DNA of 64,000 nt from Sphyrna mokarran (taxonomy: Eukaryota): assembly GCA_024679065.1 (NCBI GenBank), contig JAGIQG010000013.1, positions 35,154,001 through 35,218,000 on the forward strand. The letters run 5' to 3'. A model generated the notes under the pieces. The model saw nothing but the letters and a program-made list of their open reading frames with translations, was not told the DNA's origin and made no database searches. Of the stretch, positions 1 through 64,000 are shown in pieces (the stretch's first letter is position 1; each line of letters begins with the position of its first letter). A program made the position numbers and the translations under genes.

Positions 1-928
1 TATCTGCTGACTGACTACCAATGGTACTTTGCTCTAATTTGCTACAGTTATTTTTTGCTTCAATGCAAACAGGTGCCTTTCCATGTGTTTGTCCATATGC
101 TTTAATCTCTTTATTTGCTTTCCTTTTTGAATCAGGGTTCTGTGTTGAAATAACTGGACAATCTTCAGTTGCAGTATATTGAGTGGTTTGTTGTGTCTGA
201 CCTGAGCAGCTTTCCTGAGCATCTTTTAGTTCAGTTTGATGGCGGATCTTGGTTATGCAGCACTTCTGAGTGCTACTTGACTTTTTATTTTCACGATTAC
301 ATTCACTTTTAGTGCTTGCTGATTGTCTGTCCCTCCATTGTTCACTTTTCGAATGCACGCTGCTGGTTGTTATAATGTTCCCATGATGTGATGAATGCTT
401 AGATAAGTCTTCCTGAACATGCTTCTTCTCAGATTCTAACTGAACTGTATCCCTCTCTGTATGTGAGCATGGCTTTGACAGTGTTTCTTTGTCAGTTGCC
501 AAGAGGCTAAGTGGTTTGAAATTGTGACCCTTCTTTTTGTTCAAGTCAGTTCTTTCTGTTCCAGCATCGCACGACAGCTGATGAATTACTTCTCTGCGAG
601 TTCCTTCAGAATCCATAGCAACTAGCTTTTCAACCTCACCAGATGACTTTTCCTCGACTTTGAACCCATCAGGAACCTTTATCACCATCTGTTTATCTGT
701 TACTGGTAAACCATTCGACTTTAAGCTTTCTTCTTCATTCTCATTATGCTTTTTGTTTCTTTCAGACTCAGCCTCTTGGCTGTTATTGGTGTCAACTTTC
801 CAGGTGAATAGCTTCCGATTCTCGCTTGGAGCTCGGAAAGGGTTTCGTTCTTGCTTCTTAGTATGGTGGAGCTGTCCTTCAGCATCGTAGGTATCTCTGT
901 CTTTTGATGACAACTTTGAACTTGATCC
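1..928 (-). CDS. TTF2: TTF2 large coding exon 5 (partial, continues beyond window start); charged low-complexity linker
   Basis: Acceptor tttttcag| at 929-930. The frame GSSSKLSSKDRDTYDAEGQLHHTKKQERNPFRAP... stays open without a stop to position 1 (checked by hand). The RNPF...W motif is shared with human TTF2. Confidence 0.9.
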
Positions 929-2289
929 CTGAAAAACATGAATATTAATTTTTTAATATTTCCTCTGCACATCCAAAAAGGAAGGCATATTGTGGAGTCT
1001 AGACAAATTGAATCTTACATGGAAAATCAGCAGAATAAATCCATGTGGAATACACTATATGTGCCTTTTTGTTATTAAAGTGAGGGCGTCAGTGTTGAGG
1101 GATTATTTGCCTATTCCTAAATCTCATGTGAGCATCAAATACTAAAGATAGCAAAAACAGAAGAAACTATCCAAAGCATATCACTCATTTTGCACCTGAA
1201 ATCAAACCTCAGAAATACAGATCTTTTACACATTGTTTCACTTTCCAAAATTAACTGCCCAAGAATATGCTGATGGAAAGTTCAATTAAAGTCTTCTGAA
1301 GAAAATTAGATAACAATCAAAAAAGCAAAAATTTGCAAGACAATGGGGTGAAAAGTAATGGACTGACACTAAAGGAGTTACTTGCAGTGAGCTAGCATGG
1401 ACACAATTAGCTAAATGGCCTCCTTCTGTACTGTAACCATCCTTTGATTCTATTGTTTGGCCTCTTTGAATAAAAATAAAGAGTGGTATTAGCAGACATG
1501 AGTTATACTCACTTCAATCTGCACATGTTTACTTATCAAAGCAGAAAGTTTTCATACCAATAACTAAAATTGGAATCTCAGGTCTGAAATGCAAAAACAT
1601 ACTGCTTTAATCCATGGAAAACTAGTTGCAAAAGATGGATAAGGAAACCATTTATTTAATTGGATTTAATTCTAGTGGTTTTGTCAAAGTCATAACATGT
1701 GTTTTTAATACCATTAAGATCTTTCTTGTTACTATCACCCAGTCTCATAATAAAAATTAAATTTGCACACAAATTGGTGTTTTTTAATAAAAGGAAGATA
1801 TTACCATATAAAAAGTTCAGAATCAATAGAAAATTTAGAAAATATAAAGATCTGAATGATCTGTTGGATTTCAGAGACTCCCTACAATTCTATCATTTTG
1901 GACAACAATCCTGGAGAGGATTTCAACATTCATCTGTCCTATTGATTTTTCTGGAAAAGAAAACTGGAAGCTCAAGAACATACAAAGAGCAACTTCCATC
2001 CACAGACCTCATTCTAAAATAAATAATCACAAATCACTTTTGGAGTTGTAAAAATGTACTAAATATGATTTCCTGTTTTAAAACAGTGAAGTATTTCATT
2101 GGCTGTAAAGTACTTTGGAAATGCTGTGCTTATGAAAGGTGTTTTAAAAATGCAAGATTTCCTCTTATTCATTCTTAACACCAGTTCAAAACTATAATAT
2201 CAGAAACCATGGCAGCAAATTTCAATTCTTTAAGATAATAATGATCCATACCTTTAGTTTTTAGTAATAACAGAATTGCCCCCCTGACG

Positions 2290-3232
2290 GGTCAAGAATA
2301 GCACTGAATGGCTGTAGGGAATTCTAAAGTGGAGGGTAAACAGACAGATTGTGGTACATGTTGGTACCAACAATATTGGTAGAAAAATGGATAAGGTCCT
2401 ACAAGCAGAATTCAGAAAGCAAAGAAGCAGTTTTAAAAATAGGATCCAGAAGGTAGTAATATCTGGATTACACCCGGTGCCATGCTAGGGAGTATAGAAA
2501 TAGGAGGTTAGACCAGATGAATGTGTGGTTAGAGATATAATGCAGGAGGGAGGGCTTCAGACTTGGAGACATTGGGACCATTCTGCGGAGTGGTAGAACT
2601 TGTAAAAGGTGGACAGGTTGCATCTGAACCAAAACAGAACCAATGTCCTTGCAGGAAGGTTTGCTAGTGCTGTATGGAATAGTTTAAAGTAACTTGGCAG
2701 GAGTATGGGATCCTGAAAGTTCAGCAAGGCAAGATGCACAGTCAAAATGAGAAAAGACAGCAAGGTGAATCACAAAGGCATAGAAGCTGTAGGCCAGTTA
2801 ACACATAAGGGAGTTTGGTAATCTTGGATGATATTTATTTTAATGCAAGGGGGAACATGGCAGACGAGTTAACAGCACAAATCAAAACATGGGGGTAAAA
2901 TGTCATCTGGTGGTTGATAGAGAGGCTGGATTTGTAGCTTATTCCAGGATATAGGATCTTCAGTCAAGACAGGGAAGGAGGTAAAAGAGGAGATGTCTTG
3001 AGTTTGACTAGGGAATCAATTACAGCAGTAAAAAGGGACAATATTTTAGAAGGCTGTTCAAATAAAGCTATGAGGCAGAGACTCTCATAACGTTTAAGAA
3101 GTATTTATATATCCCCTTGTGATAATCAAGTGCTGGAAAATAGGATTAGAATAGTTAGATAGTTTGTCTTTAACTGGTACAAATATGATGGGCCAAAGAG
3201 CTTTTTTCAGTGCGGTATACTTCTACGACTGT
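2290..3232 (+). mobile_element. CR1/HER1-type LINE relic: ORF1 SGNH-esterase region and ORF2 endonuclease start fused to the 3' end
   Basis: Decayed VVHVGTN.IG, VVISGL and LHLN....NVLAGRFA (ORF1), then IYFNAR and GYRIF..DREGGKRG (APE). Near 3075 it jumps to a CR1 3' tail (gatgggcc...tgcggtatac). Confidence 0.75.
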
Positions 3233-3301
3233 GCGTCATCAACATTACAATATCTTAACTATTGATGAATGTCAGTATCAATTCCTACTGACGATCCATA
3301 C

Positions 3302-3368
3302 CTGCCAGGGAACATTTCCGCACCATTTCAGATTATCTGCCTTGCCTTTCGCACAGCGATAATATAAC
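3302..3368 (-). CDS. TTF2: TTF2 coding exon 4 (LYYRCAKGKADNLKWCGNVPWQ)
   Basis: Acceptor ttttctgtag| and donor |gtatgg; 67 nt, phase 2 to 0. Matches human LFFRC...KRWCGSIPWQ. Not in the ORF track. Confidence 0.93.
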
Positions 3369-3979
3369 CTACAGAAAACACAAGCACTGGGAATCAGAAT
3401 CAATTACTAAACTGTGTCTCAGTCACACTTATTAAATTTTGTTCACATTAATAAACAGACAGTAGATCAACAAGCTTACATACAGAACACCTCTGCATAT
3501 GAGAGTGATTCTATGAGATAATTACAGAAAGAAGACAATCGGGCATTTTGTGGAAATGACTCACAGTGATAAAAATGTCTAGAACACAGTTTCTTAAAGC
3601 CTAAGTCCTGCAGTTGAATGGCCAAACTTTGGAATGAGAAAAGGCTAAACATCATCACCAGCTCATACCATCAGGAAGAGAGATCATATCCAAAGGAATG
3701 AAACCAAAACCTGGTATAAACAAGGAACTGCATCTCCTCTGCTGGCCTAGTAGGTAAATGCACCCCAGGCACAAGATCTGGTTGGAAAACAGGTCTATCC
3801 TAATGTGTACATAGTACATAAAAAAGAGGAGTGAACCATCTAGCCCTTCGAATGTAAAATGATATGGTCACCCTTTCGCCTGCTCCTTAGAATAAGAAAC
3901 AAAAAGTGCTACATGGATTTCATGGCTTTTGATCTGAAATATCAACCGGAATTGCTTATATAACAATAATAAATCATAC

Positions 3980-4066
3980 CGATAAGAATGGCCATCCTGT
4001 TTTCGAGAGATAGCCTGAAGTTCTACAACCGAACCTTCATGTATCAGACAGTGAGACACAGGAATA
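3980..4066 (-). CDS. TTF2: TTF2 coding exon 3 (DIPVSHCLIHEGSVVELQAISRKQDGHSYR)
   Basis: Pyrimidine-rich acceptor ending cccag| and donor |gtatga; 87 nt, phase 2 to 2. Matches human DIPVSHCLLHEDFVVELQ. Confidence 0.95.
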
Positions 4067-4145
4067 CTGGGGAAAAAAACAAACTACCAGTTATTGCAGA
4101 TCACATAACTATTAGTGTAAACCTCATTATCAGGAGACAACAATA

Positions 4146-4341
4146 AAAGCAAATTATTGTGGATGCTGGAATCTGAAACCAAGCGAGAAAATGCTGGAAA
4201 ATCTCAAAGAGGTCTGGCAGCATTTGTCATAGACAACTCAACTGGCTTTGACAAAAGGTCAACTGGACTCAAAACACCAGCTCTTTTCTCTCCTTACAGA
4301 TGCTGCCAGACCTCCTGAGATTTTCCAGTATTTTCTCTTTT
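4146..4341. mobile_element. Palindromic pLTR-like element, second Penelope family, degenerate hammerhead
   Basis: Arms gagaaaatgctggaaaatctca...ggtctggcagcat and atgctgccagacc...tgagattttccagtattttctc, with internal tgacaaaaggtc-aactg-gactcaaaac. Confidence 0.7.
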
Positions 4342-4469
4342 GAGAACATTAACAATATGCCCAAGATGAAAAATAATAAAAATTTACTAGATGAGGCATT
4401 ACAATTGGTCTCAGTCTCTCTGTAGTCGGGAATAAGTTGGAGATGAGGAAGGAAATCAGTTAAGGTTCT

Positions 4470-4790
4470 CACAGTTAACAGTTATCCTGGTGATCCCCTC
4501 TCATTCTAAACTCCAGCAAACACAATCCTAACTGACTCAACACTCTCTTCAGTCCTGCCATCTCAGGAATCAGTTTGGTAAACTTTTGCTGCACTTCCTC
4601 TTTAACAAGAACTTCCGTCCTGAGATAAGGAAAACAAAACTGCACATAATATTCCAAGTGTGGTCTCATCAAGCCCTTTTACAATTACAGCAAGACATCC
4701 TGACTCTTGTACTCAAATCCTCTTGTTATGAAAGCCTACATACCATTTACCTTCTTTATCACCTGCTGCCCCTGCATGCATTCAGATAAT
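4470..4790 (-). mobile_element. CR1 LINE RT C-terminal fragment
   Basis: RPHLEYYVQFCFPYLRTEVLVKEEVQQKFTKLIPEMAGL. Confidence 0.8.
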
Positions 4791-4922
4791 TGCAAAAGTT
4801 GCAGGAAGGGGTGACTACAAACAAATTAGTGGATTATTTTTATTTGTACCCCACATTGAGCTGAGGCAATACAATTCAATAAACTCATACAAAATCAGAG
4901 GGTGGTAATATAATGGAAGCAA

Positions 4923-4960
4923 AGGCGGGGGGTGGGGGGGGGGGGGGGGGTGGGAATGGG
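4923..4960 (+). repeat. Poly-G tract (G-quadruplex-capable)
   Basis: Near-continuous G run (ggcggggggg-t-long G run-tgggaatggg) in TTF2 intron 2. Confidence 0.7.
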
Positions 4961-6217
4961 AATCACACCCATCGGCTGAAGAAGTGGCTATAACTCTGCG
5001 TTGCCTCCTTTAGGGAAAGCCTCCAAATGAAGTGCCAATCAGGCACTTCCCCAGGTCAAAGAACCCAGATGTGAAGTCCCACAACTCCATGATGGCACTG
5101 GAGCGAGGCAACTTCTTGCAAGCTGTATCTAGCAAAAATTCTAATTCTATCTTTTATTCTTGTTCTGAGCTTCTAAAACTTCATTGTAATCCTTTTAAAC
5201 TTTCAAACAATGCTTTAATGCAATTTCTTAAATGGAAATACCTTGCATTAAGTTGATCTTTCTCTACACCCTAGCTATTACTGTAACATAACATTCAGCA
5301 CTCTCTCATTTCCTTCTCTATGAACGCTACGCTTTATCTGTATAGCATGCAAGAAACAATACTTTTCACTGTATGTCAATACATGTGACAATAATAAATC
5401 AAATCACTTGACAATAAGAGGTCAGTAGCTTTCTCTGTTCAGTGGCGCCACTGGAAAGCAGTGACTGCTACCAGTAATGCACCAAATCAAGGCTCAGCAG
5501 CATCACTGCAGTCAGAAACACAAGTGGGTGATGCAGTGTGGGGAAGGGACGAACAACCCTCAGCAGGCACTCCCTTCCTGATGCTGGCTCAATCAGACCT
5601 GGAATGTCTTTGAACAAGGTATTCTCCTGGAAACCCAACAATGTTTGCTTTCCAGCATAGCGAATCACCATCCACTGCAGCAGGATAAGGCCCTCAAATG
5701 GACAATAACCGCCATTTAAAGACATTGATTCATCGTGAGGCGGAAAGGCTATCTACAGGCTTTTCTGCCACTTACTTTATTGGGACAGAGATAGGTAGGT
5801 GGCAGTTTACCCATCTACCACCCTCCTGATTAAATCCTACCACCCCATACACACACACAAGCTTGGCACTAAATTCTATCCATTGTCATTTATTTTGAGA
5901 ATAGGAGATATTTCCTTGGGATGCACACCTTGGTATGTGGAACCTTCCTCAGCAACTCTCCATAACCAGAAACATGGGGAGGGATTGACAATGGAAGAAT
6001 AAAGCCTCATGTATTGATCAGTCATTGAGATATACTGTGGGGAAACATACACTCTCATCAATTTCTAGCAACCTCTCAAATTCAATATCAAGTTTTACAC
6101 CAAAAGTTTCCAACTAAGTTCAAAAGGTTGCATCTTAAATGTTCCAACACAAAATATTCTCAACAGGACATTACTATTTTCTCCTCTATACTGTGAAATA
6201 GAACAGGCAATACATAC

Positions 6218-6329
6218 TCAGCAAGCTGTGTGAATGCACACGGTGAACTACCTCGGTTTCCGCACATATAGAAACTCTTTCCTTTGGTTGCTCCATCTCT
6301 CACACCTGTCTTCAGAAAACAGGGTACTC
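6218..6329 (-). CDS. TTF2: TTF2 coding exon 2 (GRF-type zinc finger: GVPCFLKTGVRDGATKGKSFYMCGNRGSSPCAFTQLA)
   Basis: Acceptor tgtcctatag| and donor |gtatgt; 112 nt, phase 1 to 2. CFLKTGVRDG.KGKSFY.C is the TTF2 N-terminal zinc-finger signature. Confidence 0.95.
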
Positions 6330-6374
6330 CTATAGGACACAATCAAGAAAAGAGTTAGGGCAAAGAAATAAAAA

Positions 6375-6690
6375 TAAAGAAAACTTGTACTTATAGAGCA
6401 CTTGTCATAAGTTCAGGACTTCAGCCAATGAAGTTCTTTTGAACTCAGTGGTGTAACATAGCACTTACAACAGTCAATCTGTTCATTGAAAACACCAACG
6501 AATGATGAAATAAATCTGACGACCTGCTTCAAGTGTTGGCTTAAGAGTAAATATTGGCTAGGCTTCAGCAGAATTCCCTTGCTCTTCTGCAAATAGTGCA
6601 AGTGATCTTCTATATCCAAGTGGAGGACAGAGTTAGCTTAAAATCTCATCCAAAGATGTTCCCTCCAATACTGCAGTATTTTGGGTACTG
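6375..6690 (-). mobile_element. Ancient Deu-domain SINE relic (SacSINE1/AmnSINE-like); related pieces ~13845-14145, ~30790-31360, ~45290-45830
   Basis: cttgctcttctgcaaatagtgc...gatcttctatatcca...tctcatccaaaga resembles the reverse complement of the recalled Deu domain. Confidence 0.55.
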
Positions 6691-7040
6691 TTCTAAAGAA
6701 TGGCACCAGCCCCCTCTCAAATATTCACTCCACTTAAAAAGACATATACGTACTATTTATCCAATCCACCTCATCTCTGGACATGTTAATCATACAAAAG
6801 TAGAAGCAAAAGAAAAACTGCAGATGCTGGAGACCCGAAGTAAAAACAGAAAATGCTGGAAACCGTCAACAGGCCAGGCACCATTTGTGAAGAGGGAAAG
6901 ACTTGTTTCATTTTGATGAGATCTCATTTTGCTGAAAGACCTTTGCTAAATGTTGCCAACACTTCCAGTTTTTATCGCATTTGTTGTGAACAAGGCAGCT
7001 TCACAGATAACTAATCAGCAACAGAATGAATCTGCAGTTC

Positions 7041-7330
7041 ACAGCACGATGGCACAGTGATTAGCACTGCTGCCTCACAGCACCAGGGTTCAATTTCCAG
7101 CTTGGGTCACCACCTGTGTGGAGTTTGCATATTTTCTGTGTCTCCGTGGATTTCTTCTGGGTGCTTCAGAATGTGCTGGTTAGGTGGAGTGGCATGCTAA
7201 CTTGCTTCTTAGCAAGAAGGGAACTAGCTAGGGTAAATGCATGGGGTTATGAGAATAGGGCCTGTGTGGGATTGTGGTTAGTGCAGACTTGATGGACTGA
7301 GTGGCCTCCTTGTGCACTGTTGGGATTGAA
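7041..7330 (+). mobile_element. HE1-like V-SINE, CR1-type tail
   Basis: tRNA-like head gcacgatggcacagtgattagcactgctgcctcacag, core tggagtttgcatatt, tail gatggactgagtggcctcct. Confidence 0.85.
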
Positions 7331-7589
7331 TGATAATTACCAATGCTCTGTATTTCTTCCAGTTTTCGAGTATATAGAGTTTTTTGACAATAATTTGATA
7401 GTCATGATTGGAAAGTGTCAGGTATGAGAAATAATAACTTTGTAATGACTTGGGAGTTAGGAGCAAGGGAGAAGGGAAGGTGGAATGTTAGCTAAGTAGG
7501 ACATGCATGTTATATTGAAACCAGAAAGAATTTTTGATGATGCTGGTGGGTGAAGAAAGAAAGTTGGCCAACACAGAGAATTCAAATCA

Positions 7590-8370
7590 AGAGAGAAAAT
7601 ACTAGACACGCTTAGCAGGTTTGGCAGCACACGTGGAGAGAGAAACAGCTAAACGTTAAAAAGAACACCAAAAAGGAAGGTCTAGAATCAGGTGGAAAAC
7701 AGGAAGGATTAAATGGTGACCGAGTACATGGTGCAAGATCAAAGGAAATGGTAATGGCACAAATAAAAGAAACAAAAAATGCTTCTAGATATGAATGGCA
7801 GAATGATAAAACAAGGGAAAAACCCAAAACCTGCAAAGAAAACAGAAACAGACGTTACAATCTACAATTGTGGAACTCCATGTTGAGTCCAGAAGGCTGT
7901 ACAGTACCCAATTGGACAATGAAGTGTTTATCCCCAAATTTACAATCGTCACTGGAACACTGTATGAGACTGAGGACAGAAAAGTTAGAGTGGGAGCAAG
8001 TCGTATAATTCAAATGACACGCTGACTGAAAAGTTCAGGTGATACTTGGAACTGAGAAAAAGTTTTCCACAACACAGTCACCCAATCTGTATTTGGTCTC
8101 TCCCGCAGTTGTGAGCAAATTGTCAACACAAGTAAATCATTTCGCCTGAAAGGAATATTTCAGGCCATGTGTGGTGAGAAAGGAGGCAAGTGGCTCTAAG
8201 AAGAGATAGTGGAAATTGACGAGTGGACCAGAGTGTTGCAGCAGGAACTGTCTCTATAAAATGCTGAAAACAGAGGGGAAGTTGAGTTTTGTGGTGGCAT
8301 CACTCTGGACGAATATTCAATAAATACAGATGCTAGTGGGCAGGATAGTGAAGACAAGAAGAACCATTGT
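7590..8370 (-). mobile_element. Old degenerate Penelope-like fragment
   Basis: Starts with a pLTR-like segment (gagaaaatactagacacgcttagcaggtttggcagca...aaacgtt) related to the 4146 family, followed by decayed sequence. Confidence 0.45.
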
Positions 8371-9150
8371 CAGAATGCCAGAGGATGTTATTTAAGAAGG
8401 TTGGCAAAAGAATCAAGAGTAACATGGTGAAAAATATCTTTGTACAGATAGCATTAGGATGTGGAATGTACTACCAGAAAATGTGATGGAGGCAAATTCA
8501 ATAAGGGCTTTCAAAACTGGATTGCTTAAGCACATACATGGTAAAGAGAAATGCTGGCTTTTGGGGAATGGGAGGGGAGAATAAAGGCAGGAACGTGTGG
8601 GGGTTAGCTGAGATGCTGGTGCAAAGAACTGGCAGAAACGTAGCAGGCTAAATAACTTCTTGTGCTGTAACCAGTCTGTGATGCTATCAGGTTTCTGGGA
8701 GAACTCATTGTTTTTTGGTCATTAATTAATGATATTATTAAACTAGAAAGAGTTCAGGAAAGATTTATTAGAATGCTACCAGGGATTGATGGCTCAAGTT
8801 ATAATGAGGTTGGACAGACTGGGACCTTTTTCTCTGGAGTGTAGAAGGGATGCTTTTATAGGAGTCTATAAAATAATGAGGGGCACAGATCAGCTAGATA
8901 GTCAATATCTTTTCTCAAAGGAACTAGTCTAAAACTAGAGGGCATAGATTTAAGGTGAGAGGGGAGAGATTCAAAAGTGTCCAGAGGGGCAATTCTTTCA
9001 CAAACACGGTGGAGAGTCTCTGGAACAAGCTGCCAGAGTTAGTCGTAGAGGCAGGTACAATTTTGTCTTTCAAAAAACATTTAGACAGTTAGATGGGTAA
9101 AATGGGTGTAGAGGAATATGGCCAAATACAGGCAATTGGGATTAGCTCAG

Positions 9151-10791
9151 TAAGAATCTGGCAACACCAATTTTAAATCCAACCGATTTATTTGATAGTA
9201 AACCTGCAAGCTTTTGGCCTTTGTAGCCTTCGTCAGGTGAATGAGATGTTCTGGTCTCCAAAAGCACACATATCAGCACAGACAGTTTACAGATTGCTGA
9301 TTAGAATGCGAACCCTTACATCTAACCTGCTATTCAAGTCTTAAAGTGGCTAACAATGTGGGTGGGAGGAATATTGAGCACAGGTTAGGGGGATGTGTAT
9401 CGTCTCCAGACAGCACAGTAAGTGAGGTTTTTTTGCTAACCCAGGCAAGTCATGGGGGTTACAGACAGTGTGACATGAAGCCAAGATCCCTGTTAAGACC
9501 GTCCTCATGTGTGCGGAACTTGGCTATCAGTCTCTGCTCAGCGACTCTGCGCTGTCGTGAAGGCCCACTTGAAGAACATTTACCCGAAGGTCGGAGGCTG
9601 AATGTCCGTAACTGCTGAAGTGTTCACCCACAGGAAGGGAACTGTTTTGCCTGGTGATTGTTGAGCGATGTTCATTCATCCACTGTCGTAGTGTCTGCAT
9701 GGTCTCCCCAATGTACCATGCTTCGGGACATCCTTTCTTGCAACGTAAAGGTAGACAACGTTGGCCGAGTTGCAAGAGTATGTACCGTGTACCTGGTGAA
9801 TGGTATTCTCACGTTTGATGATGTTGTCCATGTCAATGATCCGGCATGTCTTGCAGAGGTTGCTGTGGCAGGGTTGTGTGGTATTGTGGTCACTGTTCTC
9901 CTGAAGGTTGGGTAGTTTGCTGCTAACAATGATCTGTTTGAGGTTGCGCGGTTGTCTGAAAGCAAGAAGTGGGGGGGTGGGGATGGCCCTAGCAAAATGT
10001 TCATCATCATCAATACGTTGAAGACTCTGGAGAAGATGTAGTAGCTTCTCCGCTCCAGGGAAGTACTGGACAACAAAGGGTACTCTGTCCACCATATCCC
10101 GTGTTTGTCTTCTGAGGTGGTCAGTGCGGTTTATCGCTGTGGCACACCGGAACTGTCGAACAATGTGTCGAGCGCCATATCCTGTTCTCACGAGGGCGTC
10201 TGGAGGTGTCTGTCACGATCCTCCTCATCTGAGCAAATTCTGTGTATACGGAGGGCTCGTCCATAAGAAATGGCTTCTTTAACGTGTCTAGGGTGGAAGC
10301 TGGAGAAGTGGAGCATTGTGAGGTTGTCTGTCGGTTTGTGGTACAGTGAGGTGCTGAAGTGTCCGTCCTTGATGGAGATGCGTGTGTCCAAGAATGCAAC
10401 TGATTCTGGAGAATGATTCTGATGAGTCTGATGGTGGGATGGAACTTGTTGATATCATCAAACAGTTTTTTCACCATGAGTCCAAAGGAAAAAAATGTCA
10501 TCAATCTAGTATATAGCCTTGGTTGAAGATCCCGTGTGGTGAAGAAGTCTTGTTCGAACCTGTGCATGAAGATGTTGGCATATTGAGGATTTGCATTCTA
10601 ATCAGCAATCTGTAAACTGTCTGTGCTGATACATGCGCTTTTGGAGACCAGAACATCTCATTCGCCTGATGAAGACTACAAAGGCCGAAAGCTTGCAGAA
10701 TCAAATAAATCGGTTGGATTTAAAATTGGTGTTGCCAGATTCTTACTGAGTTTACCCCAGTCCAACACCGGCATCTCTACATCATGACTAT
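9151..10791 (-). mobile_element. 5'-truncated Penelope-like retroelement (RT C-terminus, Cys-rich linker, GIY-YIG; Neptune-like) with inverted pseudo-LTRs
   Basis: Frameshifted ORF pieces QYANIFMHRFEQ, DDINKFHPTIRL, TSLYHKPTD...SSFHP, PCHSNLCKTC and NVVYL...YIGET...MNEH. About 170-bp inverted repeats at ~9146-9317 and ~10580-10750. A 17-bp direct repeat AATTGGGATTAGCTCAG at 9134-9150 and 10792-10808 splits a host CR1. Confidence 0.92.
10662..10698 (+). ncRNA. Hammerhead motif in the inverted pLTR of the Penelope element (partly degenerate)
   Basis: CTGATGA at 10666-10672 followed by GAAAGCTT at 10687-10694. Stem II and helix I are imperfect. Confidence 0.5.
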
Positions 10792-11770
10792 AATTGGGAT
10801 TAGCTCAGGGATTTAAAAAAAGAGCAGCATGGACAAGTTGGGCTGAAGAGCGTATTTCCACGCTGTAAACCTTTATGACTGGAGTGGGAAATCAGCAGGA
10901 TAAGTGATCTTCAAAATTTAATGAGAACATTTGAAGTGATGATTTGCAGTTTGGCACATTTTGTAACAGTGAAATGGGTCTGTGCGAATATAATCTCTCC
11001 CCTGTGGTTTTGAAGTTAAAAAGGGAAGTGGTCTCAGAATCATACAGCGCAGAAGAGGCCCTTCGGCCCATTGGATCTGCACCAAAACATTACAAACACC
11101 TAAATTCCTACCTTTGGTAACTCCAGTTTCCCCTCAGTTCAAAAATACATAGATCATCTTGACTGGCTATGTTAAATTGACCCTGTCATAGGTATTAGCA
11201 GGATAAGTATGAGAGAGATCAGGGGGAATAGGGCTTAGATTGTTGTCAGTGTAAGCTCCCTAGGCTAAAAAGCCTCGTTCGGCACTGTAGTGATTCTATG
11301 ATGAGGTGGAGTTCAGGTGTTTCTAATCTGTCTCAGTCGGCCCAGGCCCCTCACCCCCAACCAGGGGGTAGTGGCCTCAGTGCCTCCCCCACATCAAGTG
11401 AAACAATGCCCTATCCAACTTCTGGTCTCTCTCTCTCCTTCCACCCCCATCCCCCACCCCTCTTCCGGGCTCTGGTCTCTCTCTCCCCTTCTCCAAGGTC
11501 TGATCGCTCCCTCCTTCTCCCCTGCCCATCTTCCGGTCTCTCCCCCGTTCCGACCTCACGTCTCTGGCCATCACTGTACCACGTGCGCCGGAGCCGGTCA
11601 TTCTGCACCCTGATGGGACTAAACCTCCAGCTGCTCCTGATTAGTCACTCCATCCACCAATTAAATAATTCAGGGCCGGCAATCCGGTTCCAACTTCCGG
11701 TGGAATAGACTCCGCTATCTCTCCGCTCATACACACACACAGTCGGGCTGTGGTGGATATTTAAACATAC

Positions 11771-11798
11771 CGTGTTCTTCACACAGCACCCTCTCCAT
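11771..11798 (-). CDS. TTF2: TTF2 coding exon 1 (MERVLCEEH-G, phase 1)
   Basis: Minus strand reads ATG GAG AGG GTG CTG TGT GAA GAA CAC G|gtatgt. This 28-nt exon matches the TTF2 N-terminus (human MEEVRCPEHG), lies in a CpG-rich promoter region and splices in frame to exon 2. Confidence 0.93.
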
Positions 11799-12000
11799 TC
11801 CGCTCCGCGAGTCAACGCCGCGACCTTAGCCCCGCCCACAAAGGTCACGTGATTCCGGCTGCCAATCAGGCGCCGTCCGCCTCAGCTGCATCCGGGATCA
11901 GAATTTAAAATTTCTGACGGTTAACGGCCACGGGCAGGAGCCAATTAGAATGCGGGACGGTCAGTGGGCGGGGTTTAAAGCCCCACCTCCTCCCTCTCCC
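11799..12000 (-). promoter_or_regulatory. TTF2: TTF2 promoter / 5' UTR, CpG-island-like
   Basis: Locally CpG-rich. Contains E-box GTCACGTGA (~11844), CCAAT boxes (~11862, ~11941), GC box GGGCGGGG (~11966) and TTTAAA motifs (~11904, ~11974), directly upstream of the ATG. Confidence 0.75.
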
Positions 12001-12046
12001 TCTCTTTCTGAGTGAGAGAAATTGGACTCTGGTCATCAGAACTAGA

Positions 12047-12158
12047 TGTAGAGATACTGCATTGGACTGGAGTAAGAACAGAAAGAAGTCTCACAACACA
12101 GCTTAAAGTCCATAAATAAATCTGTCGGATTTTAAACTAGTGTTGTGAGACTTCTTTC
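12047..12158. mobile_element. Very short palindromic Penelope pLTR derivative with 13-bp target-site duplication
   Basis: Arms aagaagtctcacaacac and gtgttgtgagacttctt. CATCAGAACTAGA is repeated at 12034-12046 and 12159-12171. Same pLTR end as the 9.1-10.8 kb element. Confidence 0.8.
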
Positions 12159-12272
12159 CATCAGAACTAGAAACATCCTTCTGGCTAAGAACAAGCGTGA
12201 GCTCAGGTGTAATGCCTGTTTTTGTCCAGTTTGGATCTTTGCATTTGATTTATTATTGCCACACCAGTTAGT

Positions 12273-12574
12273 AGGGCAGCACGGTGGTTAGCACTGTTGA
12301 TTCACTGCACCCAGGACCTGGATTCAATTCCTGGCTTGGGTCACTGTCTATGTGGAGTTTGCACATTATCCCCGTGTTTCCTCTGGGTGTTCTGGTTTCC
12401 TCCCAAAGATGTCCGGCTAGGTGAATTGGCCATCATAAATTGACTCCTAGTATCAGGGGGCTAGCTAGGGTAAATGTGTGGGGCTCCGGGGCTAGTGCTT
12501 GCGTGGGATTGCGGTTGGTGCAGTCTTGATGGGCTGAATGGCCTCCTTCTGCACTGTAGCGTTTCTATGATTCT
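12273..12574 (+). mobile_element. HE1-like V-SINE, CR1-type tail
   Basis: gggcagcacggtggttagcactg head through gatgggctgaatggcctccttctgcactgt...ctatgattct tail. Confidence 0.88.
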
Positions 12575-12617
12575 CGCATACAGTGAAAAGTATTGTTTCA
12601 TGCACTATATAGAGAAG

Positions 12618-12857
12618 TCATGATGTAGAGATACCGGCATTGGACTGGGGTAAACACAGTAAGAAATCTGACGAAACCAGGTTTAGGTCCAACCAATTTA
12701 TTTGATAGTAAACTCACAAGCTTTCGAGGTTGTCCTCTTTGTCAGGTGAATGTGGTGTTCCTCATTCACCTGACGAAGAGGACAGCCTCGAAAGCTTGTG
12801 AGTTTACTATCAAATAAATCAGTTGGACCTAAACCTGGTGTTGTCAGACTTCTTACT
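12618..12857. mobile_element. Palindromic non-coding Penelope pLTR element with hammerhead motifs
   Basis: About 95-bp inverted arms centred near 12757, plus a ~40-bp one-sided tail. TSD ACTA(T/C)ATAGAGAAG at 12604-12617 and 12855-12868. Inserted in a Rex1-like LINE. Confidence 0.88.
12766..12801 (+). ncRNA. Minimal type I hammerhead ribozyme motif (Penelope-associated)
   Basis: TCAC-CTGACGA-A-GAGG(ACAG)CCTC-GAAA-GC-TT-GTGA: helix I TCAC/GTGA, intact core, 4-bp stem II, palindromic AGCT in place of helix III. Confidence 0.75.
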
Positions 12858-14892
12858 ACATAGAGAAGGCATAGCGTGCATAGAGAAGGAAAAGAGAGGG
12901 TGCAGAATGTTGTGTTATCGTCAGCTAATGTGTAGAGAAAGATCAACTGAATGATGCATTCAAAAGTGTGACAGTAGCAGGGAAGAAGCTGTTCTTGAAT
13001 CAGTTCATACATGTCCTCAGACCATTTATCTTTTTCCTGACAAAAGAAGATGGAAGAGACGATGTCCAGGTTGCATGGGGTTCTTAATTATGCTGGCTGC
13101 TTTTTTGAAGCAGTGGGAAGAGTAGACAGTGTCAGTAGGTATGAAGCTGTTTTGTATGATTGTGTGGGCTTTGTTCACAACTCTTTGCAGTTCCTTGTCA
13201 TCTTGGTCAGAGCAGTGATACAACCAACAAGAATGCTTTCTGTGGTGCAAGTGTAAAAACTGGTGAGCATCATAGCAGACATGCTGAATTTCCTTAGCCC
13301 TCTTGAGGAGGTGTTGATGGATTTTATTAAATACAGCATCAGTGTGGAGGGACCAGGTTGTTGGTGATCTGGATACCTGGAAACTTGAAGCTGTCAACTA
13401 TTTCCCATTGTTGTGGACAGGAAAATATCTTCCATTACGCTTCCTGAATGACAATCTCCGTTGTTTTACTGATATTGAGGGAGAAATTATTGTCATCACA
13501 ACATTTCACTAGATTCTCTATCTCTTTACTATTCTCCATCTTGGCGTTGTTTGAGTTCTGACCCCTACAGTAGCGTCATCAGCAAACTTGAAAATGGAGG
13601 GGAATTTGGCCACACAGTTATAAGTGTATATGGACTATAGTAAGAGGCTGAGGACACAGTCATTGATTGAGTTGTATTTATTAACTATATTCTCAAGTTA
13701 AATGACTGAGAATGATTTCTATCGTATATCATAGCTATGAGACAGGGGCCAATTTTCCTGGATTATCAATAAGTATCTTGGGTTATTGTAGTTTCCTCTT
13801 TACCTCTATTTTACAAATTTCTTTAGTACATCATCTCCAACAAGGAAGAATTTATTTCGTATCTGTCATGACCTTCAAACATTTCAAGGTGTTTTACAAT
13901 TAAAGTACAGTCACTGTTGTACTAAATGCAACAGCTAATTTGCACACAAATCTCCCACAAACAATGTAATAAACAGCAGATAAATAGTGATTACATACAT
14001 CTCATCTGAATGGCAGCTCCACCAACATTGCAGCACTCCCGCCCCATGCTGAATTAATGTCAGCTGTGGATTTTGTGTCCATCCTGAATGGGTCTACAAC
14101 TTTCTGACTGAAAGACAAGAGTTTTACCAACTGAGCCATGACTGACAGGACAAATGTATTGACACCATATTGGTGTCGTCGCAAGAAGCAATCTGAAATA
14201 AAATCACTTCATTTGTAAGCTTCCTGCAATATCACATCAATCTGAATTTGCATACTTTATACCAAACCATACTCTCCTTGGATTTCAATTTTTCATTTGT
14301 TTGACCAATACAAAATTTGGTATCCAATTACTTTCTATTTTGGTTAACCTCTTTTTGGGTTTAAGTAGGAACATGTTCCATACATGCTAAAGTAATGTAA
14401 TTAATGGAGATCAGTTCTTAGTTTTTACTGTTCTGGTCTAAAATTCCATCCATCTAATCGTTTCTGTAAACCATTCCTTTATAATATGTTCATTGTCTTA
14501 TCATGTTCCCACAATTTCTTTATGTCACTTCATCTGATTTATTGCCAAATTGCATTTAGTGAAACCATGCCATTTTTTTCAGCAGCCCAGGATAAAATTG
14601 TAACTTACTATCACATAAAACAAAGGCAAAGTTGCAAAAGGAAGACTTAAAGAGGATAACGTCCAAGTTGCAAATCATTATCCATCTATTATTTGGTCCT
14701 TTTCTTTGTCTCAGGCACTACACTGATTCAACTTTATTTTTTGTTTTGTTAACAAGGGCTATTTTTTTTTCTTTAACATAAGTCTGCAGTTCAGCTAACT
14801 ACAACAATTGTTGAATCCTAAATTATTCACTTTCATTTTTTTCCCAGAAATGTTAAAGTTCCGGGTGCAGCATAACGTCAGAGAAATATCAG

Positions 14893-15228
14893 TTTAAGGT
14901 TTATTTATTAGTGTCATAAGTAGGCTTGCATTCACACTGCAATGAAGTTACTGTGTAAAGCCACTGGTCACCACACTCCGGCACCTGTTCGGATACACTG
15001 AGGGAGAATTTAGCATGGCCAATGCACCCAACCGGCATGTTTCTCGGACTATGGGAAGAAATTGGAGCACCCAGGGGAAACCCATGCAGACATGGAGAAA
15101 ATATGCAGACTCTGTACCAGTGTATCAAGCTGGGAATTGAACTCAGGTCCCTGGCATTCTGAGGCAGCAGTGCTAACCACTGCTTAGCACTGTACCGCCC
15201 TGCTAACCACTATGCCACCGTGCCGCCT
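14893..15228 (-). mobile_element. V-SINE, alternative tail (gcctacttatgacactaataaataaac)
   Basis: Same head and core as HE1, different 3' tail. Confidence 0.85.
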
Positions 15229-15256
15229 CCTGTAGACAAGCTGCTTGGTAGTGAGT

Positions 15257-16085
15257 AAAGAACAAAGGAAAATACAGCACAGGAAACAGGCCCTTCGGCC
15301 CTCCAAGCTTGTGCTGCTCATTGGTCCAAGTAAACCATTCTTCTGTATCTCTCCATTCCTAGTCTGCTCCTGTGACTATCCAGATAAGTCTTAAACGATT
15401 CCAGCACGTGCGCCTCCACCACCCTGCTTGGCAGGGCATTCCAGGTCCCCACGATCCTCTGTGTAAAATACATCCCTCCGATATCTGAATCAAACCTTGT
15501 CCCCCTCACCTTGAACTTGTGACCCTTTCGTGTTTGTCATCTCTGACATGGGAAAAAGCTTCCCACTGTTCAGCCCATCCACACCCCTCATAATTTTATA
15601 CACCTCTATTAGGTCTCCCCTCATTCTCTGACTTTCCAAGGAGAACAACCCCAGTTTACCCAATCTCTCCTCATAGCTAAGACCCACCATACCAGGCAAC
15701 ATCCTGGTAAACCTTCTCTGCACTCTCTCCAAAGCCTCCACATCCTTCTGGTAGTGCAGCAACCAGAACTGGACACTATTCCAAATGTGGCCTAACTAAC
15801 CTTCTATACAACTGTAACATCAGACGCCAATTTTTATACTCTATGCCCCGTCCTATAAAGGCAAGCATGCCATTTGCCTTCTTCATCACCTTTTTCACCT
15901 GTGCTGCCATCTTTAAGGATCTGTGGACTTGCACTCCCAGGTCCCTCTGTGCATCTATAGTTTTGATGGTTCTGCCATTTATTGTATAGCTCTCTCCTAC
16001 CAAAATGCATCATTTCGCATTTATCTGGATTAAATTCTGTCTGCCATTTCTCCGCCCAATTTTCCAACCCATTTATATCCTGCTG
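15257..16085 (-). mobile_element. CR1 LINE 3' fragment with TGTTCTT-type terminus
   Basis: WAEKWQTEFNPDKCEMMHFG, QRDLGVQVHRSLK, RPHLE, LERVQRRFTRMLPG and FTQRIVGTWNALP. Confidence 0.9.
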
Positions 16086-17076
16086 TAGTAAGAATAGTAT
16101 TTATTTTCTCTGAGCAGTAAGGAATGTCATTTTAAATTCAAATGCAAGTCAGAAATTATCAGCAAGTAAACAAATTATGAACAGAAAGGGGAAAACACTT
16201 TTTAATGATCAGTGATCCCAAAAGGATTTAATGTCAACAATTTGCTTGAGTATATCAGTTTTTGGGGGAACATGGAAACGTTTTGAAGATGTATTTTCAT
16301 TGTTGATCATGGCTTCAAAAATATTAGTTCAGTTGTTTTAAAGACAATTCCCCCATTACTATCATAATCAGGGGTAGTTTAATATCATAGTCTCACTGAG
16401 TACTTCTTTTAACCATTTTAAATTTTAACCATTCTATTTGTTCATTCCATCAAGTCTGACACTTGCAGACGCTATGGAAATTTATTTTTGTTCTATTCCT
16501 AACAATATACATTTCTTTCCTCTTCCTGATGCACAAATCAGCCTTCACTATCAATATCCATTACCTTGAACCCTTCACTTTGAAGGCATCTATTCCACAA
16601 GAACAATTGCAGTAGGCAGTACGATGGCATCGCTTCAAACTGCTACTTAAAAGAAACTAATAGAGTAAATAGAATAAGAGATTAATGACTTGCTCACTTT
16701 GAGAAATCCTTTGGGGCTTGGAGAGCAGTCAGCCAGCACAATAGCACTTCCAGATGAGCTGCTAAGTGAATTAAGGCAGTACTTTGAAAAAGGTCAAACT
16801 GTGACTTTGTAATTCTTCAAAGATATCTTTACCTTTTGCAAGAAAAATCTCATGTGCACTTTAGGTGCTATAATGTATATTACAGTCAGAATTACTCCAC
16901 ACCACCTATCTTTGCAAAAGGTATAAAGTCAAAACACTTGCATAAAAGTACAAAGGTCTTTCTCAAATCTCAGTTTTGAGGATACAATTGTAATTATAAA
17001 TTAACAGACTTTTAACATAAACCACTTTCAACTCTAGTTCTGCAAATTTAGACTCCATAGCATCACTTGGAGCCAC

Positions 17077-18945
17077 AGGGTCATATGGCGCAGAAAAGGC
17101 CCTTTCACCCATGGAGTCTGCACCAACAATAACACCACTTGTCCCATATCCTTGAATGTTGTGACGTGTCAAGTGCTCACCCAAATACCTTTTAAAGATT
17201 GTAATGTTTCCAGCATCCACTACCTTACCAGGCAAGGCATTCCAGGTTCCCATCACCCTCTGAGTGATTATTTTTTCTTGCAAATCCCCACTGAATCTCC
17301 TGCCCCTTATCCTAAAACTATGCCCCCTCATGATTGATCCCTCAACCAACGGGAACAGCTGCTTCCTATTCACCTTGTCCATACCCTTCATAATCTTATG
17401 AACCTCAATCATGTTCTCCTCAGCCTTCGCTGCTCTAGAGAAAACAATCCAAGCCTATCAGCTCTCTCATAAGTGCTCAAATGCTCCATCCCGTGCAACA
17501 TCCTAATGAATCTCTGCATCCTGTTTAGTACAATCACATCCTTCCTATAGTGGGATGACCAGAACTTCACACAGTACAAAGGGTTAACCAAGGCTCTAAA
17601 CAACTCCAACATTTCCTCCTTGCTCTTATACTCTGATAAAAGCAAGTGTCCCATATGCCTTTTTACCTATCCTCTTCACCTGCTTTGCCAATTTCAGGAT
17701 CTGTGAATAAATACCCCAATGTCCATCTGCTCCTCTGAGCTTTCTAGTGTCCTGCCATACCTTAAATAATTTCTCATTGGTTGCACAATGGTTAGCACTG
17801 TTGCCTTAGAGAGCCAAGAACCCAGGTTTGATTCTGTTCTTAGGTCACTGTATGTGCAGAGTCTGCACATTCTCCCTGCATTTGCATGGGTTTCCTCTGA
17901 GTGCTCTGGTTTCCCCCTGCAGTACGAAAGACATGCTGGTTAGGCACATTGGCTGAATTTAATTCTCCCTAAATAGGCGCCGGGGTGTGGCGACTAGGAG
18001 ATTTTCACAGTAACTTCACTGCAGTGTTAATGTAAACCTACTTATGGCACAATTAAATAAACTTAATAAACTTTAAACTTAAACTCTTCCAAAGTGCATC
18101 ATTTTACACTTACCAGGGTTAACCACCGCATGGCACTGCTCTGCCCATCTGACCAACCCATCTACGTCTCTTTGTAACCTGTGACCTTCTTCACTATTAA
18201 TCACCCTACCAATCTTGATATTATCTGCAAACTTGCTTATCCTTCTCCCTACTTTATCATCTATATCATTATATGTATATGAAACAAATACTGATTAAAA
18301 ACCTATCTATCTTCTCCTGAAACTTGTTTAATGTTCCAGTGTTCACTGCACTCTGGAGTAGAGAATTCCACAGGTTTGTAACACTAAGTGAATTCCTCTC
18401 TATTTCTGTTTTAAATCTGCCACCCCTTAGCCTTAAATTATGGCCTCTCATTTTAGAATGTCCAACAAGGGAAATATCCATTCACTCTGTCAATTCCCTG
18501 TAGCATCTTATAAACCTCAATTAGCTGTCCTCTCATTCTTCTAAATTTCAGTACGTATAAGCCTAAATTGCTCTCTCATCTTAAGACATGTATTTCATCT
18601 ATGGAATCAATCTAGTGAAACTTCTCTGAACCATCTTTAACGCATTGATGTCCTTCTTCAAGTAAGCAGACCAAACTATACTCACTACTCCAGATGCGAT
18701 CTCACCAATGCTCCCTACAGTTGGAACAGCATTTGCCTATTTTTATATTCTATTTCATTAGCAATGAAAGCCAAAATCCTATTTGGTTTTCTCATTACCT
18801 GCGGTACCTGCACGATAACTTTCTGTGATTTGTGCACAAAAACATCCAGATCCTTCTGTACCAAAGCATTTTGAAGTTTATCTCCATTTAGATAATAAGT
18901 TTGCCTTTTTATTTCTTCAACCAAAATGGATAACTTCACTCTGAA
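17077..18945 (-). mobile_element. Two adjacent CR1 LINE 3' fragments (17077-18270 with an inserted SINE; 18285-18945)
   Basis: IEVHKIMKGMDKVNRKQLFP...VMGTWNALP; RGHNLRLRGGRFKTE; QKDLDVFVHKSQKV. Confidence 0.85.
17779..18082 (+). mobile_element. V-SINE, alternative tail
   Basis: Head and core plus gtgtggcgactagg...cagtaacttcactgcagtgttaatgtaa...aaataaact. Confidence 0.85.
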
Positions 18946-19269
18946 TGTTGTCAGCAATGCTGGATGCAGTAACTTCAGTCACTGCTGGCCTTAAAAGAAA
19001 AAGCACCACGACTCCAAAGGACTGAGGTGATGTAGGCATGCCTGTGTCCCACCACCTTTGTCGTAATGAGTGACCTGTCAATGAATGTCTTGCAGTGTGG
19101 GTGATTTGCCTACATTGCCAAATAATTGGAGATATGTGGAAGCTGGGAGATGTGTGGATGGCAGCATTGGTAATTATGGAAGGGTGAGGGACATCTAAAC
19201 ACTCAGCATGAGTTTTGAATGCTGATGGGTGAGCAATGGATTAGACAGTGTGAAAGTTTGGTGAAAGAT

Positions 19270-19510
19270 GCATTCACTGATGAGCCATGTGAGATCTTTG
19301 AATTTTTCCAGTACTGTAACCAGATCATGGAGCTAAACACTGGGAATTGACTGTCTCCCATTCCTTTTATTCTGCATGTCTTGGGGGATTCTTGGTGTCA
19401 TGTGGAAACATCATCTCTCTACTTCTTTGACTTGCTGGATTAAATCCTCCAGTTTTGCATCAGAGAACCTGGAAATTCTCTCTCTTTCTCTCTCTGTCTC
19501 TCTGACATAT
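19270..19510 (-). mobile_element. Decayed PIF/Harbinger Myb/SANT-like accessory gene fragment
   Basis: Broken minus-strand frames read RFSDAKLEDLIQQV, EWETVN and a WLQYW..FKDLT-like stretch, matching the RFS...LE.LV..V / W..V / QC.KKF.DL pattern. Confidence 0.55.
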
Positions 19511-20425
19511 TTCTCCATTTGAAATCTCCTTCCTTCCATCAAATCTTTTTGATCCAGCATCATAGCTGCTGTGACCTGACTGTGCCTTCAGGCTAGCTGT
19601 GTGTTGTGCTAGTCATGTTTAATTCTGGGACTCCTCCTGCAACTCCTCTCAGTTTGCACTGAGCTACATGCCATAGTCATTGAAATGAACAGGCAGCACA
19701 CTGCTTACATTCCTCAACTTGATCAGGTGCCAGCTTAATTGAATTCATTTACTCAGATACCTTAATTAGCCTCAACCATTCAAGTCTGATTTTTCTGCAT
19801 TCAATTTAAAATATTGTTTCTTTCTTAAATCTTGATTCACGCAAATGTGCCAAATTCTATATATTAATTCCAAGGTGAATTCGTTCACACAATTTAGATT
19901 AGCAGTTTTCTAAAGTCATTTGTGGGTAACAATGCAGTATCCATAATTTGATCTTTTGGTCTGATACATGGTTGGTAAATTTCAAACCCAAAATCTCCCC
20001 AGAAGAACTCAATGTCTTAAAAATATTGATTTAGATGTAAAAAAATTAACAAATGCAAAATAGCACAGGCTCATAGAAGAGACAATAAGGAAAATATTTA
20101 TGTTGCTCTTAATAACATTGACAGCAATTACAGAAGTTTAAACTGCTCTTCATTCTGTGAGATACTGTACCATGAAGCAGCAGAAAGCACACATATTTAA
20201 AGAGACAGTGCATGAAACACCAAAGAAAATCTATTATTCTTTTACTTCAATCCAATTTTCACACAATAAATTAATTGCTGATATGTGCTTCAGTTTATTT
20301 ATCTTCCGTGGGCTGGATTCTCCAGCTGCATGCCAGTGGGATTCTCAGGTCCCATTGCAGTGAACAGGGATTTGGCTGAGCGCCAAATTCTCCTGCCTCA
20401 CTGGCAGCCATGACAGGGCCTGAAT

Positions 20426-20903
20426 AGAACAAAGAACAAAACAGCACAGGAAACAGGCCCTTCGGCCCAACCCCATCACCCCGATGTTCCCACTTCTACC
20501 CATGATTCCTGTCTATGTTTATAGATCTATGGATTAAAAACCAAATTTGAGACATTTAGGGAGAATTTGTTTTGCCAATTAGCCTAAGAGCACATCTTTG
20601 GGATGTGGGAGGAAACGGGAGCACCTGGAGAAAACCCACGCAAGCACAGGGAGAATGTGCAAACTCCCACGGACACAGGCCCGAATCCACGTATCTGCAC
20701 AGCACAGCGATAGTCACTGAGCTGTCACGTTGCCCATCAAATGGTCCAGGTCAAGCGTACACTAACGACGTGAAGCACTAGGATACTCTCGAAAAAAATC
20801 CAAGAGCAGCCCTCTCACGACCCATCGCGTGTATGCTCCTTGTCAGACAACAAGGTGGACCAAAGCACCTGTAGAATAAAAACAAGTACATCAATATCAT
20901 CAT
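20426..20903 (-). mobile_element. Composite CR1-tailed retroelement containing a V-SINE core (copy 1, collinear)
   Basis: Unique segment, degenerate SINE head and core, unique segment, then CR1-type tail ending in TGTTCTT repeats. Highly similar to 34021-34600. Confidence 0.8.
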
Positions 20904-21055
20904 CCAGAGAATTCTAACTTATGCTTACCCTTTGTACATCCAACAATTAATTTTTACTTGACTGCTTAACAACATTGAGAAAGAGCAAACACAAACTCCT
21001 GAACTTCCTGCATGTTTTACTTTCCTCATTGTTGAGCAAAGGAAGGTATGTTCCA

Positions 21056-21440
21056 GGGAGGCAGTGACATAATGTATTGCCATTGGTTTAATAATCTAGA
21101 GACTTGGTAATACTCTGGGGACCTGGGCTTGAATCCCAGCATGGCAGGTGGTGAAATTTGAATTCAATAAAAATATGGAATTAAGAATTTTCTGATGACC
21201 ATGAAACCATTGTTGACTGTCAAAAAAGTCCATCTGATTCACTAATGTCTTTTAGGGAAGGAAATCTTCCATCCTTACCCGGTCTGGCCCACATATGACT
21301 CCAGAGGCACAGTAATGTGATTGACATTATATAATTCTAAAGTGGCCTAGCAGATCATTCAGTTCAAGGTCAATTAAAGATTGCCAACAAATGCTGGCCC
21401 AGCCAGTGATGCCCACATCCCCTGAACAAATAATATTTAA
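21056..21440 (+). mobile_element. tRNA-headed SINE of a second family with an L2/CR1-superclade tail (other copies ~25347-25460 and ~62645-62935)
   Basis: Head gggaggcagtg...ttgaatccca, core gaccatgaaaccattg...tttagggaaggaaatct repeated at 62.7 kb, tail aatgctggcccagccagtgatgcccacatccc. Confidence 0.7.
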
Positions 21441-22825
21441 AAAAATGTAATTGCATTGAATAGAGAAAGAAGCAGACAGCGAGGAATTCATTGGAAGTCC
21501 CAGTAAATTCTCAACTGCTGAATTATTTGTAGTGCAGATGTCACTCCTGCAATTCCTATATTCACAGTGTTCCCTTTCACTCTCAGATTTAAGGGTGTAT
21601 CTGTTTGGAGTCACTCAAAAAACTCTTCTTTCAAAAGCCTGTTTCCAAGATGATGTCCACCATAATGTCCCATGTGGTACCGGGCTACATATCCCTCTCA
21701 TTTTTTCATTGATCAAATATCTGAGAGGAACTTCTTGGATCATTTGTACCATGATATGGATCTTATTGCCTTTGTGTTGGCGAGTCCCCAATTTAATGTT
21801 CATGCTACTACTAAACTTAGCTCCTGCCTGGCTTGTCAGTCTTTAGATGAATCCTTTAAACATTAAAGATATTGCTGTCTCCGGATTTATGAATAGGTTT
21901 AATAACTCACTTCATTTATGATTGATACAACATTAACCTTAACCCAAACAACCACAGATTAGCCCTATGACCCAAACAAACTGTGCCAATTTAATGAGGA
22001 CCTGTAAAAGTGTTTTCTTTACATCACCAAGAGTGAAAAGCAGCTATAGCTTCTTTATTTCAGAATAAATAAAAACATGAGGTTTCCTTTATACCATTTT
22101 CTTTTATGGTTCTCTTCCTGCTGAAAGTACCCAATATTTTATGACCACTCTGTTTGTTGAATTGATTGCTAAGCAGAGATGAGAGTCTCTGCGGCTTTCC
22201 ATTTAGTACTGTTACTTCCGATCCTCAAGCTATAGCTTTGCTGGAAGCAACCTTTGATGCTCTTATCCTGCTGTGATGAAAAGACTGTATTCCAAAAGCT
22301 TTCATCTTTCAATCTTGATATTTCTTTAAACTCTATATTCCTCCACCTGCTTTATTTATATGTACCTGCCTTTATAGTACATTACAACATCTTTACTGCT
22401 GAAAATGATCCTTCCATAATGTTATCAGTATCAGTGAAGGGAAAGCACAGGCTTTTTGAGAACACCATTCATCCCGATTCTGTCTATTTTATTTCTATCA
22501 CAGATGAAACAGTAAAGTAAAAACATATCGACGTTCTGACAATAGTTACCTAGAAAAGAAGGGGGGAAAATTTCCATGAAGGTTTTTCCAATTGCGGGCT
22601 TGTTGGGCTGAAGGTCCTGTTTCCCGTGCTGTTTTGTTCTTTGTTCTTTGTAATTGAAAGTGGTAATTTTGGTGGAAGGTGTGTAGAAATTTCTGAAAAT
22701 TGACAAAATTATGGTGGGGAACCAAGATAACTCCCTCGACCTAACAAGCACGTGTCTCAAATGTTCGAAGAGTAAGAAGCAATCTGATTGAAATGTATAA
22801 GATCCTGAGAATTTTTGAAGAGGAT

Positions 22826-22962
22826 GGTTAGAATTCTCCAACCTCACCTGTAGTTGGAATTCTCCAGTCCCGCTGTAGTGAATGGGAGATTTGGCTGAGC
22901 ACCAAATTCTCCATTCTTGCTGGCAGCGGTAGCGGGGTGTGTGAAACTGGAGAATTCTGGCT
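22826..22962. mobile_element. ~135-bp MITE-like element (relatives ~20309-20915 split, ~23409-23547, ~27288-27423, ~35107-35185)
   Basis: TIR-like agaattctcca and tggagaattct, shared internal gagatttggctgagc.ccaaattctcc; interrupts a CR1. Confidence 0.65.
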
Positions 22963-23040
22963 GACATTTCCTTTTGTGGGATAATCTAGAAACAAGGGTT
23001 CACTATTCAAAAATAAGGTGTTGCTCATTTGGGAGAGAGA

Positions 23041-23330
23041 CGAGTGACACGGTGGCACAGTAGTTTGCACTGCTGCCTCACAACACCAGGAATCTGGGGT
23101 TCAATTCCTGGCCTGAGTCACTGTCTGTACAGAGTCTGCACATTCTCCCCATGTCTAATGGGTTTCCTCCCACAGTCTGAATGATGTGCTGGTTAGGTGC
23201 ATTGGCCATGCTAAATTCTCCCTTAGTGTACCTGAACAGGTGCTAGAGTGTGGCGACTAGGTGATTTTTCACAGTAAATTCATTGTGATATTAATGTAAG
23301 CCTACTCGTGACACTAATAATTAAATGTAA
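23041..23330 (+). mobile_element. V-SINE, alternative tail
   Basis: acacggtggcacagt head through gcctactcgtgacactaataa. Confidence 0.85.
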
Positions 23331-26131
23331 AGATGAGGGAAAACATTTTTATCTCACAGGACCGTAAGTCTATGGAAGTCCCTTATAAGGCAATAGAAGC
23401 AGAGTTGATGGGCACTATCTTACCCGCTGTTCATGTGGCACTCCCACTACAACAAGGTCAGAGAATTTGGCCTCTTGCCAAATCTCCATTTATTGCGGCG
23501 GGAAGGGAATATCCTGCTGGCATGAACGGTGGTAAGATTCCGGCCTTTGAATATTTTTAAGGCAGAGGTAGATAAAATTCTTGATAGTCAAGGGGGTTGA
23601 AAGGTTATCAGAATGGGTAAGAGTGTGGAGTTGAGGTTACAATCAGATCAGCCATGATCTTACTGAACGACAGAGCAGTCTCAAGGGGCTGAATGGTCTA
23701 CAGTCCATACCAGGCATGCATAACTGGTAATAATCACCATTTAATCCTGCCCAATTTATTTATCTTGTGCAGCATAATTTGAATTTGCCTCCTAGTCTGA
23801 ATGAAAATTAATTTGTCTGCTTAGCTGCAATCCTGTGTGATTGGGTCGTAAGATTAACAAATTTACTTCTTCTTGACATGCTGAAAATTAATATAGGGAA
23901 GAATCAAAATGAATAACGGGATCATACTGAGATGTTTACGTGTATTGCCTGAAGCGAGGATTTCTCATAATTGGAGCAAAGGAATGCTGAAAGAAACTAT
24001 GCTCAGATCAATATCACTTTGTGTTAATCAGGCATTAAAGAATGCAGATATTGTCCACTGGGTGGCATCATTTCCCAATTTTTAAACACGTTCATCGGAT
24101 CTCGCATCAAGAGTATTTCGTATTCAATGTTACGCTACGTTGCTTACAGTAAATCAGGGATTTTGAATGTTTGTTAATTCGTATCATCAAGATCCAAGAC
24201 TTTTTAAAACTAAAGCACAACACTGGTTATGCTGGAAATCTGAAATAAAAACAGAAAATTCTACTCTTCAGGTCAGGCAAATGTTAAGGACCTGAAACAT
24301 TAACTCTGTTACTTTGCACGGATACTGCCTGACTTACCGTGGCAAGTTAGCATTGGGTAAATCTGGGAGTGTTGCAGAAGGCTGGGGTAAAGTGGTGCAG
24401 TTAGGGCCTGGAAGCACTAGAAAAAAATGACCAACATATTGTGAAGGATAAGGGTCCAGACTGGAAGGGGAGATTGTATGAAGACAGGGGCAATGATTCT
24501 GATATACAGAGGCTTGAGGGTCTATCATCAATAAGGTGGTTTTGGCATCAGGGAACATTAACAATTTTGGACACAGGAAGGTAGAGGGATTGGAATCTGG
24601 AGAAAGTCTAGGAGTGAAGCAAGCCAGAGAAAGGGCAAGGAGCGCTGACTTAGATTTATAAAGTATTTCTTTTGTTTTGAGAAATGAGAAATTGTCAAGT
24701 TTCTCTTGAAAGTGACTCACCAGGGCCTAACTCCATGAAAAACACAATCCCTTCAATATCTCGTCGATCAACTATTTAAGCTGAAACCATTAGCAGGAAA
24801 TCCAGTCTTGTCATTTGTCAACACACACACACCCAATCCCAGTCCCACCGGAATTATTGCACAGTCAATGTAGTTATGGAATATCATCAGATTGTCTTCT
24901 CAACTTGAGAGAATTAGTGTTTTATTTTCTTTTCTGACTAAAATTAGCTCACTCTGTACAGACCAGACATCACATCTGGAAGGTCCCTATTCATCAACAT
25001 TTAATTGACTTTTTGCAATTGAATTGTTTGATTTTTTAAAAAAATCATATTTTGTGATTAAGACCATTAATCTCGTCGTCACAAAGAGCTGCATCTTCCT
25101 GTGGCCTTCAGGCTCCTGACCTGACACTAATTGGGGTGTCCAAGTACCCACTTACCAACAACAAGTCCAGCTCAGCAATCTTTTTGGAGACAGCTTCCTA
25201 ATTGCCTACCTCTGAACTGACCTTCCGAATAAAGATGGAATGGATGGATTCTCAACGGTGTTGGCCCAATCAAAGCTTTGGAGAAGTGGGTGATTCTGAG
25301 GAAAGTTGGAGATCACAAAGGACGCCACAATATGAAAGCACTCCATGGGGAGATGGTGGCACTGTGGTATTGTCGTTGACTAGTAATGCAGAAAGTCAGG
25401 GAATACTGTAGGAACATGGCTTTGAGTCCCACCAAAGCAGATGGTGAAATCTGAATTCATTGGGAGGCACTCCAACCCAGCATGAGATGCCTTCTCTAGC
25501 TGCACAACAGAAAGAAGAGCAACTTCAAGACCGCAGGTCCATAGGAATGGATGGGAAAATACCTTTGAAAGATGGATTGGTTGAAATTGCAGCCGTTATT
25601 GCACAAAGCCCATGACTGAAGTCTGGAGCCTCTGGCAGCAATAACCTTCCTTCACCGCATTGCCCAGCTGCTTCCATGGTGAACTGTGGATGGTTGGCAT
25701 TTTACCAGCAGTAATTCACTGATAAGGCTGAAAAGTTGGTTCCCACTGGAGTGTCAATCACCTGAACTGACTGCCCATTGTCATGATGTGACCAACTCAT
25801 CCTCCTCCCAAACTGACTCAAGAATACTTTCTTCGCTGCTGCCATCAGACTTTTGAATGACCGACCTTGCACTAGGTTGATCTTTCTCGACACCCTAGCT
25901 ATGACTTTAACATCACATTTTGCACTCTCTCTTTTCCTTACCTATATACAGTATGTTTTGTCTGTATAGTGCACAAGAAATAATACTTTTCATTGTATTT
26001 CAATACATGTAACGATAATAAATCAGAATCAAATCAAACTGCCTGTGGGAAATTTCCCTGACATTCTGAATGCCAGAGCAATACGGCTCTCTCCTTTTTC
26101 CCTATCCTTGGCCTTCAACTGTATCGATGGC

Positions 26132-26433
26132 AGTCGTGATGTGAAGATGTCAGTGTTGGACGGGGGTAAACACAGTAAGAAGTCTCACAAGACCAGGTTA
26201 AAGTCCAACAGGTTTATTTGATGGCAAAAGTTACTAACTTTCAGGGCTCTGCTCCTTCACCAGGTGAGTGGGGAGTTCTGATCACAAACAGAGCATATAA
26301 AGACATATGGCCTCTTTGTCATCAGAACTCCCCACTCACCTGATGAAGGGGCAGAGTCCCGAAAGTTAGTAACTTCTGCTACCAAATAAACCTGTTGGAC
26401 TTTAACCTGATGTTGTGAGACTTCTTACTGTGT
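26132..26433. mobile_element. Palindromic non-coding Penelope pLTR element with hammerhead motifs
   Basis: Inverted arms cacagtaagaagtctcacaa...gttctgat and atcagaac...ttgtgagacttcttactgtg around a centre near 26300, with a one-sided tail gatgtgaagatg...gggggtaaa. Confidence 0.88.
26336..26372 (+). ncRNA. Minimal hammerhead ribozyme motif
   Basis: TCAC-CTGATGA-A-GGGGC(AGA)GTCCC-GAAA-GT-TA-GTAA. The core is intact; the helix-III palindrome and helix I each carry one change. Confidence 0.65.
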
Positions 26434-27930
26434 CCAACAATATCTGCAGGGGGCTGAGAAAATCCAGCCCAAAGGGATTTTTTTTGAAGTAGGGACCTAA
26501 ATGGTTAACTACATGGCCTTTCTGTTTATATAAGCAGCTTGTATCTTTTTTATCCTGTATCATTATCCTGACTATAATGTTTAACAATGCTCTGGCTGAG
26601 ATAGAGATTACAGAAACAGCAGCCTGCCTTGAGTTTCACAGGCAGAGGTTCGCATTTGATCTCATTCACACAGATTCCTGCAGTGAAACAGCTCTTTATA
26701 CCGTTCACTTTGACACTTCCTCTTATCAAGATCCTCTCACTTTTGCCACTTCCTTTTCATCCACCCTCAGTAATTACAAGGATTATTCTTAAACTCAAAG
26801 TAATTTTAGTAATTTAATGATGAGTATCATCGCACACTGTGCAAACCCATGCTTTTGTAGAGTAGGGCATTTTACTTCCCTTTGGAGCTTTTATTGTATT
26901 GAAATGTATGCCAGGAAATATATGTATGGAGAAAGAAAAGGAAAGCATGCAAGATTTGGGGTTGTTCAGAAAATGATTAAATTACTGGTAAATATATTTT
27001 TAAAATCTGGGTATTAATTTATTTAATACATCAATGACCCAGATTGCTGTCGTGTTTGGAGGATGTAGCAATAGGAGTGGTTAGGAGTCGTCTGGATTTG
27101 GCAGTCTCCAGCTGTTTTAAACAAGGAGCCCACATGCGAGTCCTATGGGACTGAAATTCTGGATTTGATAAAAACCAGCAGCCAGGATTAGTATAACAAA
27201 TTGTACATTTTAATCTGTATGTAATGGTTAACTTGTGTTTTTTTTATGGCTTAAAGTAGCATATCAGTCAGCATCCACGGCCACATATGGCAGAATTTTC
27301 CCATCCTACCTACCACAGGAACCATAGCAAGTCAAGGGAGGGGGAAGCCATGTAAAGGTCTGTTGATGTCAAGTGGGATTTTCTGGTTTCAGGGCGAGTG
27401 TGGCTGGAACATCCCAACCAGCCAGTCTTTTAAATATTATTATGTCAGAACAATTGGACAATCGCACCTTTCACGCACGGAAACTTTCCTTTGTAAGTGA
27501 GTGGATGGGATTTTAACCATTCTCCACTCACTGTATTTTGCCAGGAAAAGTGTCCTGCTTTTATGAGGAGATGTTGCTAAACTCAGTTTGCTGTATTTTT
27601 GTAAAGACTCGTCAAATAGACTCTGCAAATTGTTTTTGTTTGCTGCAGGCCCTTCCATAAGCCTTTAATTCATTGGCAGAGACAGTGGGCAATGTTTTTC
27701 AAATGGTGCTGCCCCGTCACCAAAACAGTTGGCAGGTGAATGCATCCTCAATGCCGTCACCAACAGTACAGCCATTTAACAACCAGTGGAGTGAGATTCA
27801 ACCAGATGGGTCCTCCAGCCCCTCACACAGAGAGCGGCTGGTCAACCTGAGTGCCCAACAGCCTGTAGACCCACTGAAGCAACAGGAAAGGTGGCCGCTG
27901 CCAGGACTATACCTAGTCCCTGGATTATAT

Positions 27931-28219
27931 GTTTAAAGTTTGTAGAGTTTATTTATTAGTGTCACAAATAGGCTTACATTAGCACTGCAGTGAAGTTATA
28001 GTGAAAATCTCCCAGTTGCCACAAGCTGGCACCTGTTTGAATCCACCTAACCAGCATGTCTTTCAGACTGTGGGAGGAAACTGGGCACCTAGAGGAAACC
28101 CACGTAGATATAGGGAAAACGTGCAGACTCCACACAGATAGTAACCCAAGCCGAGAATCGAATCCGAGTCCCCAGCGCCATGAGGAAGCAGTGTTAACCA
28201 GTGTACCACTGTGCCGCCC
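27931..28219 (-). mobile_element. V-SINE, alternative tail
   Basis: Reverse-complement head, core and tail as in the other copies. Confidence 0.85.
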
Positions 28220-30899
28220 TACATGTGCTGGGAACTGTAGGACTAGGTACAGAGGTTTCAAGACTGGAGGATGTTTTTTAGGAAAGGGGGTGGTGGTCAG
28301 ATTGGAAAAATTAGGGGAGTGGCGGCATCTCAGTGGACCATGGGGGAGTATGTGGAGGTCTGATAAGGAAAGGGACCCATGAGGGAGGCATCTACATTTT
28401 CCCTCCCTCAAAGCTTACGCAAGGAATCCTGTTGGGCTTTCTTGCCTGTCTTTGACCTCCTTTTGCCAGCTTCAAAATTGAGTCCAGGGTGGGAACCCCC
28501 TTAAGCCCTCAGCTGGAGTATAGGGAGAGGCTTGATCCCACCTGCCCTATCCCTCCAATTCACATATAGCTGGGGAAAGTCGCCCATGGAATATTATTGG
28601 TGCAGTGCCCTGCAATTCAATCCGTGGCTTGGAAACAGTCAATTTCCACCTGACAAGATAAGGGTGATAATAAGCATAAGCAGAACATTTTTCATCTCTG
28701 AACACAGACATGTTAGCTGTGGAGTCTCAGGAGGAATCTTGGTTTTGAGGTTTAATTTTATCAAAATAACCAGATTCAATCACAAATAACTTTGCCCTTG
28801 TACAAGATTGACTATCCCTTCAATACTTATGAATGGACATTAATTTAGTTATAAGAATTGTAGGTGTCTATGAGCTTTGGTTTGTGTCTAACCTATCAGC
28901 CGATAGGACTTAAACAAGACTGGGGAGTTAAAATAGTCTGTGCCTTATTTCTGGAGCAGCAATTAAGTTTCCGACTGAACTCACTCCTAAGTTCCCGTTG
29001 CTGCCCTTCTTGAGCTAGTAGCCAGAAAAATGGATTAAAGCAGCTTAAAGCTACTGCTTACATTCAGTGACGCATGCAGAGAGTGCATTGTTATCCCCTC
29101 TCTTCCATACTAAACACTGGATATATTAAATCACATTGGTTTTTTTAATAATAGTTTTGAAGGAAAAGTATTAAGCTGATAATTTAAATTATACAAGTTA
29201 TTCCACAGGAGGAGCAATTGTTACACTTTAATTTTCATTAAACCTGTGTCTGTCCTGTATTCTTATGCAATTATAAAACATGCAATCAATGGAAAAACTT
29301 AGAAAGGAGCTTGGGTGCCAGGATTGCTTTAAATAGGTTTTAAGCACTAACGAGAGTCACTCTGAGATAATTCTTTTGATACTATTCTGCTATTCTGATG
29401 TGAAAGTCTGCATTCCAAATGACCAATTTAGAGCAAAATGAGCAGGTTAATGCAATGAAAATTATTACCACGATCCAAACTGAACAGAAGATTTACAAAT
29501 GATTTTTATATGTCCTGACATTTGCAGTCCCAGTACATGTGCTGGAATTTTCTGAAGTTTTCAATATAACCCATGGGAGTTGAGTTATATTCTTATTTCC
29601 CCGAAGGAAATAGGCACATGGCTGATTTACTCCAGTTTTACACCAATTTACCCACTGCACATGAATTTCTTCATTTGCATTTCTCCTGAGCTCCCGCTGG
29701 AATAACTCAACTTAATTCATTATCATAACTCTGCCTCTTTGTAGATGATTAGAATTTTCTGAATTCATGTCAGTTCAGAATGGGCATAAATTTATGCCAT
29801 AAGCACTAGTCCTAGCAAGACTTAAAGTCACCATTCCTGGTGGTTTATAGAATTTTTTCATCAGCACCCCATCCAAATGGTCAACTTAAACATCTATTCC
29901 ATTCCGCATCAACAGAAGATCATTCCTAAATATAATATGGACAGGATATACTACTATAAACCATCAAGACCTGTCTGGCAGCAACAGACAAACCTGTGAT
30001 TTCCACCACATAGATAGACAAAGACAGCATGTGTCACAGAGACATAAAGATTTACAGCACGGAAACAGTCCTTTTGGCCCAACTTGTCTATGCCACCCAG
30101 TTTTTACCATTAAGCTAGCCCCAATTGCCTGCATTTGACCCATATCCTTCTATATACATTTTACACAAGTAACTGTCTAAGTACTTTTTAAAAGACAAAA
30201 TTGCACTTGCCTTGTGCATGGGAACACACAATTTCGACTTAGACATAAATCATCAATCCAATGTCATTGCTGGATGAAAATCTTGGAAATTCCTATGGAG
30301 CTTTATAGGAATACCTTGACTACAATGGCTGCAGCAGTTTAAGAATGCTGACTGCCACCATCTCAAGGGCATTTAAGGATGTACAGTAAATGCCTTAATT
30401 ACTAGCAGTACCTGTAAGCAGTCAATTAATTAAAATACCACTTAATGGACTTTTAAGAAACAAGTAGGCAAGTTCTTGTCAACAAATGGGATTCAAGGTA
30501 ATTAGAAATGCAGGAAGGGAATTCTGCGGATGGGTGAGCGAGGCCTTCTACCTAAAGCTATTAACTTACTTCTATTACCCAGCAGAAACACAGAGGATGT
30601 TAAAAAAATTAGTGATTCATACCTCACTTAAGAGATTTCAGGACAGAAATCTAGATGTAACACTTTGGCTGGAATTGGTTAGCCACACTGCGATGCATTC
30701 CCCTGCAGGGGACCCAGTTAGCCATACAGATGGACACTGACTGACCAGATGATCCTGCTGGCAAGAGGGGCTGGAAAATTCTGAGCTTCAATGCAGGACT
30801 GAAGAATTGCTGCACCATCAGATGTGCCTTGCTTTAGATAAGGCATTAAACTGTGGCTTTATTTGTTCTCTCATGTGACTCGTCTACACATCCCGTTGT

Positions 30900-31220
30900 C
30901 TCGGGAAAGCAGCCTGTACAATCAAGGACCTGTGAAGGGCCCACACATCCCGGAAATACTCTTTTCCACCTTCTTCCATTGGAGAAACAGATACAAAAGT
31001 CTGAAAACATGTCCCAACCGATTCAAGATCAACTTCTTCCCTGCTGCCATCAGACTTTTGAATGGACCTACCATATATTAAGCTGATCCTTCTCCACCCT
31101 ACTTACAGCTACAACACAATATTTTGCATCCTATCCTTTTCCTCTATGTATGTTATGTCTGTACAGCACAAGAAACGATACTTTCCACTGTATTCCAATA
31201 CATGTGATTAAATTAAATCA
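30900..31220 (+). mobile_element. Rex1/Babar-type LINE 3' end (similar ends at ~5240-5406 and ~25790-26040)
   Basis: RYKSLKTCPNRFKINFFPAAIRLLNG plus tail atacatgtga...aaatca. Confidence 0.8.
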
Positions 31221-34020
31221 TGTGGATATAAAAGATCTTGTTGCGATAATTTGAAAAGAGCTCCCAATGTCCTGGCCAAATTTTATACCTCACCATCAAA
31301 ATGGATGATGTGGTCATTTAATTCAATACTATCTGTGGACAATTGTTGTGTGCAAAGGAAAACGACCTTCGGTGGGAGGGAAGAGCATTTTCCATTTCCA
31401 TAAACTATCCTAAGTAAATCAGAAGAAAAAAAATTGATAGGTTCTTATGCATAAATGGGGATGAAGCACCAGCTAAAAGACAAAAAACTTTTCAAGACCC
31501 ATTATTTTATTAACAACAAAATGACAAAAGGTTTCAATCAAAGCACAATCACGTTTGAAATTTTCCATTAAAATACTTTACATCACAAATGAAGTTCCAC
31601 AGTATCATGCATTACTGATACATTGAAAATACCTAAAACAAGACATCCGTCCAAACAATGAGAAACTGGGAATATCCCAACACTTCAGTATAGAATTGTT
31701 TACTTTGATCATGGCTTGGAGTAAAGATTCCCACCTCTCAATATCAAATTTGAAATCAGGTCAACTGTAAAGCAGGATATGCTGGAAGAAATGCCTGTTC
31801 ACAGGAAGCTCATATGTCTGACTGGTTGTGTGAGAATTTTATTCTTTTATCATGTTAGATACATTCACCTCGCAACCATTTTCCCCAGTTAGAAGTAAGA
31901 CTAAATCAGAAGGATCTCATCCCAGTGTAACATTTCTACCAGCAGGCAGTGCAGGGACATTCTGTAAGTTATTAAGAAAATATCAATACTATAGTTATGA
32001 AGTGTAACAATTTCATTGGATGAAAACAATACAAATTTACCAAATTAATCAAATAGTTTTACATGGTGTGCACAAGGTTGACACTTCTGATTGACTGTAA
32101 AGCTTTCAGACAGTTTGAACAAAGTAAAATCAATCGGAATTGATGCACAATAATGTATTGCAAGGAAGCATTTTCAGTTACATCACAAGTCAGAAGTTAC
32201 AAGACGTTCCACTGGAGAAGCTAGAGGACCAATACAACCAACTGATCACAGTGTATTCAGTTTTAGCGACAAATGATCGTTCTTGTACTTCAGCTGTAAT
32301 TCATGTTTTGTCTTTGCAAATCCACAACTCATTTGTAACCATGTGGCTACATTTAAATCAGTCAATGTAGTTGCATTGTGTCAATGAGATGAATGCATTT
32401 CTAAGGACATTTAGAATTTCCTACTTTTCCCCATGCTGAACCTTATCAGGAAAATTTTCACATTCACTGTGGTCATAATGGCAATAAACTGATGGAACAT
32501 CAAACATCCAACCCACCTGAATTTTATTCCACTGATGGGTTCTATAACAGAGCGACAGAGTAGTGATGAGGTGTGGATAAGCAGTGTGGAAAAGGTTGCA
32601 TTCCATTTCAAAAATTACTACCCATGTGGGGAAGCTGAGAATATACCCTTTGCTGTGTGATTATCTACCTGAGCATTGAGAAAATTTGCAAAGATTGCTT
32701 TGCTATTTGCTGATTGAAACACACTGCTTCATGTGCCATTACCAATTACGTTAATCACAGGCTCTGCTCAAAAGCATTTTAAACATTTAAACTCCAATTT
32801 TAAACTGGAACAGTTTCAAAATGTGAATGAGTTCTTTGAAAGTGCAATAACTAGCTGACATTATACTTAACAACCAGCCCTATTCATCAGTAGTAACATG
32901 CTGATACAATCCCACAAAAGTATTTTGGTAATATTTGCACGCGGGGAAGAATAAGTCAGTCTTAGATACAGCAATCAGCCAGATACAATGGTCAAATCAA
33001 TCTTTACGAGCATGCTTATTGCACTTGAACCTGCACTGGTACCTTGTTGTCAATTCTTGCCAGCACACTAAACAAATTGATGAATACTTAGAAATTTTCA
33101 CATTGAAAATTGAAATTATTTTAAACTCGAAAGAAATCTTATGTATTTCGTTTTGTCTCAACATCCACCTTTATCCCCAGGTCTGAAGATACAGATAACT
33201 AGGCTGTTTGACATCAGGCTTGACTCTTTCCAGTTAGTGTTCAATTTTAGTAATGACACTGCTAATGGGAGAAATCTCTAGGCTGCTATATGTTATACTA
33301 TAATGCCGTAACTACTCATATTCACTTATGTGGTATTAATTTTTACCAGAAATACCTAAGCCACAAAATATTTTTTATTAAACTTTAACTGCACTAGAAT
33401 GGATAAAAGATAGAGACTTAGTTAAGTATAAAATATTGTGGTTACTACATGATTAACGCAAGCATTAATTTTTAAGGTGTCTGCTTCCAATACCTGTCAT
33501 GTTTAATTTGAATTTGACCATCTTTAATATGGTGCAGATGATTATTATTTAGCATGAGTTGAAGCATTTCGTCTTTGAAATTGAAATTTACAAAGTGAAA
33601 GAAACAGATGAAGGGAAAGGATTGAAGTGAGATTTGCTGCATTTCTCCAGTCAAAAAGACTTGGGCTAATCCCCCAGAATGATGGATGATGTGAGAACTG
33701 GCAGACTGAGGCATTAGTTGAAAATATCTTATAATAAAATGGACTCAGAGATACAAATACCATTTGAATGGCTCTTTTCCAATCTGTCTAGCAAGCACAC
33801 TAGATTTTGCATTGAAAGGAATTTGAACACCCTGTGGAATCACACAAACTTGAAAGATCTGATTGGAACTATAGCAAATATCCAAAGTTTCCCATTTCAG
33901 ATGCCTATTCTCCCTTCACACACACCCGTATGTAACCTTTAACATGAAGGTTATTGATAAAATAAATAAGGACAGAAGGCTGACATAAAAAGCACAGATC
34001 TGAGATAATTGGCAAAAGAA

Positions 34021-34600
34021 CAATTTAGGGAGAATTTGTTTTGCCAATTAGTCTAAGAGCACACCTTTGGGATGTGGGAGGAAACCGGAGCACCCGGAGA
34101 AAACCCATGCAAGCACGGGGAGAATGCGCAAACTCCCACAGACACAGGCCCAAATCCATGTATCTGCACAGCACAGCGATAGTCACTGAGCTATTGTGTT
34201 GCCCATCAAATGGCCCAGGTCAAGCGTACACTAATGATGTGAAGCACCAGGATACTCTTGAAAACATCCAAGAGCAGCCCTCTCATGACCCATTGCGTGT
34301 ATGCCCCTTGTTAGACAACACAAGGTGGACCAAAGCACCTGTAGGATAAAAACAAATAAATCAATATCATCATCTATTTACACACTTCCCAGGGACTCCC
34401 AAGGCTTATGATCCCTATTTTAAATCAGTTTTCTATATCCCTCCATTCCCATTCTGTTCATGTGCCCATATTGGTTTTTAATCCATAGATCTATAAACAT
34501 AGACAGGGATCACGGGTAGAGGTGGGAACATCGGGGTGGCGGCGCAGGCTTGTTGGGCCAAAGGGCTTGTTTCCCATGCTGTTTTGTTCTTTGTTCTTTG
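34021..34600. mobile_element. Composite CR1-tailed retroelement (copy 2) with 5' inversion
   Basis: 34021-~34467 is on the minus strand, including the CR1 ORF2 end GHMNRMGMEGYRKLI* (34467-34420). ~34468-34600 is the 3' tail on the plus strand. Inserted in an older CR1 (ggcaaaagaac|caaaggggaaatgagg). Confidence 0.8.
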
Positions 34601-36246
34601 AACCAAAGGGGAAATGAGGCAAGCTCTTAAAACATTTCTTGTTAAATAGAAAGCATTGCCTAAAAGTTGGTGGAAGTAAATTCAGTAGCAGATTTCAAAA
34701 AATAAATTGGAACCATCCTAGAAAAGGAACAATGAGCTGGGATAGGGGAAAGAATAAGGTAGTGGGGCAAATTGGTTAGCTGTTTGAAAGAACTGTCAAA
34801 AGTATAATTACCATCTTTGTGATTCTGTGAAAACAATTCCAATGAGGTGGTAAATGAACTACTCCTCAGATGAAATGAACATGATGAAAAAAGGCCCAGG
34901 CTCAATTAATGGAATGTACCTAATTAGTTGATCACTTGCTTATGACAATAGTAACCAGAGAGCCTGATTCAAAGTGGGGGGAATAGCCAGGGTGACTCAG
35001 GTCAGAAAATGTGCATGAAATTTCACTGAGAATAGATTCAGATACAGTTCTTCTGCCATTCATAATTAGACAGCCTACAGAAAGTTATCAAGGGTCAGAT
35101 TTGAGAAGCTGGAATTCTCCAATGTTGAATTTGGTGCTCAGCGAAATCTCCATTCATTGCAGTGGGACTGAAGAATCCTGCCCAAAGACTATTATTTATA
35201 TGGGATGACTAGCTACTTGCAATAGGAGTACTGGGAATCTGTTCATGGAACTGTTTTCCAGCAAGATTCAGCATCCTCTGGTGAGATGGGAGAAATGTAG
35301 ATAACTAACAAGCAGAAAAAAATAGAAGAACTGTATATTTTTAGACTGACTCAAGTGTGAAATGCCTTTGGCTCATCAATGTCTGTTCACTGATACAGAG
35401 GCATTGTAATTCACTTCTACAGAGATTATAACCAACTCACCAATTTAAATTCATATTTAAGGGGAGAAATACAGTAAAAATTTGAGCTGTTTTCTTATTG
35501 GAGATTTTAAGACAAATATTTCTTGCAATTGTGAGGAAAACAATATTGGATTCTACAATGTTGACAGCTTTTCTATCACATACTATATTTGAATTGCCTT
35601 TTTATCTTGTCCTGCTGCTTGTTTGCCAGATTCAACATTCAAACCAAAATTTTGCCATTTGTTTTCTATTGATAGTATCTTTTCCTCAACAGTTCACAAC
35701 TCCCTTTTTTCATTTTCACTGAAAAACAATCCCTCTTTGCACAGATAGTGAAAATATACAAAACATACTGATTTTTTTCAACTCTTGGAAACTTGCAGCA
35801 TCTGCAAATTGTGATCCATTATCAGTTTCCCTGCAGGTTATGGTGATGAATAGTGTACATCATTCATGTCATCACACCTTCATTTAAATATTAATTAAAG
35901 AGTACGCTTGCGTGACTTGTATTGCGAGAATATTGCTGAATATAGGATTTCCCTGAAGTGTGCAATGAAGCCCTAAGCACCAACTTTATAAAATTGTCCC
36001 TTTTACATTTCTGCTCAATTATTTGATCCATACTGCATAGAAGAACATGCATTTGCTGATGCTCTGAATAACTCCAATTGCAGTTTGTTTTTTAAAGCTG
36101 CAGAATAATCTTTAAATTTGTGAAGCCCAGCTCAGAAGCAGTTTTTTACTCAGCCAAGATTTAAGTACTTTATACCAATATTGCAACTTTATATGGCTTC
36201 AGTGGTGCCAGGTGTTGCATTTCATAAATATCCTGGGGGGGTATGG

Positions 36247-36470
36247 GGGTTGGTTAGCTCAGTTGGCTGACAATTGGTTTGTGCAGAGTGATGCCAACAG
36301 CACAGGTTCAATTCTTGTACTATCTGAGGTTATTCAAGGAGAATAACCTTCTCAATCTTGTCCCTTACTTGAGGTGTGGTGATCATCAGGTTAAACCACC
36401 ACCAGTCACCTCTCTCTCTCTCTCTCTCTCTCAAAAAGGGGGACAGCACTCTCTGTTCCTTTGGGATTTT
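36247..36470 (+). mobile_element. tRNA-headed SINE of a third family with an internal (CT)n
   Basis: A-box-like ttagctcagttgg, B-box-like ggttcaattct, then ttaaaccaccaccagtc and (ct)n. Confidence 0.55.
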
Positions 36471-36499
36471 GGTGAATTTTGTTCATAGGTTTACAGGTC

Positions 36500-39400
36500 A
36501 TATTGATGAAGTATATAGAATCAGTATATATCCAAAGCCAAACCAATGATAAACGAAAATGGTGTAACCAATGATATTTTTTCCACACAATAATCCCATA
36601 GTTTTGAACCCAGATATACTGCACATTTTCTTGCTACTGCCATATGTTTCAGAGGGTCTGATATACACAAGTTTTCTCATTGGCTATATTGGTGCCTTCC
36701 ATATCCTTTCCTACCCTTGTTACCTGACATAATATTGTTCCCAAAACAATCCATCCATTTCTGGATCAAACTTTGCACTGTTTTTAATGAATAGACATCA
36801 CTACATTGCTCCTTTGCAGAATTGTCATGGGTCTCAGCCTTTTTCTTACCACAAAAAAAAACCTCAGTCCTCCTATTACAGAAGAAACTAGGGACATTCT
36901 TTAAGCTGTATTGACAATCAAGCTTTAACATATTTGATTATTAATTTATCATTTAAGTTCTATGCCTTTGTAGAGATTGCTATACTCCATTGTATTTTTA
37001 TAATGAATAAACTGCTTAAGCTTTACTCCAAGAACCGATTTTACAACTGAGAGGACATAGTGATTCTCCCTCCCACATCTGAGAATCTTTGCTGAATTAA
37101 ATTGCACTGGTTTACTAGCTCCATCTAAAATGCATTTTTATTGCTACCATAACTTTTTCTTGAACAATTAACAGTTATTGAACTCAAGTACTAGAATCTT
37201 GTAAATAAGTGCTGCACTCTCCAACATCAAGCTTGAGGAAGTTCGACTGGTCCAGGATCAAAAAGAGCAAATTCAGAGGCAGTTTCTGTTCGAGCAAACT
37301 TTATAAGCAAAGAAAATCAAAATCTTTTGCTCAATTTTCATCTTATAATTGAAGTACTATGCACAATGCAGAGGCTATGTAACAACAATATGAAGTTGTG
37401 AGATTGGAGGAGGTACGAACCTAATCAGGGCTATGAGCATCCCATTGTCTTGCTGGTTTAGAGTTTCAATCCATCGCTTCTTTGACAGTGATGGAGTGTA
37501 TGGAATACATGGGCTATGCAGAAAAGTCCAAGTGAGTGATCAATTGGCCTTAGCTTCGACTCCATGGTTGACTTACAATCTCTACTGATGGATGTACACA
37601 GATGCACACAAATATGAGTGTACTAGTGTTATCTACCAAAGGCTTGCTCTTGTTCCTGCTCTGCCTAATGCGTATACTGGTCATCCAATCAAATAAAGGA
37701 TCATTGGGCTGAATACTTAGTCTGATGAAGAATCCTGTGATTACATTCAGGGTGAGATATGAGACACCATACAAGAAGTCCAACTGGCAAACAGGGTACA
37801 ACTACATATTTCAGAGGAACCCCAGACCAGACTGTTAAGCTGCTGTTGTTACAATTCATCTGTGCTTTCACTGCAAGAAGACAGCAGATGTAACAAAGCA
37901 CCCAGGTTCACAAATACCAAATAGCCATCATTGGTCATCTGACAAGTAACATCATTCAAGGAAGATAAAGGTATTGTCAGAATTGTATCCAAACTAGTAG
38001 CTGCTGTACACTTACAGCAAAACTGTAACAATAACATGTAAATTAGAACCACTGGATGAAGGACGTAGTGACTTACAATGGATCTATATGTATGAGTCCT
38101 GTATTCTTGGTGGTGCATGGTTCATTATACATGCATTGTGGGTGATAATACAGAAACATATTCCAGAATAGAGTAGAGCCACTTTATCGAGAAAACAGTT
38201 AATTCTATTCTGTTCCGATTGTGGGATTTACGTGAACAAGTCAGGGAACACTTCTGTCAGATCAAATTAATCAATTAATAACCAACTAATTCAAAATTTG
38301 AATTGCATAAAATTATATCAATTCAACATGATAACTGAGAAATCAACTATGCAGAGGGATCCAGACAGGTTGGTTAATCAGTCAGTGCTGGGATAAAAAA
38401 TTTCCAATTATAGAATCTTCCTACTCTATCTTATATCAGACTCCATTCCCATGATACGATACTGTCTTGAGAAGATTATTTGGATCTCTGGCATTCTCCT
38501 TCCCAATCCCACTTTTCTTTCCTCACACAAGTATTTGTACTTGTTTTCTCATACAGTGGAATTTATGATCTTTGAGAGTTTTATCCAATGAAATAGTCAT
38601 TTTTGTTTCAGTGCAAAACATTTTCAGGGTTGATAATTGAATCCCCACCCACACCTTAATTTCACTGTGTACGGCACCATGTCAGACATAATTAAAAATT
38701 CCAGGAATGGTTTAGTAAATGTAAATGGAATTGTTTTAAAACAGAATATGAATTAATGTTTGAAAGTTCTCTGAAGATATGCAAGCTGAGATGAGTCTAA
38801 CTGAGCTTGTAATGATGCACTTTGAACTTGCTTGGGCGCTGGATCTGTTCAGGCCTGCAATCATTTCTTATTGAGCAAGTTTGACTCTTTCAAAGAACGT
38901 TTTCAAAACAAAACAGGCAACTATAATGATTCTTGTTCAAACACAGAATAAAAAGTTGTTTCAAAAAGTGCAAAAACAATGTATAAAAAAAAACTATTCG
39001 TTCTACACAGTTACAGCTTAATCAGGTTTTTGTATCAAAAAATTTCATAAATGAGAAGCATTGGTTGTTCTTACAAAATAATCAACTTGATCCTTATCTA
39101 TATTCGCTGTGAAGAGATGGAATTTCATTGTCCCATATCCTGCATTCGGGTGAAATTGTCTTCATTGTAATCCTGTCACAATGCAGTCTTAACACTGATG
39201 ATCTTCATTGCCCACACAGGGTGTCTTTCCTGGCTTTTCTATTGCACAAGTCATAGTCATTTGACACTTGTCAAGCATTGAATTGCCTGACACAATGTCT
39301 CTGAGTCTTCAGTGCTACAGCTTCTTCTCAGCTTCCATGAACTTTCCACTCCCTTTTGATCGTTTTTATTGGTCAATTATTCTATGCAGTAATTGAACAG

Positions 39401-40010
39401 AAGGTCTTGGTGTAGGGTCCATCCTTCAAGCCATGACTTCTCTGGTTTAGACTTGACTCTTCTTAGACTTATTAACTAAGCACAGGGGGCAGGTAAATGT
39501 CATGAAGCTTAAAAAAAAGCCCTCAATTTTCATCATTACAGCTCAATATTTCTCTCCATGGGACTGCATTTGCGACAGTTCTGTGTTCCTCAGGAGCAAC
39601 AATAATCTTAACATTCAGGAGATCATCTGGCATTTGAATGAGATCATACCTATTACACATGGTGGACTAATGTGACAAGCAGAACTCTCATGCAGTAAAA
39701 ACAGTTGGCAGAAGACTATACATCTACATTAATGTAAAATTAAACATTCCAACTATATCAACTAATTGTGTTGGGAGTAATGGGGAGGATGCCAATTGAG
39801 GCAAACATCTTGGAATAAACGTACCCTCTCTCCCCCAAATCTCACTGCCATGACCCTCAGAATGTACATTCTTCATGTAAGAGGTGGAGGATATTGCTTC
39901 CAAACTTGATTATTTTGGGGGTAAATATTCATCTTTAATTCATTAAAACTTTGACCCCTTAGGTTGAATATCTCATTTTTTTCCAAAATCCTTTTCCTTC
40001 TTTCTTTCCC
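36500..40010 (-). other. Probable long 3' UTR of the IGSF3-like gene
   Basis: About 3.5 kb of AT-rich sequence without recognisable repeats directly after the stop codon. Minus-strand AATAAA candidates at 39365-39370 and 37137-37142 (also 33374-33379 and 31506-31511). The true end is unknown. Confidence 0.45.
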
Positions 40011-40261
40011 TTAACCAAGGCTTCCTGGCCCTATTCTGAAATCTGGTGGTTCAAGGCTTGTTGGAGAATAAGTCACTGCGGGTTCTTTAATCCAGAGCAA
40101 TGGGACGCCATTTTTGCCATCAGATTTCTTCTGCGAATTTAGGGTTTTATAGCGCGTCAGTAAAATTGCAATCAGCAGGATTCCAAAAATTGGAAAGGGG
40201 TAGAAAAATATAAAGTAGAAGAGGGCATCATTCGAACAAATGGCTTCCTGAAGAGAAGAAC
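40011..40261 (-). CDS. IGSF3: IGSF3-like terminal coding exon: TM helix plus cytoplasmic tail (GSSLQEAICSNDALFYFIFFYPFPIFGILLIAILLTRYKTLNSQKKSDGKNGVPLLWIKEPAVTYSPTSLEPPDFRIGPGSLG*)
   Basis: Acceptor tttctttcctgcag|, phase 1, TAA at 40011-40013. Closely matches the recalled human IGSF3 C-terminus (ICSNDALFYFVFFYPFPIFGIL...SDGKNGVPLLWIKEP). Absent from the ORF track. Confidence 0.92.
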
Positions 40262-40810
40262 CTGCAGGAAAGAAATAGCGAAAGATCAGAAACTCACTTT
40301 CTTTTTGTCACATCAGAAAATTTTCTTTGCAGATGCTGACAGAATATTCTGCTTATTTTCAGTATTTTCTGTTTTATTTCAGCATCTAAGGTTTCTTTGT
40401 AAATCTGCTTATAAGAAATCTTTTCACCAGAACTTGTGGATAGATCATGTTCACAAGCTTAGTCTGAGTACCTTTTGCACACTTATGCATAACTTGAGGC
40501 ACAGTTGATTAACATTCAAGGCCTTTCCCACCCAGGCTGTGGGTCACCTATCTCAGATATAGAGAAATCTTCTCTTCCTGGGTGGTTGAGGGAGTGTAAA
40601 CTGATTAACACTGATTGTGTTACTGTAAAAATGCCTGAGAGGGAGTTAACAGTGGGAGCTATTGATTCCGATAGAACTGATGTCATATTTCACTAGAATG
40701 CAGATTTATTTGGATTAGTATTAACACTATTGTGACATCAAATTAAACCTTTAAATTACACACCTTTGTGAAGAGCTGTGCAATATTTTTCTATCATAAA
40801 GTACAATACT

Positions 40811-40986
40811 TTTCTGGCTAAGATCAAGCATCAGATCAAGCTCAAGATGAGGTGCAAGTGCTTTATCTTGTCAACTTGCATCCTGTTTGTCTCTCTTGTG
40901 GGGACCATGAACTGGATTCAATTGGATTTTGAATTTATTTTTTGGAGCAAGCAAGGAATGGATTTGGATTTGCCCAGTGCATTCTG
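40811..40986 (+). pseudogene. Divergent U2 snRNA-derived sequence
   Basis: TGGCTAAGATCAAG (40815-40828) is identical to the U2 5' region. Sm-site-like ATTTTTTGGAGCA at 40937-40949, with collinear weaker similarity in between and downstream. Confidence 0.6.
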
Positions 40987-42360
40987 AATATTAGCTTTGT
41001 AACTTCTAAGGATGGAGTAAAAAAATTTTTTAAAAAAAGTACTACATAAATTATTAGTGCAAAATGTGTACTGTTGCCACACATTAGTCACTCGCTATAA
41101 TTTAACATCATTTTGCACTCAAAGTGTCTTTAACATAGAAAAATGGCACTGAGACAAAGAAAGAAATACCAAAAAGAAATATCAAAACCTTGGTAAAAGA
41201 AGTGGACTTTAAGGACTGTCTTGAAGGCAAAGGTTGTGGGGAGGAGAGGAGGTTTTTGGGAGGTGGTTAGTGGCTAAAGGGAAGTTGCCATTGGTGGGAG
41301 GAAAGTGGGAGGAGGTTGTAGAAATTGGAAGGGACATGACCACAGATATTTGAAGTCAGGAATGTGCATTTTAAATTTGAAGTATTGAGGACTGAAAGTC
41401 AATGTCGGGGAGTGAAGGCAAGATGACGGGTAAGCAGGTATTGGTGTAGGATAGGATATGAGCAGCTAAATTTTTCATGAGCTGAAGATTACTGAGGGTG
41501 AAGAATTAAAAGCTGGCTACGGAATCATTGGAATTGTCAAGTATGAAGACAATAGAGACATGGATGTGTGTTTCAGCAGCTGAGCTGAGGTAGAAGCTAT
41601 GGTTAAGGAAGTGGAATGAATTAAATCTTTGCGAAGAATAATCCTATATCATCCAATGCATTCAATGCTAATGAGTGGATACTTTTCTAACTACAGAAAC
41701 CAAAGAATTTTATCATTCTTCTTATTGATCAGGAGAGTGTGGAGATGCTGATGATTTGGAAGGTTGTGGGGAGGCTGAAAACTTCCTTGAGAAGCCAAGG
41801 CTGAGTGCTCCTGTTCCTCCTGGTCCACAAGAAACGTGAAAGAATCACTTCACTGAGGAAGCTGACAGTTTCAGCCTCGGATCAACTGCAGAGAATCTCA
41901 AGTCTCTCTCTCACACAGTATTACATTGAAGCCTCAATGCTGTAGATGTCAGCAGGCCGTGCTTTCAGTAAGTTCATTAGGCCCCGTAGCCTTTTGCAGG
42001 GTACTCGGCCATGAACTAATTTCTGGAACTTTGTAATTTAAAGGATGAGAATGGGGCCAGGTTGCCTAATTGAGAAATTTTAAGTCCCTCAGCCCATAAC
42101 CATACCCTGTCTCTCCAGGGGCAGGGCTTTAACTCGAGAACTGTATCACTGGAGGCTAAGCAGATTCCAAAATAATCACTCCAGACATCATCCTTATCAA
42201 AAATGTCCAATCACATTCTATCAAAAAAGAATTTCTGTGATGTATAGCTGTAATGATGTAAGTCAATTCCCCTCCCATCCAACCATGCACCATTAAAATA
42301 AAGTTTATTACAAAGTAAACACATTAAAAGACATTGACCAGGAAAATCACAAAGACATTT

Positions 42361-42689
42361 GGGGCAGCAAGGTGGCACAGTTGTTACCACTGCTGCCTCA
42401 CAGTTCCAGGGACCCAGATTCGATTCCAGCCTTGGGTGACTGTGTGGAGTTTACACATTCTCCTTCATCTGTGTGGGCTTCCTCTAGGTGCTGGGGTTTC
42501 CTCCCACAGTCCAAAGATGAACAGGTTAATGGATTGGCCATGTTAGATTGAATAGGTTAAGGTAATTAGTAGGGTAAATACATGGGGTTATGGGAATAGG
42601 GCCTGGATGGGATACTTTGAGAGAGAGTCAGTGCAGACTCCATGGGCCAAGTGGCCTCATTCTGCACTATAGGAATTATATGATTCTAT
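42361..42689 (+). mobile_element. HE1-like V-SINE, CR1-type tail
   Basis: ggggcagcaaggtggcacag head through tctgcactataggaattatatgattcta. Confidence 0.88.
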
Positions 42690-42925
42690 ATCCACTGCAT
42701 TTTCTATTCAGTCAGCTGCTTCCTCAATACCTCTAACCTGTAGACCCAATCCATGCCAGTACCCTTGACCCAATACCACTTTAGTTTCATCTGTGGCCAC
42801 TCTACATCCCGCCACTTACTGCTCCGGGTATTCCCTGCTCACACTCTCTGCAGCCTCTCACTGTTTCCAGAAATAATAAAGAGAAAAAAAACAAGAAATA
42901 GAGGAAGAGTAACAGACACAAGAAT

Positions 42926-43021
42926 AGATTAATAGAGATCAACAGAGAATAGGAGATACAATAACAGATTAATAGAGATAAACCGAGGTAGTAAGGGTTA
43001 CAGGAAAAGATTAATAGAGAT
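42926..43021. repeat. Degenerate minisatellite: AGATTAATAGAGAT x3 at 40-42 bp spacing
   Basis: Copies start at 42926, 42966 and 43008. Confidence 0.7.
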
Positions 43022-43682
43022 GGCAGAATATTAATTTGTATGTTGCAGTAGCATTGTCCTAAAATAACACCGGCTGCTTGTAAAGTGGACACTATGCAGC
43101 AGTGAAGGAGGGATTAGGTAACTAAAGCCCAGAGGGATGCTGGAGGATCAAAACAGATATGAAAAATATGTTAATAAGAAAAACAAATGAGTTGAGGTCC
43201 TGATAACAGTTAAAATATGCATGCAGTGGAGAAAAGAAAGATGGTTGTGAGATACATTAACATCCTTGGTGATGTAGATTTAATTTTATCTGTCTGTGGG
43301 TGAGGTTATCATACGTGTCAAACAGAATACACTTTACTGCTAATTAAATGGATTCCGAAGTTACTGTTTGAGACGGTCCAGATAGAGGCAGGGAGACAAC
43401 TTAGAGTCTACTGATGGTTGTAGATCTCCGTTTTCAAGGTGGTTGGTGTGAGTTTGAAACTTGACAGCAGTCAAGAAATGTTTGGGGTTAGCATTGGTTG
43501 GAGAGGTCTGCAGCCTATAGATTAGCTAGCTGACTGGAGCTTAGAGTCCTGGGTCTTCCTGAGAGAAATGAGCCAAGGCCCAGCTCAATGAACATTTGAA
43601 CCAAAGCCTGGCTGGCCAGTAGTTGGGGACTGAGATTTGGCTGGGCAACAAGAGGAGAAGCAATCCAAACTTGGCATATCGC

Positions 43683-43984
43683 AGAATCATAGAATCCCTA
43701 CAGTGCAGAAGGAGGCCATTTGGCCCATCAAATCTGCACCTAGGGCCCGTCCTCATAATCCCATGCACTTACGCTATCTAGTGTCCTGACACGAAGGGGC
43801 AATTGAGCTTGTCCGATCCACCTAATCCACACATATTTGGACTGTGGCAGGAAACCATAGCATCCGGAGTAAACCCACACAGACATGGGGAGAATGTGCA
43901 CAGATAATGACCCATGTTGGGTATTGAACCTGGGTCCCTGGCACTGTGAGGCAGCTGTGCTCACCACTGTGCCATTGTGCCACC
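43683..43984 (-). mobile_element. HE1-like V-SINE, CR1-type tail
   Basis: Plus strand reads agaatcatagaatccctacagtgcagaaggaggcc...cactgtgccattgtgccacc. Confidence 0.88.
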
Positions 43985-44369
43985 TACAGAGAAGCAAAAT
44001 CTTCATACACTGTTGAAAGCAGGGATGGAGCAAAAATACAAAGCTGAGAGAGACAGAGAGATGCACAAAGTGAGGCTGACTAAGACAAAGGAAGAGAGAA
44101 ATGCATGAGAGCAACAAAAGCATGGAAAGACATTAGGGCAGCTTTTCAAGGGATTCGCCAAGCTTTTTGGGGTTGTCTACATATAGCAGCTTTCCAATGT
44201 GGACACACGTCGCAAGATTCTCTTTCATCCCAGATATTCAGGAAAATTAAAATATTCCATTAGTAGAACCAGTCCAACTTCAACCTCAGATCAACCACCA
44301 CCTATCTAATCCCACCATCACACATTCTCAACCACAAACTGTTACCATATTGAATCTGATTCAAAGAGA

Positions 44370-44829
44370 AACACAATGAAATTTTCTATTCTATTTTATT
44401 TTATTTTTTCCTATTTTCTATCTTTTATTTCTTTATTGTTTTCTTTTTCCCATTCTTTTCCTCTATTTTATCCCCCTTTTCTTACCTTTTCTCCCCCTTT
44501 GCTTCTCCTTTTTTAAATTTTACTCTGGCCCATCCATTTGCCTCCCCCCCAACCCACTCCCCACACCTTCATCTGTCACTCTCATTTTAGCTTCTCTGCC
44601 GTGGGTCATTCACATCCTTTATTCTGTCTATGGCAGCTATTAGCAGTATTTTCCCTGGGTTCCAGGGCCATGGCTCATCTTTTATTTCCTTCCCTGCAAT
44701 ATAAATATCTCCCATTTTCTATGCCTTTTAGCTTTGACAAAGGGTCATCTCGGCTCAAAACATCAGCTCTTTTCTTTCCCTTCAAATGCTGCCAGACCTG
44801 CTGAGATTTTCCTGCATTCTCCCTTTTAG
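44370..44829 (+). mobile_element. Penelope-like 3' end / pLTR (second family) with pyrimidine-rich region
   Basis: Ends with tgacaaagggtcatctcggctcaaaac...atgctgccagacctgctgagattttcc, the same pLTR as 4146-4341. Confidence 0.65.
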
Positions 44830-45345
44830 TAACACAATGACAGCATCATCTCTTGAAAGGTATAATTTGAATCCTGCTTTGTGTACTCCAAGGTCTCTGG
44901 GGATTACTGTGATAGATCTGTACTGTATTTAACATCACTGCTGGGAATATTCTAGATATTTTGTGTTGAAATGTTTAGGTAAGTTATCCACCTATGCATC
45001 TTTTCTTTCTGCCAATGTTTTGAGCTTGTTGCAATAGAACTTCTGCATGGAAAATCTTTATGACACATTATAGATTTTAATATCAAATCCCCATGGATTT
45101 TCATATCAAGAAATATGGAAGCGAGAGAACCTATCCAGCATCAGGCAGCGCAGTAAATGCAATATTAACATACTTTAATATTGCTTTCAATCTAAGAAAA
45201 ACATAGGCATTGTTTGGGTGTATTTTACCTCAGAGATGTGAACAGGGCAGTGAAGGTGAATCTGGTATATGACTTTAGATATGTTAGAATTGGCTCATTG
45301 ATTATGCTATTGCTTCTGAGCTAGAAGGTTCAAGACCCAGCCCAG

Positions 45346-45685
45346 TATTCCCAGCAATGATTTTAAATACAGTACAGATCTACCACAATATTCCCCAGAT
45401 ATCTTTGGGTACACAGAGCAGGATTCAAATGATACCTTTCATGAGGCAATGCTGTCATTGTGTTACCAAAAGGAAAAATGCTGGAAAATCTCAGCAGGTC
45501 TGGCAGCATCTGTAAGAAGAGGAAAGAGCCGACGTTTCGAGTCCAAATGACCCTTTGACAAAACTAAAAGGCACAGAAAGTGGGAGATATTTATACTGCA
45601 GGGGGAGGGAATGAAAGATGAATCATAGCCACAGAAACCAAGGGAAAAGGCTGTTAATGGCTGTCCACAGAGAGAACACAAATAT
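45346..45685 (-). repeat. Inverted duplicate of ~44618-44951 (pLTR plus ~120 bp of flank)
   Basis: The reverse complement aligns along its whole length to 44618-44951, e.g. taacacaatgacagcat versus atgctgtcattgtgtta, and gatctgtactgtattta versus taaatacagtacagatc. Confidence 0.85.
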
Positions 45686-45854
45686 AAACTGACACTTCAG
45701 TGCAGCTCTGAGAGATTGATATTATGTTTGTAGCTCATTTGCAGCCAGCACCACAATATCAGCTAATGCACTGCTCACATGTGGATTGGACAGATACTCA
45801 AGAGCCTTTTAAGTGACTGCAATCCTTTAATTTTTCCCATCAATCTCCAAGGCT

Positions 45855-46090
45855 GGTCAAAATCTGAAAATGCTGGAAAATGTCAGCAGATCTGACTGTG
45901 TGTGTGGAGAGAGAATAGAGTTGACATTTTGAGTCTGCTCAATCCTTCATCAGAGCTGGTGTGACAAAGGGTCATCCAGACCTGAAACATTGGCTCTGTT
46001 CTCTCCCCACAGATGCAATCAGGCCGGCTGAGATTTTCCAATATTTCCTGTTTTTGTTTCAGATTCCAGCATCTGCAATAACTTGCTATT
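45855..46090. mobile_element. Palindromic pLTR-like element, second Penelope family
   Basis: Inverted arms around ~45958. The minus strand has ctgatgaagg...gactcaaaa and the plus strand has tgacaaagggtc-atcca-gacctgaaac. Confidence 0.7.
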
Positions 46091-46130
46091 ATCCGATCAA
46101 AACCTGGCCACCTCCATGAAGTATTCATGA

Positions 46131-46440
46131 AGCGGCACAGTGGTTGGCACTGCTGCCTCACAGTGCCAGGGACCTGGGTCCAATTCTGGCCTCGGGTCAC
46201 TGACTGTGTGGAGTTTGTACATTCTCTCTGTGTCTGCATGAGTTTTCTCCGGGTGCTCTGGTTTTCTCCCACAGACAAAAGATGTGCAGTTTAGATTAAT
46301 TGGCCATGCTAAATTGACTCTTAGTGTCAGGGGGATTAGTAAAGTCAATATGTGGGGTTATGGGAATAGGGCCTAGGTGGGATTGTGGTTGATGCAGATT
46401 CAATGGACCAAATAGCCTCCTTCTGCAATACAGGGAATTC
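46131..46440 (+). mobile_element. HE1-like V-SINE, CR1-type tail
   Basis: gcggcacagtggttggcactgctgcctcacag head plus full core and tail. Confidence 0.88.
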
Positions 46441-46549
46441 CAGGATTCCCTGATGCATCCTGTGCAAAGCTGTGGGAATGCACTTAAATTATTTAATTTA
46501 ATTGATGGTATATGATTTAGGAAAGATCATCATTTTGTCAATAAGTTAC

Positions 46550-46966
46550 CTCTATCTTGTACAGTGACCATGACCAGCCCAGACTCATCTTCGCCAAGTT
46601 TATACCAGATATTGTTGGCATTTTGAATCCATTCCTCCACGTGACAGTAGTAATACCCTGTGTCACTGCTGGCAGAGTTCTGAACCGTCAAACTGTAGAA
46701 TCCATTGGATGGTCTCTCCAACTGCAGCCTCTCCTTCATTCCCTCAGAGCCATCCAGTGAGACATCGAACCCAAACACTGAATTGTGATCAATTTTTAAA
46801 ATTGACTCTCTTTGGTCAGCACCTTCTTTGACCTTCCATGCGAACCAGGATACGGCGAATTGGGAGTCGTCTTGTGTCCGCTGAGTTACATTGCAGCTGA
46901 GTTGAAACACGTCCTTCTCCGGTATGCTAATGTTCAATTCGGTTTTATCCACTTGCATTTTAAATT
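46550..46966 (-). CDS. IGSF3: IGSF3-like EWI-family V-set Ig exon (membrane-proximal domain)
   Basis: Acceptor caaacag| and donor |gtaact; 417 nt, phase 1-1. FQLSC, AVSWF and DTGYYYCHVEEWIQ motifs. Confidence 0.9.
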
Positions 46967-47339
46967 CTGTTTGTGAAATTGAAAACAAAGAAATAACAGG
47001 TTATAACAATTTATTTGTGAAGACTTGAGAATACACACATTTGTCTCTCCATCAAAGAAACTCTTCTATCTGAGGGTCCCAGAACTGGAAGGCAGTGTAG
47101 CTCAGAGAACCACAGTTAGCGTATTGTAGACCTGTCTCTAATCTGCAACTCTTCTGAGCATTGCTTCCTACTGGGAGGCCAGGATCAATAAACTTACTCT
47201 TATATTCACACTATTTCCCTCAGCCAAGGGCTAAAATAAGCCCAATTTCAGACACTTCTGCCAAGGTCAACCCAACAGGAGGAAAGATTGAAAAATGCAG
47301 ACTGTTCCTGCAGACTCTCCTGTGTGTAATTTACTGTAC

Positions 47340-47900
47340 TTGGGATACTCAGATGGGCCTTTTTATTTATATATCTATAATCTAATTTATATACAGCTGG
47401 GAGAACATGCATACTAACATCAGCATTCTTGAAGGAGCCAAGAGCACAAACATCAAGACCATGATCATCAGGAATCAACTTGGCAGGGCTGCCCACGTGT
47501 TTAAGATGTCAAGAGTCCTGGCTGCCAAAATAAATCTTCTTTGTTCAGCTAAAGCCTCCCAAACAAGAGCAGGACAAAGGAAACACTTAAAAGACATCTT
47601 TGAAGGTTTACATCAAGAAATGCAACATAGACACCAATGCCTGGGAGACCTTTGCTCCGAAGAAACATACCTGAAGGATCTTTATGATTGAAGGGAAAAT
47701 TCTTTAAGAACATTTGATAGCAAAAGAAGTCTGATGGAAAAGGAGTCTGATAAAGGACTGCCAGCAACTTGAAGTCCAATGATTAATTCCACCGACTGGA
47801 AACATTTGCCAAGTATACGATTGGAGATCAGATCTAGGATCAGGCTCCTTAGCCATGCAAGGGCATACAGAACCATGACCACTAACATGAGTTTCCTAGG
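47340..47900 (+). mobile_element. RTE-clade LINE 3' fragment
   Basis: TNISILEGAKSTNIKTMIIRNQLGRAAHVFKM...TRAGQRKHLKD, matching RTE QLRWAGHV.RM and GGQRKR.KD motifs. Confidence 0.75.
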
Positions 47901-49949
47901 TGGACAATCATATTCTGAGTAATCGCTGGAGAAGTCTAATTGAGAAAGTCAGATAGGACTTATAATTCATGCAGTAGATGTGATCTCAAGATGATGCCAG
48001 AGTTGGGCTCAGATATGATAATTTCTCACAGCTGAACATCTTGCCAAATCCTAGCTGTCCAGGACTACAGGTTAAAATAAGTAACAATTCTCTGTGTTGC
48101 TGAAGGGCTACATGAAAGAGCCCCTTTAGCAAAGGCAAAAGGAAAGAATTAGAAGCAGAAAAAAGATGCAGATCAAGACAAAGCAAAAAAGTTGATACAT
48201 TCTAAACACTATTGCATTTTCATATCATACTTTTCTACAATAGCACTAGAATGATGCAGGTCCTCCAATAGTTTTCTTTTTGCAATTGTGACACACAGTA
48301 TGTTGGTTCCAAGGTATCTTCCCACCTCCCAAGCACTTTACCCCCAAACTGGCTCCTAGCGGCTGAAGCTCCCTGCATGGCAGTGGCTGGTCACCAATTA
48401 AAATGCAATTAAAAAGGCAATTAAGCTCTATAACAGAGTATAAATCCTGTGAGCAGGGCACAGGCCCACCATTCTCCCTGGCAGGTGAAAGGAGATGGTT
48501 TCACAGCAGCATGTCAGACCATTGGAACTGCTAAGGTTGGTGATGGTGGCAGCAATGGCAAGGCTGCTGTGAGCCCATATCGCAATGCAGGCCTGAGTTC
48601 TGAATGGATGGATATGGTCTGTGATAGCCAGATGCGTATACTTTCAAATCACTCCATGGGCACAAATGGCAGATGCAGTGTCCCTCCCTGTTGCTCCAGA
48701 GACTGCTCTCAACAGCTCTCCCACACCTCTCACGGTGGAAGCTGTTAGCTGCTTTCCATGCCTGTTGGGCAGGAAACTGGGGTGCCTTATCGACCCTTTT
48801 AATCATTTTTCGGTTTAATGTTTTACATTTCATTTGTGGTTTGTCTTAGTTTCGGGTGGTTCCCCTTTAAGGATCTAACTCTTATACTTTGTCCCTAAGT
48901 TTGTTTCATTTAGTTTAATTAGTTTAACTCAGAAGAGTTGGAAACTGCCATCACCACTGTCGAGGTCCTGCTGCCCAGCCTGGGGAAATGCCCACTACAA
49001 CTAATTGAACAACAAACGCGGAGGCAGCCTGTTAATTGGCCACATCCTGCAAAATGAGGCCATCAGATGCATGTGAAATGCATGACTTCAGGACTCGGAA
49101 ATAACCCAAACATCGCCTGTGCCTAGAGACATCAATTATAGATTACAGAAATTTTCAGTTTAACACTCGGAGTAAGATAACCCTGTAACAAAACTGCACT
49201 GACACAGCCAGTGCTGGAGGCTCACATTTAATCCCAGTACAATGTGGGCTGTCATATGGAGCTCATTCCAAAAAATCCCAAAACATAGTGGCCTGTTTAT
49301 TAGCTTCAGTGCAGCTGTAATGCACCTTGTATCACAGCTCTCAGAAATTTAAATTTTTGCTATGTTATTCCAGGAGGACGAAGCTTCTCTGCACACTCGA
49401 ATAAATTCTTATCTAGATAGCATCATTTGTCATGCCATCACATCTGATCATGTCTCACACTTTTTCTGCCACCAAAGCTGGACACCAATTTAGTGAGTAA
49501 ATGAGGCAGAGATGAATGTCTAGGTGCTATTTCAATTCAAAAGATTTTTTTTGCAAGTAAGTCAGACTGTGTTTAAGTCAATATTAACACCAGCAGCGCT
49601 AATGAGATTTAAAGAGATTGCCTCAGGCAAGCTATAACTATATTGTTAGATTGTGCTTGGCTGTGTTTCATTTTTTTTCATTTACTAACATCTGTGCCTT
49701 GCTAAAGGTTCACATGTAAGCAATGTCGCAATTATAATCTGAGAAATTTGAGTATAAATGCCTCATTATACTCCTGAAGAGAACATAAGAATCTTGAGTA
49801 GGCCATTTGGTCTCTCGAGCCTGCTTTGACATTTAATAAGATCATGGCTGATCAGATCATGGCTAATCTAATCATAGCCTTAACTCCACTTTCCTGTCTG
49901 TCCCTATAAACCTGGACTCCCTTGTAGATTAAAATCTGTCTGACTCAGC

Positions 49950-51050
49950 CACAATTCTTTTAATTCACATTATGGGATATGGGCTAGGCCAGCACTTATA
50001 GTCCATGCTTCAGAAGATAGTGGTGAGCTGCCTTCTTGAACCATTGCAGTCCCTGAGGTGTATGTACACAAGCACAGTACTGTTACAGAGGTAATTTCAG
50101 TATTTTGATTCGGTGACATTGAAGCAATGGCAATATTTTTCCAAGTCAGGATGGTGCGTGACTTGGAAGGGAACCTTCAGGTGGTGGTGTTACCAGGTAT
50201 CTGCTGTTCTTGTCCTTCTAGATGGTAGTGGTCATGGGTTTGGAAGGTGCTATCTAAGGAATCTTGATGCATTTCTACAGTGCATCTTGTAGATGGTACA
50301 CATTGCTGCCACTGTTCACTTGTGGTGGAGGGAGTGAACGTTTGTGGAAGGAGTAGCAATCAAGCAGGCTGGAGGATGTCGAGCTTCTTGAGTGCTGTTG
50401 GAGCTGCACTCATCCAGGCAAGTATTCCATCACACTCCTAACTTGTCTCTTGTAGATGGTGGACAGGCTTTTGGGAATCAGGAGGTGAGTTTTCTCTGCA
50501 ATATTCCTAGCCTTTGTAAGCAAAGTGTTTATATGGCTAGTCCCGTTCAGTTTATGCATTTGTACATGAACTGCTTCAGTATCTGAGCAGTTGTGAATAG
50601 TGCTGAACATTGTGCAGTCACCTGCAAACATTCCCATTTCTAACCTTATGATGGAAAGAAGCCCAGTGATGAAATAGCTAAAAGTGGTTGAGCCTGGGAC
50701 ATTACTCTGATGAAACCTGCAGCTGAGATGTTTGACCTCTGCTCATCACAACCATTTTTCTTCAGGCCAAGTAGGAGTTCAACAACTGAAGAGCTCCCCC
50801 CCCCCTCCCGATTCCCATTAACTCCAGTTTTTCTAGGGTTCCTCGATGCATACACGATCAAATGCTGTCTTGATGTCAAGGGTTGTCACTCTCACCTCAT
50901 CTTTGGCAGTCAGCGTTTTTGTCCCTGTTTCACCAGTGCTGTAATGTGATCAGGAGCTGAGTGACCCTGACAGAACTCAACTGAACATTTGGGGTCAGGT
51001 TATTGCTGAGTAAGTGATGCTTCAAAGCACAGTTGATGACCTCTTGCATC
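49950..51050 (-). mobile_element. L2/CR1-superclade LINE fragment (inserted in a CR1 3' end)
   Basis: GMFAGDCTMFSTI (FADD-like) and LSTIYKRQVRSVMEY; tail aagaaggcagctcacc. Related pieces at ~30230-30430 and ~58105-58290. Confidence 0.7.
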
Positions 51051-52007
51051 AATTTGCTGCTATAAATGATCCAACCTCCATTGATTTCTGAAGTAGAGAT
51101 TTCCAAAGATTAACAATCCTCAGAGAAAATAATCCTCTTCATATCTATCTTAAATGGAAGATGCCTTAAATATCTTAAATGGCAGATCAGCCCTCGTTCC
51201 TGTCCTTTAAGGGCAGCTCTGTGACCAGCAAATATGCTTTCCTCCCCTGCCTCATTGCATAGCATGAGGAATACACACCATTGCATTTGCTCTGTGAAAT
51301 TATCGTATATTATTGAACAGGGCAATGCTGCTCACAGTTCAGTTACTGTCCAGGAAAAGCTGACAGAATCTGTTAAACTTTACAATGCATATTGTACATG
51401 AATTTTAAAAGAAACTTTCATTTAACATGGAATACCAAGAAAGAGGGATTCATGTAAATATAACAAGCAGAGTAAGGTGAATTTTGTCACAGCTGAGTAA
51501 AATGGAGTGTGCTGAATTTCACTGAGCAATCTGGTGCCCTTGTTAAATTCAACCTTAACATTAATAATATTGCATCTTCCAACTAATAGGATTATATTAA
51601 CCCCATGACACTGAAACAATTCCTTTGAGACACAGAAGTGCACAGAATGGTAGCACTCACAAGCTTTCAGGAAATCAGAGCACACACTTAAATCTTACCA
51701 GTCCTACATTACCTGTACGTGGGGTTAGGGGTAACTTACACAGTGAGGAAGGTTTTTGTACGACGTGTACTGTGGATGAACACTGTGTTTTGGCAATAGT
51801 TTTGGAGGCTAGACAACATAGCTCATTTGGGAGTTGTATGTGTGGTTTAAGCATGCAATGTTTGCATTGTTGTGTTGTGGGTTTGGTGCCAAAACAGGCA
51901 ACACATTTGTGCTATATTTGCAATGCAAACAACATTGTAATTTAAAACTGATGCTAACTCAGCACACATCAGTCAGCTGGAAGATATTGCATTTCAGAAA
52001 CCAGGCC

Positions 52008-53122
52008 ACGCACGATTCTCCCATCACGACTGCAACTTTTCTGTCAGATTGCATGGGAGATGCGCATGGCCGATCTTGAACGTGGATTTGTGCATGTACC
52101 GAGTACGCATGCACATCTCCCAGAGCTGGTGAATAGTCAGTAGTCAGATCACACCAGAAACCAGCAGGGTGGCAGGTGAGTCATTTGAATTTTTTTTTGT
52201 GTATTAAATATGTTTACTAGTTCATTATCAAGTCTTGATCAGATCTCCCAGCCTGCCAGGAGTACTTCATTCCGCTGGGGTTCAAACTAGCTCCACAATT
52301 TGGGGAACTAGCGGGAGACATCGTTGGAATGAAGGGGGTGGCAATCGGGACTCCTAGGGGGTTGGGCGGTGGGGGAGTGGTGCCCCCTAGGCATGAGCAT
52401 CATGGCAGTGCCAGCCTGTGCCTCCTGGCACTGCCCAAGGAGCAAAGTGCTCATGCCCAGGGGCACCTTGGCATTGTCTACCAGGCATCGGGCAGTATCA
52501 AAAGGGCGCAGCCTATTGTGGACATGACCTAGGGGCAATCGGTGAGGGCGGGGGGATCCTGCTACCACTTTGCAGGCAGGATTAGTCCAGTACAGAGGGA
52601 GGCCAGTAATTAAGGAGGGCTGGCAGGGTGGGAGATGGGGGGCAGGGCCTGTCTCTGGGGGAGGGGACAGGGGTCAGCGGGGAGACTTCTGTCAGGGTAA
52701 GATTGCGGGGGGTGGGGAATCATCCCTGCTGGGGGTGTGGGGTGGACTGTGCATCAGGGCATTCCAGAATGATGGTGGGGTCAGGGTGGGAGGGTGGTTG
52801 TCAGGGCTGGCCTGGGAATTGTTGTGGGGGTAATGATTGGGCCATCGAGAGGGGCTGGAGGTGCAGCATTGTGAAGATCCCGGGCTGGTCTGCAAACAGG
52901 GAGTCTAACAGATCAGGACTATCGTGCACGTGCAGAGTTCCAGAGCTGTCAAGACTCCAGTGCGAATAGGCACTGACCTCTTGGGTTTTTAATGAGATTC
53001 ACGACTGGGACTTCTCCAGTGCTCAGAGTGCAGGGATTCAAGTGAGAAGCTGAACTGACAAAAACAGTAGGGAATTAGAACAGTTTTCCTGCCATTTCAG
53101 CAGTTTTGGGAGAATCGCGGTC
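52008..53122. mobile_element. GC-rich ~1.1-kb non-autonomous DNA element with short TIRs (Harbinger-like)
   Basis: cgattctccc at ~52013-52022 and gggagaatcg at ~53108-53117, with a sharp rise in GC content inside. Similar ends occur on ~135-bp MITE-like copies. Confidence 0.55.
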
Positions 53123-53287
53123 CAGAATTCAGCTGATCTTCTACATAACTTCATTCCTCATTCCTTTAAGCCCACTATTAAAACTCCCAGCAAGATGATC
53201 TTATGGTGCCAATTACAGGAATAGGTTTTGTAAATCACCCTTCATGAAAGCACTTCTCTTAAAATGAAATTAAAAGCGATACTGCAC

Positions 53288-53698
53288 CTGGTTGTCGCAC
53301 AGTGACAGTAGTCAGTCCAGACTGATCCTCTCCCAGTTTATACCATATGTCGTTTGGGTCAAGGAGCCATTCTTCCACATAACAGAAGTAAGTGCCAGTG
53401 TCAGCTGGAGTTGCTTTCTGCAGTATCAGACTGTAGAGTTCGTTGGTCATTTTTTCAAACTGCAGCCTCTCCCTCAGGCTTGCACTGCTATTCTCTGAGC
53501 TGCCATACTCAAAAACAGAATTGCGATTCAGGCTGAGAATGGGGAGTCTGGCTTGATCCAGAGTTCCCTGGGCATACCAGACCACCGACAGTTGGGAATC
53601 CAGCTTGGTCCGATTGCTGATCTTGCATTCCAGCTGAATCGGTTTGTCCTCGAGCACTGTGATACTCTTCTCAGTTTTGACAGTTTGCAAATTGCTTT
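53288..53698 (-). CDS. IGSF3: IGSF3-like EWI-family V-set Ig exon (penultimate Ig domain)
   Basis: Acceptor tacccacag| and donor |gtgcag; 411 nt, phase 1-1. QLEC, VVWY and DTGTYFCYVEEWLLDP motifs. Confidence 0.9.
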
Positions 53699-53894
53699 CT
53701 GTGGGTACAAAAGATTTTCACTTCATTAAAAGGGAAGCTGAAAGTCAAAAAATTACATCCCATGGAAGTCTAGTTTCACAACTCCCCAACCGATATACCT
53801 ATCAAATATTCTATTCAAATGGATCAACCTGACTGCATTTTAAAAAAAGCCGTTCATGTCAACACATTGGAAAATACTTTGAGCATTTGGAAAT

Positions 53895-54400
53895 CTAAGA
53901 ATCACAAAATGGTTCAAGCACAAAAGGAGGCCATTTGGCCCACTATGTTTCTGATAGGTCTCTACATGAGAATTACTCAACTAATCCCTCACTCCGGCCT
54001 TTTCCCCATTGCTCTGCAATATTTTTCCTCTTTAAATCATTACAAGATGTAACATTCTTTTAAAATCCATGGCTGAATCTGCCTCTATCACACTCTCAGG
54101 CAGTGCATTCCACATCCGAACCATTTGCTCCGTAAAGGTTTTACCTCATGTTGCCTCTGTTTCTTTTGCAAGTGATCTTGAATCAGTGTTGTCTGGTTCT
54201 CAGCCTCCCACCAACAGGGACAGTTTCTGCCTATTGACTCCATCCAGACCCCTGAAGACTTTGAACACCTCTTCTCTTAACCTTCCCTTCTTTAATGCAA
54301 ACATCCCCAGCTTCTCCAATTTATCCACATTACTGTTGTCCATTCTCCAAAATATTTTCTGCATCCTTTTCATTGCTTTCACATTCTTGCCCAAAGTTTG
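53895..54400 (-). mobile_element. CR1 LINE 3' fragment
   Basis: DKLEKLGMFALKKGRLREEVFKVFRGLDGVNRQKL, with terminal tail ggaggccatttggccc. Confidence 0.8.
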
Positions 54401-55489
54401 ACACAAAATCTTACCAAAAAAAAATGGCAATGTTGTTTCCAGTGAGAAAATCAACATGTTTCTCCCAGAGCATTATTAGAGTTTTGACCCTAGTCACCAT
54501 CCCTCCTTGAATGCCAACTTAAGTACAGTCAACCTCTGAAACCTCCTCTATATCAATTTTAATTACTTCTTCTTTCATTTTTTTCTTGGTAAAGATGGAT
54601 ACAAAGTAGTCATTTAGTATCTCAGTCATGCCTCTGCCTCCATGTATAAATCTAATTTTTGGTCAATGCTACTTATCTTTTTACTGTTTATTTGTCTATG
54701 GAAGACTTCCTAAATTGAATATGCTACTGCTCAAAGCGTGAAATGATTTCAAACAGCATTCTTCAGCATGTGACTGACATTTGTCAAAAACGAACAATGA
54801 GAACAAGAAATTAGATAGTCTCAAATAAAATAACTTGAGCGAATTTCTGAGGTTTACTATGATTTGAAAGTACCACATGGAGCTTATTATTCAGATTACT
54901 GGAATCAATTCAGTTTATTATGGAGTTTATTATTCAAATTACTATCTGGAAAAGTTGCAGGTAATAGATCAGGAGGCAATCAAAGAATATGGCAGGATAA
55001 TAAACAGTAATATTAGACGCTGATACAATCTAACTGTACTGAGTGCACTGATCAGCAGTCCCAACAACAGTTAATACACAAAGAAAAGGATATGTCACAA
55101 ATTCTTTCACTATTTAGGGGAGTTTCTAAAAAAAACTTATTTTGCAAAAGGAATGTAAACTACATATTCTCCTCTAGGAGAATATATACAACCTCTGAGT
55201 GTCTACCTTCTTCAATGAGCTACTCAAATAATGATAACACTTGGGAAAGCAACCAAGAAATCAACGCGAGCTCGTCTTCTAGACATTGTTCATAAGATTT
55301 CAGGTTCAGCAGTGCCAGACAAATACAGCCTCAAATTTCTTAATTGGTTGTCAGGAAAGGTAATTTCCAAGAGGCCACTTATTATGAAACATTGATGACG
55401 TTCTTAGAGTTCAAAATTTGTTCTCTTAATGCAGGAATGTGTGTAATGTGGGTGCCATTTGATGCACATTGTGAGTCAGCTCCATAGCA

Positions 55490-56045
55490 ACAGTCAAATA
55501 ACTCCATGCAAATTACCATTGCTGTTGTCCTTAGTCACTCAAAATTGGGATGACATTTGCCGGGCTTCAGGATTTGTGTATCTTCAGGTGATTCAGTCGG
55601 TTAACACCAGAACGACAGAGTTGCCCTGAGTAAGGCAGTTTCCTTGAATCAGGGCTCTGCTGTCTGTTTTTTTCTTTTCCATCGCTTCTCCACAGTACAG
55701 TTTGTGCAGTCAGTTTCTGATTGTGTTGCAGTTAGTTGGATGAAGCACCGCCGCACAGCCTGATTAACGACAAGCTCAACCCACACACCCATGTCAATTT
55801 GCTCCCTTTTAATAAGGCCTTCCGAGTGTCCTTAAACTGTTTTCTGTTTCCTCTTTGAGATTGGGTGTTGTAAGTTGCGAAAGGGGGATTTGTTTTGGAA
55901 GCTGATTAGTTGGCATGGAACCAGAGTCTGGATCAACAGAGCTGATTTCACACGATCATGGTTGCAATGCTGGATGAATGGGCTTTGGTGAGAGTGTCGG
56001 AGTTTGTTCACTTGGAGTCACTGCTGGTGGAAATTCTCCAGAGCC
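55490..56045 (-). mobile_element. Degenerate RTE-clade LINE fragment
   Basis: The reverse strand shows decayed LEKFHQ, RLPK and RKQFKD-like motifs. Confidence 0.5.
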
Positions 56046-56384
56046 TTGGAATCTGACCAAAGTCTCCCTGTCATATAGAAGGATGGTGCTAACAGTGTTG
56101 GAGTCTCTGTCCTCTGATGAAGATCTCTGTTGCTGATAATGCTAAAAAGAGTAGCATGAGAGACACACAGAAACCTGGGTCCAACATCAATCCCATGAAA
56201 TGGCCTCTGCCGGTGTCCCCTGACCTGTTCCATCTGACCCTTCTGCAGAGAATAGAGAGCACTGAGACTTCTCAGAGAGCTCTTGGGTAAAGGGAAATGT
56301 GCTCCTTAGGCAGTGCTACCCTGGGAAACTTCCATCCCTCATTCTTTGTTAGGAGTCATTCGGTTCTTTATGATTCATGCTGCT

Positions 56385-57050
56385 GATTTTGATTTGAGTT
56401 ATTGTCACATGTATTAATACACAGTGAAATGTATTGCTTCTCACATGCTATACAAACAAAACATAACACACAGAGAAGGAATGAAGTGCAGGATGTAGTG
56501 TCACAGTCATAGCTAGGGTGTAGAGAAAGATCAACTTAATATAAGGTAGGTCCATTCAAAAGTCTGATGACGGCAGGAAAGAAACTGTTCTTGAGTGAGT
56601 TAGTACACGTCTTCAGACTTTTGTATCTTTTTCCCCACAGTGGACAGTGGAAGAGAGAACGTCCAAGGTACACAGGGTGCTTAATTATGGAGGCTGCTTT
56701 TGTGGAACAGTAGAAGGTGTAGACAGTGTTAATGGGTGGAAGACTGGTTTGAGTGATGGACTGGGTTTCGTTCATGATCCTTTGTAGTTTCTTGTGTTCT
56801 TGGACAGAGGAGGAGCCATACCAAGCTGTGATACAATCAGACAGAATGCTTTCTATGGTGCATCTGTAAAAGTTGATGAGAGTCGTAGTGGACAAATTTC
56901 CTTAGTTTTCTGAGAAATTAGAGGAAGTTGGTGGGCTTTTATAATGATAGTGTCAGCATGGAAGGACCAGAACAGATTGTTGGTGATCTGGACACCTAAA
57001 AACTTGGAAGCTCTTGATCATTTCTACTTCATCTCCATTGGTGTAGACAT
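56385..57050 (-). mobile_element. Rex1/Babar-type LINE 3' fragment
   Basis: NFYRCTIESILSDCITAWYG...RYKSLKTCTNSLKNSFFPAVIRLLN. Confidence 0.88.
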
Positions 57051-60000
57051 GTGCCAATCTCCGCTCTGATAGATCAGCACATGTGCAATGGCCCACTCAG
57101 CACAATGCCGCTGGCCTCTCAGTCAGGAATAGGCTCTGTCCCCTACTTACCAGAGAGAACACTGCTGAGGCACTCTGCAGTGCTCAGAATGTCAGAGATT
57201 TGCTCCGGTCAGCATACTAAAAAAGCATGTGGGAATTACTCCCATTTCCCGATTTTTTTTTGGGGGAGAATCCCAGCCAAGATTTTCAAAGGAGACTTTA
57301 TTGGAAGTATTCCCCTATACTTACTTCTTTTTTTAAGACAGCATCCCAAATTGTCAGCTTTAAAAGTGTGTTAACAACAGTTTTCTGCTCATCCCACACG
57401 GTTTGGCAAAGGCAATTTGTATCCTTATGATAATTGTAACAATAGACAATGCTTAAAATGGAAATGTCCATTTCCATTTTAAGCACAACAATTGAACGTG
57501 TTTTTTATGCTGACTCAGTTTACCTTTTTGGCATATCTTAGTTTAAATTCTATTGATGCAGATATAATATCATTGAGGAATTTGGTTGTGGGATTTACTG
57601 AACCTTACAACTGAATTAATGTATTTTGAGATGAATTTAACAATTCAAGACACTTTGGTGATGTTGCCATTTGGACTATGTGTGATAGTTCAGGTCAGAC
57701 ATGGCAGTTACTCTTGCCAGATAGTTTCCAGATATTAGGTCATTGGGATGATTGTTGAAACAAAAACTCTGAAATAAGAAAGCAAAGGAGTAGGCAACGT
57801 GACATAAGATGGATGATAACATTATTGCAATAATCAATTTCTTCCCTAGTTTCCCGATAGTACAGTACTTACTTCTTCTTTGGGACTGTTTTGTGGGCAT
57901 TAGCCACTTCCTTGTCACTAACATAAAATTAAATATGGGATAATTTATCTTAGAAGGTGACATAGATTAATCTCATCACATCCTTACCTGATACTCACAC
58001 GGCAAATCACAGTACAAAGCTGTTACTTTTACTTGGGTCAATTGATTTGATTCCCGGTTTAAAACACGTCAGTTGACCAGATAAACTCAAGTAATTGGGA
58101 TATATATTTCTTTTATTATTTCTGGGACATGGGCGTGGCTAGATGGACGGCATTTATTGCCTATTCCTAGTTGTCCTTGAGAAGGTGGTAGTGAGCTTTC
58201 TTCTTGAATTGCTGCATTGTGTTTGACCCACAATGCTGTTAGAGAGGGAATTCCAGGGTTTTGACCCAGCGACAGTGAAAGAATGGTGAATGTGCATATA
58301 AATCTGTACTTGGGTGATTTGATTGATATTTACAAAATATTGAAGAGACTAGATTGTGTCAGCAGGACCTGCTACCAGTCAGGACAAAAAAAAATCACAA
58401 AATGAAAGAGGGAGCTGCCCTATAGTATAAATGAGAATCAATGAAATCTCCTGAAATAGTTTCAGTTGTTTAAAAAGGTTTGGAGAGGAACTTTTCAGGT
58501 ATTTCCCTCTGTTGTTCTAGGTTTTTATTCTGGTGATAGCCTGGCTCCAAGCAGGTAGGGAGTGTTTGTGCCAGATTTGATAAATCATTTCTTTCCCTGT
58601 CATTTTTGTATATTTTTAATTAGCACAGAAGAGATGAAGGATTAAAACAGGGACCTTCAAGGTCCAGTTAAGACTTGTCATTACCTACAGTGCAGTTATA
58701 TTGTGATCCTCCTTCCAAAGAATACTCCAACATGTGTATGAATGAGAATATAAAGCAGTATTATTCTTAGCAACAAAATGTATGTGGCCAATTTGCAGAA
58801 TCCTTGGCAATTATCTTCTATTAATTTCTCTGAAATCTTGCTTTATTAAATACATTATAACAAAGAGCATTTTCATTTTAGAATATAAACCTGCTGTTCA
58901 AACACAAGCATTCACATTTGAGAATTAGACTATTGATCCCCTTTGTCACCTATGTAAATGCCAATCTGTTGAACACTCTATGTTAAGTGATTTCTGGATT
59001 CAGTGAAAACTTCTTATTTGTGACTGAGAATGAAATGTTTCAGAATGAATTAGGAGTACTGAGATGTAACTCTTTAATCAGTTTATCTGTGCTTTCTTGA
59101 TATTGCAGCAACATAATGAAAGAAACTCTCATTGAGAGAACAGGATAGTGACAATGAAACCCTTCCTCAAAAGAAGTAGGTCTTTTCTGAGTAACGGACT
59201 CAGGAAAAATGTTGTTTGTATTTCTTGTTCTAGAATTTCCTGCATCCTGTTGTTGTCTATGAAAGGTGGACAGATGCTTCGACAAGTTTGTACATCTCAA
59301 ACACTTTACCCAGGTGCTCTTATTTATAAGATGAACAAAAGGACAAGAGTCAGTTCTCAGCTTAACCCAATTTTATTAACAATTTCAATAACTATTAACA
59401 CATAGTTACTCATCTCAAATTATCTAAATCTTGTTTGCCTAAGACTCGAATACTACCCGTGCTGATGAACTTGACTGAGCCAAGGGTCCAATTCTCTGAG
59501 CCTTTCCCATCTCAGGGTCCACATTTTCGAATTTGATTCTCGTTTACCCTCTTCTTCATCTCTGGGTTGCTGCGAAGTCTTGTTTGTAGTCTTCTTCACT
59601 GTGGGTCATGCTAAGTCTTTGCTTCTAGTGTCCTTCAAGGGTCTCCTCTTATCCCCTTCCTCTGCATCCTTCCAGTCAATGGGATTACTGGGTAGAGATC
59701 TTGGCATCAAATGAAGTTGCAAATTGCTTCTTTGGAGGATGCTAGATGTATCCCAGGTAACCATCACCAGGGTATGCGCATTCCGTGTAGCCCTTTTCCA
59801 AATAAAGTTGTGTCAGGAACCCAAGAAAACAGATAGTCCAACTGAAACCAGGGAATACACAAAACTTTTTCCCAAATATAGTCAAGGTCCTTTCAATCTC
59901 TGCCACTGAAATCAGTGGGATAGCCCTGACCTGGATTGGTTTTGGCCTTGTCCTGTCTGGGTTCCCAGCAATCCTTTCTGTAGGAGCTGTTTGCTGCAGC

Positions 60001-61035
60001 AGTTTAATTTAGAGTTTCCACTGTCCATTGGGTCTACGAGTCAGGCCATTAGGCCATCTGGCCACATGGTGGCTGCTGTCAAAGCAAGAGTGACAATGGC
60101 ACTTGTTCTGAACAGAAGATGTCAGAGCCCATAAAGCACCAGAAAGAGTTGATATTCAACATTTTCAATTCGGTGAAACATCCAAATTGATTTTGATTAT
60201 GGCACAGCTGGAGACAGAAAATCATGATTGTTGTAATAATTGCAGACCAGATAATTATCTTTCACAACAGATGGACCTATGGGGAGCTTGTGCTGAAACT
60301 GCAAGGAAGTTTTGTCAGCAAAGAGCTCAGCAGCTTTGCTTTTTCTGTGTATACTTAGTTCTTTGTAACACTAATGTCACACACTATGCTTTAGCTATTG
60401 GTTTGCTGTGGTTGGTTTGCTTTTGGACAGGAAGTAGTTAAGAAACACATAAAATAGAGATGATAGTGCACTTACCTTGGGCACTGAATCATTCAACGGA
60501 GCCAGTCAGCAAAATGTCAAACAAATCAAAAGTGGCAAGTGCTTACATCAGTTCCACCTCCTTGTTTATAACCATGAAAATGGCAGCCAATACTAGGGTT
60601 CAAATACAAAATTTTTTGCATATCACAAATGCACTTGTGCTGCAAATAATACTGACATGAAATCCTTCAGAGAATGTTAATAAATCAGACTTTAAACTAT
60701 AATTAGGTAGATCAGTTGTGTCAGGGAAGACAATCTGTAAAATATCACTCTCTCTTGATCCTGAGCTATAAAAGATGTTCAGGTGGCTGAAACTGGTCAC
60801 CACACATCGCAAAGTAATTAAACATACATTCAGACCCCACTCAGCCTGCTTTATCACCTCTTTTTAATTTCAGTACCACCCCTTGGCCAAGAAGAGTATT
60901 CTTCCAATATAGTTATCAAGACAAATATATGGTTTGTGTTTGGATTTACCCTCCTGTCCTGATAAGGAGGCACAACTGCACAAAAATGCTCTTTGTAAGC
61001 ATGCAAGGAGGAAAGGTTCATTCTATGCTTGAAAG

Positions 61036-61266
61036 CTAGTGTAGAGTCTGCACATTCTCCCCATGTCTGTGTGGGTTTCCTCTGGGTGCTCCAGTTTCCT
61101 CCCACACTCCAAATGTGCAGGTTAGGTAGACAGGCCATGCTAAATTGGCCCTTGGCATCAGGAGGATTAACAGGGTAAATAACGGAGTTACAGAGATAGG
61201 GATTGTTGTCGGTGCAGACTTGATGGGCCAAATGGCCTCCTACTTCACTGTGGGGGTTCTATGATT
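61036..61266 (+). mobile_element. 5'-truncated HE1-like V-SINE next to the Ig exon donor
   Basis: Core plus CR1-type tail ending ggggttctatgatt, about 17 bp from the exon end at 61284. Confidence 0.85.
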
Positions 61267-61283
61267 GAACATAGGTTTAGTAC

Positions 61284-61691
61284 CTGGACGCTGGACAGTG
61301 ACAGAGGTCAGTCCGGACACATTCTCTCCGACTTTATACCAGATGTTGTTGGGGTTGAGTAGCCATTCCTCCACGTGACAATAGTATTTCCCACTATCAG
61401 CAATATCAGCTTTCAGTAAGACCAAAGTGTAATGTCCGCTTAATGGTTTTGTGGCCTGCAGTCGCTCCTTTTTCTTGTCTCTTCTTAACCAGTCCTTATA
61501 CTCAACCACACCATCACGGTTTGATATCAGGATGAGTTTGTCTTCTTTCTCCGGTGATCTTTGAATGTACCATTGTACAGAGAACTGAGAGTCTGGTCTT
61601 GTTTGATTTGTGATGACACAGTCGAAATGAATGTTGTCATTTTCTTTTACTACAATGTTCCTCTTCATTTGCTTGACATTTAATCTACAAT
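61284..61691 (-). CDS. IGSF3: IGSF3-like EWI-family V-set Ig exon (third Ig exon before the TM exon)
   Basis: Acceptor tcttcacag| and donor |gtacta; 408 nt, phase 1-1. B-strand FDC, C-strand QWY and DSGKYYCHVEEWLLNPNNIWYK (EWI-type motif). Confidence 0.9.
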
Positions 61692-61842
61692 CTGTGAAGA
61701 AAAATAAAACTGGGTTACAATGGTGACTACAAAATAGAAACACATTTTATTACCATTTTCCTTATTTTTTTTCTTTCATTTTCTAGCGACCATAACGGCT
61801 CAGATTTTGCAGTGAGTTACCAAGAAAGTTTCTGATAAAGAG

Positions 61843-62130
61843 TTTTAAAGTTTATTTGTTAGTGTCACAAGTAGGTGTACATTAACACTGTAATGAAGTT
61901 GTTGTGAATATCCCCTAGTCGCCACATTCCTGCAACTAGGGTACACGGAGGGAGAATTTAGCATGGCCAATGTACTTAACCAACAGACTGAGAGAGGAAA
62001 CCAGAGCAGCCAGAAGAAACCTATGCAGACATGGGGAGAATGTGCAAACTCCACAGACAGTGACCCAAGGTGGGAATTGAACCTATGTCCATGGCGCTGT
62101 GAGGTAACAGTGCTAACTACTGTGCCACCA
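61843..62130 (-). mobile_element. V-SINE, alternative tail
   Basis: Reverse-complement head, core and tail. Confidence 0.85.
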
Positions 62131-63194
62131 TCAAGGTTGAGCAACTTGATATTAGTTTGAATTGCATACCAAGTCGAAGGGAATCTCTAGGTATACAGGA
62201 GCAGTGAGCCTATCAAACAGTGTAATCAGCCAAGCACATGAAATAGACACCGCAGCCAGCAAGCCAGGAAGTAAAATGCACTGATGGTTTTTTACTTTTT
62301 AATATCATTTTACAAAGGGCAAAATAAATCATTGATTCTAACATCTGGAATCACAGTAGAAGTTGAACTATCATAAACAAGGTTTTAGAAATTTAAAACT
62401 CTGGATTTTTAAAATAACACAATGGAAAAATCTGGCATTCTACATTTATAGCATTGGTTTATCGGGGCAGATAGATAGTTCAACAGTAAAAATGAACTCG
62501 TTCAAAAAGTGCAACTTTTTCAAGGATTTCTACAGCAAATGTAATTGTGTAAAAGGTCATGTTTTTGTTATTCTGTCACTTTTACTTATTTGCAGTTTCC
62601 ATCGGCATACGTTTTGGTCCATCAAAGAATTACTGATTGCAACAACAGATAGTGAAATCTGAATTCAAGAGAAATCCGTAATTGAAGGTCTATTGATATC
62701 CATGAAACCATTGTCAGTTGTCATAAAATCCCATCTAATTCATTCATTAATATCTTTAGGGAAGGAAATCTTCCATCTTTATCTGCTGTGGCCTACAAAT
62801 GACTTCTTGTTGACTCCTGATTCACAATGTGGTTGTCTCTTAAATGTTGTCTGAAATGAACTAGCAAGCCACTTAGTTCAAGGGTAATCAGGAATGTGCA
62901 ATAATTGCTCAAACATCCATATCCCAGTTATGAACAGAAGTAAATCAACTTCTAGATTTCTACATTTAACTATATCTGTGCAGATGCCAGAAGTTGATGT
63001 CAGTTTCAGAGAAATAATGATGGTGAATACTGACAGTTACACCATCATTACTATTACTATTGCAAGATCTAAGCCATCTTCCTCTCCTGCTGGAGTAAGC
63101 ACTTCTCCGTAATTTGTGCTGTGAAGCAATTTACTTTTAAGCAGGACACCAGAATGTGCAGATCCACACACATGGTGACTCAAGCCGGGAGTTG

Positions 63195-63477
63195 AATCCG
63201 GCGCCTCTCAGCGCTAGGGACCCTGGTTTGATTCCCAGCTTGGGTCAGTGTCTGTAGGGAGTCTGCATATTCTTCCTGTGTCTGCATGGGTTTCCTCTGG
63301 ATGCTCCGGTTTCCTCCTACGATCAGAAAGATGTGCTGGTTAATCACATTGGTCATGCTAAATTCTCCCTCAGTGTACCCCAACAGGCACCGGAGTATAA
63401 CGACTGGGGGATTCACAGTAACTTCATTGCAGTGTTAATGTAAGCATGTTTATGTCACCAATAAATACACTTTTAAA
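63195..63477 (+). mobile_element. V-SINE, alternative tail
   Basis: cgcctctcagcgctagggacc through cagtaacttcattgcagtgttaatgtaagc. Confidence 0.85.
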
Positions 63478-64000
63478 CAATTCACATAACAAACTAGTCA
63501 ACATCAAATAACACTCTTCATAATTGTGGTTACATCAGTTCATCTGAAAACAGCGTGACTCAAACTCACAATCTGAGGTCTACAAAACAGACAACTTAAG
63601 CGAACCACTTCAAGAATTGTTCATTTTTTTTCCCCCGAGTCAATTAATTAATTGAGAGGATTGAGAGTCATTTGAGTAACTGTTTTGCCATGAAAAATGC
63701 AAGGAGATTAGTCAGTGATGAGCAGGATAATTTCAAATACACTGAGGTTTAGTGTGGCTCCATCTGGCCAAGAACAAAGATAGCTACGAATAAAAGCAAG
63801 ATATAGCTAAGACAGCTATGAAAACTGGATGAGAAATGGAAGAAGATTTCCTTCTGTTCCTGCTTTTACTTTTCATTGGAATAATTTGGCATTGATGCTG
63901 TTTCAGCTCTGCAATATTCATTGAGGCCATCAATGTGATGTACAACAGATATTATATCCAAAAAAACTGCCATGTTTGCATCCTTTTTGTGCAGATCTGC

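Follow-up and report, generated by a model that had tools for sequence, protein, structure and literature searches.

A hammerhead-bearing palindrome in Sphyrna mokarran is a head-to-head Penelope-like insertion, and the ends of such insertions pile up near a predicted RNA start

The palindrome at 12604-12868 is a single insertion of an ordinary Penelope-like retrotransposon (PLE), with two short hammerhead-bearing ends placed head to head. Taken by itself, the locus is old and dead, and insertions of its type have already been described. The layout is known; what we add is that the pile-up of the ends and the coupling of the arms are counted, in two families. (Positions are those of the window, by which we mean the whole stretch of 64,000 nucleotides of Sphyrna mokarran DNA that we analysed.)

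The palindrome, its hammerheads and its parent family

We assigned these features to the palindrome:

12604..12617, plus strand: left TSD, 14 bp, with 1 mismatch to the right copy
12616..12657, minus strand: Penelope "tail", about 42 nt, on arm A only, between two predicted RT start sites
12658..12759, minus strand: arm A, tail-bearing, 102 nt of pLTR end
12715..12750, minus strand: mirror hammerhead with a broken core (C3 with A8)
12760..12857, plus strand: arm B, tail-less, 98 nt of pLTR end
12762..12767, plus strand: initiator-like TCATTC, with the source RNA predicted to start at its A (12764)
12764..12803, plus strand: intact minimal type I hammerhead with a palindromic helix III
12855..12868, plus strand: right TSD, which pairs with 12604-12617

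TCATTC resembles the initiator consensus. The TATA-like box of longer copies is missing upstream in this element. Both arms (102 and 98 nt) sit within the cluster of arm ends of their family (family 1), which is described below. The tail is defined as a PLE feature in passages of PMC11167929 and PMC8557442.

The original prediction was a TSD-flanked hairpin of about 240 bp with a complete minimal hammerhead on each strand. The hairpin was borne out: besides the TSD, 12658-12755 and 12760-12857 are 92% complementary, and a strand of 12604-12868 folds at -167.5 kcal/mol (z = -23.8; in folding, none of 200 shuffles was equal). The sense hammerhead is complete as well. Its core is intact, C3 is 12770, helix I pairs 12764-12769 with 12798-12803, and the cut is predicted between 12797 and 12798. 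The mirror hammerhead is not complete, because C3 occurs together with A8: the core reads CUGACAA, and G8 is lost. Enforcing the hammerhead fold is predicted to cost 64 and 55 kcal/mol on the respective strands, and in these models the full hairpin is about 60 kcal/mol more stable than the ribozyme fold. Whichever strand is transcribed, the complement is transcribed ahead of the hammerhead. The element is likely a dead end: it carries no TATA box, and the hairpin is predicted to lock its ribozyme. An Rfam scan found no hammerhead family at E ≤ 5, and its matches to miRNA families reflect the hairpin alone.

C3/G8 is the norm in family 1 (60 of 80 readable tail arms), and C3/A8, which is found in 17 of the 80, is what CpG decay gives. 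In a second family (family 2; L263-L352), 38 of 45 readable tail arms have U3/A8 and 5 have C3/G8. We considered decay as an explanation for the UUGACAA cores of family 2 and rejected it, as this is the U3-A8 variant described in passages of PMC4209133.

The minimal type I hammerhead is present in the pLTR, and, by eye, its stem II variants keep pairing across subfamilies. The exact 32-nt hammerhead motif of the palindrome occurs 183 times (control, 0), and among the first 30 of these 183 loci, 10 run on into a PLE ORF with RT and GIY-YIG. The Penelope origin and the hammerhead reading of the original prediction hold. L057, a relative of the copy at 9.1-10.8 kb, has a stop-free frame of 827 aa with an RT domain (RVT_1, E = 2e-9), a DKG motif, a CX4CxxC linker and, at the C-terminal end, a GIY-YIG endonuclease (E = 4e-4; the score of 21.2 is slightly under the curated cut-off of 22.6), which is the domain content of an EN+ PLE. 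According to passages of PMC8557442, a CX2-5CxxC linker upstream of GIY-YIG defines the Neptune and Nematis clades, so the linker of L057 points to Neptune or Nematis and the parent of family 1 would be Neptune-type. The long arms of family 2 match the family-1 PLE protein at 25-39% identity, and family 2 is also a PLE.

Other insertions in the window and their density

The window holds six more head-to-head or inverted insertions:

4143..4342, no strand assigned: family-2 head-to-head insertion, whose tail-less arm starts 1 nt from the predicted start
9134..10808, minus strand: long head-to-head insertion of a sister subfamily, with a perfect 17-bp TSD and arms at 9137-10793
12034..12171, no strand assigned: very short family-1 head-to-head insertion, with arms at 12047-12158, a tail, a perfect 13-bp TSD and no hammerhead
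26132..26433, no strand assigned: family-1 head-to-head insertion of another subfamily, with arms of about 125 and 123 nt
44604..45676, no strand assigned: family-2 insertion whose two inverted arms are long, at about 330 nt each
45866..46092, no strand assigned: family-2 head-to-head insertion, whose arms extend to 136 and 131 on the ruler of the family

The coding family at 9.1-10.8 kb had been proposed to mobilise the palindromes. That copy is itself a broken head-to-head insertion and no demonstrated driver: it has a tail arm at 10586-10789 and a long arm with a broken C-terminal half of the RT and a GIY-YIG endonuclease, and it belongs to another subfamily (77% identical at the end). The stub at 12047-12158 has no hammerhead at all, so the ribozyme is not required for the head-to-head layout.

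The palindrome's architecture had also been predicted to recur at 26 kb, 4.1 kb and 45.9 kb. The layout does recur at all three places, but the hammerheads are mostly damaged and the TSDs are weak. At 26132..26433, the mirror core reads CUGGUGA, which is broken, and the best TSD is unconvincing (8 bp with 1 mismatch). At 4143..4342, just one arm reaches the hammerhead, which has lost G12, and the TSD is weak (7 bp). At 45866..46092, the arms are about 67% alike, their core types differ, both cores are damaged, and the TSD is again weak (9 bp with 1 mismatch). In both of these family-2 stubs, one arm begins at the predicted start or 1 nt off.

Some other observations concern the surrounding sequence. 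The centre of the 26132..26433 insertion (26296-26310) falls on a TATA-like word, which is self-complementary and could favour joining. Family-1 tail ends (such as 12616-12624, minus strand) stop at ATG, possibly an ORF start. The region 11400-12000 is CpG-rich (19 CpG in 11801-12000), with CCAAT- and GC-box-like words, and is probably a host promoter. The insertions at 12047 and 12604 lie within about 0.7 kb of this putative promoter, so divergent transcription could read the hairpin. Otherwise, the inverted-repeat pairs are mostly dispersed repeats (for example at 12270-12580, 14900-15120, 46130-46400 and 61000-63400), which we take to be shark SINEs from their appearance.

In 464 kb around the window, we counted 22 head-to-head pairs (17 from family 1 and 5 from family 2), excluding the 44.6-kb pair and pairs that are split across 10-kb records. 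This corresponds to roughly 50 pairs per Mb in this one region; extrapolating from these 464 kb, the 2.77-Gb genome would contain about 10^5 pairs. The very high genome-wide load that the original prediction expected is supported, to the extent that one region can represent the genome.

Centres, arm lengths and end positions

We sampled family-1 loci by their tails, which leaves the centre unbiased. For three tail patterns, we used 90 of 160, 30 of 78 and 30 of 67 exact matches, respectively. An opposite arm is adjacent in 108 of these 150 loci, with arms from 14 to over 1600 nt long, and several of the remaining 42 are simply truncated single copies, with a TSD where the arm ends. (One locus, L231, is a tail-only match and was omitted from later counts, so n drops from 108 to 107; L184 and L236, from a divergent subfamily, are probably mis-mapped and were kept.) A repeat of 7 bp or more, with a mode of 12-13, flanks 85 of the 108 pairs in a loose scan without a shuffle control.

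If the palindromes were a retrozyme-like non-autonomous family that is transcribed, self-cleaves and re-inserts as units, then independent amplification should show up as shared centres. The high copy number would fit such a family, as would the stereotyped size (both arms are 135 nt or less in 65 of 107 elements, with a median of 202 bp), the one intact core at 12604-12868, and a few shared centres. However, 107 of the 108 junctions are distinct, and the only one seen twice brings together two stem II subfamilies, at a microhomology of 3 nt. Among the 30 best matches, a set that is biased towards the palindrome's own centre, L001 and L002 share a centre, as do L006, L018 and L028. These same-centre pairs lie at percentiles 56, 61, 23 and 13 of the 435 pair distances, so copies with a common centre either belong to different subfamilies or are related no more closely than random pairs, and a variant on both arms of L001 is common to L006, which has another centre, and not to L002. 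Clustering by centre, which the original prediction had suggested, gives no independent amplification. Also, only 11 of the 108 pairs have both cores intact, and in 29 the two arms both stop short of the core's 5' end. The palindrome's own hammerhead subfamily includes coding members (the 10 of 30 loci above).

Passages of a study of non-LTR retrozymes (bioRxiv 10.64898/2026.07.22.740005) describe elements that are likewise non-coding and pLTR-derived with a type I hammerhead. Those are head-to-tail tandems with same-strand hammerheads, in families of like units, whereas the palindromes here are head-to-head, have at most one hammerhead per strand, and have unique centres; we found neither tandem same-strand units nor amplification as a unit. 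Because the centres are distinct, same-centre copies are unrelated, the hairpin is predicted to block the hammerhead fold, and the units are not tandem on the same strand, a retrozyme-like system is unsupported, and we consider it very improbable.

The two arms of a family-1 pair tend to have similar lengths (Spearman rho = 0.73, n = 108). In 72 of 108 pairs, the arms are within 40 nt of each other, while permutations give a mean of 31 (and a maximum of 45 in 10,000). The coupling extends to the 30 pairs with both arms over 150 nt, as 12 of these are within 45 nt (3.9 expected). The tail-less arm is the longer one in 66 of 108 pairs, with a median offset of +10 nt. Among the 30 long pairs, the offset is +20 to +45 in 8 (1.2 expected); this is near the length of the tail, as if both cDNAs had reached about equal total length and then stopped together. 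In family 2, the coupling is weak (rho = 0.36; 24 of 41 pairs are within 40 nt, versus 20.5 expected, p = 0.11), and the 41 head-to-head calls are a lower bound.

The ends of the arms are clustered as well. Among 107 family-1 elements, 25 have the end of their longer arm at d=92-104 and just 1 has it in the core region (72-91). The A of TCATTC is at d=94, and in longer copies a TATA-like word lies 30 nt upstream. The peak is broad (92-104), and we recognised the TATA-like word and the initiator after we had seen the pile-up. By eye, the ends seem stepped just below three CA dinucleotides (with A at d=94, 99 and 104), which would seem to be the pattern expected of dispersed start sites.

For family 2, we took 90 of 1441 tail matches in the order listed, from two contigs, and skipped two places that adjoined the previous one. 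In long copies, hammerhead helix I begins 30 nt below TATAAATA. Of the 90 tail arms, 28 end at 131-137. The single position 136, 30 nt below the first T of TATAAATA, accounts for 11 of the 90. Beyond the ends at 136, the sequence differs from locus to locus. (Four ends at 84-99 were subfamily artefacts and were relocated on remapping.) The windows for the binomial tests were chosen from the data in both families. The pile-up is also seen in arms without a detected partner. In the family-2 arms, inspection by eye found no non-templated base of the kind that copying a cap would leave. Judging by the motif spacing, the RNA of the element likely begins, in both families, at the pile-up just 5' of the hammerhead. 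The pile-up also coincides with the 5' edge of the hammerhead, so release of RT after this structure could contribute. Our search of the main texts of openly available papers did not find the end pile-up or the arm coupling reported.

Random 5' truncation of two cDNAs, with pausing or release of RT at the hammerhead helices and near-symmetry from later deletion at hairpin centres, does not fit these results: the arms are coupled and the ends are clustered. The alternative offered in the original prediction, repeated truncation, comes nearer to the data than self-amplification does, but the ends are non-random. Long palindromes are known to be unstable, the arm lengths do form a continuum, and a second cluster of ends (d=52-71) is near the bases of helices. 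However, the family-2 mode of 11 of 90 ends is at one base, 30 nt below the TATA box, and the offset between arms (both the median of +10 nt and the excess at +20 to +45) is directional, so it is not the product of symmetric later deletion. We therefore consider random truncation unlikely.

The short arms might instead be set by self-cleavage of the template RNA by the hammerhead in vivo. For family 2, 5 of 90 ends are at 98-101 (the cut is at 101), as compared to 1 in 91-97 and 2 in 102-108, and family 1 has a cluster at d=46-60, just below its cut between 60 and 61. But family 1 has as many ends at 65-71, and the cut site adjoins palindromic words that favour joining. Most templates were uncut, since the main peak of ends lies 30-35 nt upstream of the cut in both families. 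Cleavage by the hammerhead is also unnecessary in vitro, according to passages of PMC11167929. Self-cleavage is at most a minor route, and it is highly doubtful that it sets the arm lengths.

Formation of the insertions and known relatives

We think it probable that a Neptune-type PLE makes these head-to-head insertions by twin priming from both cut target strands, with run-off at the 5' end of the RNA. Transcription would start about 30 nt below the TATA-like box, at the first bases of the hammerhead (given the motif spacing and the end positions). Reverse transcription would start at two internal sites in the first repeat of the transcript, at the two ends of the tail; it would be primed from both target strands and would run off the RNA's 5' end. 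Because the RT start sites are only about 100-140 nt from the 5' end, both cDNAs would be short, with a stereotyped length, and in this would resemble the strong-stop DNA of retroviruses. The two cDNA ends would then be trimmed and fused by microhomology-type end-joining. Long copies would arise by priming in a downstream repeat instead. The short product, with its TATA box missing and its ribozyme predicted to be locked in the hairpin, would likely be a dead end. Run-off leaves the coupling among long arms unexplained.

Some of these steps are known in vitro. Passages of PMC11167929 report that the protein of PAc, from Anolis, cuts and extends both target strands and starts reverse transcription at two internal sites that flank the tail, as we predict here; a dimer is also predicted. 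PAc is from the Poseidon clade, and family 1 differs in having the Neptune/Nematis CX2-5CxxC linker. The main text on PAc does not address how inverted arms form.

Microhomology of 3 nt or more is found at 29 of the 55 junctions without inserts, versus 5% at random, and this count is somewhat inflated because it uses mismatch-tolerant alignments. The other junctions include 52 of the 108 with inserted letters, some of which repeat nearby arm sequence. Both arms have the same stem II variant in 25 of 37 pairs (13% by permutation), and the distance between partner arms is smaller than that to other loci (0.068 versus 0.093, n = 78). Two pairs join arms from two subfamilies: L207 from family 1, and probably 45866-46092 from family 2 (L121 and L164 are ambiguous). 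At one family-2 locus, L288, the arm end at 136 is followed by six letters that match the stretch immediately 5' of the hammerhead cut. A template jump from one AGCT word to the other would leave such a match; this is one case.

The inverted arm of the same PLE could instead arise when the cDNA, or an antisense template, primes itself or folds back and the endonuclease then trims one tail. The shared subfamilies, the closeness of partner arms and the common microhomology all agree with this, and coupled arm lengths would come naturally. On the other hand, nearly half of the junctions have inserted letters, pairs with arms from two subfamilies exist, and the ends track the sense-strand start site even where an arm has no detected partner. 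A simple fold-back of the tail-bearing cDNA cannot give a longer tail-less arm, which is what we see in 66 of 108 pairs. These longer tail-less arms are one reason why we prefer twin priming; the other is that two subfamilies are joined in L207 and probably in the 45.9-kb element. Fold-back with later trimming of the tail stays a rival because most pairs share a subfamily, and we consider it improbable without dismissing it.

With twin priming as the preferred route, the leader RNA may come from solo repeats, mobilised in trans, or from full-length elements. More tentatively, it could well be that the short palindromes, roughly 100,000 in number, each duplicate the whole 5' leader of the PLE transcript and are a Penelope counterpart of strong-stop DNA, made by a dimeric RT that primes on both strands. 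They would then map the transcript's start to the hammerhead's first base and record the origin of inverted pLTRs. Solo repeats that keep the TATA box could feed leaders in trans, which would be a promoter-shedding, non-autonomous route.

The original prediction had put the palindromes forward as an under-described system. In fact, this layout, a truncated copy in inverted orientation plus a tail on one side, is standard for PLEs and is already in print, in passages of PMC8557442, PMC3846280 and PMC2377424. Like Pen2a_Av (PMC3846280), the Penelope of D. virilis (PMC2377424) and the scheme in PMC8557442, the insertions here have a head-to-head, inverted, 5'-truncated copy and a one-sided tail (30-40 bp in those elements, and 42 nt here). 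They are also alike in their variable-length TSD, their palindromic junction, and the TATA and initiator-like motifs of the pLTR. The differences are that the arms here are about 100 nt and have no ORF, and that the pile-up and the coupling are quantified. In the passages that describe them, metazoan PLE hammerheads (Cervera and de la Pena 2014, PMC4209133) are also minimal type I with a palindromic helix III and a hypervariable helix II. Those passages report dual hammerheads, 100-700 bp apart on opposite strands; unlike here, the results and discussion do not analyse the opposite-strand pairs as insertion units.

How the tandem and inverted structures of PLEs originate is described as undefined in passages of PMC8557442, and antisense self-priming is proposed in part of PMC3846280. 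The population of insertions that we describe bears on this question: the end positions favour a sense template that is primed twice, and they predict the exact start of transcription in two families. At about 50 pairs per Mb, the palindromes may also be a large source of dsRNA, where host transcripts read through them.
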